IMG/VR virus record: IMGVR_UViG_3300029576_000011
Source of the DNA: a virus
Strand: one strand, 5' to 3'
DNA length: 43,214 nt
The translations under genes and the position numbers were made by a program. This document shows, in pieces, positions 1 to 43,214 of this stretch. The stretch's first letter is position 1; each line of letters opens with the position of its first letter. The notes under the pieces were generated by a model. It saw nothing but the letters and a program-made list of their open reading frames with translations, had not been told where the DNA came from and ran no database searches.

Positions 1-99
1 CGAAAATGCTATCAATAAGAGTAACAAAGGGAAAACCCCTTGTTACTCTTATTTTTTTGTCGAAAGAACGAGAGATAAACAATGAAAGTTATGAACAGA
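1..99. repeat. Terminal direct repeat, copy 1 (99 bp, identical to 43116-43214)
   Basis: Hand comparison of both window ends. The repeat ends exactly at the window boundary and cuts the ORF starting at 82, as expected for an assembly overlap. Confidence 0.9.
17..58 (+). terminator. Rho-independent terminator downstream of the transposase gene (second copy at 43132-43173)
   Basis: AAGAGTAACAAAGGG (17-31) pairs with CCCCTTGTTACTCTT (36-50) with one mismatch; loop AAAA; followed by ATTTTTTT (51-58). Confidence 0.6.
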
Positions 100-891
100 G
101 AGGACGCATGGGCCGAAGTAAACAAGATTTTTCCGACCGATTATGAAAAGAATGGTGAGGCCAGCAACCGGGCGGGTTACCCAGTATACCGCAGTACCGC
201 AGGCGACATAAACGCATGGATCAGCGACATGGGGGACCGCCTGGAGGTGAACCTGCCGGACGGTAAGAGCGTAAACATCTGGATCGAGGAAAGCGAAGAA
301 GAACAGAAAAACGAGCAGTCAGCCATGCCGCATTATGGAGAAATGCTAAGTAAACAGATCCGCGACACGGCAGACACTGGGAAACTGACGGCATTTGAAA
401 AGTTCGTGCTGGATCGTGGTTGGCTGTTTTCCACCGAGGAGAGCCTGAAAGCCGGATATGATCGGGTGTGGAAATCAAGCCACGGGATCATGATTACACA
501 GGAGGAGTTTCTGGCGGAGGCAAATCTGCGTAGAAAACACGCAAATGCAGCCGAAACATACAATGCCCTGGCGGCCATGGTGGCAGAAAAAAAGCTGGAG
601 CCAAGCGGCGTTTTAGGGTATGCGGTGTTTGGCTGGTGTCTGGACAGGCCGGACGCCGTGGAGGCATACCAAACTGACAGAACAAGGTGGAGCGTGAACA
701 ACTGTGAAACCGAAATTACCACCGCAGAGGCTGTACTGGAAGTCAATAGAGAATGGGGGTTCGAGGCAGGGCGGATTGTTGTTCAGGGCGTGGCCTACTA
801 CGAAAGCACAGACTGGAATTGGATCCGCTTTGACTGCGCGGGTATGTCCTGGCTGATGTGTAACGGATCTCTGTACCAAGTTTGGCATTAA
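82..891 (+). CDS. hypothetical protein (269 aa)
   Basis: Long ORF on the dominant strand, downstream of promoter-like TTGACA-17-TATCAA at 43102-43130; no motif recognised. Confidence 0.55.
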   Translation: MKVMNREDAWAEVNKIFPTDYEKNGEASNRAGYPVYRSTAGDINAWISDMGDRLEVNLPDGKSVNIWIEESEEEQKNEQSAMPHYGEMLSKQIRDTADTGKLTAFEKFVLDRGWLFSTEESLKAGYDRVWKSSHGIMITQEEFLAEANLRRKHANAAETYNALAAMVAEKKLEPSGVLGYAVFGWCLDRPDAVEAYQTDRTRWSVNNCETEITTAEAVLEVNREWGFEAGRIVVQGVAYYESTDWNWIRFDCAGMSWLMCNGSLYQVWH

Positions 892-948
892 AGACATACT
901 GCGGGCGGTGAACACCGCCCGCAACAAAGAATCGGAGGTGAAAAAGCC

Positions 949-1200
949 ATGAGTGAAAAATACATTAGCCCCGCCGAACGGGAGTATATCGCCAAGGCGT
1001 GGCGCAATTACGCGAGTGTGGCGGAGATCGCCACGCACCTGGGGAAATCCAGAAAAACGATCTACGCAGAATTACGGAGAGGCCAGGACGGTGAAAAGCT
1101 GGACCGGAACCAGCGCCCTGTCTATGACCCGGAACTGGCGCAGCGCCGTTTCCAGGCTAACCTCCGACGCAGAGGCAAGCCACAGCAAGCGGGCACCTGA
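949..1200 (+). CDS. small HTH DNA-binding protein resembling the N-terminal HTH of IS30-family transposases
   Basis: SVAEIATHLGKSRKTIYAELRRG parallels TMREIGAALHVSAATVCREIKRG of the transposase at 42021-43070; GGAGGTG 8 nt upstream of the ATG. Confidence 0.6.
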   Translation: MSEKYISPAEREYIAKAWRNYASVAEIATHLGKSRKTIYAELRRGQDGEKLDRNQRPVYDPELAQRRFQANLRRRGKPQQAGT

Positions 1201-1223
1201 TACGGACGCGAGAGGTGAACGCC

Positions 1224-1448
1224 ATGGACGACAGAAGCACAGCCATTTCCGCGGCGGAGGTGGCGGACGACGGGGCGGAGATCGCGGCGGCGGTCAAAGT
1301 GGCCAAGGCTTTCCGGGACAAGCTGGAGGCCGCCGGGATCTCCTACCACAAATTGCTGGCGCTGGAGGAAGCGCGGCGCGACATGAACGACCTGGCCCAC
1401 CATATCCTGCTGGGCTGGGAGAATGGGGAGGGTTTTCCGCATGAATGA
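1224..1448 (+). CDS. hypothetical protein (74 aa)
   Basis: ATG 1224 lies 8 nt after AGAGG; tightly packed with neighbours; no motif recognised. Confidence 0.45.
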   Translation: MDDRSTAISAAEVADDGAEIAAAVKVAKAFRDKLEAAGISYHKLLALEEARRDMNDLAHHILLGWENGEGFPHE

Positions 1449-1758
1449 AAACACTATGCTGGTGCCGCAGATGGGCATAAACACGGAGCAGGCCACGGCG
1501 AACTGTGAGGAACTGGCCAAGGCGATCCGCGAGATTACGGCGGGCGTTCTGACCACGGTAAACAGTTTCTGCAGATGGATCCAGCGGGTGGCGGCGGAGG
1601 TGGCAGCACAGCAGGAAATGGAAATGGCGCTGCGCTGGGCGTCGGTTGACAACCACCCGCTTTATAACCGCTACCGCCACACCAAAAAGAAGCGGATCCG
1701 CAAGAAGTACGCCAAGCGGATCCTGGAGTGGTACAGAACGGAGGTGGCCCCGTGTTGA
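1441..1758 (+). CDS. hypothetical protein (105 aa)
   Basis: ATG 1441 overlaps the upstream stop (ATGAATGA); GGGAGG 9 nt upstream. Confidence 0.45.
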   Translation: MNENTMLVPQMGINTEQATANCEELAKAIREITAGVLTTVNSFCRWIQRVAAEVAAQQEMEMALRWASVDNHPLYNRYRHTKKKRIRKKYAKRILEWYRTEVAPC

Positions 1759-2081
1759 GGCTGAAAGCCAACAAAACCAGCCTTTACAATCTGGTGGCGA
1801 CATACAAGCCCCTGCCGGGTATGCGCCGCGTGGATTTCCAGAAAGCGAATGGCCGCCCGGACTACTGGCTGGAATGGACGACGGACGACGGCCACACGAA
1901 AGCGTTTCTTTCCTCCTCCCTGGGGCACCCGATCCTGACGATCACGACGCACGACGCGGCGGGCGGGCAGCTGTACCATGAGGCGCACCGCCTTTCCGTT
2001 GAGGGCCTGCGGGAGCGCGGCATGGTGGAGGAAGTCACCACCGCCATGGAGAGGAGGCGGCAGGCGCATGGCAGAGCGTAA
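1752..2081 (+). CDS. hypothetical protein (109 aa)
   Basis: GTG 1752 lies 6 nt after GGAGGT and overlaps the upstream stop. Confidence 0.45.
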   Translation: MLRLKANKTSLYNLVATYKPLPGMRRVDFQKANGRPDYWLEWTTDDGHTKAFLSSSLGHPILTITTHDAAGGQLYHEAHRLSVEGLRERGMVEEVTTAMERRRQAHGRA

Positions 2082-2322
2082 CGACATGACCGCGGCCATG
2101 GTGACGGCCTACACCTCCCCGCAGCTGGCCGCAATCAACGAATACCTGGAGGCGGAAAAGGCCGTCAGGGCTGCGGCTGAAATATTAGGGCTTGACGCGG
2201 ATCTGATGATTGCGGAGGCGGAGGGGCTGGCACGGGCTACGACATTTTCAAACGTGGAGGCCCTTTATTTCGTGGCAGATCAAGCCGCCAGCGGAAAGCG
2301 GGAGGTGAACGGCCATGCCTGA
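2068..2322 (+). CDS. hypothetical protein (84 aa)
   Basis: ATG 2068 follows GGAGG; overlaps both neighbours. Confidence 0.45.
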   Translation: MAERNDMTAAMVTAYTSPQLAAINEYLEAEKAVRAAAEILGLDADLMIAEAEGLARATTFSNVEALYFVADQAASGKREVNGHA

Positions 2323-2887
2323 CCATATCCCCCTCCCCGCCAAACAGTACAGCGTGATCTATGCGGATCCGCCGTGGGCATATTCCCAGGGAGGGAACAC
2401 GAAAAGTTCCCACGGGATTGCAAAACAGCATTACCCAACCATGACCACCGCGGAAATATGCGCCCTGCCGGTCCGCGAAATCGTCCGAGAGGGGGCAGCC
2501 TGCTTTATGTGGGCAACGTTCCCCAATATCACGGAGGCCATAAAGGTCATGGAGGCGTGGGGCTTTACATACAAAACCGCGGCTTTCGTGTGGGTCAAAA
2601 AGAACCGCAAGCAGGGCGGCAATTTCATGGGGCTGGGTGCCTACACCCGCGCAAACGCGGAGGTTTGCCTGCTGGGCGTCACGCCGGGCTTTAAGGCCAA
2701 GACACAGATCCGCGCCCACAATGTCCACCAGATTATAGAAGCCCCGTTCGAGGGGCACAGCAAGAAGCCGGACGAAACCCGCCGGCGGATCGTGGAACTG
2801 CTGGGCGACGTGCCCAGGCTGGAAATGTTCGCCCGCCAGAGGGCTGACGGCTGGGACGCCTGGGGCAACGAAGCCCCGGAAGCATAG
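2315..2887 (+). CDS. MT-A70 family N6-adenine DNA methyltransferase
   Basis: Catalytic DPPW motif (VIYADPPWAY); size and layout typical of phage MT-A70 methylases. Confidence 0.85.
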   Translation: MPDHIPLPAKQYSVIYADPPWAYSQGGNTKSSHGIAKQHYPTMTTAEICALPVREIVREGAACFMWATFPNITEAIKVMEAWGFTYKTAAFVWVKKNRKQGGNFMGLGAYTRANAEVCLLGVTPGFKAKTQIRAHNVHQIIEAPFEGHSKKPDETRRRIVELLGDVPRLEMFARQRADGWDAWGNEAPEA

Positions 2888-2899
2888 GAGGAACGGCAA

Positions 2900-3544
2900 A
2901 TGTCTGATTTTTTAGAGAGAAACGGGCTGCAAACCGTGGCCCAACATTTCAAGGATCTGTTTCTGGCCAGCGTCCACCGCGACGGTGCGGAGGAACTGCT
3001 GGAGCGCCTGGAGAATGAAACGGACTTTTTCGAGGCCCCGGCGGGAGCCAAGCACCACGGCGCTTTCCCCGGTGGCCTGGTTATTCACAGCCTGAACGTT
3101 TACCGTCGTCTGCGGGAAATCACGATCCGCGACCTGACGCCCAGGGACGCGCTGGGGCCTGCCCCCATCTCCGAGCGGGAGGAGGAAACCGTGGCGATCC
3201 TGGGGCTGCTGCATGACGTGTGCAAGGCAGGCGTGTACCACATTGAAAGAAAACGCCGCAGGAACCCGGAAACGGGTGTGTGGGAGGACTACCTGGGTTA
3301 TACGTTCCGGGATCCCCTCCCCCTGGGGCACGGAGAAAAGAGCCTGTACCAGATCGCCCGCTTTATCCGCCTGGAGGATCACGAAGCCCTGGCAATCCGC
3401 TGGCACATGGGAGCCTATGACACGGCGGCCCGCACAGACCTGCGGGACCTGTCCGCGGCCATGGACGCAACGCCATGGGTGTGGCGGCTGCATGAGGCTG
3501 ATATGTGCGCCGCCCATATTGACGAAAGGGGCACGGACGAATGA
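2900..3544 (+). CDS. HD-domain phosphohydrolase
   Basis: H...HD...D metal-binding pattern (KHHGAFPGGLVIHS; GLLHDVCK); AGGAGG RBS. Confidence 0.7.
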   Translation: MSDFLERNGLQTVAQHFKDLFLASVHRDGAEELLERLENETDFFEAPAGAKHHGAFPGGLVIHSLNVYRRLREITIRDLTPRDALGPAPISEREEETVAILGLLHDVCKAGVYHIERKRRRNPETGVWEDYLGYTFRDPLPLGHGEKSLYQIARFIRLEDHEALAIRWHMGAYDTAARTDLRDLSAAMDATPWVWRLHEADMCAAHIDERGTDE

Positions 3545-3720
3545 CAAAGCTGCTATGTAAGCCCTGCGCCGTCGATCTGGCGGCCAGGGGTAAAACTGTA
3601 AAACCCGTCGCGCAGAGGTGTGAGAAAATCACCTGTTCGGAGTGCGGACGCCGCCGGTTCGGTATCACCTATGAGGTGACCGGGCGGGCCACCAGAAAAA
3701 AGGAGGTAACGAAGAAATGA
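3541..3720 (+). CDS. small zinc-ribbon-like protein (59 aa, below the ORF-track cutoff)
   Basis: MTKLLCKPCAVDL...ITCSECGRRRF has two CxxC pairs; ATGA start/stop overlaps at both ends (3541-3544 and 3717-3720). Confidence 0.4.
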   Translation: MTKLLCKPCAVDLAARGKTVKPVAQRCEKITCSECGRRRFGITYEVTGRATRKKEVTKK

Positions 3721-4646
3721 GCCAGAAAGGCGAAAAATACGCCCGCCGCATGGAGCGGCGCGTGGACAAGCTGGAGCAGGACGTGGCGGCCATCACCACC
3801 GAGCAGACCACCCAGGGGGTGCGGATCTCTGCCGTGGAGGACGATCTGGCCGTTTACCGGGCGGCGGTGTCCGCCCGTGAGTTGAAACAGGCCGCGGCGG
3901 AGGTCAAGGCGGCCAAGGAGCGCAGAACCGCCCGCGCGGCGGAGCGGGAGCGCAAAGCCCGCCGGCGCAATAAGGTTCTGGCCTTTATCGCCCTGGCGCT
4001 GTTCGTTGCCGTCTGCGTGGTCATGGCGGCCAAGGCGTACAGCGAGGAACCGGCGGCGGAACCTGCCGCGCCGGAAGCGTCGGCGGCCCCGGCGGCAATC
4101 CTGCCCACGGAATTGCTGTTCACCGCGGCGGCGGAGGAGGAATACATGGAGGACCCGCAGGAAACGGAAAAGATCGAGGAGGCGCTGCTGGCGCAGGGTT
4201 ATTTCTCCCTGGCGGTTCCTATGCCATACGAATGGCAGGACTACATGAGGACGTACTGCGAGGAATACGGCTGCCCCTATCCTCTGGCCCTGGCGGTGGC
4301 ACAGACGGAAAGCAATTTCGACATGGACGCCGTGGGCGCCTCTGGTGAGGTGGGGATCATGCAGTTAAACCCAGGCCCCGGCGGTTCCTACCATGCGGAG
4401 ATCCAGGCAGCCACGGGGCTGGACCCCACCACCACCTCCGGGAATATCGCGGGCGGCTGCTACAAGCTGGGCCTGTATCTGGCCAAGTATGGCAGCGTCG
4501 AAAAGGCCGCCATGGCCTACAACATGGGCGAGGGCGGCGCGAAAAACGCATGGGCCGGTGGGATCACCTCCACCAACTACTCCAGGACGGTCAAGGAGGC
4601 CATGGAAACATGGGAATGTACGGTGAACGCCTGGGGCGGGGTGTAA
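3717..4646 (+). CDS. membrane-anchored lytic transglycosylase (SLT domain)
   Basis: AVAQTESNFDMDAVGASGEVGIMQLNP ... AYNMG is an SLT signature; N-terminal coiled coil, one TM helix (VLAFIALALFVAVCVVMAA), Ala/Pro/Glu linker. Confidence 0.75.
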   Translation: MSQKGEKYARRMERRVDKLEQDVAAITTEQTTQGVRISAVEDDLAVYRAAVSARELKQAAAEVKAAKERRTARAAERERKARRRNKVLAFIALALFVAVCVVMAAKAYSEEPAAEPAAPEASAAPAAILPTELLFTAAAEEEYMEDPQETEKIEEALLAQGYFSLAVPMPYEWQDYMRTYCEEYGCPYPLALAVAQTESNFDMDAVGASGEVGIMQLNPGPGGSYHAEIQAATGLDPTTTSGNIAGGCYKLGLYLAKYGSVEKAAMAYNMGEGGAKNAWAGGITSTNYSRTVKEAMETWECTVNAWGGV

Positions 4647-4897
4647 CCCGCGAGGCCGCCCGCAAGTATGAAACGTCTGTGACGGAGCGGGCACGGCGGG
4701 AACGCTGGCAGGCCAGCGGCTGCGCCAGAGTGGTAAGCCGGAAATATGGCACCGTCGTGGTGCCGCACGGTTCCAATTTTGCCGCCCTGCTGAACGCGGC
4801 GGAGGTTTGGGGCTGTGACTGGACAGAAATACGGGACGCAGAGGTGTGGAGGGCCGACAAGGAGGAAAGGCCGGTGCCTATGCCGCACCTTATATAA
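4610..4897 (+). CDS. hypothetical protein (95 aa)
   Basis: ATG 4610 lies 10 nt after AAGGAGG; overlaps the end of the SLT gene. Confidence 0.4.
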   Translation: MGMYGERLGRGVTREAARKYETSVTERARRERWQASGCARVVSRKYGTVVVPHGSNFAALLNAAEVWGCDWTEIRDAEVWRADKEERPVPMPHLI

Positions 4898-4911
4898 AAG
4901 GAGGGTTTCAA

Positions 4912-5499
4912 ATGCTGATTAACGAGGGCGGGCTGATCCGCGCCATCAAAAGAGCCTACAAAGCGGGCGGGTACACCGTCCTGAACACCGGCAACGACGT
5001 GGCCATTTACACGGATCACTGGTTTGCCATGGCCAACCGCGCCCTGCTGCCGCGCAAGGTGCTGGCCACCATCGTGGAACACATGGGCATGATCCCGGAG
5101 CGAGATATGCCCACGTCGATCATTAAGGACACGGAGCCGCAGCTGGTTTTAAGAGAAACGGCGGCGGACGATATGGATCACTGGCGCGGCGGTGACCGCG
5201 GCGAGGAGGTCACCATGGTGCCGGTGATTATGCAGGGGTTCCAGATTTACCAGCCGCCCGGCGGCGGTGCCTGCTGGGGTGTCCCCCTGTACCTGGTGGA
5301 CATGATCGAGCGGGATCCAGCGGAGCATATCGGCGCGGACGTGATCGACAAGGACCGCCTGCTGTGGGAGGCTGACGGTGAGGCCGTGGTGATTAACGCA
5401 GTACGGAAAGCCTGTTCCGGCTGGGCAAAGGAATGGGAGCGGGCCGTGTGGAACGCCCTGGAGGGTGTGGACCTCCACAAAGAGGAGGCCGGGCGGTGA
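4912..5499 (+). CDS. hypothetical protein (195 aa)
   Basis: ATG 4912 follows AAAGGAGGG; no motif recognised. Confidence 0.5.
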   Translation: MLINEGGLIRAIKRAYKAGGYTVLNTGNDVAIYTDHWFAMANRALLPRKVLATIVEHMGMIPERDMPTSIIKDTEPQLVLRETAADDMDHWRGGDRGEEVTMVPVIMQGFQIYQPPGGGACWGVPLYLVDMIERDPAEHIGADVIDKDRLLWEADGEAVVINAVRKACSGWAKEWERAVWNALEGVDLHKEEAGR

Positions 5500-5882
5500 A
5501 TAACTTTGAAAGGATCACGGCCTCCCCGGAGGCCCTGGGTGACTTTATGGGCGCCCTCCCTATCCTGCCAGGCCCGTGGGACGACGATTTCCACCGGGTA
5601 TTTTGTGACAGCTGCGACGCGGAGAACTGCGACGCTGAAAACTGCGCCCACCAAGCTGAACGGAATAGCCCTACCTGGTGGCTGAAACGGGCATACACCG
5701 GCAGCGGCCCGGTTAAGACTGACAGCACGAACCCATATAAGCGGCAGGCCGCAGACCTCCGCCTGGAGGCCATGCACCAGCGGGACCGTTTTGGCCGGAA
5801 CCTCCTGGCCACGGAACTGGAGGAAGCGGCGGCCACCATTGAGGCCCTGGCGGAGAAATTGGAGGCGCCCGCCAATGGCTGA
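5496..5882 (+). CDS. hypothetical protein (128 aa) with tandem [10 protein letters not shown]
   Basis: GTG 5496 in a GTGA overlap with the upstream stop; AGAGGAGG 8 nt upstream. Confidence 0.45.
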
Positions 5883-6825
5883 AATAATCCTGACAGGCGA
5901 CGCGCTGGAGCAACTGCGGCATTTACCGCCCGAAAGCGTCCATACCTGCGTCACCTCCCCGCCCTACTATAATTTGCGAGATTATGGCGCGGCGGGTCAA
6001 ATCGGAAACGAGGCCAGCGTGGAGGAATACCTGCAATCGCTGGTTTCCGTTTTCCGTGAGGTCCGGCGGGTTCTGCGGGCAGACGGAACCCTGTGGGTGA
6101 ACATGGGCGACAGTTACGCCACCAGATCAGGAAGCCAGCCGCCGACGAACACCCGTAATTCCTGCGGTCACACGGCAAAGCATACGCCGCGGGGCTACAA
6201 ATACAAAGACCTGATCGGCGTTCCCTGGCAGCTGGCTTTTGCCCTCCGGGCAGACGGGTGGTATTTGCGCCAGGATATTATATGGAACAAATCCAACTGT
6301 ATGCCGGAGAGCGCCCGGGATCGCTGCACCAAGAGCCACGAATATATTTTCCTGCTTTCCAAATCGGAACGCTATTATTTCGACGCGGCGGCAATCAGCG
6401 AACCCGTTACGTCAACCAAGGGAAACGCCAGGACGTTCCGCGGCGGCGGTGCCTACACCGGCGGGCGGTCACATGACAACAGCGCCCAGGTGGAGCGCGA
6501 GAGCCACGGGAACCGAGAAAACCAGACAGGCCGCCGGAACAAGCGGGACGTGTGGACCGTAAGCACAAACGGCTTTCGCGGCGCCCATTTTGCCGTGTTT
6601 CCTGAAAAGCTGATTGAACCCTGTATTTTAGCAGGCAGCCCATTGGGCGGCACGGTTCTGGATCCGTTCGCCGGGAGCGGCACCACCGGAGTGGTGGCCA
6701 AACGCCTGTGGCGCGATTTCATAGGCTGCGAGATCAACCCCGACTATGCACAAATGGCAACCGAAAGAATATTCGACACGCCGCAAGGAGGACAATGTGG
6801 AAATAACTGTAAAAATGACGGTTGA
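5875..6825 (+). CDS. beta-class amino DNA methyltransferase (N4-cytosine or N6-adenine)
   Basis: Motif IV TSPPYYN near the N-terminus and motif [14 protein letters not shown] near the C-terminus. SPPY rather than DPPY favours N4-cytosine, but this is not decisive. Confidence 0.85.
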
Positions 6826-7030
6826 GGAGTTCCAACAGTTTGTGGCCTGGCAGAAAGAACAGGACTACTACGAAAAGGAACTGGACAAGGAACTGAACAA
6901 GCGGGAAATACTGGCAAAGAAAACGTGCTGGGCCATCGACGCAGATCCGAAGAAGCCCGGCAAGGTCAAGATTATTGACCAGGAACACGCGGCGGAACTG
7001 TTGGAAATGGCCAAGGATTACCTGGCATAA
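6797..7030 (+). CDS. hypothetical protein (77 aa), coiled-coil-like
   Basis: GTG 6797 lies 5 nt after AAGGAGG and overlaps the methylase 3' end. Confidence 0.45.
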
Positions 7031-7038
7031 AAAGAAAG

Positions 7039-7078
7039 CCACCTGCGCCCGGTGCTGTCAACACGGCGCAGGTGGCAA
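7039..7078. other. 12-bp perfect-stem hairpin in the Rep-upstream intergenic region
   Basis: GCCACCTGCGCC (7039-7050) / GGCGCAGGTGGC (7067-7078), 16-nt loop. The T-tract is on the minus-strand side only (AAAAAGAAA precedes it on +). Confidence 0.5.
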
Positions 7079-7226
7079 TATAGACGACGGAAAACCGTCC
7101 GATATACCTATATTATATCAGGTTCCCGGACGGAATACAAGCCGGAAAAAGCGACGGGGCCACGGCCCCGTATAGCGCCGGTAAGAGTGATTAGTAAAGC
7201 GACCAGCAGCAGAAAAGGAGGCACCC

Positions 7227-7976
7227 ATGGCCTACGTTCATAGGGTGGTGAAAGCTGGTCCGTGTGTCGAACACAAGAAAATGCAATCTTTCCGGGTTCA
7301 CACCAAAGGAGTGAAGCGCGGCCCAAATACCGGCCACACCACCGAGAAGCAGGAGCGGATCAACGAGCGGGTGGCAGAGGAACACCTGCGCTGGGATATA
7401 AACGCCAATTTCGGCCATAGGGATCTCCACGCCGTTCTACACTACTACGTCAAGGACAGTTCTTTCGAGGAGATCCTGGAGAACAAGGCCGCCTTTCTGC
7501 GGAACCTGCGGAAACTCTGCAAAAAGCGCGGGATCACGTTCAAGGCCGTGGTGGTCATAGAAACCAAGCGCATGACCAACCCGCACATTCACGTTATCAT
7601 TTCCCGCATGGATCCGGAGATCATCACGGAGGCGTGGGAGAATGTCCCAAGAGGCGGCGGAGGTATCAGCTTCAAGCCTATGGACAGGCGCGGCAACCAC
7701 TACAAGCTGGCCGCCTACCTGATGAAAGAAAGCCGTTCCACCATGGAGAGGTACAGAGAGATCGGCAAGCGTGGGAAGCGGTACAGCAAAACGCAGAACA
7801 TGGACAAGCCGGAAATCACATACACCGCCGTGCCTGCGTCCAGCTGGAGAAAGGACCCGAAAGCGAGAAAGGGCGCCGTGCTGTATAAGTTCGACGACGG
7901 ATCCACCTGCCGGAGCGGGTGGCATGAGATCAGCGGTTACCCATACCAGGAGTATTTCGAGATTTTCAACGAATAG
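7227..7976 (+). CDS. HUH-endonuclease superfamily protein (rolling-circle Rep / relaxase-like)
   Basis: NPHIHVIIS matches HUH plus hydrophobic residues; downstream KLAAYLMKE matches the catalytic YxxK motif; AAAGGAGG RBS; preceded by a 196-bp structured intergenic region. Confidence 0.55.
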   Translation: MAYVHRVVKAGPCVEHKKMQSFRVHTKGVKRGPNTGHTTEKQERINERVAEEHLRWDINANFGHRDLHAVLHYYVKDSSFEEILENKAAFLRNLRKLCKKRGITFKAVVVIETKRMTNPHIHVIISRMDPEIITEAWENVPRGGGGISFKPMDRRGNHYKLAAYLMKESRSTMERYREIGKRGKRYSKTQNMDKPEITYTAVPASSWRKDPKARKGAVLYKFDDGSTCRSGWHEISGYPYQEYFEIFNE

Positions 7977-7987
7977 GAGGGTTTTCT

Positions 7988-8290
7988 GTGAAAATCTACA
8001 TATCAGGCAAGATCACCGGGGACAGGCGTTATAAAGCCAAGTTCCGAGAGGTGGAAAAGAAGCTGGCGGCGGCGGGCCATATCGTACTGAACCCCGCCAC
8101 GGCGCCGGAGGGGCTGCGCCCCGTGGATTATATGCGCCTGTGTTTCGCCATGATGGAGGCGGCGGACGTGGTTCTGTTCATGCGGGACTACCAGGACAGC
8201 CGCGGCGCCATGCTGGAATGGGCGTGGTGCCAGTACGTTGGGAAACAGACCTGTTTCGACCTGGCGGCGTTTGGAGGGCCGGAAACATGA
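7988..8290 (+). CDS. DUF4406 / nucleoside 2-deoxyribosyltransferase-like protein
   Basis: The KIYISGKITGD N-terminus and ~100-aa size resemble the DUF4406 family; GTG start after AGGAGGG. Confidence 0.55.
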   Translation: MKIYISGKITGDRRYKAKFREVEKKLAAAGHIVLNPATAPEGLRPVDYMRLCFAMMEAADVVLFMRDYQDSRGAMLEWAWCQYVGKQTCFDLAAFGGPET

Positions 8291-10104
8291 GTGGGGCGCA
8301 GATCAATTTCCTGGACGAAATCATAGTGGACAATTTCGCCGGCGGCGGTGGCGCGTCAACCGGGATCGAATTAGCCACGGGCCGCGTGGTAGACATAGCG
8401 GTGAACCACGATCCTGACGCCATTTTAATGCACAAGACGAACCACCCACACACGCGCCATTTTCAAGCCAGCGTGTGGGACGTGGACCCGGTGGAAGTCT
8501 GCCAAGGGCGCCCCGTGGGCCTGGCCTGGTTTTCCCCGGATTGCAAGCATTTCAGCAAGGCCAAGGGTGGGAAACCTGTTGACAAAAATATACGCGGGCT
8601 TGCATGGATCGTCCTGCGCTGGGCCGGAACGGTCCGCCCGCGCGTGATTATTCTGGAGAACGTGGAGGAGTTCCAAACGTGGGGGCCTGTGCGAAAAGGA
8701 AAGCCTGTCAAAAAACTGGTGGGCCAAACTTTCCACAAATGGCTGGAGCAGCTTAAAAACCTGGGATATGCCGTCGAGTGGCGCGAACTTGTGGCCGCGG
8801 ATTATGGAGCGCCCACAACGCGAAAGCGGTTTTTCCTGATTGCCAGGCATGACGGGCGGCCTATTGTATGGCCGAAACCAACACACGCACCGGCAGACAG
8901 CCCGGAGGTAAAGAGCGGAAAGAAAAAACCATGGCGCAGCGCGGCGGAAATCATAGACTGGAGCCTGCCGTGCCCGTCCATTTTTGACAGCCGCGCAGAG
9001 ATCAAGGAAAAATATGGGCTTTCGGCGCAGCGCCCCCTCCGTCCCAATACTATGCGGTGTGTGGCCAGAGGCGTGGACAAGTTCGTGATAAAATCGGCGG
9101 ATCCGTTTCTGGTGATTGTCAACCATGCTGGGGATTTCCGCGGGCAAGAAATGAGCGGGCCGCTTCAAACTGTGACAGCAAAACACGGGTACGGCGTGGC
9201 CTCCCCTGTCATGGCGCCGCTGACGGTAACGAATACCACCAACAGCGTGGGGGCAGCCGCGGGCGCCCCAGTGCATACCGTGACAACCGCAGGAAACCAA
9301 ATGCTGATTACGCCAACCCTGGCCGCAATCGGGCAGACCGGCGGCGGGGACCGCGGGCGCAGCGTAATGGAGCCGACGCACACCCAGGTGTCAAAAGCGG
9401 AGGAGTGCGTGGCGTGTCCGGCCATGATCCAGTACCACACGGAGCAATCGGAGCGAGTGCGAGGCCAAAGCGTCAAAGAACCGGTTATGACCATTGACGC
9501 CTCCAACCGCTACGGCCTGGCGGCGGCTACGCTGACAAAGTATTACAGCGGCGACCACAACCAGAGCGCGGGCGCACCGCTTCACACGGTCACGACGCGG
9601 GATCGTGAAGCTATCACCATGGCCAGCATGGTCAAGCTGAAAGGTACAAACCTGGGCGGGCCTGCAACGGAGCCGGTGCAAACAATAACCGCTGGCGGAG
9701 GCCATCATGGGGTGATTACCACCGAAGTGGTAAAAGCGACACCGGGCGCCGATCTCCGAAACTGGCCAAAAATCCGTGCCGCCCTGAATGAGTATTGCGG
9801 CTACACGCTGGCGGACAACGAGGTGATCCTGTTTTTGATCGGCGGCGCCTGGTATTTCATGGCTGATATAGGGCTGCGTATGCTGACGCCGCGGGAATTA
9901 TACAGGGCGAACGGCTTTCCTGATGATTATAAAATCGACAAAGATTACACCGGCAAGGAGTACGGGAAAACCAAGCAAGTGGCAAGGTGCGGGAACGCAG
10001 TACCGCCACCGTTTGCCACGGCCCTGGTTCGGGCAAACCTGCCGGAATGGTGCGGAACAACAATCACGACCATGGCACAGCTGGAGCGGCTGGTGGCCGT
10101 GTAA
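8287..10104 (+). CDS. DNA (cytosine-5)-methyltransferase with an enlarged, internally repetitive target-recognition region (605 aa)
   Basis: Motif I DNFAGGGG, motif IV SPDCKHFS, motif VI ILENVEEF, motif VIII RKRFFLIA, motif X CGNAVPPPF; about 300 aa lie between motifs VIII and IX; ATGA overlap with the upstream gene. Confidence 0.9.
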   Translation: MSGAQINFLDEIIVDNFAGGGGASTGIELATGRVVDIAVNHDPDAILMHKTNHPHTRHFQASVWDVDPVEVCQGRPVGLAWFSPDCKHFSKAKGGKPVDKNIRGLAWIVLRWAGTVRPRVIILENVEEFQTWGPVRKGKPVKKLVGQTFHKWLEQLKNLGYAVEWRELVAADYGAPTTRKRFFLIARHDGRPIVWPKPTHAPADSPEVKSGKKKPWRSAAEIIDWSLPCPSIFDSRAEIKEKYGLSAQRPLRPNTMRCVARGVDKFVIKSADPFLVIVNHAGDFRGQEMSGPLQTVTAKHGYGVASPVMAPLTVTNTTNSVGAAAGAPVHTVTTAGNQMLITPTLAAIGQTGGGDRGRSVMEPTHTQVSKAEECVACPAMIQYHTEQSERVRGQSVKEPVMTIDASNRYGLAAATLTKYYSGDHNQSAGAPLHTVTTRDREAITMASMVKLKGTNLGGPATEPVQTITAGGGHHGVITTEVVKATPGADLRNWPKIRAALNEYCGYTLADNEVILFLIGGAWYFMADIGLRMLTPRELYRANGFPDDYKIDKDYTGKEYGKTKQVARCGNAVPPPFATALVRANLPEWCGTTITTMAQLERLVAV

Positions 10105-10122
10105 TGGAAAGGGCGGTAAAGC

Positions 10123-10503
10123 ATGAGTATTATTTGCATAGCCAAGGGAACGGCCACCATAGGGCTGACGACGCGGGGCGCAGATGGGCAGATCATAAGC
10201 CAGACACCGGCGCGGTGGGAGCATGACCCGGACGGCGGGTGTGTTGCCCTCTGGACTATGAACCCGGAAACCGAGGAACAGGAAGCCCCGGCGCGTATCT
10301 ATGGCGACTGGCAGGCGTCGGAATACCTGGGCGACGTTCTGGCGGAACTGAAACCGCGCCGCAAGGTGAACCTGCCGGACTTCCCGGCAATCGTCCGCGC
10401 GGCCATGGCCGACGGTATGGACATTTGCGTGTACTGCCAGAGTTTTGGCTGTAACGAGTGCATAGTGAACGAGTGGAAAAACGAAAGGAGCGACGAAGAA
10501 TGA
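10123..10503 (+). CDS. hypothetical protein (126 aa) with C-terminal Cys cluster
   Basis: ORF with CVYCQSFGCNEC near the C-terminus; no family recognised. Confidence 0.5.
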   Translation: MSIICIAKGTATIGLTTRGADGQIISQTPARWEHDPDGGCVALWTMNPETEEQEAPARIYGDWQASEYLGDVLAELKPRRKVNLPDFPAIVRAAMADGMDICVYCQSFGCNECIVNEWKNERSDEE

Positions 10504-11243
10504 ACAAGACGAAAATTGACTGGGCCACAATGTCCTGGAACCCCGTAACCGGCTGCCGCCATGGCTGCCCGTACTGCTACGCCAGGCGAACGGCCACACG
10601 CTTCAACGCAGGGCTGGAGGATCCGGCCCCGCTGGCCGGCGGCCTCCATGTGCTGCCGGAGAAGATCAAGGCGACGCCATACCCGTATGGTTTCGAGCCT
10701 ACCCTGCACCGCTACCGCCTGGGCCAGCCGCAGAACACAGAGGAACCGCAGACCGTGTTTGTTTGCAGCATGGCGGATCTGTTTGGGCGCTGGGTGCCCA
10801 CCTCCTGGATCGTGGAGGTGCTGGACGCCTGCCGCAAGGCACCCCAGCACCGCTATTTGTTCCTGACCAAGAACCCGGCCCGGTATCTGGAGTTGGACCA
10901 CCTGGCCCTCCTGCCCCACGAAAGCAATTTCTGGTATGGCAGCACCGTGGCGAACATGGACGCGGTGGGAATGTACGTCATGCAGGGCGTGAACATCAAC
11001 AGCTTTTGGAGCATGGAGCCGCTGCTGGGGCCGGTGGACATGGCCGCGGCGGAGGGGTTACCGGAGTGGGTGATCCTGGGCGCCGAAACCGGCAACCGAC
11101 CGGACAAGGTGACGCCCGCCCGCGAGTGGGTGGACAACATCGTGGCATTTTGCGAGGAGAACGAGATCCCTGTGTTCTTCAAGGAAAATCTGCGGAAGTA
11201 TTTCCCGGATCTCCCTGCCTCTGCTTTCCCCTGGGAGGTGTGA
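10500..11243 (+). CDS. phage Gp37/Gp68 family protein (DUF5131)
   Basis: The N-terminus KIDWATMSWNPVTGCRHGCPYCYA is the family signature; ATGA overlap; AAAGGAG RBS. Confidence 0.7.
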   Translation: MNKTKIDWATMSWNPVTGCRHGCPYCYARRTATRFNAGLEDPAPLAGGLHVLPEKIKATPYPYGFEPTLHRYRLGQPQNTEEPQTVFVCSMADLFGRWVPTSWIVEVLDACRKAPQHRYLFLTKNPARYLELDHLALLPHESNFWYGSTVANMDAVGMYVMQGVNINSFWSMEPLLGPVDMAAAEGLPEWVILGAETGNRPDKVTPAREWVDNIVAFCEENEIPVFFKENLRKYFPDLPASAFPWEV

Positions 11244-11246
11244 GCC

Positions 11247-11504
11247 GTGGAAAACACCGAGAAAGTGGAGATCGGTTACACCGTGCCGAAAGAACGCTGG
11301 CAGGAAGCAGCCAAGAACCTGGAGGAACTGGGGAACGTGCTGGCAGCTGGATTTCTGAAACAGAACAAGGACGGGCGCGGGAAAGAGGACGCGGACGCGC
11401 TTATGGCGGACATTGTACTGGCCTGCATGGCGCTCCATCATGTGGCGGAGTTCGCAACGGACAAATGCCGGATCATTCCGCTGCCCGGCAAGAACGGAGG
11501 TTAA
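11247..11504 (+). CDS. hypothetical protein (85 aa)
   Basis: GTG 11247 follows GGAGGTG. Confidence 0.45.
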   Translation: MENTEKVEIGYTVPKERWQEAAKNLEELGNVLAAGFLKQNKDGRGKEDADALMADIVLACMALHHVAEFATDKCRIIPLPGKNGG

Positions 11505-11505
11505 T

Positions 11506-11904
11506 ATGCTGGCTGTGCTTATGAGCATGAAACCGGAGTGGTGGGAGAAAATCCTGACCGGGGAAAAATGGCTGGAGATCCGAAAGAGCCACCCGCAGAG
11601 CAAAAACCACGCGGATCTGGAATGGCCTTTGACGGTGCTGGTGTATGTCAGCGGAACCGGAGCGGTGCAAGGTCAATTTCTCTGCCATGGGTACACGGAA
11701 ACCAATTTCCTGCAGTATCTGGAAAAGCCGTCATGCGTACCGCTGGCAGACCTGGAAAAGTACGCCGGGGGCAAGTGCGTTTCCGGCTGGTTCATCGAAG
11801 CACCGGAAAAGTTCGACACACCAAGCCCGCTGGCAGAGTTCGGCCTGGACCGTCCGCCCATGTCGTGGCAGTATGTGGAGATCCCGGACGCGGAGGAGGT
11901 ATAA
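11506..11904 (+). CDS. ASCH-domain protein
   Basis: MKPEWWEKILTGEKWLEIRKSHP resembles the ASCH N-terminal motif; ACGGAGG RBS. Confidence 0.55.
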   Translation: MLAVLMSMKPEWWEKILTGEKWLEIRKSHPQSKNHADLEWPLTVLVYVSGTGAVQGQFLCHGYTETNFLQYLEKPSCVPLADLEKYAGGKCVSGWFIEAPEKFDTPSPLAEFGLDRPPMSWQYVEIPDAEEV

Positions 11905-11906
11905 GC

Positions 11907-12296
11907 GTGAAAGAATATTTCAAAAACGCACTGATTATATGCGCTGAAATGACGCTATTGGTAGTCTGTTGGGGACTGGCAGAGTTCGCGCTGGCGGTGC
12001 TACGAATAGAAATCGGCCTGACAAACTGGGCTATGGGCGGGTTCGTACTGGCGGCGGCCCTAATCGGTGCGGCGTTTAGAACGGCCAGAGAGCGCCGGAG
12101 AAAGGAACGGGCCGCAAAATATGTCCCGGTAGTCCTGGAAAGCGCTATAAACGTCCAGCGCAGTCTATTGCGGGATATTACTGCATCGGAGGATCAAAGC
12201 CAGATCAATACATGGCGAAAAAGCGTCGTCAAAATGACCCTGGCAGCCCTAAATGAAAAGCGGGAACGCACGATCAAGAACGGAGCGGAGAAGTGA
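11907..12296 (+). CDS. membrane protein (129 aa, two predicted TM helices)
   Basis: GTG 11907 lies 7 nt after GGAGGAGG; hydrophobic N-terminal half (LIICAEMTLLVVCWGLAEFALAVL; WAMGGFVLAAALIGAAF). Confidence 0.45.
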   Translation: MKEYFKNALIICAEMTLLVVCWGLAEFALAVLRIEIGLTNWAMGGFVLAAALIGAAFRTARERRRKERAAKYVPVVLESAINVQRSLLRDITASEDQSQINTWRKSVVKMTLAALNEKRERTIKNGAEK

Positions 12297-12478
12297 AAGC
12301 AGAAAAGCCACCGGCAAGCCCACAATGTACGGACTGCCCACTCTGGAAATATGGCGCTGTGTCCTGCGCCCGCTTTAATCTGCGCTATGCGCTGAATGAA
12401 ATGTTAAAAGAACTCCCGTTCTTTTGCAGAACGGCGGAGGAAAAAATTGTTTGCCCGCATAAGGAGGCCAAGAAATAA
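12293..12478 (+). CDS. small Cys-rich protein (61 aa)
   Basis: GTGA overlap with the upstream stop; CTDCP...C...C...C pattern. Confidence 0.4.
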   Translation: MKAEKPPASPQCTDCPLWKYGAVSCARFNLRYALNEMLKELPFFCRTAEEKIVCPHKEAKK

Positions 12479-12479
12479 C

Positions 12480-13010
12480 ATGGCCATAAACGTTTCCGAC
12501 CTGCCGCCGAAATACCAGGCGCAGGCCATGAAAAAGTACATGGAGCAGCAACAGCGGCGGGGGCCAGCACCTCCCGCCGCGCCGCCGCAGGATCCGACAA
12601 AGGGCACGAAATACCACAACACCCCCACCGAGCGGGTGACAGCCTCCGGGGCCGTCCTGCATTTCGACAGCCAAAAAGAGGCCCGCAGGTTCGACGTTCT
12701 GGCAGCCCGCCAGGCAAGGGGGCAGATCCGTGATCTGCGCCTCCAGGTGGATTTCACCCTGCAGGAAGCGTTTACCGACACGGAGGGAAAGCGGGTGCGG
12801 GCGATCCGCTACAAGGCGGATTTTACATACTACCAGCCGCCAAACAGGCAGCTATACGGAAGTCATGCGCCATACTACGCAGAACAAAGCGGGGTGCCCT
12901 GGGAGTTCGTCGTGGAGGACGTAAAGAGCAAGGCAACCAGAACGGCCAAGTATGCCATGAAAAAGAAAATGCTAAAGGACCGTTTTGGGTACGACATTAC
13001 CGAGGTGTGA
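12480..13010 (+). CDS. DUF1064-like PD-(D/E)xK nuclease (putative resolvase)
   Basis: KYHNTPTE...FDSQKEARRF...YKADF...EDVKS spacing matches my recollection of DUF1064. Confidence 0.55.
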   Translation: MAINVSDLPPKYQAQAMKKYMEQQQRRGPAPPAAPPQDPTKGTKYHNTPTERVTASGAVLHFDSQKEARRFDVLAARQARGQIRDLRLQVDFTLQEAFTDTEGKRVRAIRYKADFTYYQPPNRQLYGSHAPYYAEQSGVPWEFVVEDVKSKATRTAKYAMKKKMLKDRFGYDITEV

Positions 13011-13012
13011 GA

Positions 13013-13543
13013 ATGAGCAAAAAGACAACGGACGAAACCCTGGGCCGTGAGGCTGTCAAGGAATACCTGCAGCAGTACCACACGGCTGTGGGGAAAAAGC
13101 GGATCCTGGAGGAGCGCCACCGCGTCCTTTCCAGCGAACTGCGGGCGCCCAGTACGGGGTCCGCGTTCAGGTTGACGCCGCCGACCAAGCCGACAAAGAC
13201 GGACGGATCCGTGTCCGTTGTCTTTCGGATCTCCGAAGTGGAGGACAGGATCGAGGAGCAGCGGGAGGAAATGGCCAAGGCCGTCCTGAACGTTATGGAT
13301 TTGATCGACGTATTACCCGCCAACTCCACCGAGCGCACCGTGGTGGAAATGCGACACATAGATTGCCGGGGCTGGGATAAGATCGCGGAGGCCCTTTACA
13401 TGAGCCGGTCCAACGTGTTCAACTACTACAACGCCGCCCTGGATAAGATCCTGGAGAACAAGCGCAACCGGAAACTGCTGGAGGAATACATGGCCAGGAA
13501 GCAGCAACGGGCAGGGCCGCACGGGCGGAATAATCACCCCTGA
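13013..13543 (+). CDS. sigma-70 region-4-like late transcriptional regulator (RinA/ArpU-type position)
   Basis: C-terminal HTH ERTVVEMRHIDCRGWDKIAEALYMSRSNVFNYYNAALDKI resembles sigma region 4; last gene before the packaging module. Confidence 0.6.
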   Translation: MSKKTTDETLGREAVKEYLQQYHTAVGKKRILEERHRVLSSELRAPSTGSAFRLTPPTKPTKTDGSVSVVFRISEVEDRIEEQREEMAKAVLNVMDLIDVLPANSTERTVVEMRHIDCRGWDKIAEALYMSRSNVFNYYNAALDKILENKRNRKLLEEYMARKQQRAGPHGRNNHP

Positions 13544-13573
13544 AAAGTTTGGACGCTTTTGGACTATTGACCG

Positions 13574-13582
13574 TGCTATACT
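13574..13582 (+). promoter_or_regulatory. extended -10 promoter element TGCTATACT (candidate late promoter)
   Basis: TGn+TATACT at 13574-13582. There is no well-spaced -35 (TTGGAC copies sit at 12 and 22 nt), as in activator-dependent promoters. Confidence 0.35.
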
Positions 13583-13588
13583 GATAGC

Positions 13589-13667
13589 ATGGAAAGCAGC
13601 GCAGGGGTGAAGCCCTGAAACGAATACCGAGAACCACCAGCCGAAAGGCCGGTGGTTCTTTGCTTTC
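13589..13667 (+). ncRNA. candidate short (~80 nt) promoter-proximal terminated transcript
   Basis: Bounded by the extended -10 at 13574-13582 and the terminator at 13631-13667; only a 9-codon mini-ORF inside. Confidence 0.3.
13631..13667 (+). terminator. Rho-independent terminator
   Basis: GAACCACCAGCC-GAAA-GGCCGGTGGTTC (one mismatch) followed by TTTGCTTT. Confidence 0.6.
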
Positions 13668-13764
13668 CACACCATGGCCGGGGAGTGTACCGCGGGGGCT
13701 TTCCTCCTTTCACCCTGCGCCGCTGCGGCGTGTGCATACGCGGCGGCCCGGCCTAACCCTCCCG

Positions 13765-13796
13765 CCCTGGGTGCCTTTGCCGAGGGGCACCCAGGG
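13765..13796. repeat. 11-bp perfect inverted repeat in the GC-rich region upstream of the small terminase gene
   Basis: CCCTGGGTGCC (13765-13775) / GGCACCCAGGG (13786-13796); GGCACCC recurs at 13795-13801. Confidence 0.7.
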
Positions 13797-13942
13797 CACC
13801 CGTTAAGGACCCCGCACCCCCCCTGTGTAGGTACTCCCCAGCAGGAAAAGCCGTGCGGGGCAAGGAAAGCCCGACGTTTTACCCTGTGAAAACAGAAAAA
13901 AATCCGGCTGTTACGTTACGGTTTTTTGAAATGCCGGAAAAG

Positions 13943-13966
13943 TTATACCCCCCTACGGGGGTATAA
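13943..13966. repeat. 10-bp perfect hairpin/palindrome
   Basis: TTATACCCCC-CTAC-GGGGGTATAA. Confidence 0.7.
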
Positions 13967-14061
13967 GCCGAAAAAGGAGCGGCGAAAAAAACGAAATCGA
14001 CCAAAACCGGAAAAGCGAAACCGGCGGGGCACCCTGCTGGAGCAAAAAGGAGGTGGCGCCG

Positions 14062-14664
14062 GTGGCGGAAAAGAAGCAGACCGGCGGCACCGGAAAGCGG
14101 GCAAAGAGCGAAAAGCCGGCGGTGCTGTCCGGCACGGTGCCGGAGTGGTCCAGCACAACGGCGATCTCCCAGCTGCTGGGGAAAACGGTCCGCCGTGTGC
14201 AACAGCTGACCCAGGAGGGCGTCCTGGAAACAGAGATCCCGCCCGGCGGCGGTGCCCGCAAATATAGAACCTGCGCCACGGTCCAGCGTTATGTGGCATA
14301 CGTCGAGGCGAAAGCCCAGGAAACCGGCGAAAACAGCCGGGCGGCGGAGTTGACGCTGAAAAAGCTGGAGGCGGAGGTTGAACTGAAAGAAAGCCAAGGC
14401 CAGTTGCACCGCCTGAAAACGGCGATTGCAGAGGGGCGTTACCTGGCGGCAGATCACGCCACCGAGGAACTAACCGAGTTCATGGCCAGCTTTAAGAAAT
14501 TCGCCATGAATATACCCCCGCGCATGGCGGGAACCATGTCCGGCTATGCGGACGCGGTGGCGATCCGCGCCATGGAAAAGGCCATGCGGAAAGAGTTGGA
14601 AAGCCTGCTGGCCGCGTTCTCTGATGGTGCGATCATGGAGGAGCGGGAGGACGCGGCGCCATGA
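14062..14664 (+). CDS. terS: terminase small subunit (Nu1-like, HTH N-terminus)
   Basis: Immediately upstream of the large terminase with an ATGA overlap; GTG 14062 lies 8 nt after AAAGGAGG; HTH-like STTAISQLLGKTVRRVQQLTQEG; central coiled coil. Confidence 0.65.
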   Translation: MAEKKQTGGTGKRAKSEKPAVLSGTVPEWSSTTAISQLLGKTVRRVQQLTQEGVLETEIPPGGGARKYRTCATVQRYVAYVEAKAQETGENSRAAELTLKKLEAEVELKESQGQLHRLKTAIAEGRYLAADHATEELTEFMASFKKFAMNIPPRMAGTMSGYADAVAIRAMEKAMRKELESLLAAFSDGAIMEEREDAAP

Positions 14665-16505
14665 GGAAGTACAAGCAGGAACCCTATACCGTGCCGCCGT
14701 GGATCTATAACGCCATTCAAGTGCTGCGCCCTGTGGAACGCCTGACGGTTTCGGAGTGGGCGGCTAAATACCGCGTATTGCCGGACGGAAACGCGATCCC
14801 AGGCCCATGGAGCAACAGCGTGACCCCGTACCTGGTGGAGATCATGGACGCCTTTTCCGACGACATGGTGGAGGAAATCGTGTTCGTGAAGCCCACCCAG
14901 GTGGGCGGCACGTCTGCCATGGAGAATATGCTGGGAAGCCTGATCGCGCAGGACCCGGCCCCGGCTATGGTGGTTTACCCGTCGGACGACCTGGCGGAGC
15001 GCACCACGGAAAGCAAGCTGGAGCCAATGGTGAGAAGCTGCAAGGTTCTGGCCGATAAGTGGCGGAAGAACGACAGCAAGAAACTGGCGCTAAAGTTTTC
15101 CGACATGACCGTGTACCTGACGGGCGCGAACAGCCCGGCGGATCTGGCCAGTACGAATATACGTTACCTGTTTCTGGACGAAGTGGACAAGTTTCCGGGC
15201 GCGTCCAAGAAAGAGGCCGACCCCGTTTCCCTGGCGCGAGAGCGCACAAAAACCTTTTTCAACCGCAAAATCTTTATGGCCTCCACCCCCACCCTGAAAA
15301 CGGGCCATATCTGGAAAGCCAAAGAGGCGGCGGAGGCTGAAAAGCATTACTTTGTCCCGTGCCCGCATTGTGGGCAGTACATAGAACTGAAATTCGGGTG
15401 CCTGAAATGGCCCAGCAAGGACGACGTACCGGAGAACACCGACCGGGCGGAAATGGCCGTGTATGTGTGCCAAGCCTGCGGGGCTGTGATTACGGATCAG
15501 GACAAGGGGAAAATGCTACGGGCTGGCCGCTGGCAGGCTGTGAAGCAGCGGACGAAGAACCCCAAAAGCGTGGCCTTTTGGCTGAACACCCTGTATTCCC
15601 CGTTCACCCGTTTTTCCGATATTGCGCGGGAGTTCATGCGGAGCAAAGACGACCCGGAACTGCTGCACAACTTCACCAACAGCTGGCTGGCGGAGCCGTG
15701 GGAGGACACGAAGCTGAAAACCAACGCGGAGTTGGTCATGGAGCGGCAGACGGAAACGCCGGAGTGGACGCTGCCGCCATGGACGAAGCTAATTACCGGC
15801 GGGATCGACGTACAGGAAAATTGCCTGTACTGGACGATCCGCGCCTGGGGCGACTACATGACCAGCCAGAACGTGGCCCACGGGCAGGCGCTTTCCATGG
15901 CAGAGGTGGAAAAGGCCATGAACGTGGAGTTTTCCCTGCCGAACGGCGACACGGCCATGGTCAACCTGGCCCTGATGGACAGCGGCGACCAGACCGACGA
16001 AGTTTACGAGTTTTGCGCCATCAATTCAGACTGGGTGCTGCCCTGCAAGGGCACCAGCACCATGTTGTCCCATTACCGCCTTTCTGTGGTCAATAAGGCC
16101 GGCAGTAAGGCCAACGGCATGACCCTGGTTCTGGTGGACGGCGGCAAGTATAAAGACCAGATCGCGGCCCGTATGCGGAAGCCGAACGGGACAGGTTCCT
16201 GGCAGGTTTACAAGGACTGCGACATGGAATACGCCGAACAGGTAACGGCGGAACACAAGGTAACAGAGCGATCCGGCGGAAAAGAGGTTCAAAAATGGGT
16301 GCTGAAATCCTCCCACGCCGATAACCATTACCTGGACTGCGAGGTGTACGCAGCCGCGGCGGCGGACGTTATGGGCGTCCGGTCCCTGTACCTGAAAAGC
16401 GTGGAGGGGCAGGCGGCGGCGCCGGAGCCGCGGAAGCCGGCCAAGCAGGAACCGCGACAAACCCAGGAAGAAAACTGGATCAATCAAAATGACACATGGA
16501 TCTGA
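14661..16505 (+). CDS. terL: terminase large subunit, GpA (lambda A-like) family
   Basis: 614 aa; Walker-A-like VKPTQVGGTS and Walker-B-like YLFLDEVD; overall resemblance to GpA terminases; followed by gpW and a lambda-family portal. Confidence 0.85.
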   Translation: MRKYKQEPYTVPPWIYNAIQVLRPVERLTVSEWAAKYRVLPDGNAIPGPWSNSVTPYLVEIMDAFSDDMVEEIVFVKPTQVGGTSAMENMLGSLIAQDPAPAMVVYPSDDLAERTTESKLEPMVRSCKVLADKWRKNDSKKLALKFSDMTVYLTGANSPADLASTNIRYLFLDEVDKFPGASKKEADPVSLARERTKTFFNRKIFMASTPTLKTGHIWKAKEAAEAEKHYFVPCPHCGQYIELKFGCLKWPSKDDVPENTDRAEMAVYVCQACGAVITDQDKGKMLRAGRWQAVKQRTKNPKSVAFWLNTLYSPFTRFSDIAREFMRSKDDPELLHNFTNSWLAEPWEDTKLKTNAELVMERQTETPEWTLPPWTKLITGGIDVQENCLYWTIRAWGDYMTSQNVAHGQALSMAEVEKAMNVEFSLPNGDTAMVNLALMDSGDQTDEVYEFCAINSDWVLPCKGTSTMLSHYRLSVVNKAGSKANGMTLVLVDGGKYKDQIAARMRKPNGTGSWQVYKDCDMEYAEQVTAEHKVTERSGGKEVQKWVLKSSHADNHYLDCEVYAAAAADVMGVRSLYLKSVEGQAAAPEPRKPAKQEPRQTQEENWINQNDTWI

Positions 16506-16519
16506 CAGGAGGCCACCAA

Positions 16520-16744
16520 ATGAGTACAAACACAAAAGCGGCTGAAATGCTGGAGCAGGTAAACAGCGCCATTTCCGCCGTTCTGGCCGGCGGCCAGTCA
16601 TACAAGATCGGCAGCCGATCCCTGACGCGGGCGGACCTGGCCCAGCTGAAAGCCATTCGTGACGACCTGGAGGCGCAGATCGACAGCGGGACGGACAACT
16701 GCCTGCTGGATCGCACCTTTGTGGCGTTCTTTGACGGGAGGTAA
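16520..16744 (+). CDS. gpW-like head-tail joining protein
   Basis: 74-aa protein between terL and portal, as in lambda; ATG 16520 lies 7 nt after ACAGGAGG. Confidence 0.6.
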   Translation: MSTNTKAAEMLEQVNSAISAVLAGGQSYKIGSRSLTRADLAQLKAIRDDLEAQIDSGTDNCLLDRTFVAFFDGR

Positions 16745-16746
16745 CC

Positions 16747-18228
16747 ATGGGAGCCTTTGACAAAATCATGGCCGCCATTTCCCCACGCCGCGCCTGTGAG
16801 CGCGAGGCGTGGCGGCAGCAGCTGGAGATCCTGCGCGGATATGACGCCGCAGGGTATGGACGCCTAAATGCCGGGTGGCGGGTACACAACGAAAGCGCGG
16901 AGGTCACGGACCGTTTTAGCCGTGACGTGGTACGCGCCCGCGCCCGTGACCTGGAGCGCAACAGTGATATTGCCCAGTCTATCCTCCACGCATACAAGCG
17001 CAACGTGGTGGGCAAGGGCTACACCCTCCAGGCGAAAACCGGCAACGACGAACTGGACGAAAAGCTGGAAAAGGCATGGCGCCAATGGTGCAAGGCCAGG
17101 AACTGCGACGTTACCGGCGAACAGAGTTTCAACCAAATGCTGCGTATGGCGGTAGACCGCAAAAAGGTGGACGGCGGCCTGCTGTTCCTTTACCGCTACA
17201 CCAAGCAGGGGCTGGTCCCGTTCCAGCTGCAGGCCATTGAGGTGGACGAACTGGACGTGACCGCCAGCAAGCCGAAGCACCAGGGAAACCGCGTCGTGGG
17301 CGGAATTGAATACAACCAATGGCGCAGGCCGGTGGGCTACTGGATCAATCAATACGACATTGAGGGCTGGAGCCTGAACGACCCCGTTTACGTCGAGGCC
17401 AAGGACGTATATTTTTACAAATCCAAGAAGCGGCCCAGCCAGCTGCGCGAAATGTCCGACATGGCCCCCACGATCACCAGAGTGCGCGACACGAACGAGT
17501 TTATAACCGCCGTTTCCGTCAAGGAGCGGATCGCGGCCTGCCTGGCTGTGTTCATCAAGCGGGCAATCCCGGCGGGCGGTTTTGGCCGCGGCGGCACCAG
17601 AACGCCGGACGGCGGAATGGACTATGAGGGCAAGAAACTGGCCCCCGGCATGATCCAGAGCCTGGGCGCCGGTGACGAAATCCAGGTGGTGGATCCGAAA
17701 GGTTCCGGCAGCGACGCAGCCGGGTTCCTGAAAACCCAGCAGGGGCTAATTGCCGCAGGCCAGGGCTTGAGTTATGAGGCCGTCAGCCGCGACATGAGCG
17801 GGGCCACCTATTCCTCCGCACGGCAAAATGCCATTGAGGACGAAAACACATACACCGAGGACGTGGAACTGCTAACAGATTTCATGTCGGAGGTGTACGA
17901 AACCTTTGTTATATCCTGTTATCTCTCCGGGCTGGTTGATATGCCCGGCTTTTGGGATAAAAAGGCGGAATACCTTTCCCACACCTGGACGAAAGCCCCC
18001 AAGAAGTGGATCGACCCGGCAAAGGAAAGCACCGCCGGAAAAACCGCCCTGCAATCCGGGCAAAAGACGTTTCAGGACGTTTGCGCGGAACAGGGCAAGG
18101 ACTGGAAAGAGGCTGTCAATGAAATGGCCGAGGTCCTGGAATATGGCCGATCCGTCGGCGTCGAGTTAGGAGGTGTAATTTTTGGAAATGGAACGACAGC
18201 AGCACAGCAGAACACCGCAGGCAAATGA
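16747..18228 (+). CDS. portal protein, lambda family
   Basis: 493 aa; position after terL/gpW; sequence resembles lambda gpB-type portals. Confidence 0.85.
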   Translation: MGAFDKIMAAISPRRACEREAWRQQLEILRGYDAAGYGRLNAGWRVHNESAEVTDRFSRDVVRARARDLERNSDIAQSILHAYKRNVVGKGYTLQAKTGNDELDEKLEKAWRQWCKARNCDVTGEQSFNQMLRMAVDRKKVDGGLLFLYRYTKQGLVPFQLQAIEVDELDVTASKPKHQGNRVVGGIEYNQWRRPVGYWINQYDIEGWSLNDPVYVEAKDVYFYKSKKRPSQLREMSDMAPTITRVRDTNEFITAVSVKERIAACLAVFIKRAIPAGGFGRGGTRTPDGGMDYEGKKLAPGMIQSLGAGDEIQVVDPKGSGSDAAGFLKTQQGLIAAGQGLSYEAVSRDMSGATYSSARQNAIEDENTYTEDVELLTDFMSEVYETFVISCYLSGLVDMPGFWDKKAEYLSHTWTKAPKKWIDPAKESTAGKTALQSGQKTFQDVCAEQGKDWKEAVNEMAEVLEYGRSVGVELGGVIFGNGTTAAQQNTAGK

Positions 18229-18823
18229 CCCCAAGAGGGACAGAAACAGCGGGCAGCGAAGCATGGGCCACATTGAGGCCAACAGCCGCGCAGAGGGCCA
18301 GGAGGACAGCCGCAGGCGCACAATCAGCTTTTCCAGCGAGGAGCCATACCGCCGTTGGTTTGGTATGGAAATCCTGGATCACGCGGAGAACGCGCTGGAT
18401 CTCTCCCGCCTGAACGACGTGGGCGTTTTGCTTTTCAACCACGACACCGACAAGGTGGTGGGAAAAGTGATCCGCGCATGGGTGGAGAACCACCGCGGCA
18501 TGGCCGAAGTGGAGTTCGACACGGACGACGACGCCGAAAAGATTTTCGGCAAAGTCAAATCCGGCACCCTGAAAACCACGTCCGTGCGTTACAGCGTGGA
18601 CAGCTGGGAGGAGGTGGTGGCTGGTAAGACCTCCGCGGACGGACGTTTTACAGGCCCCTGCCAGATCGCCCGCAAATGGACGCCGCTGGAGGTGTCCATT
18701 GTTTCCGTGCCGGCGGACGCCACCGTGGGCGTGGGCAGAGCCGACGACCCGGAGCAGGCGACGGCCAAGGACCTTTCTGTTTATGAAAAGCAGATCCAGA
18801 TCAACAAAAATCTTTATCATTGA
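18182..18823 (+). CDS. prohead (head maturation) protease, HK97/S78-like
   Basis: Located between portal and capsid; VLLFNHDTDKVVGKV and TSVRYSV motifs are typical of prohead proteases. The start is uncertain (TTG 18182, ATG 18188 or ATG 18263). Confidence 0.7.
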   Translation: MEMERQQHSRTPQANDPKRDRNSGQRSMGHIEANSRAEGQEDSRRRTISFSSEEPYRRWFGMEILDHAENALDLSRLNDVGVLLFNHDTDKVVGKVIRAWVENHRGMAEVEFDTDDDAEKIFGKVKSGTLKTTSVRYSVDSWEEVVAGKTSADGRFTGPCQIARKWTPLEVSIVSVPADATVGVGRADDPEQATAKDLSVYEKQIQINKNLYH

Positions 18824-18838
18824 GGAGGCAAAACAACC

Positions 18839-20386
18839 ATGACCATTCAGGAAATGATCGCCAGTCAGCAGGCTATTGTGAGCGGCGCCCGCGCCGCTGG
18901 CCGTGACCTGACGGCAGAGGAAAGAGCAGAGTTTGACGGCCTGCAGCGCCAGATCGACGCAGCGGGCAGCCCCGCCCAGGGCGCAGAGGGCCAGGGCGGT
19001 GAGGATCCCACCGGCGGCGCCCGCGGCATGGACAACGGCAACGGCCAGCAGGGCACAGACCCCACCGAGGCAGCCCGCCAGGCCGTCGCCACGGAGCGCC
19101 AGCGCGTGAGCGACATTACCGCGCTGTGCCGCCAGGCAGGCATGGATCCCGCGGAGTATATCAGCAACGGCGCCACCATGGACACCGTAAGACAGGCGGC
19201 GGTGGACTACCTGCTGGCACACGGCGCCCCTGTTTCCAGCCGCATGAACGGCGACGAGGGCGACAACTTCCGCCAGGCAGCTGTGGACGCCATGCTGCTG
19301 CGGGCCGGTGTGAATGTCCAGAACCCCGCCAATGGTGCGGAGGAAATGCGCGGCTACTCCCTGCGCGATCTGGCCATTGAGTGCATGGCTCGCGACGGCG
19401 TGGGCACCACCACCTCCCTGCTGCGTATGAGCAAGGACGACCTGTGGAACGAGGCTTGCCGCCAGTTCTTCAACCCCACCGCGGCGTTTCCCGCGATCCT
19501 GGACAACGCGATCCGCAAGAACATTGTCCAGATGTACCAGGAGATCCCCACCACGTTCCAGCTGTGGACCACCAAGGGCAGCGTGAGCGACTTTAAGCCC
19601 ACCAAGGATCACAGCTATCTGGCCGGCGGCGCCGGTGAGTTCCTGCGCGTCGGTGAAAACGGCGAACTGAAAGCCGACACCCCCAAGACGGAACTGCTTC
19701 CCCAGCGCCAGATCGACACCTTTGGCCGCCAGTTCAGCATGACCCGCCAGGCGTTTATCAACGACGACGTGGGTTTCATCGCCGAAATGCCCGGCCTTTA
19801 CGCCATGAGCGCCAAGCGCACGATCAACAAGCAGGTTTACAAGATCCTGATCGACAACCCCGCCATTTTCGACGGCGTTTCCCTGTTCGACAACGCCCAC
19901 AACAACCTGATTGCCAGCGGCGCAGCACCGTCCATTGACACCCTGCAGGCCGCCATGCTGAAACTGCTGCACCAGAAAGATCCGTTCGGTGACTCCATCA
20001 TGGTGGAACCCAAGTATGTGATCGTCCCCGTGGGCTACGGCTTTAAGCTGGCGCAGATCCTGGAAACCGCGCAGATCGACGTGACCGGGATCGGCAGCCA
20101 CACCGCAAACGCCCTGTACCAGTACCGCAACAAGCTGCAGGTTATTGAGGAGGGCGCCCTGAACGTCCTGGCCGGTGACGGCAACGCGATCCCCTGGTTT
20201 GTCGCCGGCGATCAGCGTTACGCCAAGAGCCTGCAGGTTGATTACCTGAACGGCCAGGAAACCCCCACCATTCGCCGCAGCGAGGTTCCGGGCCGCCTGG
20301 GCTTTGTGTGGGACATTTGGCTGGACTGGGGCATTACTGCGGTTGACTTCCGCGGTATCGCCAAGAACCCCGGCACGACTATTTAA
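18839..20386 (+). CDS. major capsid protein with N-terminal scaffold-like domain
   Basis: 515 aa directly after the protease; coiled/low-complexity N-terminal ~140 aa, then a capsid-like body; strong GAGGAGG RBS. Confidence 0.75.
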   Translation: MTIQEMIASQQAIVSGARAAGRDLTAEERAEFDGLQRQIDAAGSPAQGAEGQGGEDPTGGARGMDNGNGQQGTDPTEAARQAVATERQRVSDITALCRQAGMDPAEYISNGATMDTVRQAAVDYLLAHGAPVSSRMNGDEGDNFRQAAVDAMLLRAGVNVQNPANGAEEMRGYSLRDLAIECMARDGVGTTTSLLRMSKDDLWNEACRQFFNPTAAFPAILDNAIRKNIVQMYQEIPTTFQLWTTKGSVSDFKPTKDHSYLAGGAGEFLRVGENGELKADTPKTELLPQRQIDTFGRQFSMTRQAFINDDVGFIAEMPGLYAMSAKRTINKQVYKILIDNPAIFDGVSLFDNAHNNLIASGAAPSIDTLQAAMLKLLHQKDPFGDSIMVEPKYVIVPVGYGFKLAQILETAQIDVTGIGSHTANALYQYRNKLQVIEEGALNVLAGDGNAIPWFVAGDQRYAKSLQVDYLNGQETPTIRRSEVPGRLGFVWDIWLDWGITAVDFRGIAKNPGTTI

Positions 20387-20402
20387 CAGGAGGTAAGAGA
20401 AC

Positions 20403-20726
20403 ATGACCGCAAAATACTGGCAGAAAGGCGAGGTGCTGGACTACAAGGCCAGCGCCGCAGTTAAAAACGGCGAAGTGGTGAGCCTGGGAACCAGGATCGG
20501 CGTGGCTGGTGAAGATATTGCCGCCGGCGAAACCGGCCACCTCCATGTGGTGGGCGTCTTTGAGATGGAAAAGGCCACCGGCGACGTTACCATGGGCGCC
20601 GCGCTTTATTACAGCGCAACGGACAAGAAGATTACCACCACGGCCTCCGGGAATGTGCCGGCGGGTTACGCTGCCGCCCCTGCGGCCAGCGCAGACGAAA
20701 CCGTACTGGTGAAGCTGCTGGGCTAA
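20403..20726 (+). CDS. DUF2190-like head decoration/cement protein
   Basis: 107-aa beta-rich protein directly after the capsid gene (GEVVSLGTRIGVAGEDIAAGETGHLHVVGVFE). Confidence 0.55.
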   Translation: MTAKYWQKGEVLDYKASAAVKNGEVVSLGTRIGVAGEDIAAGETGHLHVVGVFEMEKATGDVTMGAALYYSATDKKITTTASGNVPAGYAAAPAASADETVLVKLLG

Positions 20727-20745
20727 GAGCCGGGAGGAAAGGAAC

Positions 20746-21249
20746 ATGAAGCGACTGACAGCACAACGCCCGATCCTGTACGGCGGGCGTATGTATCAGG
20801 CGGGCGACACACTCCCCGCCTATGACAAGCGCATGGTGCAGGCGTGGCTTTCTGCTGAAAGCGCCAAAATGACCGACGACGCGACGGAGGAGGCCACAAT
20901 GCCCCAGCAGGACGCTGACGGCGGCCAGGACGGCACCGAGAACGCCGACACCACCCAGGACACCCAGGAGGCTGCGGACGCCGCAGAGGGCGCCCAGGAG
21001 AGCCAGGAGAACCACAACGGAAACCATAGCGGTGACAACACCGACATGGTGGAGGGCCGCCTGGATCCCGCACAGCTGGAGGAAATGAACAAGGACGACC
21101 TGAAAAAGCTGGCCAAGGACATGGGCGTGGATCTCCCGCGCGGCGCTGCCAAGGCGCTGATCGTGGAGCGCCTGGCGGCGGCTATCGTCCAGACCCCTGC
21201 GGCGGCCATTGTGCCGCCTGCTGTGGATAACGGCGGGGGTGCCCAGTAA
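20746..21249 (+). CDS. hypothetical head-associated protein with acidic low-complexity centre and Rho_N/SAP-like C-terminal helix-hairpin
   Basis: LEEMNKDDLKKLAKDMGVDLPRGAAKALIVERL resembles the Rho N-terminal-type motif; D/E/Q/T-rich region. Confidence 0.5.
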   Translation: MKRLTAQRPILYGGRMYQAGDTLPAYDKRMVQAWLSAESAKMTDDATEEATMPQQDADGGQDGTENADTTQDTQEAADAAEGAQESQENHNGNHSGDNTDMVEGRLDPAQLEEMNKDDLKKLAKDMGVDLPRGAAKALIVERLAAAIVQTPAAAIVPPAVDNGGGAQ

Positions 21250-21587
21250 TGGGCGCCCCTACGTTCAAGGAACAGATCACGGCGGACATTTCCACCACAT
21301 TCCTGAACTGTCTGGAGTTCGCGGACAGTCACACGGTCAACGGCAAGAAAATGGCCGCGGTGGTGGACGACAACGAACTGCTGGAGCGGGACAAGGCCAA
21401 GATCATGGCCGCACAGACGGAGGGCACATACAAGGCCCGGCGCCTGGTTTATGTGGCAAAGGCTGATTTTGGCCCACGCCCCGCCCAGGGCGTCGTGTTG
21501 ACGCTGGACGGCAAGGCGTACAAGGTGAAAACCTGCACCGAGGAGGCCGGAGTGCTGGCCATTGAACTGGAGGCGGTGAGATCGTGA
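21249..21587 (+). CDS. putative head-tail connector/adaptor protein
   Basis: 112 aa; called by position between head and tail genes; TAATG overlap. Confidence 0.4.
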   Translation: MGAPTFKEQITADISTTFLNCLEFADSHTVNGKKMAAVVDDNELLERDKAKIMAAQTEGTYKARRLVYVAKADFGPRPAQGVVLTLDGKAYKVKTCTEEAGVLAIELEAVRS

Positions 21588-22282
21588 GCGATATGCTTAT
21601 TCGGATTGACACCGAAAAAGCGATTGCCGATATTGAGGCGCGGCTGGGTATGCTGTATGAAAAGGCCCCGGACGTTATGCGGAAATCTCTGAATGACACC
21701 GCAAAAAAGACGGGGCGCGAATTGGCAAAGCTGGCACAAGAGCGTTACCAGATCAAAACGATCAAATTCGCCAAGGAGTTCAAATACACCTATGCGTCCA
21801 AAAGCCGCCTGGAGGCCGTGCTGACCTCCTCCGGTGAAATGCTGGCGGCGTCCAAGTTCAAAATATCCCCTACAAAACCGAGTACCAGCAAAGAGGGCAG
21901 CCCGCCGGTAAAGCTGGCTGTGCTTGCGTCGGAAAGCCCCCAAACGATCACCAACAGCCGCGGCCTGACCGCATTTCTGGCAGAATACCAGTCCGGTCAT
22001 TTGGCCGTTGTCCAGCGGAAGCCATACGGTTCCCGGACAGAGTACACAGAACGGGGCTGGCGGGAGCGCGAACAGCGCAACCATGTGTTTAAGGAACTGA
22101 CCGGCAAGCTGGACAAGACCAGGATCCGCGAGTTTTACGGCCCCAGCGTTCCGGTCATGCTGCGGGAAACAGGTATTGCAGAGCAGTTCATTGAAACGAC
22201 GGAGCCAAAGATCCACCAGTATCTGGCCGACGCTATAACCACCCACATCAACAGAGAACTGTACTTTGCAGAGAAAAAATAA
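21584..22282 (+). CDS. putative head-tail/tail completion protein (gpZ-like position)
   Basis: 232 aa; last + strand gene of the head module; start uncertain (GTG 21584 or ATG 21593). Confidence 0.4.
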   Translation: MSDMLIRIDTEKAIADIEARLGMLYEKAPDVMRKSLNDTAKKTGRELAKLAQERYQIKTIKFAKEFKYTYASKSRLEAVLTSSGEMLAASKFKISPTKPSTSKEGSPPVKLAVLASESPQTITNSRGLTAFLAEYQSGHLAVVQRKPYGSRTEYTERGWREREQRNHVFKELTGKLDKTRIREFYGPSVPVMLRETGIAEQFIETTEPKIHQYLADAITTHINRELYFAEKK

Positions 22283-22307
22283 CAGCGGCCCATGTCCGGG
22301 CCGCTGT
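22272..22307 (-). terminator. Rho-independent terminator between convergent genes (best on the minus strand)
   Basis: ACAGCGGCCC (22282-22291) / GGGCCGCTGT (22298-22307), 6-nt loop; the A-run at 22274-22279 gives a U-tract for the minus-strand transcript. Confidence 0.65.
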
Positions 22308-22313
22308 GGGAAA

Positions 22314-22736
22314 TTAGTTGGTTCCAACGATCTGCATATCATGGACAGCAATTATTTGAACGTCCGAAATGTTCAGATTGTCCAGCTTCAAAATGTCCGC
22401 CTCCATGCCGCTGATAATGTCGGCGGCGTCCTCCGTGTCAACGTCGATCTGCAAAGAAACGATAAAGCCGGAGCCATCGGAAGCGGTGAGAATATCGCAA
22501 GAATAGCTTTGCCCGCGGTATTCGTCAGGCACAAGAGCCTCTACCGCGGATTGCACGTCCTCTGCGGTAACAACAACGTCGGAACTGGGCTGTGGTTCCT
22601 CCTCTGTAACGTCATTGTCCGACGCGGAAGAGTTGGAGGCGCTGGGCGCTGGCCCGTCGGTGCTTGTGACCCAGCCGCAGGCGGTTAAGGACGTTACAAG
22701 GAGCAAGGTACAGAGCAAGACAGCAAACGGTTTCAT
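22314..22736 (-). CDS. secreted lipoprotein (moron)
   Basis: Signal peptide plus lipobox MKPFAVLLCTLLLVTSLTAC|G; the only minus-strand gene in the structural region; visibly more AT-rich; own promoter and terminator. Confidence 0.75.
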   Translation of the reverse strand: MKPFAVLLCTLLLVTSLTACGWVTSTDGPAPSASNSSASDNDVTEEEPQPSSDVVVTAEDVQSAVEALVPDEYRGQSYSCDILTASDGSGFIVSLQIDVDTEDAADIISGMEADILKLDNLNISDVQIIAVHDMQIVGTN

Positions 22737-22776
22737 ATTCGGTTATCCCCTTTCTGTGGACGCATTATGCGGCGCT

Positions 22777-22813
22777 GTGCTGATTATTACCACATTATGC
22801 TGATTATTACCAC
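22777..22813. promoter_or_regulatory. two tandem 17-bp operator-like repeats (20-bp period)
   Basis: GTGCTGATTATTACCAC (22777-22793) and ATGCTGATTATTACCAC (22797-22813). They overlap the predicted start site and leader of the moron promoter; a near-identical 17-mer lies at 41628-41644. Confidence 0.55.
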
Positions 22814-22820
22814 ACCCGCA

Positions 22821-22849
22821 ATTATAAGTGACAAACAGAAACAAGTCAA
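22821..22849 (-). promoter_or_regulatory. near-consensus sigma-70-type promoter for the lipoprotein moron
   Basis: On the minus strand: TTGACT (22849-22844), 17-nt spacer, TATAAT (22826-22821). Confidence 0.65.
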
Positions 22850-22863
22850 GGAGGCGCAATCGC

Positions 22864-23346
22864 ATGACACAAGAGTTTTTGCAGGACGCCATTGTGGAGG
22901 ATCTGGAGCAGCTTTTTTCCCACTACACCCTGACCAATTCCCTGGGCGTTAACCGCAAAATACAGGTATTTTCGCAGTTTCTCCCTTTCCGGGAGGGCGA
23001 CGACGAAGAAACCGACGCGGAAGCGCCGCCGGAACCCTATGTGCTGGTGAAAATGCCAAGCGGAGAACTGCCGGAGCAGGACGCACAGCAAAACGTTGAC
23101 GTAAAACTGATCGTTTGCGTGTGCGACCCAGCCCTGAACCGGCAGGGCTACCGCGACGCGCTCCACGTTGTAAACGAGATCGTGAGGCATTACGCACGGG
23201 ACGGGATCGTGGCAAACCGCTATGAAGCGCAGCACCCGATCCGGTGGGCCGTTCAGGAAGAAGCTGAAACACACCCGTATTATTTCGCCGCCGTGGGGCT
23301 GACTTTCCACGCGCCGGCGATTTTCAAGGAGGTGCCAGAAACATAA
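22864..23346 (+). CDS. putative tail terminator / tail completion protein
   Basis: 160 aa, first gene of the tail module upstream of the sheath gene; AAGGAGG RBS. Confidence 0.45.
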   Translation: MTQEFLQDAIVEDLEQLFSHYTLTNSLGVNRKIQVFSQFLPFREGDDEETDAEAPPEPYVLVKMPSGELPEQDAQQNVDVKLIVCVCDPALNRQGYRDALHVVNEIVRHYARDGIVANRYEAQHPIRWAVQEEAETHPYYFAAVGLTFHAPAIFKEVPET

Positions 23347-23597
23347 TGGCGAAACCCAAAAAGGCCGAACAGGCCACCACCGTGGTTTACTGCGGCCCGT
23401 CCATTCCGGGCGTGGCGAAGCAGTACACCGCATACACCAACGGGATCCCCACCGCGCTGGCGGAGGCTATCGTGAAACAGCCGGCCATGGAGGGCCTGGT
23501 GGTGCCCCTGGAGCAGTTACCGGAGGCCATGAAGAACCTGCGGAGCGGCACGGGGCATATTTCCCGCCTGTATCGTCTGGTACAGGTCAAACACTAA
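23346..23597 (+). CDS. hypothetical protein (83 aa)
   Basis: TAATG overlap with the upstream gene; lies between the tail completion and sheath genes. Confidence 0.5.
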   Translation: MAKPKKAEQATTVVYCGPSIPGVAKQYTAYTNGIPTALAEAIVKQPAMEGLVVPLEQLPEAMKNLRSGTGHISRLYRLVQVKH

Positions 23598-23614
23598 ACA
23601 GGAGGTAGAACATC

Positions 23615-25075
23615 ATGGCATACAAACACGGTGTATATAACACCGAGCAGGCCACCAGCCTGACCGTACCCATTCAGGGCAGCGCTGGCCTGCAGGTCAT
23701 TTTCGGCACGGCGCCCATTCACCTGGCGAAAGACCCCGCGGCGGCGGTCAACACCCCCAAGCTGGTTTACAGCTACAAGGAGGCTGTGGAGGCCGTCGGC
23801 TATTCGGACGATTTCGAGAACTTCACCCTTTGCCAGAGCATTAGCGCCTGTTTCCAGGTTTTCAACGTTGCGCCCATTATCCTGGTGAACGTGCTGGATC
23901 CCAATAAGGCGGCCCACGTCACGCAGAACCAGGCGGAAAGCTGCGACGTTGTGGACGGCGTGGTGCTGTATGACAAGAAATATGTGCTGCTGAACACCCT
24001 GGCCGTGAAGAACGGCAGCGCCACCCTGGTGGCCGGCAGCGACTACGAGGCGGCACATGAGGACAACGGCAGCGTGGCCATTACGCTGCTTTCCACGGCG
24101 GCCAAGGAGGCCAGCAGCCTGACCGTGAGCAGCACCAGCCTGAAACCCTCCGGCGTGACCGCTGCCGACATTGTGGGCGGCGTGGACGCCTCCACCGGCA
24201 AGGAAACCGGCCTGGAACTGATCCGCCAGATTTACCCCACCCTGGGCATGGTGCCCGGCCTGATCCTGGCACCCGGCTGGAGCCACACCCCCACCGTAGC
24301 GGCAGCCCTCCAGGCCAAGACCGAGAACATCAACGGCAATTTTAATTGCAGTTGCCTTTTGGACATTTCCGCGGACAGCGACGGCGCGGTGGTTTACACC
24401 AGCGTAAAGGGCGCCAAGGAAGCCCTGGGCGCCAGTTCCGCCCATGCGGCGGCCCTGTGGCCCATGGTGGCCGTGGGCGAGAAGAAATATTATTTCTCCG
24501 CCATGTTCGCCGCCCTGACGGCCTACACGGACGCCAACAACGCAGACGTGCCCTACGAAAGCCCGTCCAATAAGGACCTGCGGATCACCGCCACGGTTCT
24601 GAAAGACGGCACCACGGTGGCGCTGGATCAGCAGCAGGCCAACGACGTGCTGAACGCCAACGGCGTCATTACCGCGATCAACGCCAACGGGTTCAAATCC
24701 TGGGGCAACAACACCGCGGCCTATCCCTCCACCACGGATCCGAAAGATCGCTGGTGGGCCGTGCGCCGTTTCTTTGACTGGGACGGAAATAATTTCATTC
24801 AGACTTATTTCCAGAAAGTTGACAAGCCGGGCAATAAGCGCCTGATCCAGTCTATTGTGGACAGCCAGAACATTATCGGCAACGGCTACGTTGCCCGCGA
24901 CTACTGCGCCGGTTACCGCGTGGAGTTCCGCAGCGACGAAAACCCCGTTACCAACCTGCTGGCCGGCCACCTGACCGTACACACCTACCTGGCCCCGTAC
25001 ATTCCCGCGGAATATATCGAAAATATCCGCGAGTATGACGTGGACGCCCTGGAAAGCGCAATCGGAGGTGAATAA
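23615..25075 (+). CDS. contractile tail sheath protein
   Basis: 486 aa; N-terminus MAYKHGVYNTEQATS is typical of sheath proteins; followed by the tube gene. Confidence 0.85.
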   Translation: MAYKHGVYNTEQATSLTVPIQGSAGLQVIFGTAPIHLAKDPAAAVNTPKLVYSYKEAVEAVGYSDDFENFTLCQSISACFQVFNVAPIILVNVLDPNKAAHVTQNQAESCDVVDGVVLYDKKYVLLNTLAVKNGSATLVAGSDYEAAHEDNGSVAITLLSTAAKEASSLTVSSTSLKPSGVTAADIVGGVDASTGKETGLELIRQIYPTLGMVPGLILAPGWSHTPTVAAALQAKTENINGNFNCSCLLDISADSDGAVVYTSVKGAKEALGASSAHAAALWPMVAVGEKKYYFSAMFAALTAYTDANNADVPYESPSNKDLRITATVLKDGTTVALDQQQANDVLNANGVITAINANGFKSWGNNTAAYPSTTDPKDRWWAVRRFFDWDGNNFIQTYFQKVDKPGNKRLIQSIVDSQNIIGNGYVARDYCAGYRVEFRSDENPVTNLLAGHLTVHTYLAPYIPAEYIENIREYDVDALESAIGGE

Positions 25076-25077
25076 AG

Positions 25078-25593
25078 ATGAACACGATCCCCACTAAGAT
25101 CAACCGTTACAACGTCTACAACAAGGGAAACCGCCTGCTGGGTGTCGGTGAGGAAATGACGCTGCCGGACTTTGAGCCGTCCAGCGAAACCGTGACCGGC
25201 GCCGGGATCCTGGGTGAGATCGACGACCCCACCGTGGGCTATTTCAGCAATCAGGAACTGGAAATCCCGTTCCGTCTGTTGGACAAGGAAACCGCCGACA
25301 TGATGGACATGACCAAGGCCGTGCAGCTGGAGATCCGCGGCGCCCAGCAGACCACCAACACCGAGGGCGATATTGAGTTCAGACCCATGCGCGTGGTGGT
25401 TCGTGGCCGCGGCGGCAAGCTGACCACCGGCAAGGTCAAGGCAGGCAGCCCCATGGACACCGCGATCACGCTGACCATTCTTTACATTCTCATTGAGGTG
25501 GACGGCAAGACCGTGGTGGAACTGGACAAGCTGAACGAGGTTTACAAGGTCAACGGCGTGGACGTTCTGGCCAAGATCAAGGAGATGTGCTGA
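25078..25593 (+). CDS. tail tube protein (P2 FII-like)
   Basis: 171 aa directly after the sheath gene; IPTKINRYNVY...GEIDDPTVGYF resembles the FII family. Confidence 0.8.
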   Translation: MNTIPTKINRYNVYNKGNRLLGVGEEMTLPDFEPSSETVTGAGILGEIDDPTVGYFSNQELEIPFRLLDKETADMMDMTKAVQLEIRGAQQTTNTEGDIEFRPMRVVVRGRGGKLTTGKVKAGSPMDTAITLTILYILIEVDGKTVVELDKLNEVYKVNGVDVLAKIKEMC

Positions 25594-25594
25594 C

Positions 25595-25969
25595 ATGAGC
25601 GACGAAAAGAGAATGGACACCGCCCTGCTGGCGGAGAACGACGAAAACACCGCGGCGGAGGAAAACGCCCTGGTTATGAAGCTGGACAAGCCTTTCACCT
25701 TTGAGGGGCAGACGTACACCGAGGTGGACCTGTCCGGCCTGGAGGACACCACGGCGGCAGACCTGCAGGCCGTGGGCCGTTTCGTGACGAAGAAGAACCC
25801 GGCGGCGAACCCCGCAACCGTGGAAATGACGCTGGAATACGCCCAGTTCATGGCGGCCCGCGTCGCCCACCTGCCGCTGGAGTTTTTCGAGCGCCTCCCC
25901 GCAAAGGAGGCCATCAAGCTGAAAGGCATTGTCGTGGGTTTTCTTTACGGCGGGGCTGGGGACAACTAA
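25595..25969 (+). CDS. tail assembly chaperone (short form)
   Basis: 124 aa between the tube and tape measure genes; acidic N-terminus; carries a slippery heptamer near its 3' end. Confidence 0.7.
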   Translation: MSDEKRMDTALLAENDENTAAEENALVMKLDKPFTFEGQTYTEVDLSGLEDTTAADLQAVGRFVTKKNPAANPATVEMTLEYAQFMAARVAHLPLEFFERLPAKEAIKLKGIVVGFLYGGAGDN

Positions 25970-26127
25970 CGCCCGCCGTCATAAACAGGGCCTGCGTCGG
26001 GTTGTCCATACAACTGCGGACAGGGCTGGATTATCTTCTGGCCCTGTCCGTTTCGGACTTGAACGAACTGGCGGACACGGTGACGCAGTACGCAGAGGAG
26101 GTGGCAAAACATGGCCGGCAAAAATAA
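25595..26127 (+). CDS. tail assembly chaperone, -1 frameshift-extended form (~177 aa)
   Basis: After the slip at 25936-25942 the -1 frame reads SLRRGWGQLTPAVINRACVGLSIQLRTGLDYLLALSVSDLNELADTVTQYAEEVAKHGRQK with no stop, ending inside the tape measure start region. Confidence 0.5.
25936..25942 (+). promoter_or_regulatory. candidate -1 programmed frameshift site G GGT TTT
   Basis: X XXY YYZ heptamer in the zero frame of the chaperone ORF. The -1 frame is open from here to TAA at 26125-26127. Confidence 0.5.
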
Positions 26128-28318
26128 AACGTATGAGTTAATGCTGAAAATCGGCGGCAAGGTGGACGGTTCCCTGAAAACCGCCTGCAGCACCGCAGAC
26201 AAGAACCTGGCTGCGCTGGGGAAAACGGCAAAGACCGCAGGAAAGATCGCTGCCGGTGCCATGGTAGCAACCGCCACCGCTGTGGCGACCCTGGGAACCG
26301 CTGCGGTGAAATCCGCGGCGGAGTATGAGGCCCAGCTGGCCAACGTTTCCACGCTGCTGACCGGCACGGAGGCAGAGGTGGCCGCACGAACGGCGGAAAT
26401 CGGGGATCAGGTTCTGGAAATCTCCAACCGCACGGGCGTGGCCACGGCTGACCTGACGGACGGAATGTATCAGGTGGTTTCCGCTTTCGGTGACAGCGCA
26501 GACGCCGCGGCCATTCTGGAAACCGCGGCAAAATCCGCGGCGGCGGGAAACGCGACCACGACGGACAGTATCAACCTACTTTCTGCCGTAACCAAGGGTT
26601 ACGGCGATACCTCCGCGGAGGCGGTGCAGCAGGCGGCGGATCTGGCATTTGCCACCGTAAGACTGGGCCAGACCTCTTTCCCGGAACTGGCCGCAGGCAT
26701 GGGCAAGGTCATTCCCCTGGCCAGTACCCTGGGGCTGGAGCAAGAACAGCTATGGGGCGCCATGGCCACGCTGACCGGCGTTACAGGTTCCACGGCGGAA
26801 GTGGTTACGCAGATGAAAGCCACAATGCAGGCGTTCCTCTCCCCGTCCAAGAATATGCAGGCCGCCCTTAAAAACATGGGCTATGAAAGCGGCCAGGCGC
26901 TGCTTGAAAGCAAGGGCCTGCAGGGATCTCTGGACGCCCTAAAGGACGCTGTGGGAGGCAACGAACTGGCGTTTGCTGGCCTGTTCTCCTATGTGGAGGC
27001 ACAAACCGCGGTGCTGGCTATGGCAGGCAACCAGGCCGAAAACCTGACCAGCAAGACGGCGGAAATGTACGAAGCCACCGGCGCGGCAAATACCGCCTTT
27101 GAGCGGCAGACCAACACCCTGGCATACGACATTCAGATGGTTAAAAACCTGGGCGCCAATTTCTTGACGCAGCTGGGCACCAACATTCTGCCGTATGTGC
27201 GGGAGTTCGCGGAGGCGGCCCTGCCGGTGGTTTCGGAGGCGCTGGAGAAGATCGGCAGCTACATGACCGGAACCATCATTCCGGCGGCGGAAACCGCGGT
27301 GAAATGGATTTCGGAACACCGCACCCTGATCCTGGCGCTGGCGGCGGGTATTGCCACCGCTGTGGCGGCCTACAAGGCGTATAAAGTGGCGATCACCGCC
27401 TACAACGCAGTTATGGCCGTGTATAAAGTGGTCACCGCAGCAAGCGCCACGGGCACCTTTACCCTGGCGGGCGCCATGACGGCGCTAAATCTTCCCGTGC
27501 TGGCAGTTGTGGCCGCCATCGGCCTGGCTGTGGCGGCGGGGATCCTGATTTATAAGAACTGGGACAAGATCAAGGCCAAGGCCGTGGAACTGGGCGCGAA
27601 GATCTCCGAGGTATGGGGAAACATCAAGACCGGCGTTTCCGAGGCCGTGGCGAACCTGGTTTCTGCGTTCCAGTCTAATTTCCCCCTGCTGTCCGCTTAT
27701 TTGAGCGGGTGGTGGAAAAGTGTTTCGGCGGCCTGGGAAAACGTCAAGGCCATTTTTGCCAATATCATTGACTTTGTGCAGAACGTATTTGCGGGCAACT
27801 GGAGCGCCGCCTGGGACAATATCGTGGCCATTTTCGGAAACGTGTTTGGCATGATCGTGAACCTGGCGAAAGCCCCCATAAACGGGGTTATTTCCGCAAT
27901 CAACTGGGTGCTGGAGAAGATCAACAGCATTTCCGTGACGATCCCGGACTGGGTTCCGGGCGTCGGCGGGAAAACCCTGGGCTTTAACATTCCGACGATC
28001 CCCGCCCTGGCTGCCGGTGGTATTGCCACGGCGCCCACGCTGGCGCAGATCGGTGAGGGCGGAGAGCCGGAGGCGGTGCTGCCGCTGTCCAAGCTGGCGG
28101 CCCTCCTGGACGAATGGACGAAGCCGAAGCCGACACCGGGCGGCGGAACGGGCGGCGGCGGTGAAACCGTCGTTTTCTCCCCGGTATTCAATTTCTACGG
28201 CGGGACGCCGAGCCGCGAGGAGGCCGAGGAGGCCGGGCGGATCAGTTTCGCGGAGTTCAAGAAACTGTATAGGCAGATGAAAGCCGAGGAGAAGCGCAAG
28301 CAATTCAGCCCGGCATAA
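26111..28318 (+). CDS. tail tape measure protein
   Basis: 735 aa, Ala-rich helical, with central TM-like segments; canonical position after the chaperone pair. Confidence 0.85.
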   Translation: MAGKNKTYELMLKIGGKVDGSLKTACSTADKNLAALGKTAKTAGKIAAGAMVATATAVATLGTAAVKSAAEYEAQLANVSTLLTGTEAEVAARTAEIGDQVLEISNRTGVATADLTDGMYQVVSAFGDSADAAAILETAAKSAAAGNATTTDSINLLSAVTKGYGDTSAEAVQQAADLAFATVRLGQTSFPELAAGMGKVIPLASTLGLEQEQLWGAMATLTGVTGSTAEVVTQMKATMQAFLSPSKNMQAALKNMGYESGQALLESKGLQGSLDALKDAVGGNELAFAGLFSYVEAQTAVLAMAGNQAENLTSKTAEMYEATGAANTAFERQTNTLAYDIQMVKNLGANFLTQLGTNILPYVREFAEAALPVVSEALEKIGSYMTGTIIPAAETAVKWISEHRTLILALAAGIATAVAAYKAYKVAITAYNAVMAVYKVVTAASATGTFTLAGAMTALNLPVLAVVAAIGLAVAAGILIYKNWDKIKAKAVELGAKISEVWGNIKTGVSEAVANLVSAFQSNFPLLSAYLSGWWKSVSAAWENVKAIFANIIDFVQNVFAGNWSAAWDNIVAIFGNVFGMIVNLAKAPINGVISAINWVLEKINSISVTIPDWVPGVGGKTLGFNIPTIPALAAGGIATAPTLAQIGEGGEPEAVLPLSKLAALLDEWTKPKPTPGGGTGGGGETVVFSPVFNFYGGTPSREEAEEAGRISFAEFKKLYRQMKAEEKRKQFSPA

Positions 28319-28333
28319 GAGGAGGACCACACC

Positions 28334-28546
28334 ATGGAAAGCACCTACACCACCAAGCAGGGGGACGTATGGGACAAAATCGCATATGAGGTGTACGGCG
28401 ACGAAGAATACACCGGCTGGCTGATGGAAAACAATTTCCCGCTGCTGGACACGTTCGTGTTTGACGCCGGGGTGGTCCTCCAGACCCCGGCACCGCCGGA
28501 GCAGACCGCGGCCAATGACCTGCCGATCTGGAGGAGCAAGGTATGA
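28334..28546 (+). CDS. tail protein X (LysM-like, P2 gpX family)
   Basis: 70 aa; YTTKQGDVWDKIAYEVYGDE is a LysM-like motif; position after the tape measure gene. Confidence 0.65.
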   Translation: MESTYTTKQGDVWDKIAYEVYGDEEYTGWLMENNFPLLDTFVFDAGVVLQTPAPPEQTAANDLPIWRSKV

Positions 28547-29541
28547 ATACACGGCGGGCGTATGTAGACCTGATTTACAACGGAACCGCAGCCACGGCGG
28601 AAATTTCCGGTTTCGTGACGGATATTTCATACACGGATCCGGCCAGCGGAGAGGCGGACAGCCTGGACATTACGCTGCAAGACCGGGATCGCCGGTGGAC
28701 GGGGGCGTGGATCCCCGTCGCCGGTGACACCCTGGCCGCGACGATCCGGGCGCTGAACTGCCAGTATTCCGGGGACAACCGGATCCTGCCGTGCGGTTTC
28801 TTTATCGTGGACAGTTTCAGCTTTTCCGGCTGGCCGGTTTCCGGGAGCATTTCCGCGATCTCCACGCCGCTGGACAGCAGTTTCACCACCACCCAGCGGA
28901 CAAAGACCTGGGAAAACGTGACCATAAAAGAGATCGGAACCGAGATCGCAGGCCGCGCCGGGATCGCGCTGGCCTGGGACGTGGAGGGCGACCCGTTCAC
29001 GATCAAAAGCGTGGAGCAATCGGAACAAACCGACTGTGAATTTTACATGAACCTGTGCAACACCTACGGGCTGGCCATGAAAGTCTACGCCCAAAAGATC
29101 GTGGTGTATGACCGGGAGGCATACAAGAAAAAGGGCGCGGCGGCGGTGCTGTCCCCGTCCAGTATGAAATCCTGGTCATGGCAGCAGGATCAGGCCGGCA
29201 CCTACACCGGCGGAGAGTTCACATACACCAGCCCGGCCACGGAAAAGGAAATCAAGGTGACCGTGGGCAAGGGCAGCCGGATCCTAAAGCAGAGCGGCAA
29301 GGCCGACAGCAAGGCCGACGCGGAACGGAAGATCAAGGCGGCGGTGGCCAAGGCAAACCACGGCAAGACAAAACTTTCCGCCACCATTGTGGGAAACGCC
29401 TCTCTGGTGGCCTCCCAATGCGTCCAGGTGGTGGGCCTGGGGAAACTGTCCGGCAAGTATTACATTGACACCATTACCCACAACGTCAGCGGATCCGGCG
29501 GCTACACCATGGACCTGGAAATGTCGCTGGTGGAGGAATGA
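28543..29541 (+). CDS. late control gene D-like tail/baseplate hub protein (P2 gpD family)
   Basis: 332 aa; the C-terminal YYIDTITHNVSGSGGYTMDLEM is typical of gpD-like proteins. Confidence 0.75.
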   Translation: MNTRRAYVDLIYNGTAATAEISGFVTDISYTDPASGEADSLDITLQDRDRRWTGAWIPVAGDTLAATIRALNCQYSGDNRILPCGFFIVDSFSFSGWPVSGSISAISTPLDSSFTTTQRTKTWENVTIKEIGTEIAGRAGIALAWDVEGDPFTIKSVEQSEQTDCEFYMNLCNTYGLAMKVYAQKIVVYDREAYKKKGAAAVLSPSSMKSWSWQQDQAGTYTGGEFTYTSPATEKEIKVTVGKGSRILKQSGKADSKADAERKIKAAVAKANHGKTKLSATIVGNASLVASQCVQVVGLGKLSGKYYIDTITHNVSGSGGYTMDLEMSLVEE

Positions 29542-29556
29542 CGCGAGGAGGAACGC

Positions 29557-30000
29557 ATGGAAAACAATATCCGGCTGGGTAAGATTTCAGCCATTGATTA
29601 CGCCGCGGGCACGGTCCGCGTGGTGTACCACGAAAAGGACGACGCCGTGACCGCCCCCATTCCCCTGATTTCATCGGAGTATTTCATGCCGGAGGTGGAC
29701 GACATGGTTATGGTGCTTCACCTATCCAACGGCACGGAGGCGGGCGTGGTCCTGGGACGACCGTGGAGCGAAAAGAACAAGCCCCCGGAGGGTTCCAAAG
29801 GGCTTTACCGCAAAGACCTGGCCCGTTCGCCGGGTGAGGCCATGATCCGCTATAAGGACGGCACCATGACCATCAAGGCCGCCAAGCTGGTGATTGACGG
29901 AACCGTGACCGTCAGCGGCGACGTGACCGCCGGCGGGGTTTCCCTGGACAACCACACCCACACGGACAGCATGGGCGGCGGAACCTCCGGGCCATCGTAA
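29557..30000 (+). CDS. baseplate spike / assembly protein V (Mu gp45-like)
   Basis: 147 aa; OB-fold-like N-terminus; C-terminal VSLDNHTHTDSMGGGTSGP motif. Confidence 0.7.
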   Translation: MENNIRLGKISAIDYAAGTVRVVYHEKDDAVTAPIPLISSEYFMPEVDDMVMVLHLSNGTEAGVVLGRPWSEKNKPPEGSKGLYRKDLARSPGEAMIRYKDGTMTIKAAKLVIDGTVTVSGDVTAGGVSLDNHTHTDSMGGGTSGPS

Positions 30001-30015
30001 GGAGGCGATTTACAC

Positions 30016-30408
30016 ATGATCGGAACGCTGGGGCGCAAAATCATTTTTGAGGTGAGCGACAACAGGGTTTTGACCTTTGAGAGCATGAGCCGCGAGGTTT
30101 CCGGGCGCTGGACCGAACACGAAGTTTTAGGTGTGAAGCCGAAAGCGGAGTTTTTAGGGCCTGGCCTCCAGACCATAAGCCTGACCATTCACCTGTCCGC
30201 TGCCCTGGGCGTGAAGCCGCGGCGGATCCTGGACATGGTGGAGCGCATGGTGGAAAGAGGTTCGGCGGAGTACCTGGTGATCGGCGGCAGACTGGTGGGC
30301 CGCCGTCCGTTCCGCGTTACAGGATCGAGTGAAGCCTGGGACAAGGTTTACAGCCGCGGAGAATTGGCCAAGGCTACCCTGACCATTTCACTGGAGGAAT
30401 ACGCATGA
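30016..30408 (+). CDS. P2 gpU-like tail protein
   Basis: 130 aa; the FEV...SREVSGRWTEHEVLGVKPKAEFLGPGLQTISL pattern resembles GpU. Confidence 0.55.
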   Translation: MIGTLGRKIIFEVSDNRVLTFESMSREVSGRWTEHEVLGVKPKAEFLGPGLQTISLTIHLSAALGVKPRRILDMVERMVERGSAEYLVIGGRLVGRRPFRVTGSSEAWDKVYSRGELAKATLTISLEEYA

Positions 30409-30710
30409 ACGAAAACGACCTTTTCAATTTCCAACTGGAATATACGTTCACGGCGGACTGGCTGGCAGAACTGGATCGGCAGCTGGCCCTCCTGCTGTCC
30501 ACACGGGAGGGAACCATGCCGTTGGATCGGGCTTTCGGCCTGAACATGGATTTTGTGGATATGCCGCCAGAGGCCGCAAAGAGCCTTTACACGGCGGAGG
30601 TCACCGAAAAGGTGTCCAAATTCATACCGGAGGTGCGGGTGCAGGAAGTGACCTGGACCGGCGGCAACACCGGAAAACTTTTTCCCAAGGTGGTGATAAC
30701 AAGTGCCTGA
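30405..30710 (+). CDS. baseplate wedge protein (GPW/gp25-like)
   Basis: 101 aa; LLSTREGTMPLDRAFG resembles gp25-family motifs; ATGA overlap. Confidence 0.65.
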   Translation: MNENDLFNFQLEYTFTADWLAELDRQLALLLSTREGTMPLDRAFGLNMDFVDMPPEAAKSLYTAEVTEKVSKFIPEVRVQEVTWTGGNTGKLFPKVVITSA

Positions 30711-31857
30711 TATTTCCGCAATTCAGAACACCCCGGACGTGTCTTTCATCGACAACAAGACCATTGACGACGTGCGCGGGGATATGGTGGCAGACTTTGA
30801 GGCGTTCATGCTCCAAGCGACGGGCAGCAAGGTGTCCCTGGGCCGCGCCTCTGTCCACCGCATGATCCTGTATTCGGCGGCGGCGCAGATTTACCAAGCC
30901 ATGCAGTACGTTGACCGAGCGGGCAAGCAAAGCCTTTTGAAATACTCCTATTCGGAGTTCCTGGACAATCTGGCGCTGCTGAAAGGCGTTACCAGAGAAC
31001 CGGCCAAGGCGGCCACGACCACGATCCGCTTTACCGCGTCGGCCACCAGGACGCTGGCCACACCGATCCCGGCGGGCACCAGGGTTTCCTCCAGCGGTTC
31101 CATTTATTTCAGCACGATGGAGTACGCGGAGATCCCGGCGGGCAGCCTGACGGTGGACGTGCTGGCGGAGTGTACCGCAACAGGCAACGCGGGCAACGGA
31201 CTGGCGCCTGGCGAGGTGTCCACCATCGTGGATCCCGTTCCCTACATTACCAGCGCCGTGAACCAGAACACCACGGAGGGCGGCGCAGACGTGGAGAACG
31301 ACGAAAGCCTGGCGGAGCGGGTTTACCTGGCCCCTGGTGCCTATTCTACGGCAGGCCCGGAGGACGGATACCTGTACCACGCCAAGAAGTACAACGCCGC
31401 CATTGGTGACGTGGTGGCTACCAGCGACCACGAAGCGGGCCAGGTGGATATTGTTTTCATCATGGCCGACGGTTCCAAGCCGGGCGCGGCCATGATCTCC
31501 GGCCTGCAGGCGTACCTCTCCGGCAAGACGATCCGCCCCATGACGGACAAGCTGACCGTGAAAGCCCCGGAGGAGGTCACATACAGCATTAACCTGACGT
31601 ATTACATCAACCGCAGCGACAGCGCCAGAGCGGTGGCAATCCAGGCAGCGGTGGCCCAGGCCGTGGAGGAATATAAAACCTGGCAACGCACCATAGGCCG
31701 CGACGTGAACCCGTCGCAACTGGCCGCCATGGTCATGGAGGCAGGCGCCAAGCGTGTCACCGTGACCGCGCCGACGTTCGCGGCGGTGGCCGCCACCAAG
31801 GTGGCAGCATTGACCGGATCGGCCACCGTGACGTATGGAGGGCTGGAAGATGATTAA
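30703..31857 (+). CDS. baseplate J-like protein
   Basis: 384 aa; position and size match gpJ; GTG start overlaps the upstream gene. Confidence 0.8.
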   Translation: MPDISAIQNTPDVSFIDNKTIDDVRGDMVADFEAFMLQATGSKVSLGRASVHRMILYSAAAQIYQAMQYVDRAGKQSLLKYSYSEFLDNLALLKGVTREPAKAATTTIRFTASATRTLATPIPAGTRVSSSGSIYFSTMEYAEIPAGSLTVDVLAECTATGNAGNGLAPGEVSTIVDPVPYITSAVNQNTTEGGADVENDESLAERVYLAPGAYSTAGPEDGYLYHAKKYNAAIGDVVATSDHEAGQVDIVFIMADGSKPGAAMISGLQAYLSGKTIRPMTDKLTVKAPEEVTYSINLTYYINRSDSARAVAIQAAVAQAVEEYKTWQRTIGRDVNPSQLAAMVMEAGAKRVTVTAPTFAAVAATKVAALTGSATVTYGGLEDD

Positions 31858-32419
31858 ACTTTCCGGCAGCCGCTTCACGGACATTATGCCGGAGAACCTG
31901 GCAGAGCAGACGGAGATCCAGGCGCTTGCCTACGCCGTGGGCAGGCAGGTGGAGAAGCTGCTGGCCTATGCCGACGGCGCCCGCACCTATGCGGCGATCT
32001 ATGCTGTGCCGGAAAAGGTGCTGGATCTGCTGGCCGTGGAACTGCGTACCCCGTCCTATGACGAAAACTTTTCCATTAAGGTCAAGCGAACCCTGATCGC
32101 GGAAAGCCTGCTGTTTTACGCACAGATGGGCACCCCGGCAGCGGTGAACCGGATTATTGAAACCATTTTCCAGGCCGGTCATATCAGCGAGTGGTGGGAA
32201 TACGGCGGGAAACCCTATCACTTCAAGGCATACACCACGAACCCGGCTATTACGTCGGACGACGTGGAGGAGTTCAAGCGGGTGCTGGGCACCGTAAAGC
32301 GCCTTTCTGCCTGGCTGGACGAAATCGTGTTGGATCTGTCCACACCTCCGGCGGAGGTATTCGTGGGACATTGGATCCACACGGGCGATTTTATCACCCT
32401 GCAAAGGGCGACTATGTAA
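31850..32419 (+). CDS. tail protein I (P2 gpI family)
   Basis: 189 aa following gpJ; ATG 31850 lies 7 nt after GGAGGG. Confidence 0.7.
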   Translation: MIKLSGSRFTDIMPENLAEQTEIQALAYAVGRQVEKLLAYADGARTYAAIYAVPEKVLDLLAVELRTPSYDENFSIKVKRTLIAESLLFYAQMGTPAAVNRIIETIFQAGHISEWWEYGGKPYHFKAYTTNPAITSDDVEEFKRVLGTVKRLSAWLDEIVLDLSTPPAEVFVGHWIHTGDFITLQRATM

Positions 32420-32435
32420 CAGGAGGTTATCAGCC

Positions 32436-35144
32436 ATGTTTCAGGCCCCGAAACTGACAGACGCCGGCAAAAACCTGTATTACAGGAATATGGCCGGTGA
32501 GGGGATCAAATTCACAACCATTCAGCTGGGTAACGGCACAATCAGCGGCCCGATCTCCGCTATGACGGCCCTTGTCAGCGCCGTGGTGACTATTGACGCC
32601 GCGGTGAAGAACAACGCGGAGCAGTACGCCGACGTGTCCGGCCATTTCTCCAACGCAGAACTGGAGGAGGGTTTTTACTGGCGCGAGATCGGCGTGTTTG
32701 CGGCGGATCCCGATTACCCCAATGACCGCAGCCACGACATTCTTTACTGCTACCAAAACGCCTATGACACGGCGGACTTTATCCCCGTGGCGTCGGTGGA
32801 AACGGTGGAAAAAAACATTACTGTGCCCATTATCGTGGGCGACGCCTCCACGGTGTCCTGCACCCTGTCCAGTTCGCAGGTGCTGGTGTCGGAGGCGGAC
32901 CTGGAGGCGCACGACAAGGACGCGAACGCCCATAATGCCCTGTTTGAGAAGATCAACAAAGAACTGGAAAAGAAACAGGACACGATCACCGCCAAGGGCA
33001 TTTTGAAAGGCGGCCAGGACGCAAAGGGAAACCACACCGTGACCAAGGCCACGCCGGGCGTGGACTACCAGCAGCCCACCCAAGTGCTGACGGAAAGCAA
33101 CGCCATGGCCCTGACGGACACGGTTCCGTTTTTCTCCGGTGCTGACGGGCAAAACCGTAAGGTCACGCTGAAAAAGCTAAAGGAGGCCCTGGGCGTCCAG
33201 TCTGCCAGTATCAACGTGACGACCTGCGCCGGCGCGGCGGTGGTTTGCACGGACGGAGAAACCACCCTGAACGGCGTGGGTTCCACCAAGTTCTCCCTGC
33301 CGGAGAACACCGGCACCTGGGAGGTAACCGCCACCCTGAACGGCCACACGGCCAGCGCCGTGGTGGAGGTCACCGGCGCCATGCAGTACAACGTGGATCT
33401 GGTGATTACCTCCAGCGTGGCAGTTACCCACGCACCCACGAAAACCACCTACAACGTGGGGGAAACATTCGACCCCACCGGCCTGGTGGTCACCGCCACC
33501 TATGCCGACGGCACCACGGAGGACGTAACCGACGGCTGCACGTTCAGCCCCACCGTTATGGCAGCCAGCACCACGGCGGTGACGATCAAATACCAGCGGG
33601 CGGGCGTGACGGTCACGACCACCCAGGCGGTCACGGTCCTGGAAATGTCCAGCATTTCCGTGAAAACCGCACCCAACAAAACCGCGTATTACATCGGTGA
33701 GAGTTTCGACGCCACCGGAATGGTGATTGAGGCCACCATGTCCAACGGCACCAAAAAGACCGTGACGGGCTGGACGTACACCCCCAGCGGCGCCCTTTCC
33801 AAGACGGACACGGCGGTGACGATCTCCTACACGGAAAACGGCGTCACAAAGACCTGCACCCAGGCGATCACGATCCGCACCCTGTCCAGCATTTCCGTGA
33901 CGACGGCACCAACGAAAACCGCCTACAAGTACGGGGAGAAGTTCAGCAGCGCCGGAATGGTGATTACCGCCAAATATTCGGACAACGCCACCCGCGTGGT
34001 GACCGGCTGGACCTATTCACCCACCGGCGCCCTGGGAATGTCCAATACCACGATCACGATTACCTACGCAGAGGGCGGCGTGAGTAAGACCTGCACCCAG
34101 GCCATTACCGTGAGCAACTACCTTTCCAGTATCGCGGTGACACACGCACCCACGAAAACCTCCTATTTCACCGGCGAAACGTTCAACAGCGCGGGAATGG
34201 TGGTCACCGCTACCATGGCGGACGGCAGCAAAAAGACCGTCACCGGCTACACCTGCAGCCCCACCACCATGGCAGCCAACACCACGGCGGTCACTGTCAG
34301 CTATTCCGAGGGCGGCGTGACCAAGACGACCACCACCCCGGTGACGGTCACCAGCATTTCCAACACGCTGGCCTCCAACAGCTGGGCAACGATCCGCGCC
34401 GTGTCCGACGCCGGAAAAGGGTCCAATTACTGGAGCGTGGGCGACGCCAAGGGGATCACGATCAACGGCAAGGTGGGCGCCACGACGTTCTCCAATCTGG
34501 CCATTTCCGTGTTTATCCTGGGTTTCAACCACAACGCCAGCCGTGAGGGCAGCAACCGGATCCATTTCCAGATCGGTAAGATCAACGGCACCCTGGTGGG
34601 CCTGGTAGACGGCAATTACGGAAACAGTACCAGCACCACCGGCGCCTTTACCATGAACACGTCATACACGAACAGCGGCGGGTGGAATAACAGCCACATG
34701 AGAAAGACCGTGCTGGGCAGCAACAGCACCAGCGCCACCAGCCCCGCGGCCAACACCCTGCTGGCAGCCCTGCCGGCGGATCTCCGGGCGGTTATGAAGC
34801 CGGCCACCAAGTACAGCGACAACACCGGCGGCGGAAGTGACACCGCCAGCTATGTCACCAGCACCACGGATCTGCTGCCGCTGCTTTCGGAGTTTGAATA
34901 CCACGGGGCCAGAACCTACGCCAACAGCGCGGAGAAGAATTACCAGGCCCAGTATGACTATTACAAGGCTGGAAACAGCAGGGTGCATTATAAGCACAAC
35001 GCCACCGGCACGGCGGCCGGTGCGTGGTGCCGTTCCGTCAATTCGGGCGACTACGACTATTTCTGCCTTGTCAACACCGACGGCGGCGCCAGCTATGGCG
35101 GCGCCATCGGTTCCTGGGCGCTGGCCCCCTGCTTTTTTGTCTAA
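32436..35144 (+). CDS. tail fibre / receptor-binding protein; DGR variable (target) protein
   Basis: 902 aa; tail-collar-type N-terminus (KLTDAGKNLYY...IQLGNGT), four Ig-like repeats; the C-terminal domain ends in the VR (AWCRSVNSGDYDYFCLVNTDGGASYGGAIGSWALAPCFFV). Confidence 0.85.
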   Translation: MFQAPKLTDAGKNLYYRNMAGEGIKFTTIQLGNGTISGPISAMTALVSAVVTIDAAVKNNAEQYADVSGHFSNAELEEGFYWREIGVFAADPDYPNDRSHDILYCYQNAYDTADFIPVASVETVEKNITVPIIVGDASTVSCTLSSSQVLVSEADLEAHDKDANAHNALFEKINKELEKKQDTITAKGILKGGQDAKGNHTVTKATPGVDYQQPTQVLTESNAMALTDTVPFFSGADGQNRKVTLKKLKEALGVQSASINVTTCAGAAVVCTDGETTLNGVGSTKFSLPENTGTWEVTATLNGHTASAVVEVTGAMQYNVDLVITSSVAVTHAPTKTTYNVGETFDPTGLVVTATYADGTTEDVTDGCTFSPTVMAASTTAVTIKYQRAGVTVTTTQAVTVLEMSSISVKTAPNKTAYYIGESFDATGMVIEATMSNGTKKTVTGWTYTPSGALSKTDTAVTISYTENGVTKTCTQAITIRTLSSISVTTAPTKTAYKYGEKFSSAGMVITAKYSDNATRVVTGWTYSPTGALGMSNTTITITYAEGGVSKTCTQAITVSNYLSSIAVTHAPTKTSYFTGETFNSAGMVVTATMADGSKKTVTGYTCSPTTMAANTTAVTVSYSEGGVTKTTTTPVTVTSISNTLASNSWATIRAVSDAGKGSNYWSVGDAKGITINGKVGATTFSNLAISVFILGFNHNASREGSNRIHFQIGKINGTLVGLVDGNYGNSTSTTGAFTMNTSYTNSGGWNNSHMRKTVLGSNSTSATSPAANTLLAALPADLRAVMKPATKYSDNTGGGSDTASYVTSTTDLLPLLSEFEYHGARTYANSAEKNYQAQYDYYKAGNSRVHYKHNATGTAAGAWCRSVNSGDYDYFCLVNTDGGASYGGAIGSWALAPCFFV
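33411..34349 (+). repeat. four tandem ~79-80-aa Ig-like repeats (237-240-bp period) within the fibre gene
   Basis: Repeat units start at 33411, 33648, 33885 and 34125. Consensus: SSI(S/A)VT.APTKT.Y..GE.F...GMVV.AT..DG..K.VTG.T.SP......TAVT..Y.E.GVTK. Confidence 0.8.
35010..35136 (+). repeat. DGR variable repeat (VR)
   Basis: Gap-free alignment to 35748-35874 (offset 738). There are 16 mismatches within 35010-35131, all where the TR has A. Confidence 0.9.
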
Positions 35145-35167
35145 TCGCCGCAGCATATCCGGCAAAA

Positions 35168-35191
35168 TCCCGCCCACGGAAGTGGGCGGGA
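35168..35191 (+). promoter_or_regulatory. GC-rich hairpin 3' of the VR (candidate DGR target-recognition stem-loop)
   Basis: TCCCGCCCAC-GGAA-GTGGGCGGGA: 10-bp perfect stem, 4-nt loop, 36 nt after the last VR/TR-identical base. There is no equivalent after the TR. Confidence 0.6.
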
Positions 35192-35228
35192 AACCCGGAC
35201 AGAGAAAGAAAACCCGTGAGGTGAAAGA

Positions 35229-35687
35229 ATGTCAGTTCTGAAAGAAAAGCGGACCGTGAGCAAAGCGGAGTATGTGAACACCGCAAACCAGATTTATGTG
35301 GAAACGGTGGGCTTTTTGACGCGGCTTTCCGCCCGTTATTCCCGGCTGATTGCAGAGGGCACCGCGCAGCTGGCCGGTGAGGTCATGGACCACACCGAAA
35401 AGGCCAACAAAATATACCCGTCGGACGAACAGCGCAAAGCCCAGCGCAAGGCGCATTTGCTGGAGGCGCTGGCCTCCCTCTCTGCGCTGGACGTGCGCCT
35501 GACCCATGCCTATCTGGTTATGTACCAGAACCCGCAAGGGTGCTTTACGGCGCCAAGCGGAAAAACGGTCCCACCCAAGGAGGCCATGGACAAGCTGGAC
35601 CGCATGGCGCAGAGCCTGGGCGAACTGATAGACCGGGAGGACACCCTGCTGCGGAATATCCTGGAGAGCGACAGGAAGCGGAAATAA
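35229..35687 (+). CDS. avd: Avd-like accessory variability determinant (four-helix-bundle protein)
   Basis: 152-aa basic helical protein between VR and TR; ANQIYVETVGFL...EKANKIYPSDEQRKAQRKAHLLEALASLSALD resembles the four-helix-bundle (23S rRNA IVS protein) family. Confidence 0.6.
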   Translation: MSVLKEKRTVSKAEYVNTANQIYVETVGFLTRLSARYSRLIAEGTAQLAGEVMDHTEKANKIYPSDEQRKAQRKAHLLEALASLSALDVRLTHAYLVMYQNPQGCFTAPSGKTVPPKEAMDKLDRMAQSLGELIDREDTLLRNILESDRKRK

Positions 35688-35747
35688 GTCATTTTTATGG
35701 GTGTATCTTTGAAAACGCGCCGGGAGGCAGGGCGGCTTTTCCCTCTG

Positions 35748-35874
35748 ACGGCGGCCAATGCGTGGTGCCGTTCCGTCAATTCGGGCAACAACAACAATTT
35801 CTGCCTTGTCAACACCGACGGCAGCGCCAACAATAACAACGCCAACAATTCCTGGGCGCTGGCCCCCTGATTTT
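35748..35874 (+). repeat. DGR template repeat (TR)
   Basis: Non-coding copy of the VR, rich in AAC/AAT (AACAACAACAAT; AACAATAACAAC; AACAAT). I count 30 A in the 122-nt core. Confidence 0.9.
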
Positions 35875-36088
35875 GCATAACTGGGTCAAATGCAGTAACG
35901 AACGTGAACCGGACCCATGTAAAAGGAAAGATACTTCCCTGGCGAAAGCCTGAAACTGCCCGCTGATGATCCCGCGCGGACGCTGCTTGCATGGCGGGGG
36001 TATTGTGCTAACCCCGTTTCATGCGCTGGATCGAAGCAGTTTAGACGCACACCAACACCACAACTGTACGGAGGGCGAATACTTTTCT

Positions 36089-37137
36089 ATGACAAGCGAA
36101 CAGCGCCGCGAGGCGCGTTACAGACGCCGCCAGACAAGGCGGCAGGCAAAGCGAAAGGCCCGCAGCGACGCCCTGGGGCCGATTGAGGAAGTTTTCAGTT
36201 ACCGCGCCATGTTTTTCTATGGCCGGAAATGCTGCAACGGCGTGAGGTGGAAAGCCAGCACACAGCGGTTTGAAATGCACCTGTTTTCCGGCACCGCCAA
36301 GCGCCGGCGCAAGATCCTGAATGGAACATGGAAGCCAGGCAAAACCGCCCATTTCACCCTGAAAGAACGGGGCAAGGTTCGACCAATAGACGCGCCGCAC
36401 ATTGAGGATCGGCAGGTTTATGCGGCGGCCTGCATTTCCATTACAGACGCCTGGCCAAGCACCTGCGGGACCATTACCGCAAGCATGGCCTGGAGGGTGC
36501 CCTGTTCCTGATGGATTTTCACCACTTTTTCCCGGACGCGCCCCACGCGCTGCTGTATGAGCGGCACCGGGGCATGATCCTAAACCCGGACCTGCGGCAG
36601 TTGGCCGATCTGGTGGTGGCAGCTGTGCCGGGCGGCGTGGGTATGCCGCTGGGCGTGGAGCCAAGCCAGCAGGAAATGGTGGCGCTGCCGTCCTCCCTGG
36701 ACAACCGGATCAAAGCCCAGCTTTCGATCCATGGCGCTGCCCATTACATGGACGACTATTACACCATTCTGCCGTCGAAGCAGGCGGCGGAGGTGACCGC
36801 GGCGGACGTGATCGGCCACGCGGAGGCCATGGGCCTGCAGGTCAACGCCGGAAAGTCAAAAGTGGTTCCGTTCTCCAGACCGTTCCGGTTCTGCAAAGCA
36901 AAGTTTCAGGTGACGGACACCGGCGCCGTGAAGATCCACGGCTGCCGGGACGGCATGAAGCGGGCACGGCGGAAACTGCGGCTTTTCCAGGCGCGTGTGG
37001 CCAGCGGTGAAATGACGGTGGAGCAGGTGGCCCAATGGCTGCAAACACCGATTTCCTATTATGAAAACTTCAACGATCACGGCAGGGTGCTGAAACTGCG
37101 GCGGCTATTTTATGCGATTTTCAAAACGGAGGTGTAA
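36089..37137 (+). pseudogene. DGR-type reverse transcriptase with an interrupted reading frame
   Basis: Frame A (36089-36511) carries GKVRPIDAPHIEDRQVY (RT motif 1) and then runs into a stop. Frame B (open from 36406 to 37137) carries LHFHYRRLAKHL, LMDFHHFFPDAPH (motif 3), GMPLGVEPSQQ ([ILV]GxxxSQ motif 4) and HYMDDYY (YxDD). Confidence 0.75.
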
Positions 37138-37140
37138 ACC

Positions 37141-37752
37141 ATGTTCAAGATCACAAAAGACGGGGCGACCGTGGCCATGACCGAGGCCCCCAACTACATC
37201 AAGCAGGCGGAAAACGGCTGTTTCGTGCTGTGCCCGGAGGCGGAGGCCACGGGGATCGCGCACAACGGCACCGTTTACCACCTCCTGGGACGCCCTGACA
37301 TGGCAGGGGCAGAAATCACGGTCATGCTGGAAGAAACGGACGCGGGAGTGGAGATCGCCAAGGCGGCAGACGCTACGGGGATCGTGTTCGTCACAATGGC
37401 GGAGGCCGGAAGCGTGGACGCCACAACGGCGGCGGAACACGCGGATCTTTTCGCGCCGTGGGCGGTGCCGGTGGCCTATACCGTGGGCCAGATCCGCAGA
37501 TATACGGACGGGAAGCTATATAAATGCGTTCAGGCCCATACGTCACAAGCGGACTGGACGCCGGACAAAACCGCAAGCCTTTGGACGCCGGTTTCCGATC
37601 CGGCGGAGGAATGGCCGGAATGGTCCCAGCCGGTTGGCGCACATGACGCATACAGCAAGGACGCCAAGGTGTCGCACAATGGCAAGCATTGGACCAGCAC
37701 TGTGGACAGCAACGTGTGGGAGCCTGGCGTGTACGGGTGGACGGAGGTGTAA
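37141..37752 (+). CDS. carbohydrate-binding protein with two CBM5/12-like (chitin-binding type 3) repeats
   Basis: C-terminal YKCVQAHTSQADWTPDKTASLWTPV and VSHNGKHWTSTVDSNVWEPGVYGWTEV match the aromatic pattern of CBM5/12. Confidence 0.55.
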   Translation: MFKITKDGATVAMTEAPNYIKQAENGCFVLCPEAEATGIAHNGTVYHLLGRPDMAGAEITVMLEETDAGVEIAKAADATGIVFVTMAEAGSVDATTAAEHADLFAPWAVPVAYTVGQIRRYTDGKLYKCVQAHTSQADWTPDKTASLWTPVSDPAEEWPEWSQPVGAHDAYSKDAKVSHNGKHWTSTVDSNVWEPGVYGWTEV

Positions 37753-37755
37753 GCC

Positions 37756-38157
37756 GTGGGCGCTGCCTACATCGTAAGAAAAAGAGCGCGGTTTGTGAGT
37801 ATCAACGGCCCCGTAAACCTCCGGTACGGTACGCCTGTGGACGCTGTGGACGGGTTTCTGGTACATAATGGCCGCCCATTGTGCGCGGTCACCAGCGAGA
37901 GCGCACACCGCTATTTTGCACGAAATGACGACGGAAACGGGAAAGCCCGCGGCGCCCTGATCGGCGCCATCACGGCCAAGCTGGAGCGGAAAGACGCCGG
38001 CCATCAAATGCGCTGGGATCTCCTGTGGAGCGACCCGGAGGCGCAGAAATTACGCCACCCGGATCATGCGGATTATTGGCTGTGGGGACACGCCTTTTTT
38101 GAGGCGGACATGGCAGACCTGGAACACGTCGCCGGGCTGATCGGTGCGAGGAGGTGA
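37756..38157 (+). CDS. hypothetical protein (133 aa)
   Basis: GTG start just after the upstream stop; no motif recognised. Confidence 0.45.
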   Translation: MGAAYIVRKRARFVSINGPVNLRYGTPVDAVDGFLVHNGRPLCAVTSESAHRYFARNDDGNGKARGALIGAITAKLERKDAGHQMRWDLLWSDPEAQKLRHPDHADYWLWGHAFFEADMADLEHVAGLIGARR

Positions 38158-38164
38158 CGCTGCC

Positions 38165-38344
38165 ATGGATTATATGAAGCTGGTGGCGGACCTCTGCCAG
38201 ATCATTGACCGCCAGAACGAAATCACCAAGGCCATGGCGGTGCAGCTGGGACAGCGCGACGCCCTCCGGTATGAGGAGGAAATGGCGGCGGTTCGGCGGG
38301 ACTACGATACCGCCATGGGGGAGGTGGATCCGTGCAAAAACTAA
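38165..38344 (+). CDS. hypothetical small protein (59 aa)
   Basis: ATG 38165 follows GGAGG; helical, coiled-coil-like. Confidence 0.4.
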   Translation: MDYMKLVADLCQIIDRQNEITKAMAVQLGQRDALRYEEEMAAVRRDYDTAMGEVDPCKN

Positions 38345-38784
38345 TTGAAACGCTGTCCACCGTGAGCGTAGGCCAGGCGCTGACTGGCGGCGTCACCGTG
38401 GTGGCGCTGGTGTCCGTGTTTATCGAAATTACCCCGGTGAAGATCAACCCCGTTTCCAAGTTTCTGGCCTGGCTGGGGCGGAAGATCAACAGCGAAGTGA
38501 TCGCCAAGGTGGACAGGCTGGAAACCGAGGTGCAGGCCATGAGGAAAGCGGACGGAGAGCAGGAGGCCATAAACTGCCGTTACCGGATCCTGCGGTTCGG
38601 GGACGAAGTAAAACACGGCACCCGGCACAGTCAGGAACATTTTGAGCAGATCCTGGCCGATATTGACGCCTACGAAATCTATTGCAAGGATCACAAGGAT
38701 TTCAAGAACAACAAAACCAAAGTGACCACGGAGCGGATCCTGGACGTTTACCGCAAGTGCGTGGAAACGGACGATTTTTTGTAA
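38332..38784 (+). CDS. membrane-anchored protein (150 aa), lysis-cassette associated
   Basis: N-terminal TM helix (LTGGVTVVALVSVFIEI) followed by a coiled coil. Confidence 0.5.
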   Translation: MQKLIETLSTVSVGQALTGGVTVVALVSVFIEITPVKINPVSKFLAWLGRKINSEVIAKVDRLETEVQAMRKADGEQEAINCRYRILRFGDEVKHGTRHSQEHFEQILADIDAYEIYCKDHKDFKNNKTKVTTERILDVYRKCVETDDFL

Positions 38785-38796
38785 TGGGAGGAAGCC

Positions 38797-39210
38797 GTGA
38801 AAATCTTTATTGTGGCCGCGGCGGCGTGGGCTGCCGGTGCCCTCCTGGGTTATTTCGTGGCCAGGCTGGCGTATAAGCACCTGCGGAAGCGTCTGCGGAC
38901 GCTGCGGCAGGAACGGAAGCCGCCTAAAAAGAAAATGGGCACCATGGACAGGATCCTGGTTCTGGAAGCGGTTTTCCTGGTGGCGTACACGGTGGCCGAT
39001 CTGGTGGTTTTCTGGCACACCGGATCAGAGCCTGCAACCCTGACCGGCTGCGTGTTCGGCGTGTGCGGCCTGGAAAACGGCGTCATGGGCTGGATCAAGA
39101 CCAACAAGGACAAGGCGGCGGAGGCCGTCGGAACGAGCGGGAGCGGCACCCAGCCGCCCCCGGAGGAACCGCCCGCGGGCACCGGCGAACCACCGGACGC
39201 GGGCCTGTGA
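38797..39210 (+). CDS. membrane protein, holin-like (3 predicted TM segments)
   Basis: IFIVAAAAWAAGALLGYFVA; ILVLEAVFLVAYTVADLVVFW; LTGCVFGVCGL; immediately upstream of the endolysin gene. Confidence 0.5.
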   Translation: MKIFIVAAAAWAAGALLGYFVARLAYKHLRKRLRTLRQERKPPKKKMGTMDRILVLEAVFLVAYTVADLVVFWHTGSEPATLTGCVFGVCGLENGVMGWIKTNKDKAAEAVGTSGSGTQPPPEEPPAGTGEPPDAGL

Positions 39211-39226
39211 GGAGGTATAAACAAAC

Positions 39227-40099
39227 ATGACCGGAAACGAACTGCGCCGAAAGGTGGCGGACATTATCAACGCATGGAATGGAGCAACCAGAGGCAGCGC
39301 CAAGCACCTGGAGATCCTGAACATCTACAACAACCACAAGCCGCTGGCAAGAGGTTACCGCGTACAGGTGGGTGACGCCCATTGTGCCACCACGGCCTCC
39401 GCGGCGTACATCAAGGCAGGGATCGCGGAGTACACCGGGACGGAGTGCGGCGTGGGAAAGTACGTCGAGATCGCCAAGAAAAAAGGGATCTGGACGGAGA
39501 CCGACGCATACACCCCCAAGGTGGGCGACGCCTGCGTGTACGACTGGCAGGACGGGGCCAACTACGCCACCACCGACAACACCGGCGCACCGGATCACAT
39601 TGGCATTGTCACCAAGGTGGGCGGCGGCACCTTTGTGGTCACAGAGGGAAACATGAACGGCGGCAAGGTGGGCAAGCGCACCATGAAAGTGAACGGGCGG
39701 TATATCCGCGGTTTCATTACCCCGGACTTTGACATGATCGCCCGGAAACTGGGCGGCACGTCCGGCGGGACGGCGGACAAGCCAACGAAACCGACGACCC
39801 AGGCGGCGGGTACATACACCGTAAAGAGCGGCGACACCCTTTCCCGTATCGCCGCAAAGTACGGCACCACCGTGGCCAAACTGGTGGAGATCAACGGCAT
39901 TAAAAACCCGAACCTGATCCGTGTGGGCCAGGTCCTCCGCCTGCCCGGCGGAGCCGTCAAGTACACCGTTGTGGCCGGGGACACCCTTTCCCGTATCGCC
40001 GCGAAGTACGGCACCACTGTGGCCAAGCTGGCAGCAGACAACGGGATCAAAAATCCGAACCTGATCCATGTGGGCCAGGTTATCACCATCAACAAATAA
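39227..40099 (+). CDS. endolysin: CHAP/NlpC-P60-type peptidase domain plus two LysM repeats
   Basis: Cys ([13 protein letters not shown]) and His ([10 protein letters not shown]...VTEGNMNG) motifs; two C-terminal copies of [21 protein letters not shown]...[13 protein letters not shown]. Confidence 0.85.
39815..40090 (+). repeat. two tandem LysM-coding repeats (147-bp period)
   Basis: 39815-39946 and 39962-40090 share long identical runs (GACACCCTTTCCCGTATCGCCGC.AAGTACGGCACCAC.GTGGCCAA). Confidence 0.8.
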
Positions 40100-40118
40100 T
40101 TTTGCCGGAGGTGCTGGA

Positions 40119-40289
40119 ATGGTTATTATCAAGGCGCTGGCCTGGGTGCTTTCCCTGGCCGCTGTGGTCACCTGGCTGGTGGCCCTGGTACGCTGGGACG
40201 GTTCGATCCCCTGTGATCGGAGCCAATGCGAAAGCTGCCCATTTCCGCGGTGCCACGAAAATGGCCAGGACAGCACCGGGCAGGAATGA
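40119..40289 (+). CDS. small membrane protein (56 aa) with Cys-rich tail
   Basis: ATG 40119 lies 7 nt after GGAGG; TM ALAWVLSLAAVVTWLVALV, then CDRSQCESCPFPRC. Confidence 0.4.
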   Translation: MVIIKALAWVLSLAAVVTWLVALVRWDGSIPCDRSQCESCPFPRCHENGQDSTGQE

Positions 40290-40298
40290 GAGGTAAAA

Positions 40299-40709
40299 AT
40301 GGAACAGACTATTATCCGCCTGGCCATTGGCCTGGTTCTTCTGGTGGCTGTCAACGTCGTGCTGGGCAGCCTGAACGCCCTTTTTGACGGGACTTTCGAC
40401 CGTATCAAATGCCGGAACGGTGTCATTAAGGGGATCATTATTGCCGCCTGTTTCGTCGCTTTCTATGTAGCGGGACGCCTGAACCCCGATATTGTGGCAA
40501 TCGACATTGACGGCGAAACGGTCAACGTGGCAACAGCCGCCAACCTGGCCATGGTGACGGCCTATGTGCTGTATGCGAAAGACGTTTTTTCCAAGCTGTC
40601 CAAGCTGGTTTTGAGCAAAACGAGCGGGACGCCGGAGCAGACCGGCGGAACCACGCCGCCCGCATTGGAGGAACCGGCGGACGCGGCGGAGGCCACCGCA
40701 GCAGAATAA
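40299..40709 (+). CDS. holin (3 TM, phage holin-like)
   Basis: 136 aa with three hydrophobic helices and a charged C-terminal tail; adjacent to the endolysin gene. Confidence 0.6.
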   Translation: MEQTIIRLAIGLVLLVAVNVVLGSLNALFDGTFDRIKCRNGVIKGIIIAACFVAFYVAGRLNPDIVAIDIDGETVNVATAANLAMVTAYVLYAKDVFSKLSKLVLSKTSGTPEQTGGTTPPALEEPADAAEATAAE

Positions 40710-40713
40710 AAAA

Positions 40714-40750
40714 GGAACCCCGGCGCCGCCCTGGCGTCGGGGTTCTTCTG
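40714..40750. terminator. bidirectional terminator between the holin gene and the leftward small-ORF operon
   Basis: GGAACCCCGGCGCC / GGCGTCGGGGTTC stem with one G-T wobble. AAAAAA lies upstream, giving a U-tract for the minus-strand transcript; TTCTG lies downstream. Confidence 0.65.
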
Positions 40751-40754
40751 CGGG

Positions 40755-40907
40755 TCACCTGCTGGCAGGCATGGCCCGCATGACTGTTTTTCTGCTGTAT
40801 TCATCGGTGAGGACTAACACCACACCGCGCCGCCCGTCAGCCAGCGGGACCGTGACCGCCTCCAGCGTAACCGCCGGGGAAACTTTCGCTTGCTTTTCCA
40901 TTCTCAT
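40755..40907 (-). CDS. small protein (48-50 aa), last gene of the leftward operon
   Basis: M(RM)EKQAKVSPAVTLEAVTVPLADGRRGVVLVLTDEYSRKTVMRAMPASR; ATGA overlap with the stop of the 29-aa ORF; below the ORF-track cutoff. Confidence 0.35.
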   Translation of the reverse strand: MRMEKQAKVSPAVTLEAVTVPLADGRRGVVLVLTDEYSRKTVMRAMPASR

Positions 40908-40993
40908 TTCCTCCCGTTGAATAGTTTACGGAACAGCCGTCGGAGCGGGACAAAAACCGCCACAAACACGGCCAGCAGGATCAAGTATTTCAT
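40904..40993 (-). CDS. 29-aa hydrophobic peptide with basic C-terminus
   Basis: MKYLILLAVFVAVFVPLRRLFRKLFNGRK; GGGAGGG 7 nt upstream of the ATG at 40993; below the ORF-track cutoff. Confidence 0.35.
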   Translation of the reverse strand: MKYLILLAVFVAVFVPLRRLFRKLFNGRK

Positions 40994-41008
40994 GGTAAAC
41001 CCTCCCTA

Positions 41009-41037
41009 TTGACATTTTGATGGATTTCTTTTATATT
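41009..41037 (+). promoter_or_regulatory. near-consensus sigma-70-type promoter pointing rightwards into minus-strand genes
   Basis: TTGACA (41009-41014), 17-nt spacer, TATATT (41032-41037). Confidence 0.6.
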
Positions 41038-41038
41038 T

Positions 41039-41068
41039 GGGGTGCGGAGGTTCGGGCCTCCGCACCCC
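41039..41068. other. 12-bp perfect GC-rich hairpin
   Basis: GGGGTGCGGAGG-TTCGGG-CCTCCGCACCCC; no U-tract follows it on either strand. Confidence 0.7.
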
Positions 41069-41198
41069 TGGCCTTTACCAGTTCAGCAGTTTTTGAACCG
41101 CCAGAACGATAAGGCCGGAGATTGTGCCTGCCAGAATGTCAGCTGCTAACTGTTTTCTGGCCTGCGCCGTCGGTCTACGCCGACGGCGTTTTTTCTTT
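41044..41198 (+). ncRNA. candidate ~155-nt cis-antisense RNA covering the 42-aa peptide ORF
   Basis: Bounded by the promoter at 41009-41037 and the + strand terminator at 41165-41198; no + strand ORF. Confidence 0.4.
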
Positions 41199-41203
41199 GC
41201 CAT
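41075..41203 (-). CDS. 42-aa peptide: polybasic N-terminus plus C-terminal TM helix
   Basis: MAKKKRRRRRPTAQARKQLAADILAGTISGLIVLAVQKLLNW; AAGGGGGTGG RBS; TATAAT promoter upstream. Confidence 0.45.
   Translation of the reverse strand: MAKKKRRRRRPTAQARKQLAADILAGTISGLIVLAVQKLLNW
41165..41198 (+). terminator. Rho-independent terminator on the + strand, inside the 5' end of the minus-strand peptide ORF
   Basis: CGCCGTCGG (41165-41173) / CCGACGGCG (41180-41188), 6-nt loop, followed by TTTTTTCTTT. Confidence 0.6.
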
Positions 41204-41224
41204 ATCAACCACCCCCTTTCTGAT

Positions 41225-41313
41225 TATTATATACTTGCGTAAGGCAAAAAGCAAGATGGAATACTGCACAAATATACTTGCGTGAGTTTGTATATATTAT
41301 ATACTTGCGTAAG
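41225..41313. promoter_or_regulatory. three direct operator-like repeats ATATACTTGCGT(A/G)AG
   Basis: Identical 19-mers TATTATATACTTGCGTAAG at 41225-41243 and 41295-41313 (70 bp apart), plus a 14/15 copy at 41272-41286. Confidence 0.6.
41226..41254 (-). promoter_or_regulatory. leftward promoter of the regulatory region
   Basis: On the minus strand: TTGCTT (41254-41249), 17-nt spacer, TATAAT (41231-41226); overlaps operator repeat 1. Confidence 0.5.
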
Positions 41314-41333
41314 TTGAAATAATCTGATACAAT
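41305..41333 (+). promoter_or_regulatory. rightward promoter of the regulatory region
   Basis: TTGCGT (41305-41310, inside repeat 3), 17-nt spacer, TACAAT (41328-41333); AAAGGAGG RBS follows. Confidence 0.5.
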
Positions 41334-41354
41334 ACAGAAAAAGGAGGCGATCCC

Positions 41355-41552
41355 ATGGAAAAGAAAACAGGGACGGCGGCGACCAAGGCAAAGAACAAGT
41401 ATAACGCCGCGAATTATGAGCGTCTTTACCCGTTTGTGAAGAAAGGGAAAAAAGAGAGATACCAGAAAGCGGCGGAAGCTGCTGGGTTCAGCCTTAACGA
41501 GTTCATGGAAAAGGCTATGGACAGCCTGGCGGCGGAGATCCTGGGAGAATAA
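41355..41552 (+). CDS. ribbon-helix-helix (Arc/CopG-like) DNA-binding protein
   Basis: 65 aa; KYNAANYERLYPFVKKGKKERYQKAAEAAGFSLNEFMEKAM fits a beta-strand, helix, helix RHH pattern. Confidence 0.55.
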   Translation: MEKKTGTAATKAKNKYNAANYERLYPFVKKGKKERYQKAAEAAGFSLNEFMEKAMDSLAAEILGE

Positions 41553-41561
41553 AAAGCATAA

Positions 41562-41600
41562 GCCCCCGACGCACACAGCGCCGGGGGCGTTTCGGCGTTT
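41562..41600 (+). terminator. weak terminator-like hairpin
   Basis: GCCCCCG / CGGGGGC 7-bp stem with a 13-nt loop, followed by GTTTCGGCGTTT. Confidence 0.35.
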
Positions 41601-41627
41601 GCCCTCCAGAGTGTTCAATATTTTTCG

Positions 41628-41670
41628 GTGCTGATTATTAACACGGGTTCGTGGAAACCTATGTGTTAAT
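41628..41670. promoter_or_regulatory. operator-like elements upstream of the XRE regulator gene
   Basis: GTGCTGATTATTAACAC (41628-41644) matches the moron operators at 16/17 positions. ATTAACAC (41637-41644) and GTGTTAAT (41663-41670) form an 8-bp inverted repeat. An extended -10, TGTTAATAT, lies at 41664-41672. Confidence 0.5.
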
Positions 41671-41715
41671 ATCAAGAAAACTGCTGAACATTACCACGCG
41701 CCTGGAGGGCTGCCC

Positions 41716-41958
41716 ATGAAAGCGTATGATTTCCACGGGAAAAGAAATATATGCGGTGACCGGATCCGGGAGGCCCGCCTGCGGGCGCGGCTGTCACAGT
41801 CTGATCTCTGCCGGCGTCTGCAACTGGCTGGTGTCATTGTGGAGCGGGACGTGATAAGCAGGATCGAAAACGGCGGCAGGTTTGTGGCTGACTTTGAGGT
41901 GGTGGTGATCGCGGACGTTCTGGAGGTTTCCGTGGACTGGCTGCTGGGCAAAGAATAG
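41716..41958 (+). CDS. XRE-family (Cro/CI-type) HTH transcriptional regulator
   Basis: IREARLRARLSQSDLCRRLQLAGVIVERDVISRIENG is a classic HTH_3 pattern; 80 aa. Confidence 0.8.
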   Translation: MKAYDFHGKRNICGDRIREARLRARLSQSDLCRRLQLAGVIVERDVISRIENGGRFVADFEVVVIADVLEVSVDWLLGKE

Positions 41959-42002
41959 GACGGCGTGGAGTGCTGTATGCACCGCGCCGTCCATATTTTT
42001 TT
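41958..42002 (+). terminator. Rho-independent terminator after the XRE gene
   Basis: GGACGGCGTGG / CCGCGCCGTCC stem (one G-T pair), 13-nt loop, followed by ATATTTTTTT. Confidence 0.65.
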
Positions 42003-42020
42003 GAAAGTGAGGGCACGGGC

Positions 42021-43070
42021 ATGAAAGGATATAAGCACCTGACGGAGTTTGACCGGAACAAGATCGCCAGAATGAGAAAAGAGGGCGCCACCATGCGCGA
42101 GATCGGCGCGGCCCTGCACGTCAGCGCCGCCACCGTCTGCCGCGAGATCAAACGCGGGACATACACCTACATGAACGCGGATTATATCGAAGTGACCGAG
42201 TACATACCGGAGCGGTCACAAGCCCGCTACCGGGCCAACATGGCGGCCAAGGGCGGCCCCCTGAAAATTGGAAGTGATCGCCGGTACGCCGAAACCCTGG
42301 AGGCGCTGATTGCTGACGACAATTACAGCCCGGAGGCAGCCCTGCATGAGATTGAGAACCACCCGGAAAAGTACGGCAGCTTTGAAACGCGGATCTGCCG
42401 CCAAACCATTTATGCCTATATTGACAAGGGAGTTTTTCTCCGCCTGACCAATAAGGCGCTGCCGTTCAAGGGTTCCCGGCGGAAGAAGAAAACCAAGCAC
42501 GTCCAGCGGGCGAAACAGCAGCCAAAGGGTGAGAGCATAGAAAAGCGCCCGCCGGAGATCGACGGGCGCCAGGAGTTCGGCCACTGGGAAATGGATCTGG
42601 TGGTTTCCTGCAGGGGCGGGCATAAGTGCCTCCTGGTGCTGACCGAGCGCGTCACCCGCATGGAGGTGATCCGCCTGATCCGCGATAAATCCGCGGCCAG
42701 CGTCGTCCGTGCGCTGGACACCATGGAACGGAAATGGGGCGCCCGCTTCCCGCAGGTATTCCAATCTATTACCATGGACAACGGAAGCGAGTTTGCGGAC
42801 TATATCGGGATCGAACGGTCCGTATATAAACGCTGTGAGAGCAAGCGCACCCGGACATATTACTGTCACCCATACTGCAGTAGTGAGCGAGGAAGCAACG
42901 AAAAACAAAACCAGATGATCCGGCGGAAGTTCCCCAAGGGGACAAACTTTGATAAGGTCACCCAAAAAGACGTGGAGGCGGTGGAAAGCTGGCTGAACAG
43001 ATACCCCCGCCAACTGCTGGGTTGGGCCTCTGCCGGGCAGCTGTTTGAGGGCTATTTGCAGACCGTCTAA
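42021..43070 (+). CDS. IS30-family DDE transposase / integrase-like recombinase
   Basis: N-terminal HTH (LTEFDRNKIARMRKEGATMREIGAAL...CREIKRG); DDE triad context GHWEMDLV, ITMDNGSEF, CSSERGSNEKQNQMIRR. Confidence 0.85.
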   Translation: MKGYKHLTEFDRNKIARMRKEGATMREIGAALHVSAATVCREIKRGTYTYMNADYIEVTEYIPERSQARYRANMAAKGGPLKIGSDRRYAETLEALIADDNYSPEAALHEIENHPEKYGSFETRICRQTIYAYIDKGVFLRLTNKALPFKGSRRKKKTKHVQRAKQQPKGESIEKRPPEIDGRQEFGHWEMDLVVSCRGGHKCLLVLTERVTRMEVIRLIRDKSAASVVRALDTMERKWGARFPQVFQSITMDNGSEFADYIGIERSVYKRCESKRTRTYYCHPYCSSERGSNEKQNQMIRRKFPKGTNFDKVTQKDVEAVESWLNRYPRQLLGWASAGQLFEGYLQTV

Positions 43071-43101
43071 AAATATTTTTTCGTTTTGTTACACTTTCCT
43101 A

Positions 43102-43130
43102 TTGACATTTGCCACCGAAAATGCTATCAA
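43102..43130 (+). promoter_or_regulatory. promoter upstream of the first early gene (across the circle junction)
   Basis: TTGACA (43102-43107), 17-nt spacer ending in TGC, TATCAA (43125-43130); shares the 13-mer CCTATTGACATTT with the promoter at 41009. Confidence 0.5.
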
Positions 43131-43214
43131 TAAGAGTAACAAAGGGAAAACCCCTTGTTACTCTTATTTTTTTGTCGAAAGAACGAGAGATAAACAATGA
43201 AAGTTATGAACAGA
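43116..43214. repeat. Terminal direct repeat, copy 2
   Basis: Identical to 1-99. Confidence 0.9.

Follow-up and report, generated by a model that had tools for sequence, protein, structure and literature searches.

Positions 32436 to 37137 of the window (the whole 43,214-nucleotide stretch of viral DNA that was analysed, IMG/VR record IMGVR_UViG_3300029576_000011) very probably hold a diversity-generating retroelement (DGR) of the FP_Taranis-like family in which the reverse transcriptase (RT) gene has been broken by a 76-nt deletion, so that its VR is the frozen product of earlier activity. Judged from its sequence, this copy is most likely no longer able to diversify. The family occurs in temperate myoviruses whose hosts are Oscillospiraceae of the gut (Dysosmobacter, Intestinimonas and relatives). 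The features of the region are:

32436-35144, plus strand: target gene, an ORF for a 902-aa tail fibre (Pfam, PHROG, hhalign)
35010-35131, plus strand: VR, fibre codons 859-899, with 16 of 16 mismatches to TR at TR adenines
35168-35191, plus strand: G+C-rich hairpin or cruciform (DNA fold), TCCCGCCCAC-GGAA-GTGGGCGGGA
35229-35687, plus strand: accessory gene in the avd position, a 152-aa ORF (phrog_30516, function unknown)
35748-35869, plus strand: TR, non-coding, with 30 A and 11 AAY codons in the fibre frame
35881-36096, plus strand: structured spacer RNA, Rfam RF03077 (RT-2 RNA), a covariance-model match
36089-37137, plus strand: probable RT pseudogene, two ORF fragments in different frames
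36089-36511, plus strand: RT N-terminal fragment, 140 aa, the last 29 out of frame
36421-36422, plus strand: deletion junction, 76 nt missing by comparison with relatives
36511-37137, plus strand: RT C-terminal fragment, 208 aa, with LGVEPSQ at 36649-36669 and YMDD at 36745-36756

The element is a DGR. VR and TR align without gaps at an offset of 738 and differ at 16 positions, every one of them an A in TR (12 A>G, 4 A>T) and none a C, G or T. Adenines make up 30 of the 122 bases of TR, and the hypergeometric probability that 16 of 16 mismatches fall on them is 3.5e-12. The initial annotation had given the same figures, the probability aside, and a repeat finder and direct comparison reproduce them exactly; its codon reading, in which 11 AAY codons and one AGC of TR become G, DYDY, G, SYGG and IG in VR, agrees with the codon table. 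VR lies at the 3' end of its gene, three codons short of the last of the 902, and the non-coding TR adjoins the RT, 214 nt upstream of the RT start. A search of the whole window found no copy of the repeat beyond these two.

Confinement of TR/VR differences to adenines recurs among relatives. Adenine-biased VR/TR pairs adjoin homologous RTs at 41 related loci, and of the 270 TR-to-VR differences counted in 18 near-identical relatives, 260 fall on TR adenines. (The variation in question is between genomes, not within one population.) These 18 close relatives have 16 distinct VRs, in which 29 of the 30 TR-A columns vary as against 9 of the 92 non-A columns, and 4 of those 9 track polymorphisms of TR itself. 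Two TR point variants, 35761 C/T and 35784 G/A, are accompanied in relatives by the same change in the corresponding VR. The differences at non-adenine positions (~4% of the total in the same 18) include a recurrent T>G at the counterpart of position 35068.

The 3' boundary of the repeat is also that of a DGR. VR/TR homology can be extended to 127 nt at the cost of a 17th difference, A35870 in TR against C35132 in VR; because it is fixed in all four phages compared, this difference is taken to mark the IMH/IMH* boundary rather than to result from mutagenesis. It follows the shared segment GGGCGCTGGCCCCCTG, and the last ~20 nt of VR (35112-35131, ending in TGGGCGCTGGCCCCCTG) are G+C-rich, invariant and IMH-like. 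Beyond VR, the hairpin (10-bp stem, GRNA-type loop) starts 32-37 nt downstream and folds more stably as DNA than any of 200 shuffles (z = -4.1). An exact-stem hairpin stands 32-40 nt past the repeat in 36 of 42 loci; the stems differ in sequence and the loops are mostly GNRA. An IMH followed by a GC-rich hairpin is among the DGR criteria of PMC3240598, and the window element, with its 4-nt GRNA loop 3' of VR, corresponds to the hairpin described there.

The spacer between TR and RT encodes a structured RNA. RF03077 is matched over model positions 1-222 of 222 with a score of 170 bits (gathering score, 40), and RT-2 RNA is likewise placed in each of 16 diverse related loci, where it is conserved across RTs that are just 55-60% identical. 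In an independent alignment of the spacer RNA, compensatory changes are seen at 18 of 39 pairs and 97% of cells are paired, compared with 34-54% in slid controls. Rfam finds neither group II intron nor retron RNA; RT-2 is its sole match.

The target gene has the architecture proposed by the initial annotation (902 aa, a P2-type N-terminus and four Ig-like repeats): PHROG tail-fibre matches cover residues 7-261 (phrog_37900 at E 5e-104), Pfam finds four Big_3 repeats (E 4e-25; DNA period 237 nt), and VR falls in the C-terminal domain. To judge from its homologues, that domain is Pfam DUF6273 (PF19789). The window fibre itself scores 17.7 bits, below the 23.5-bit cut-off, whereas homologues that are 94%, 74% and 67% identical to it reach 26-30 bits (29.9 for the first) and gp68 of FP_Taranis reaches 54. 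PF19789 is carried by most of the best 120 of 4108 fibre homologues, and profile comparison (hhalign) aligns the window fibre with gp68, a DGR target, at E = 1e-86. The suggestion that the target scaffold may be new therefore falls to these homologues; DUF6273 has already been described as a C-lectin-like DGR target (PMC11792537, PMC10743442). (The C-lectin assignment was made for other DUF6273 proteins, in PMC10743442. The AF2 model of fibre residues 637-902 has a pLDDT of 48, and <40 over VR, which is too low to judge a C-lectin fold.) No sequence similarity of the target domain to Mtd or to any PDB chain was found.

The gene in the avd position encodes a basic (pI 9.2), predicted all-helical protein with 1554 homologues, none of which has a Pfam domain; its AF2 model (pLDDT 78) has three long helices. 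It had been annotated as an Avd-like four-helix-bundle gene, and this identification is not borne out. Pfam bAvd PF22296, which recognises bAvd at 123 bits, matches none of 38 members of the accessory family at E <= 1; hhalign gives a probability of only 0.2-0.3 against bAvd; an HMM search of the PDB found nothing, and Foldseek found nothing better than E 0.37 in PDB or BFVD. What the accessory protein and bAvd have in common is position, size (152 aa), basic pI and helical content, and on sequence the two are not detectably related.

The RT is where the window copy departs from its lineage. The 76 nt missing at 36421|36422, which every close relative has, encode KVLTKKVLVPLYVPSMIYDNKASQK, that is, RT motifs 1-2 of the fingers, and their loss also shifts the frame. 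The loss is confined to the window in an alignment with 7 relatives, one of which (L015) has no other indel by comparison with the window over 9.8 kb. The intact 374-aa homologue is 99% identical, and among the 29 close relatives whose RT region is complete, 27 have an intact ORF of that length. The intact protein passes Pfam RVT_1 (36.1 bits; cut-off, 29.6), which the window fragments fail. Its best PDB match is the BPP-1 RT (bRT; 8ub7, E 7e-7), with which it aligns over motifs 1-7, including IGSLTSQ / LGVEPSQ. Motif 4 ([LIV]GxxxSQ) and YxDD are carried by an intact gene in relatives and by a split one in the window. The ORFs listed in the initial annotation are all present save that the RT, taken there for one ORF, is split between two frames; likewise LGVEPSQ, YMDD and the affinity to DGR RTs stand, and the intact gene does not. 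Because the RT is disrupted by both deletion and frameshift, the gene is probably a pseudogene and the DGR copy inactive. (A product of 208 aa might even so be made from the C-terminal fragment.)

Could the DGR nevertheless be fully active, either because the 76-nt gap is an artefact of sequencing or assembly or because a co-resident DGR prophage that recognises RT-2 RNA supplies the RT? This is improbable, but it has points in its favour. All of the remaining parts (TR, VR, hairpin, RT-2 RNA and accessory gene) are intact. The same junction is found in three other assemblies (JGI, ENA, Logan) with the same VR and an identical cassette, the JGI and ENA contigs differing from the window at two bases, in the endolysin gene. 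The deletion-bearing contigs probably all come from a single sample, covered at about 12x; their agreement rules out a quirk of the assembler, though an artefact peculiar to that sample would still fit. The source sample is probably ERR911957. Against an artefact stand the independence of the three assemblies and the junction itself, at which no repeat or microhomology that might mislead an assembler was found. Other natural contigs of the same phage, moreover, bear different RT lesions (+1/-1 frameshifts, a stop codon created by TAC>TAA, and deletions, one of 18 nt and others larger), and RT-null alleles therefore do occur in the lineage, in which at least ten independent RT lesions are segregating. 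Each of two exact intact RT sequences, for its part, is present on at least 1000 contigs.

Provision of RT in trans by a co-resident related prophage is possible in principle. Dysosmobacter segnis BX15 carries two such DGRs in one genome, and the high conservation of RT-2 RNA across RTs only 55-60% identical makes diversification of RT-null phages in trans conceivable. Quite tentatively, and with the odds against it, the DGRs of Oscillospiraceae and Faecalibacterium phages may be thought of as a large clade with a module distinct from that of BPP-1, in which RT-2 is the TR-linked priming or scaffold RNA, phrog_30516, without sequence relationship to Avd, is the accessory protein, and RT-null phages are perhaps diversified in trans.

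A drifted partial gene duplication beside an unrelated RT (of a retron, a group II intron or a defence system) is effectively refuted: nothing specific speaks for it, the scores against the group II maturase model (43.9 bits; cut-off, 300) and the models of retron, Abi and DRT enzymes (26 bits or less) reflecting general RT homology. Drift would not confine 16 of 16 differences to adenines in a single copy (P = 3.5e-12), and it would not account for 260 of 270 among the relatives; VR, moreover, takes up changes made in TR, Rfam detects RT-2 only, and among solved structures the BPP-1 DGR RT stands closest.

The preferred reading, a frozen member of the FP_Taranis-like family, carries with it a scheme for the intact lineage. 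TR and the adjoining RT-2 spacer RNA would be transcribed together; RT would copy TR into cDNA, misincorporating opposite adenines, presumably with priming by the RT-2 RNA and probably with the assistance of the small, basic, helical accessory protein. The cDNA would then take the place of VR in the 3'-terminal part of the fibre gene, guided by the G+C-rich 3' segment common to both repeats and by the hairpin ~35 nt downstream. The outcome would be the recoding of 12 codons of the DUF6273 (C-lectin-like) receptor-binding tip, and the function may be to switch receptor tropism through the fibre tip. Direct support extends to the adenine-specific pattern, the copying of TR changes to VR, the hypervariability of A columns, the covarying RNA and DNA structures, and the affinity of the RT to a DGR RT.

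Tail-fibre DGRs are common in gut phages, and the FP_Taranis-like family with DUF6273 targets has been published before; what is gained is chiefly one further member, carried by a Dysosmobacter/Intestinimonas prophage of very high prevalence. Its natural RT-null allele, together with the other lesions, provides natural controls for the cost and benefit of DGR activity to a temperate phage. RT-2, an orphan family in Rfam, can now be placed in the TR-to-RT spacer of the FP_Taranis-like DGR clade, which extends the single link, between RT-10 and BPP-1, made by Weinberg et al. 2017. Finally, the accessory protein is unrecognisable as Avd, and any annotation pipeline that insists on an Avd will give the clade a wrong label.

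The closest known systems are the DGRs of FP_Taranis, Pioen and Roos (NC_047914; PMC11792537), which have the same order of target, 152-aa accessory ORF, TR, RT-2 RNA and RT. The FP_Taranis RT is 55% identical to that of the window lineage and the C-terminal domain of its target 51% identical, with VR likewise at the C-terminal end of DUF6273; VR is followed there by the same hairpin, its loop again GGAA, and RT-2 RNA is present. The differences are that the FP_Taranis target is a 546-aa protein, in place of the 902-aa baseplate-proximal fibre with its P2-like N-terminus and four Big_3 repeats; that FP_Taranis has an extra small Arc-like ORF between target and accessory gene, which the window lacks; that its host is Faecalibacterium, those of the window family being Dysosmobacter, Intestinimonas and other Oscillospiraceae; and that the RT is broken in the window copy. 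In the tentaclins of uncultured gut phages (PMC10743442), DUF6273 and VR are N-terminal, in contrast with their C-terminal location on the baseplate-attached fibre of the window.

BPP-1 (mtd-avd-TR-brt) has the gene order target-accessory-TR-RT, as the initial annotation had noted. The two systems also share adenine-specific TR-to-VR differences, a G+C-rich VR 3' end, RTs that align over motifs 1-7, and a GC-rich hairpin with a GRNA loop past VR (GCGGGGCC-GAAA-GGCCCCGC in BPP-1). Both have a structured RNA in the TR-to-RT spacer (214 nt in the window, 144 nt in BPP-1), but these RNAs belong to different Rfam families, RT-2 in the window and RT-10 in BPP-1 (PMC5737381). The targets, Mtd and DUF6273, have no detectable sequence similarity, nor are bAvd and the window accessory protein detectably related, and the setting is a myovirus fibre in the one case and a podovirus in the other.

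The element at the 3' end of the tail fibre gene (32436..35144) is a genuine diversity-generating retroelement (DGR). Its hallmark is a direct repeat in two copies (35010-35136 and 35748-35874, spaced by 738 nt and 87% identical according to the repeat finder). Base-by-base comparison of the variable repeat (VR, 35010-35131) with its non-coding template repeat (TR, 35748-35869) yields 16 mismatches, every one of them at an A of the downstream copy (12 A>G and 4 A>T in the direction TR to VR); there is no mismatch at a non-A across the 122 nt, 30 of which are A (P = 3.5e-12 for all 16 falling on the 30 adenines). In the fibre frame the mismatches alter 11 AAY codons of the TR and one AGC codon, and at these places the VR encodes G, DYDY, G, SYGG and IG. 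The initial annotation had reported both patterns; with all 16 mismatches at A, the codons in agreement as written and a third copy absent from the window, that observation is confirmed. The same absence rules out another VR within the window. Extending the repeat adds a 17th difference (TR A35870, VR C35132), which is fixed in four divergent phages and is read as the boundary at which the 3' ends of VR and TR diverge (IMH versus IMH*), rather than as mutagenesis. A 57-aa ORF (35697-35870; …AWCRSVNSGNNNNFCLVNTDGSANNNNANNSWALAP) is no more than the TR translated in the fibre frame; gene callers label it hypothetical, as the annotations of Dulem virus 34 and of the JGI record show.

Scans with an intact relative of the reverse transcriptase (RT) gene, encoding 374 aa, gave 80 loci in viral contigs and 28 in bacterial genomes. 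An adenine-biased repeat pair of 103-134 nt is present in 41 related loci (3 phage records and 38 viral-contig loci), its second copy lying directly upstream of the RT and the differences falling almost entirely on the adenines of that copy. In a close set of 18 genomes with RTs 87-100% identical (at least 95% in 16 of them), 16 different VRs go with no more than 9 TRs. Pooled over this set, the TR-to-VR differences number 270, and TR adenines account for 260 of them (130 A>G, 83 A>T, 47 A>C); 29 of the 30 adenine columns are variable, as against 9 of the 92 others. Four of these nine are places at which the TR itself is polymorphic (for example, TR variants 35761 C/T and 35784 G/A are mirrored in the VR at 35023 and 35046). 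That the VR mostly matches its own polymorphic TR is direct evidence of TR-to-VR information flow in this lineage.

One non-adenine change is recurrent. At VR 35068 (TR 35806) the TR has T in every genome (CTGCCTTGTC), and about one-quarter of relatives have G in the VR (Leu878>Arg; L007, L009, L015, L019, L090, L117, L120, L123 and L124), with adenine-templated variable sites on either side. Adenine mutagenesis does not explain this T>G change; it could arise by low-level misincorporation opposite U together with selection, or reflect an older state of the TR.

Among all solved structures, the best match of the RT is the DGR RT of Bordetella phage BPP-1 (8ub7; E 7e-7, residues 33-325); the second-best RT is at E 0.06. 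The RT of Faecalibacterium phage FP_Taranis, whose DGR is annotated, is 55% identical. An RT of group II intron, retron or defence type is rejected: Rfam finds no RNA of a group II intron or retron, the group II maturase model gives 44 bits (cut-off 300), retron, Abi and DRT models give at most 26 bits, and a generic RT model, which is also the best match of the BPP-1 enzyme (bRT), gives 44 bits. The intact RT exceeds the Pfam RVT_1 threshold (36.1 vs 29.6 bits), whereas the fragments in the window fall below it.

What the window contains is fragments. The RT had been placed downstream of the TR, but it had been missed that the gene is not a single ORF; ORF listing and three-frame translation divide it between two frames:

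36089-36511: N-terminal part of the RT, frame A, 140 aa, the last 29 residues out of frame
36511-37137: C-terminal part of the RT, frame C, 208 aa

The nearest GenBank record, MT835543.1 (the scaffold of a human faecal phage, 43,080 nt long and without annotation), is 97-99% identical over window positions 34400-37400 and has 76 additional bases between 36421 and 36422, which keep its RT open over all 374 aa. The codons that the window has lost (KVLTKKVLVPLYVPSMIYDNKASQK) align with 'RLVQHALC-NIVAPIFEAGLLPYTYACRPDKG' of the BPP-1 RT, that is, with motifs 1-2 in the fingers. The break point is the same against 7 of 7 close relatives aligned over ~10 kb, and one of the seven, locus L015, shows no further indel on either side over 9.8 kb. 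Exact-sequence look-up finds the frameshifted 140-aa product on contigs of JGI 3300045988, ENA ERZ824480 (a SPAdes node with ~12x coverage) and Logan ERR911957, so the 76-nt deletion is not an assembler quirk. The Logan contig equals the window over the compared region, the JGI and ENA contigs have two base differences, both in the endolysin gene, and all three share the window's VR; these deletion contigs probably all come from one sample. (An exact search with the 33-nt deletion junction drew a blank in viral_contigs and in JGI metagenome_contigs, but JGI record 3300045988 Ga0495776_055888 holds the junction that they missed; the empty scans reflect the contents of the collections, not absence.) Because the RT in this genome is a pseudogene, the VR is most likely frozen, a relic of earlier diversification.

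Inactivation of the RT is recurrent. Null-allele contigs were retrieved by way of the 208-aa C-terminal fragment (51 indexed collection blocks, 23 contigs read, 10 places shown), and the lesions differ among contigs carrying it; two further null alleles come from the viral-contig scan:

L117: +A, codon 137
L124: +A, codon 136
L125: -C, codon 154
L121: TAC>TAA, codon 155
L126: loss of 18 nt, leaving TAG at codon 155
L118, L120, L123: larger deletions or rearrangements
L023 (viral-contig scan): frameshift, codon 325
L021 (viral-contig scan): frameshift, codon 43

Natural contigs (L117-L126, L021 and L023) carry at least 10 independent inactivating lesions, some of them frameshifts or nonsense changes and others deletions, from 18 nt to >1 kb in length. 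L118 has neither accessory gene nor TR and has also lost the 5' part of its RT; the other null contigs tested retain an adenine-biased VR/TR pair. Set against at least 2000 contigs with an intact RT, the null alleles are a small minority, consistent with an RT that the phage can propagate without and now and then loses. Clustering of lesions at codons 112-157 might suggest a hot spot, but it is a retrieval bias, because the contigs were fetched through the 208-aa fragment. A slippage hot spot or phase-variable switch is rejected: the lesion positions differ, and a short homopolymer run is extended in only 2 of the 5 single-base indels (L124 and L021). The series of natural RT-null alleles is a useful by-product of this analysis.

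The 214-nt spacer connecting TR and RT retains 70-88% DNA identity even between loci whose RTs are only 55-60% identical. It is an end-to-end match to the RT-2 RNA of Rfam (RF03077; 35881-36096; score 170 bits, gathering threshold 40), and each of 16 diverse related loci that were tested has full-length RT-2 at the same place. In an independent analysis, MAFFT/RNAalifold on 22 sequences predicts 39 pairs, and compensatory changes occur at 18; 97.4% of alignment cells are paired, as against 34-54% with slid partners, and none of 500 shuffles equals the observed covariation. (The structure emerges only through alignment and Rfam: the single-sequence fold of the spacer is not above shuffles, z = -0.36.) Weinberg et al. 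(PMC5737381) described motifs RT-1 to RT-19 near RT genes, linked only RT-10 to a DGR (as the TR-to-brt spacer of BPP-1), and speculated that further RT motifs serve other DGRs. These data show RT-2 to be one such motif. A literature search found no paper stating this link, and the assignment of RT-2 to a DGR is a further useful by-product.

At ~43 kb, the window represents the complete genome of a myovirus and is co-linear with that of Dulem virus 34; a promoter/terminator scan gave no signal above shuffled expectation. The intact RT protein is named by NCBI in Dysosmobacter welbionis and Intestinimonas butyriciproducens, and is also carried by Dysosmobacter segnis BX15 and several Oscillospiraceae MAGs. 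Two exact variants each turn up on 1000 contigs or more, of up to 2.5 Mb. The phage is therefore temperate, very common and at home in gut Oscillospiraceae. The isolate BX15 holds two related DGR prophages (L085 and L104, whose RTs share 99% and 56% identity with the intact RT). The spacer of the second is RT-2-like by similarity to that of the window; their presence in one genome raises the possibility of cross-talk. On one MAG contig (CAUEFI010000004.1), the same DGR cassette with identical VR/TR is found twice, ~43 kb apart (L088, 77407-88528; L089, 120458-131579), which could represent a tandem prophage or a concatemer assembly. Another Oscillospiraceae prophage locus with a related DGR, L105, has a type II hammerhead ribozyme at 10946-11011 on the minus strand (RF02276; score 37.4 bits, gathering threshold 37).

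Two further features lie between VR and TR:

35168-35191: G+C-rich hairpin, 10-bp stem, GGAA loop, DNA fold z = -4.1
35229-35687: accessory ORF, 152 aa, in the same position as avd in BPP-1

The accessory protein is basic (pI 9.2, vs 9.55 for bAvd of BPP-1), and is predicted to be all-helical (model pLDDT 78). One search found 1554 homologues, and the family numbers at least 505 cluster representatives. Its designation as Avd-like is unsupported. Pfam PF22296 scores bAvd at 123 bits, yet no member of the accessory family at E <= 1; hhalign with bAvd gives a probability of 0.2-0.3; an HMM search of PDB with the family gave no match, nor did Foldseek with the model give a significant one in PDB and BFVD. 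Family profiles, shallow (A3) and deeper (A5, Neff 4), have no relative in bAvd, Pfam, NCBIfam or PDB. The protein may be a very divergent Avd, and 'accessory gene in avd position' is the preferred name; that it is unrecognisable as Avd is itself worth recording.

An exact-stem hairpin is found 32-40 nt past the repeat in 36 of 42 loci. Its stem varies by locus (CCCGCCCAC, CCGCCCCC, CCGCCCAT, CCCACCCCAT, CCGCCGCC); its loop is nearly always GGAA, GAAA or GCAA. BPP-1 likewise has a hairpin directly after its VR (GCGGGGCC-GAAA-GGCCCCGC), which Guo et al. (PMC3240598) found to be needed for retrohoming; the pattern that they describe is of GC stems of 7-10 bp with GRNA loops, 4-34 bp past the VR.

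The 902-aa target fibre lies after P2 J/I-type baseplate genes (including Tail_P2_I) and comprises tail-fibre N-terminal matches (residues 7-261), 4 Big_3 repeats and a C-terminal domain. With the VR at the tip of this baseplate-attached fibre, tropism switching can reasonably be inferred. The gene directly after the RT (37141-37752) keeps this position in all close relatives. Its product, 203 aa long, contains a CBM_5_12 carbohydrate-binding module and may be a second adhesin or fibre accessory protein.

An AlphaFold2 model of fibre residues 637-902 (34 homologues at >=67% identity; pLDDT 48) is too poor for fold search, and sequence similarity to Mtd of BPP-1 is absent. The initial suggestion that the target scaffold may be new does not hold: its C-terminal domain is DUF6273 (PF19789), found in most of the 120 listed among 4108 homologues. 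A 94%-identical homologue scores 29.9 bits against the Pfam threshold of 23.5; the window fibre itself is sub-threshold at 17.7 bits, probably because of its particular VR residues. FP_Taranis gp68, annotated 'DGR target', has DUF6273 at 54 bits, and profile comparison with it brings the two VRs into register (E = 1e-86, 51% identity). A VR at the C-terminus of DUF6273 has been reported for Faecalibacterium phages Pioen, Roos and Lelie (PMC11792537), and tentaclin DUF6273 has been modelled as C-lectin-like (PMC10743442). The DGR thus belongs to an already published family, to which it adds a member and not a new scaffold.
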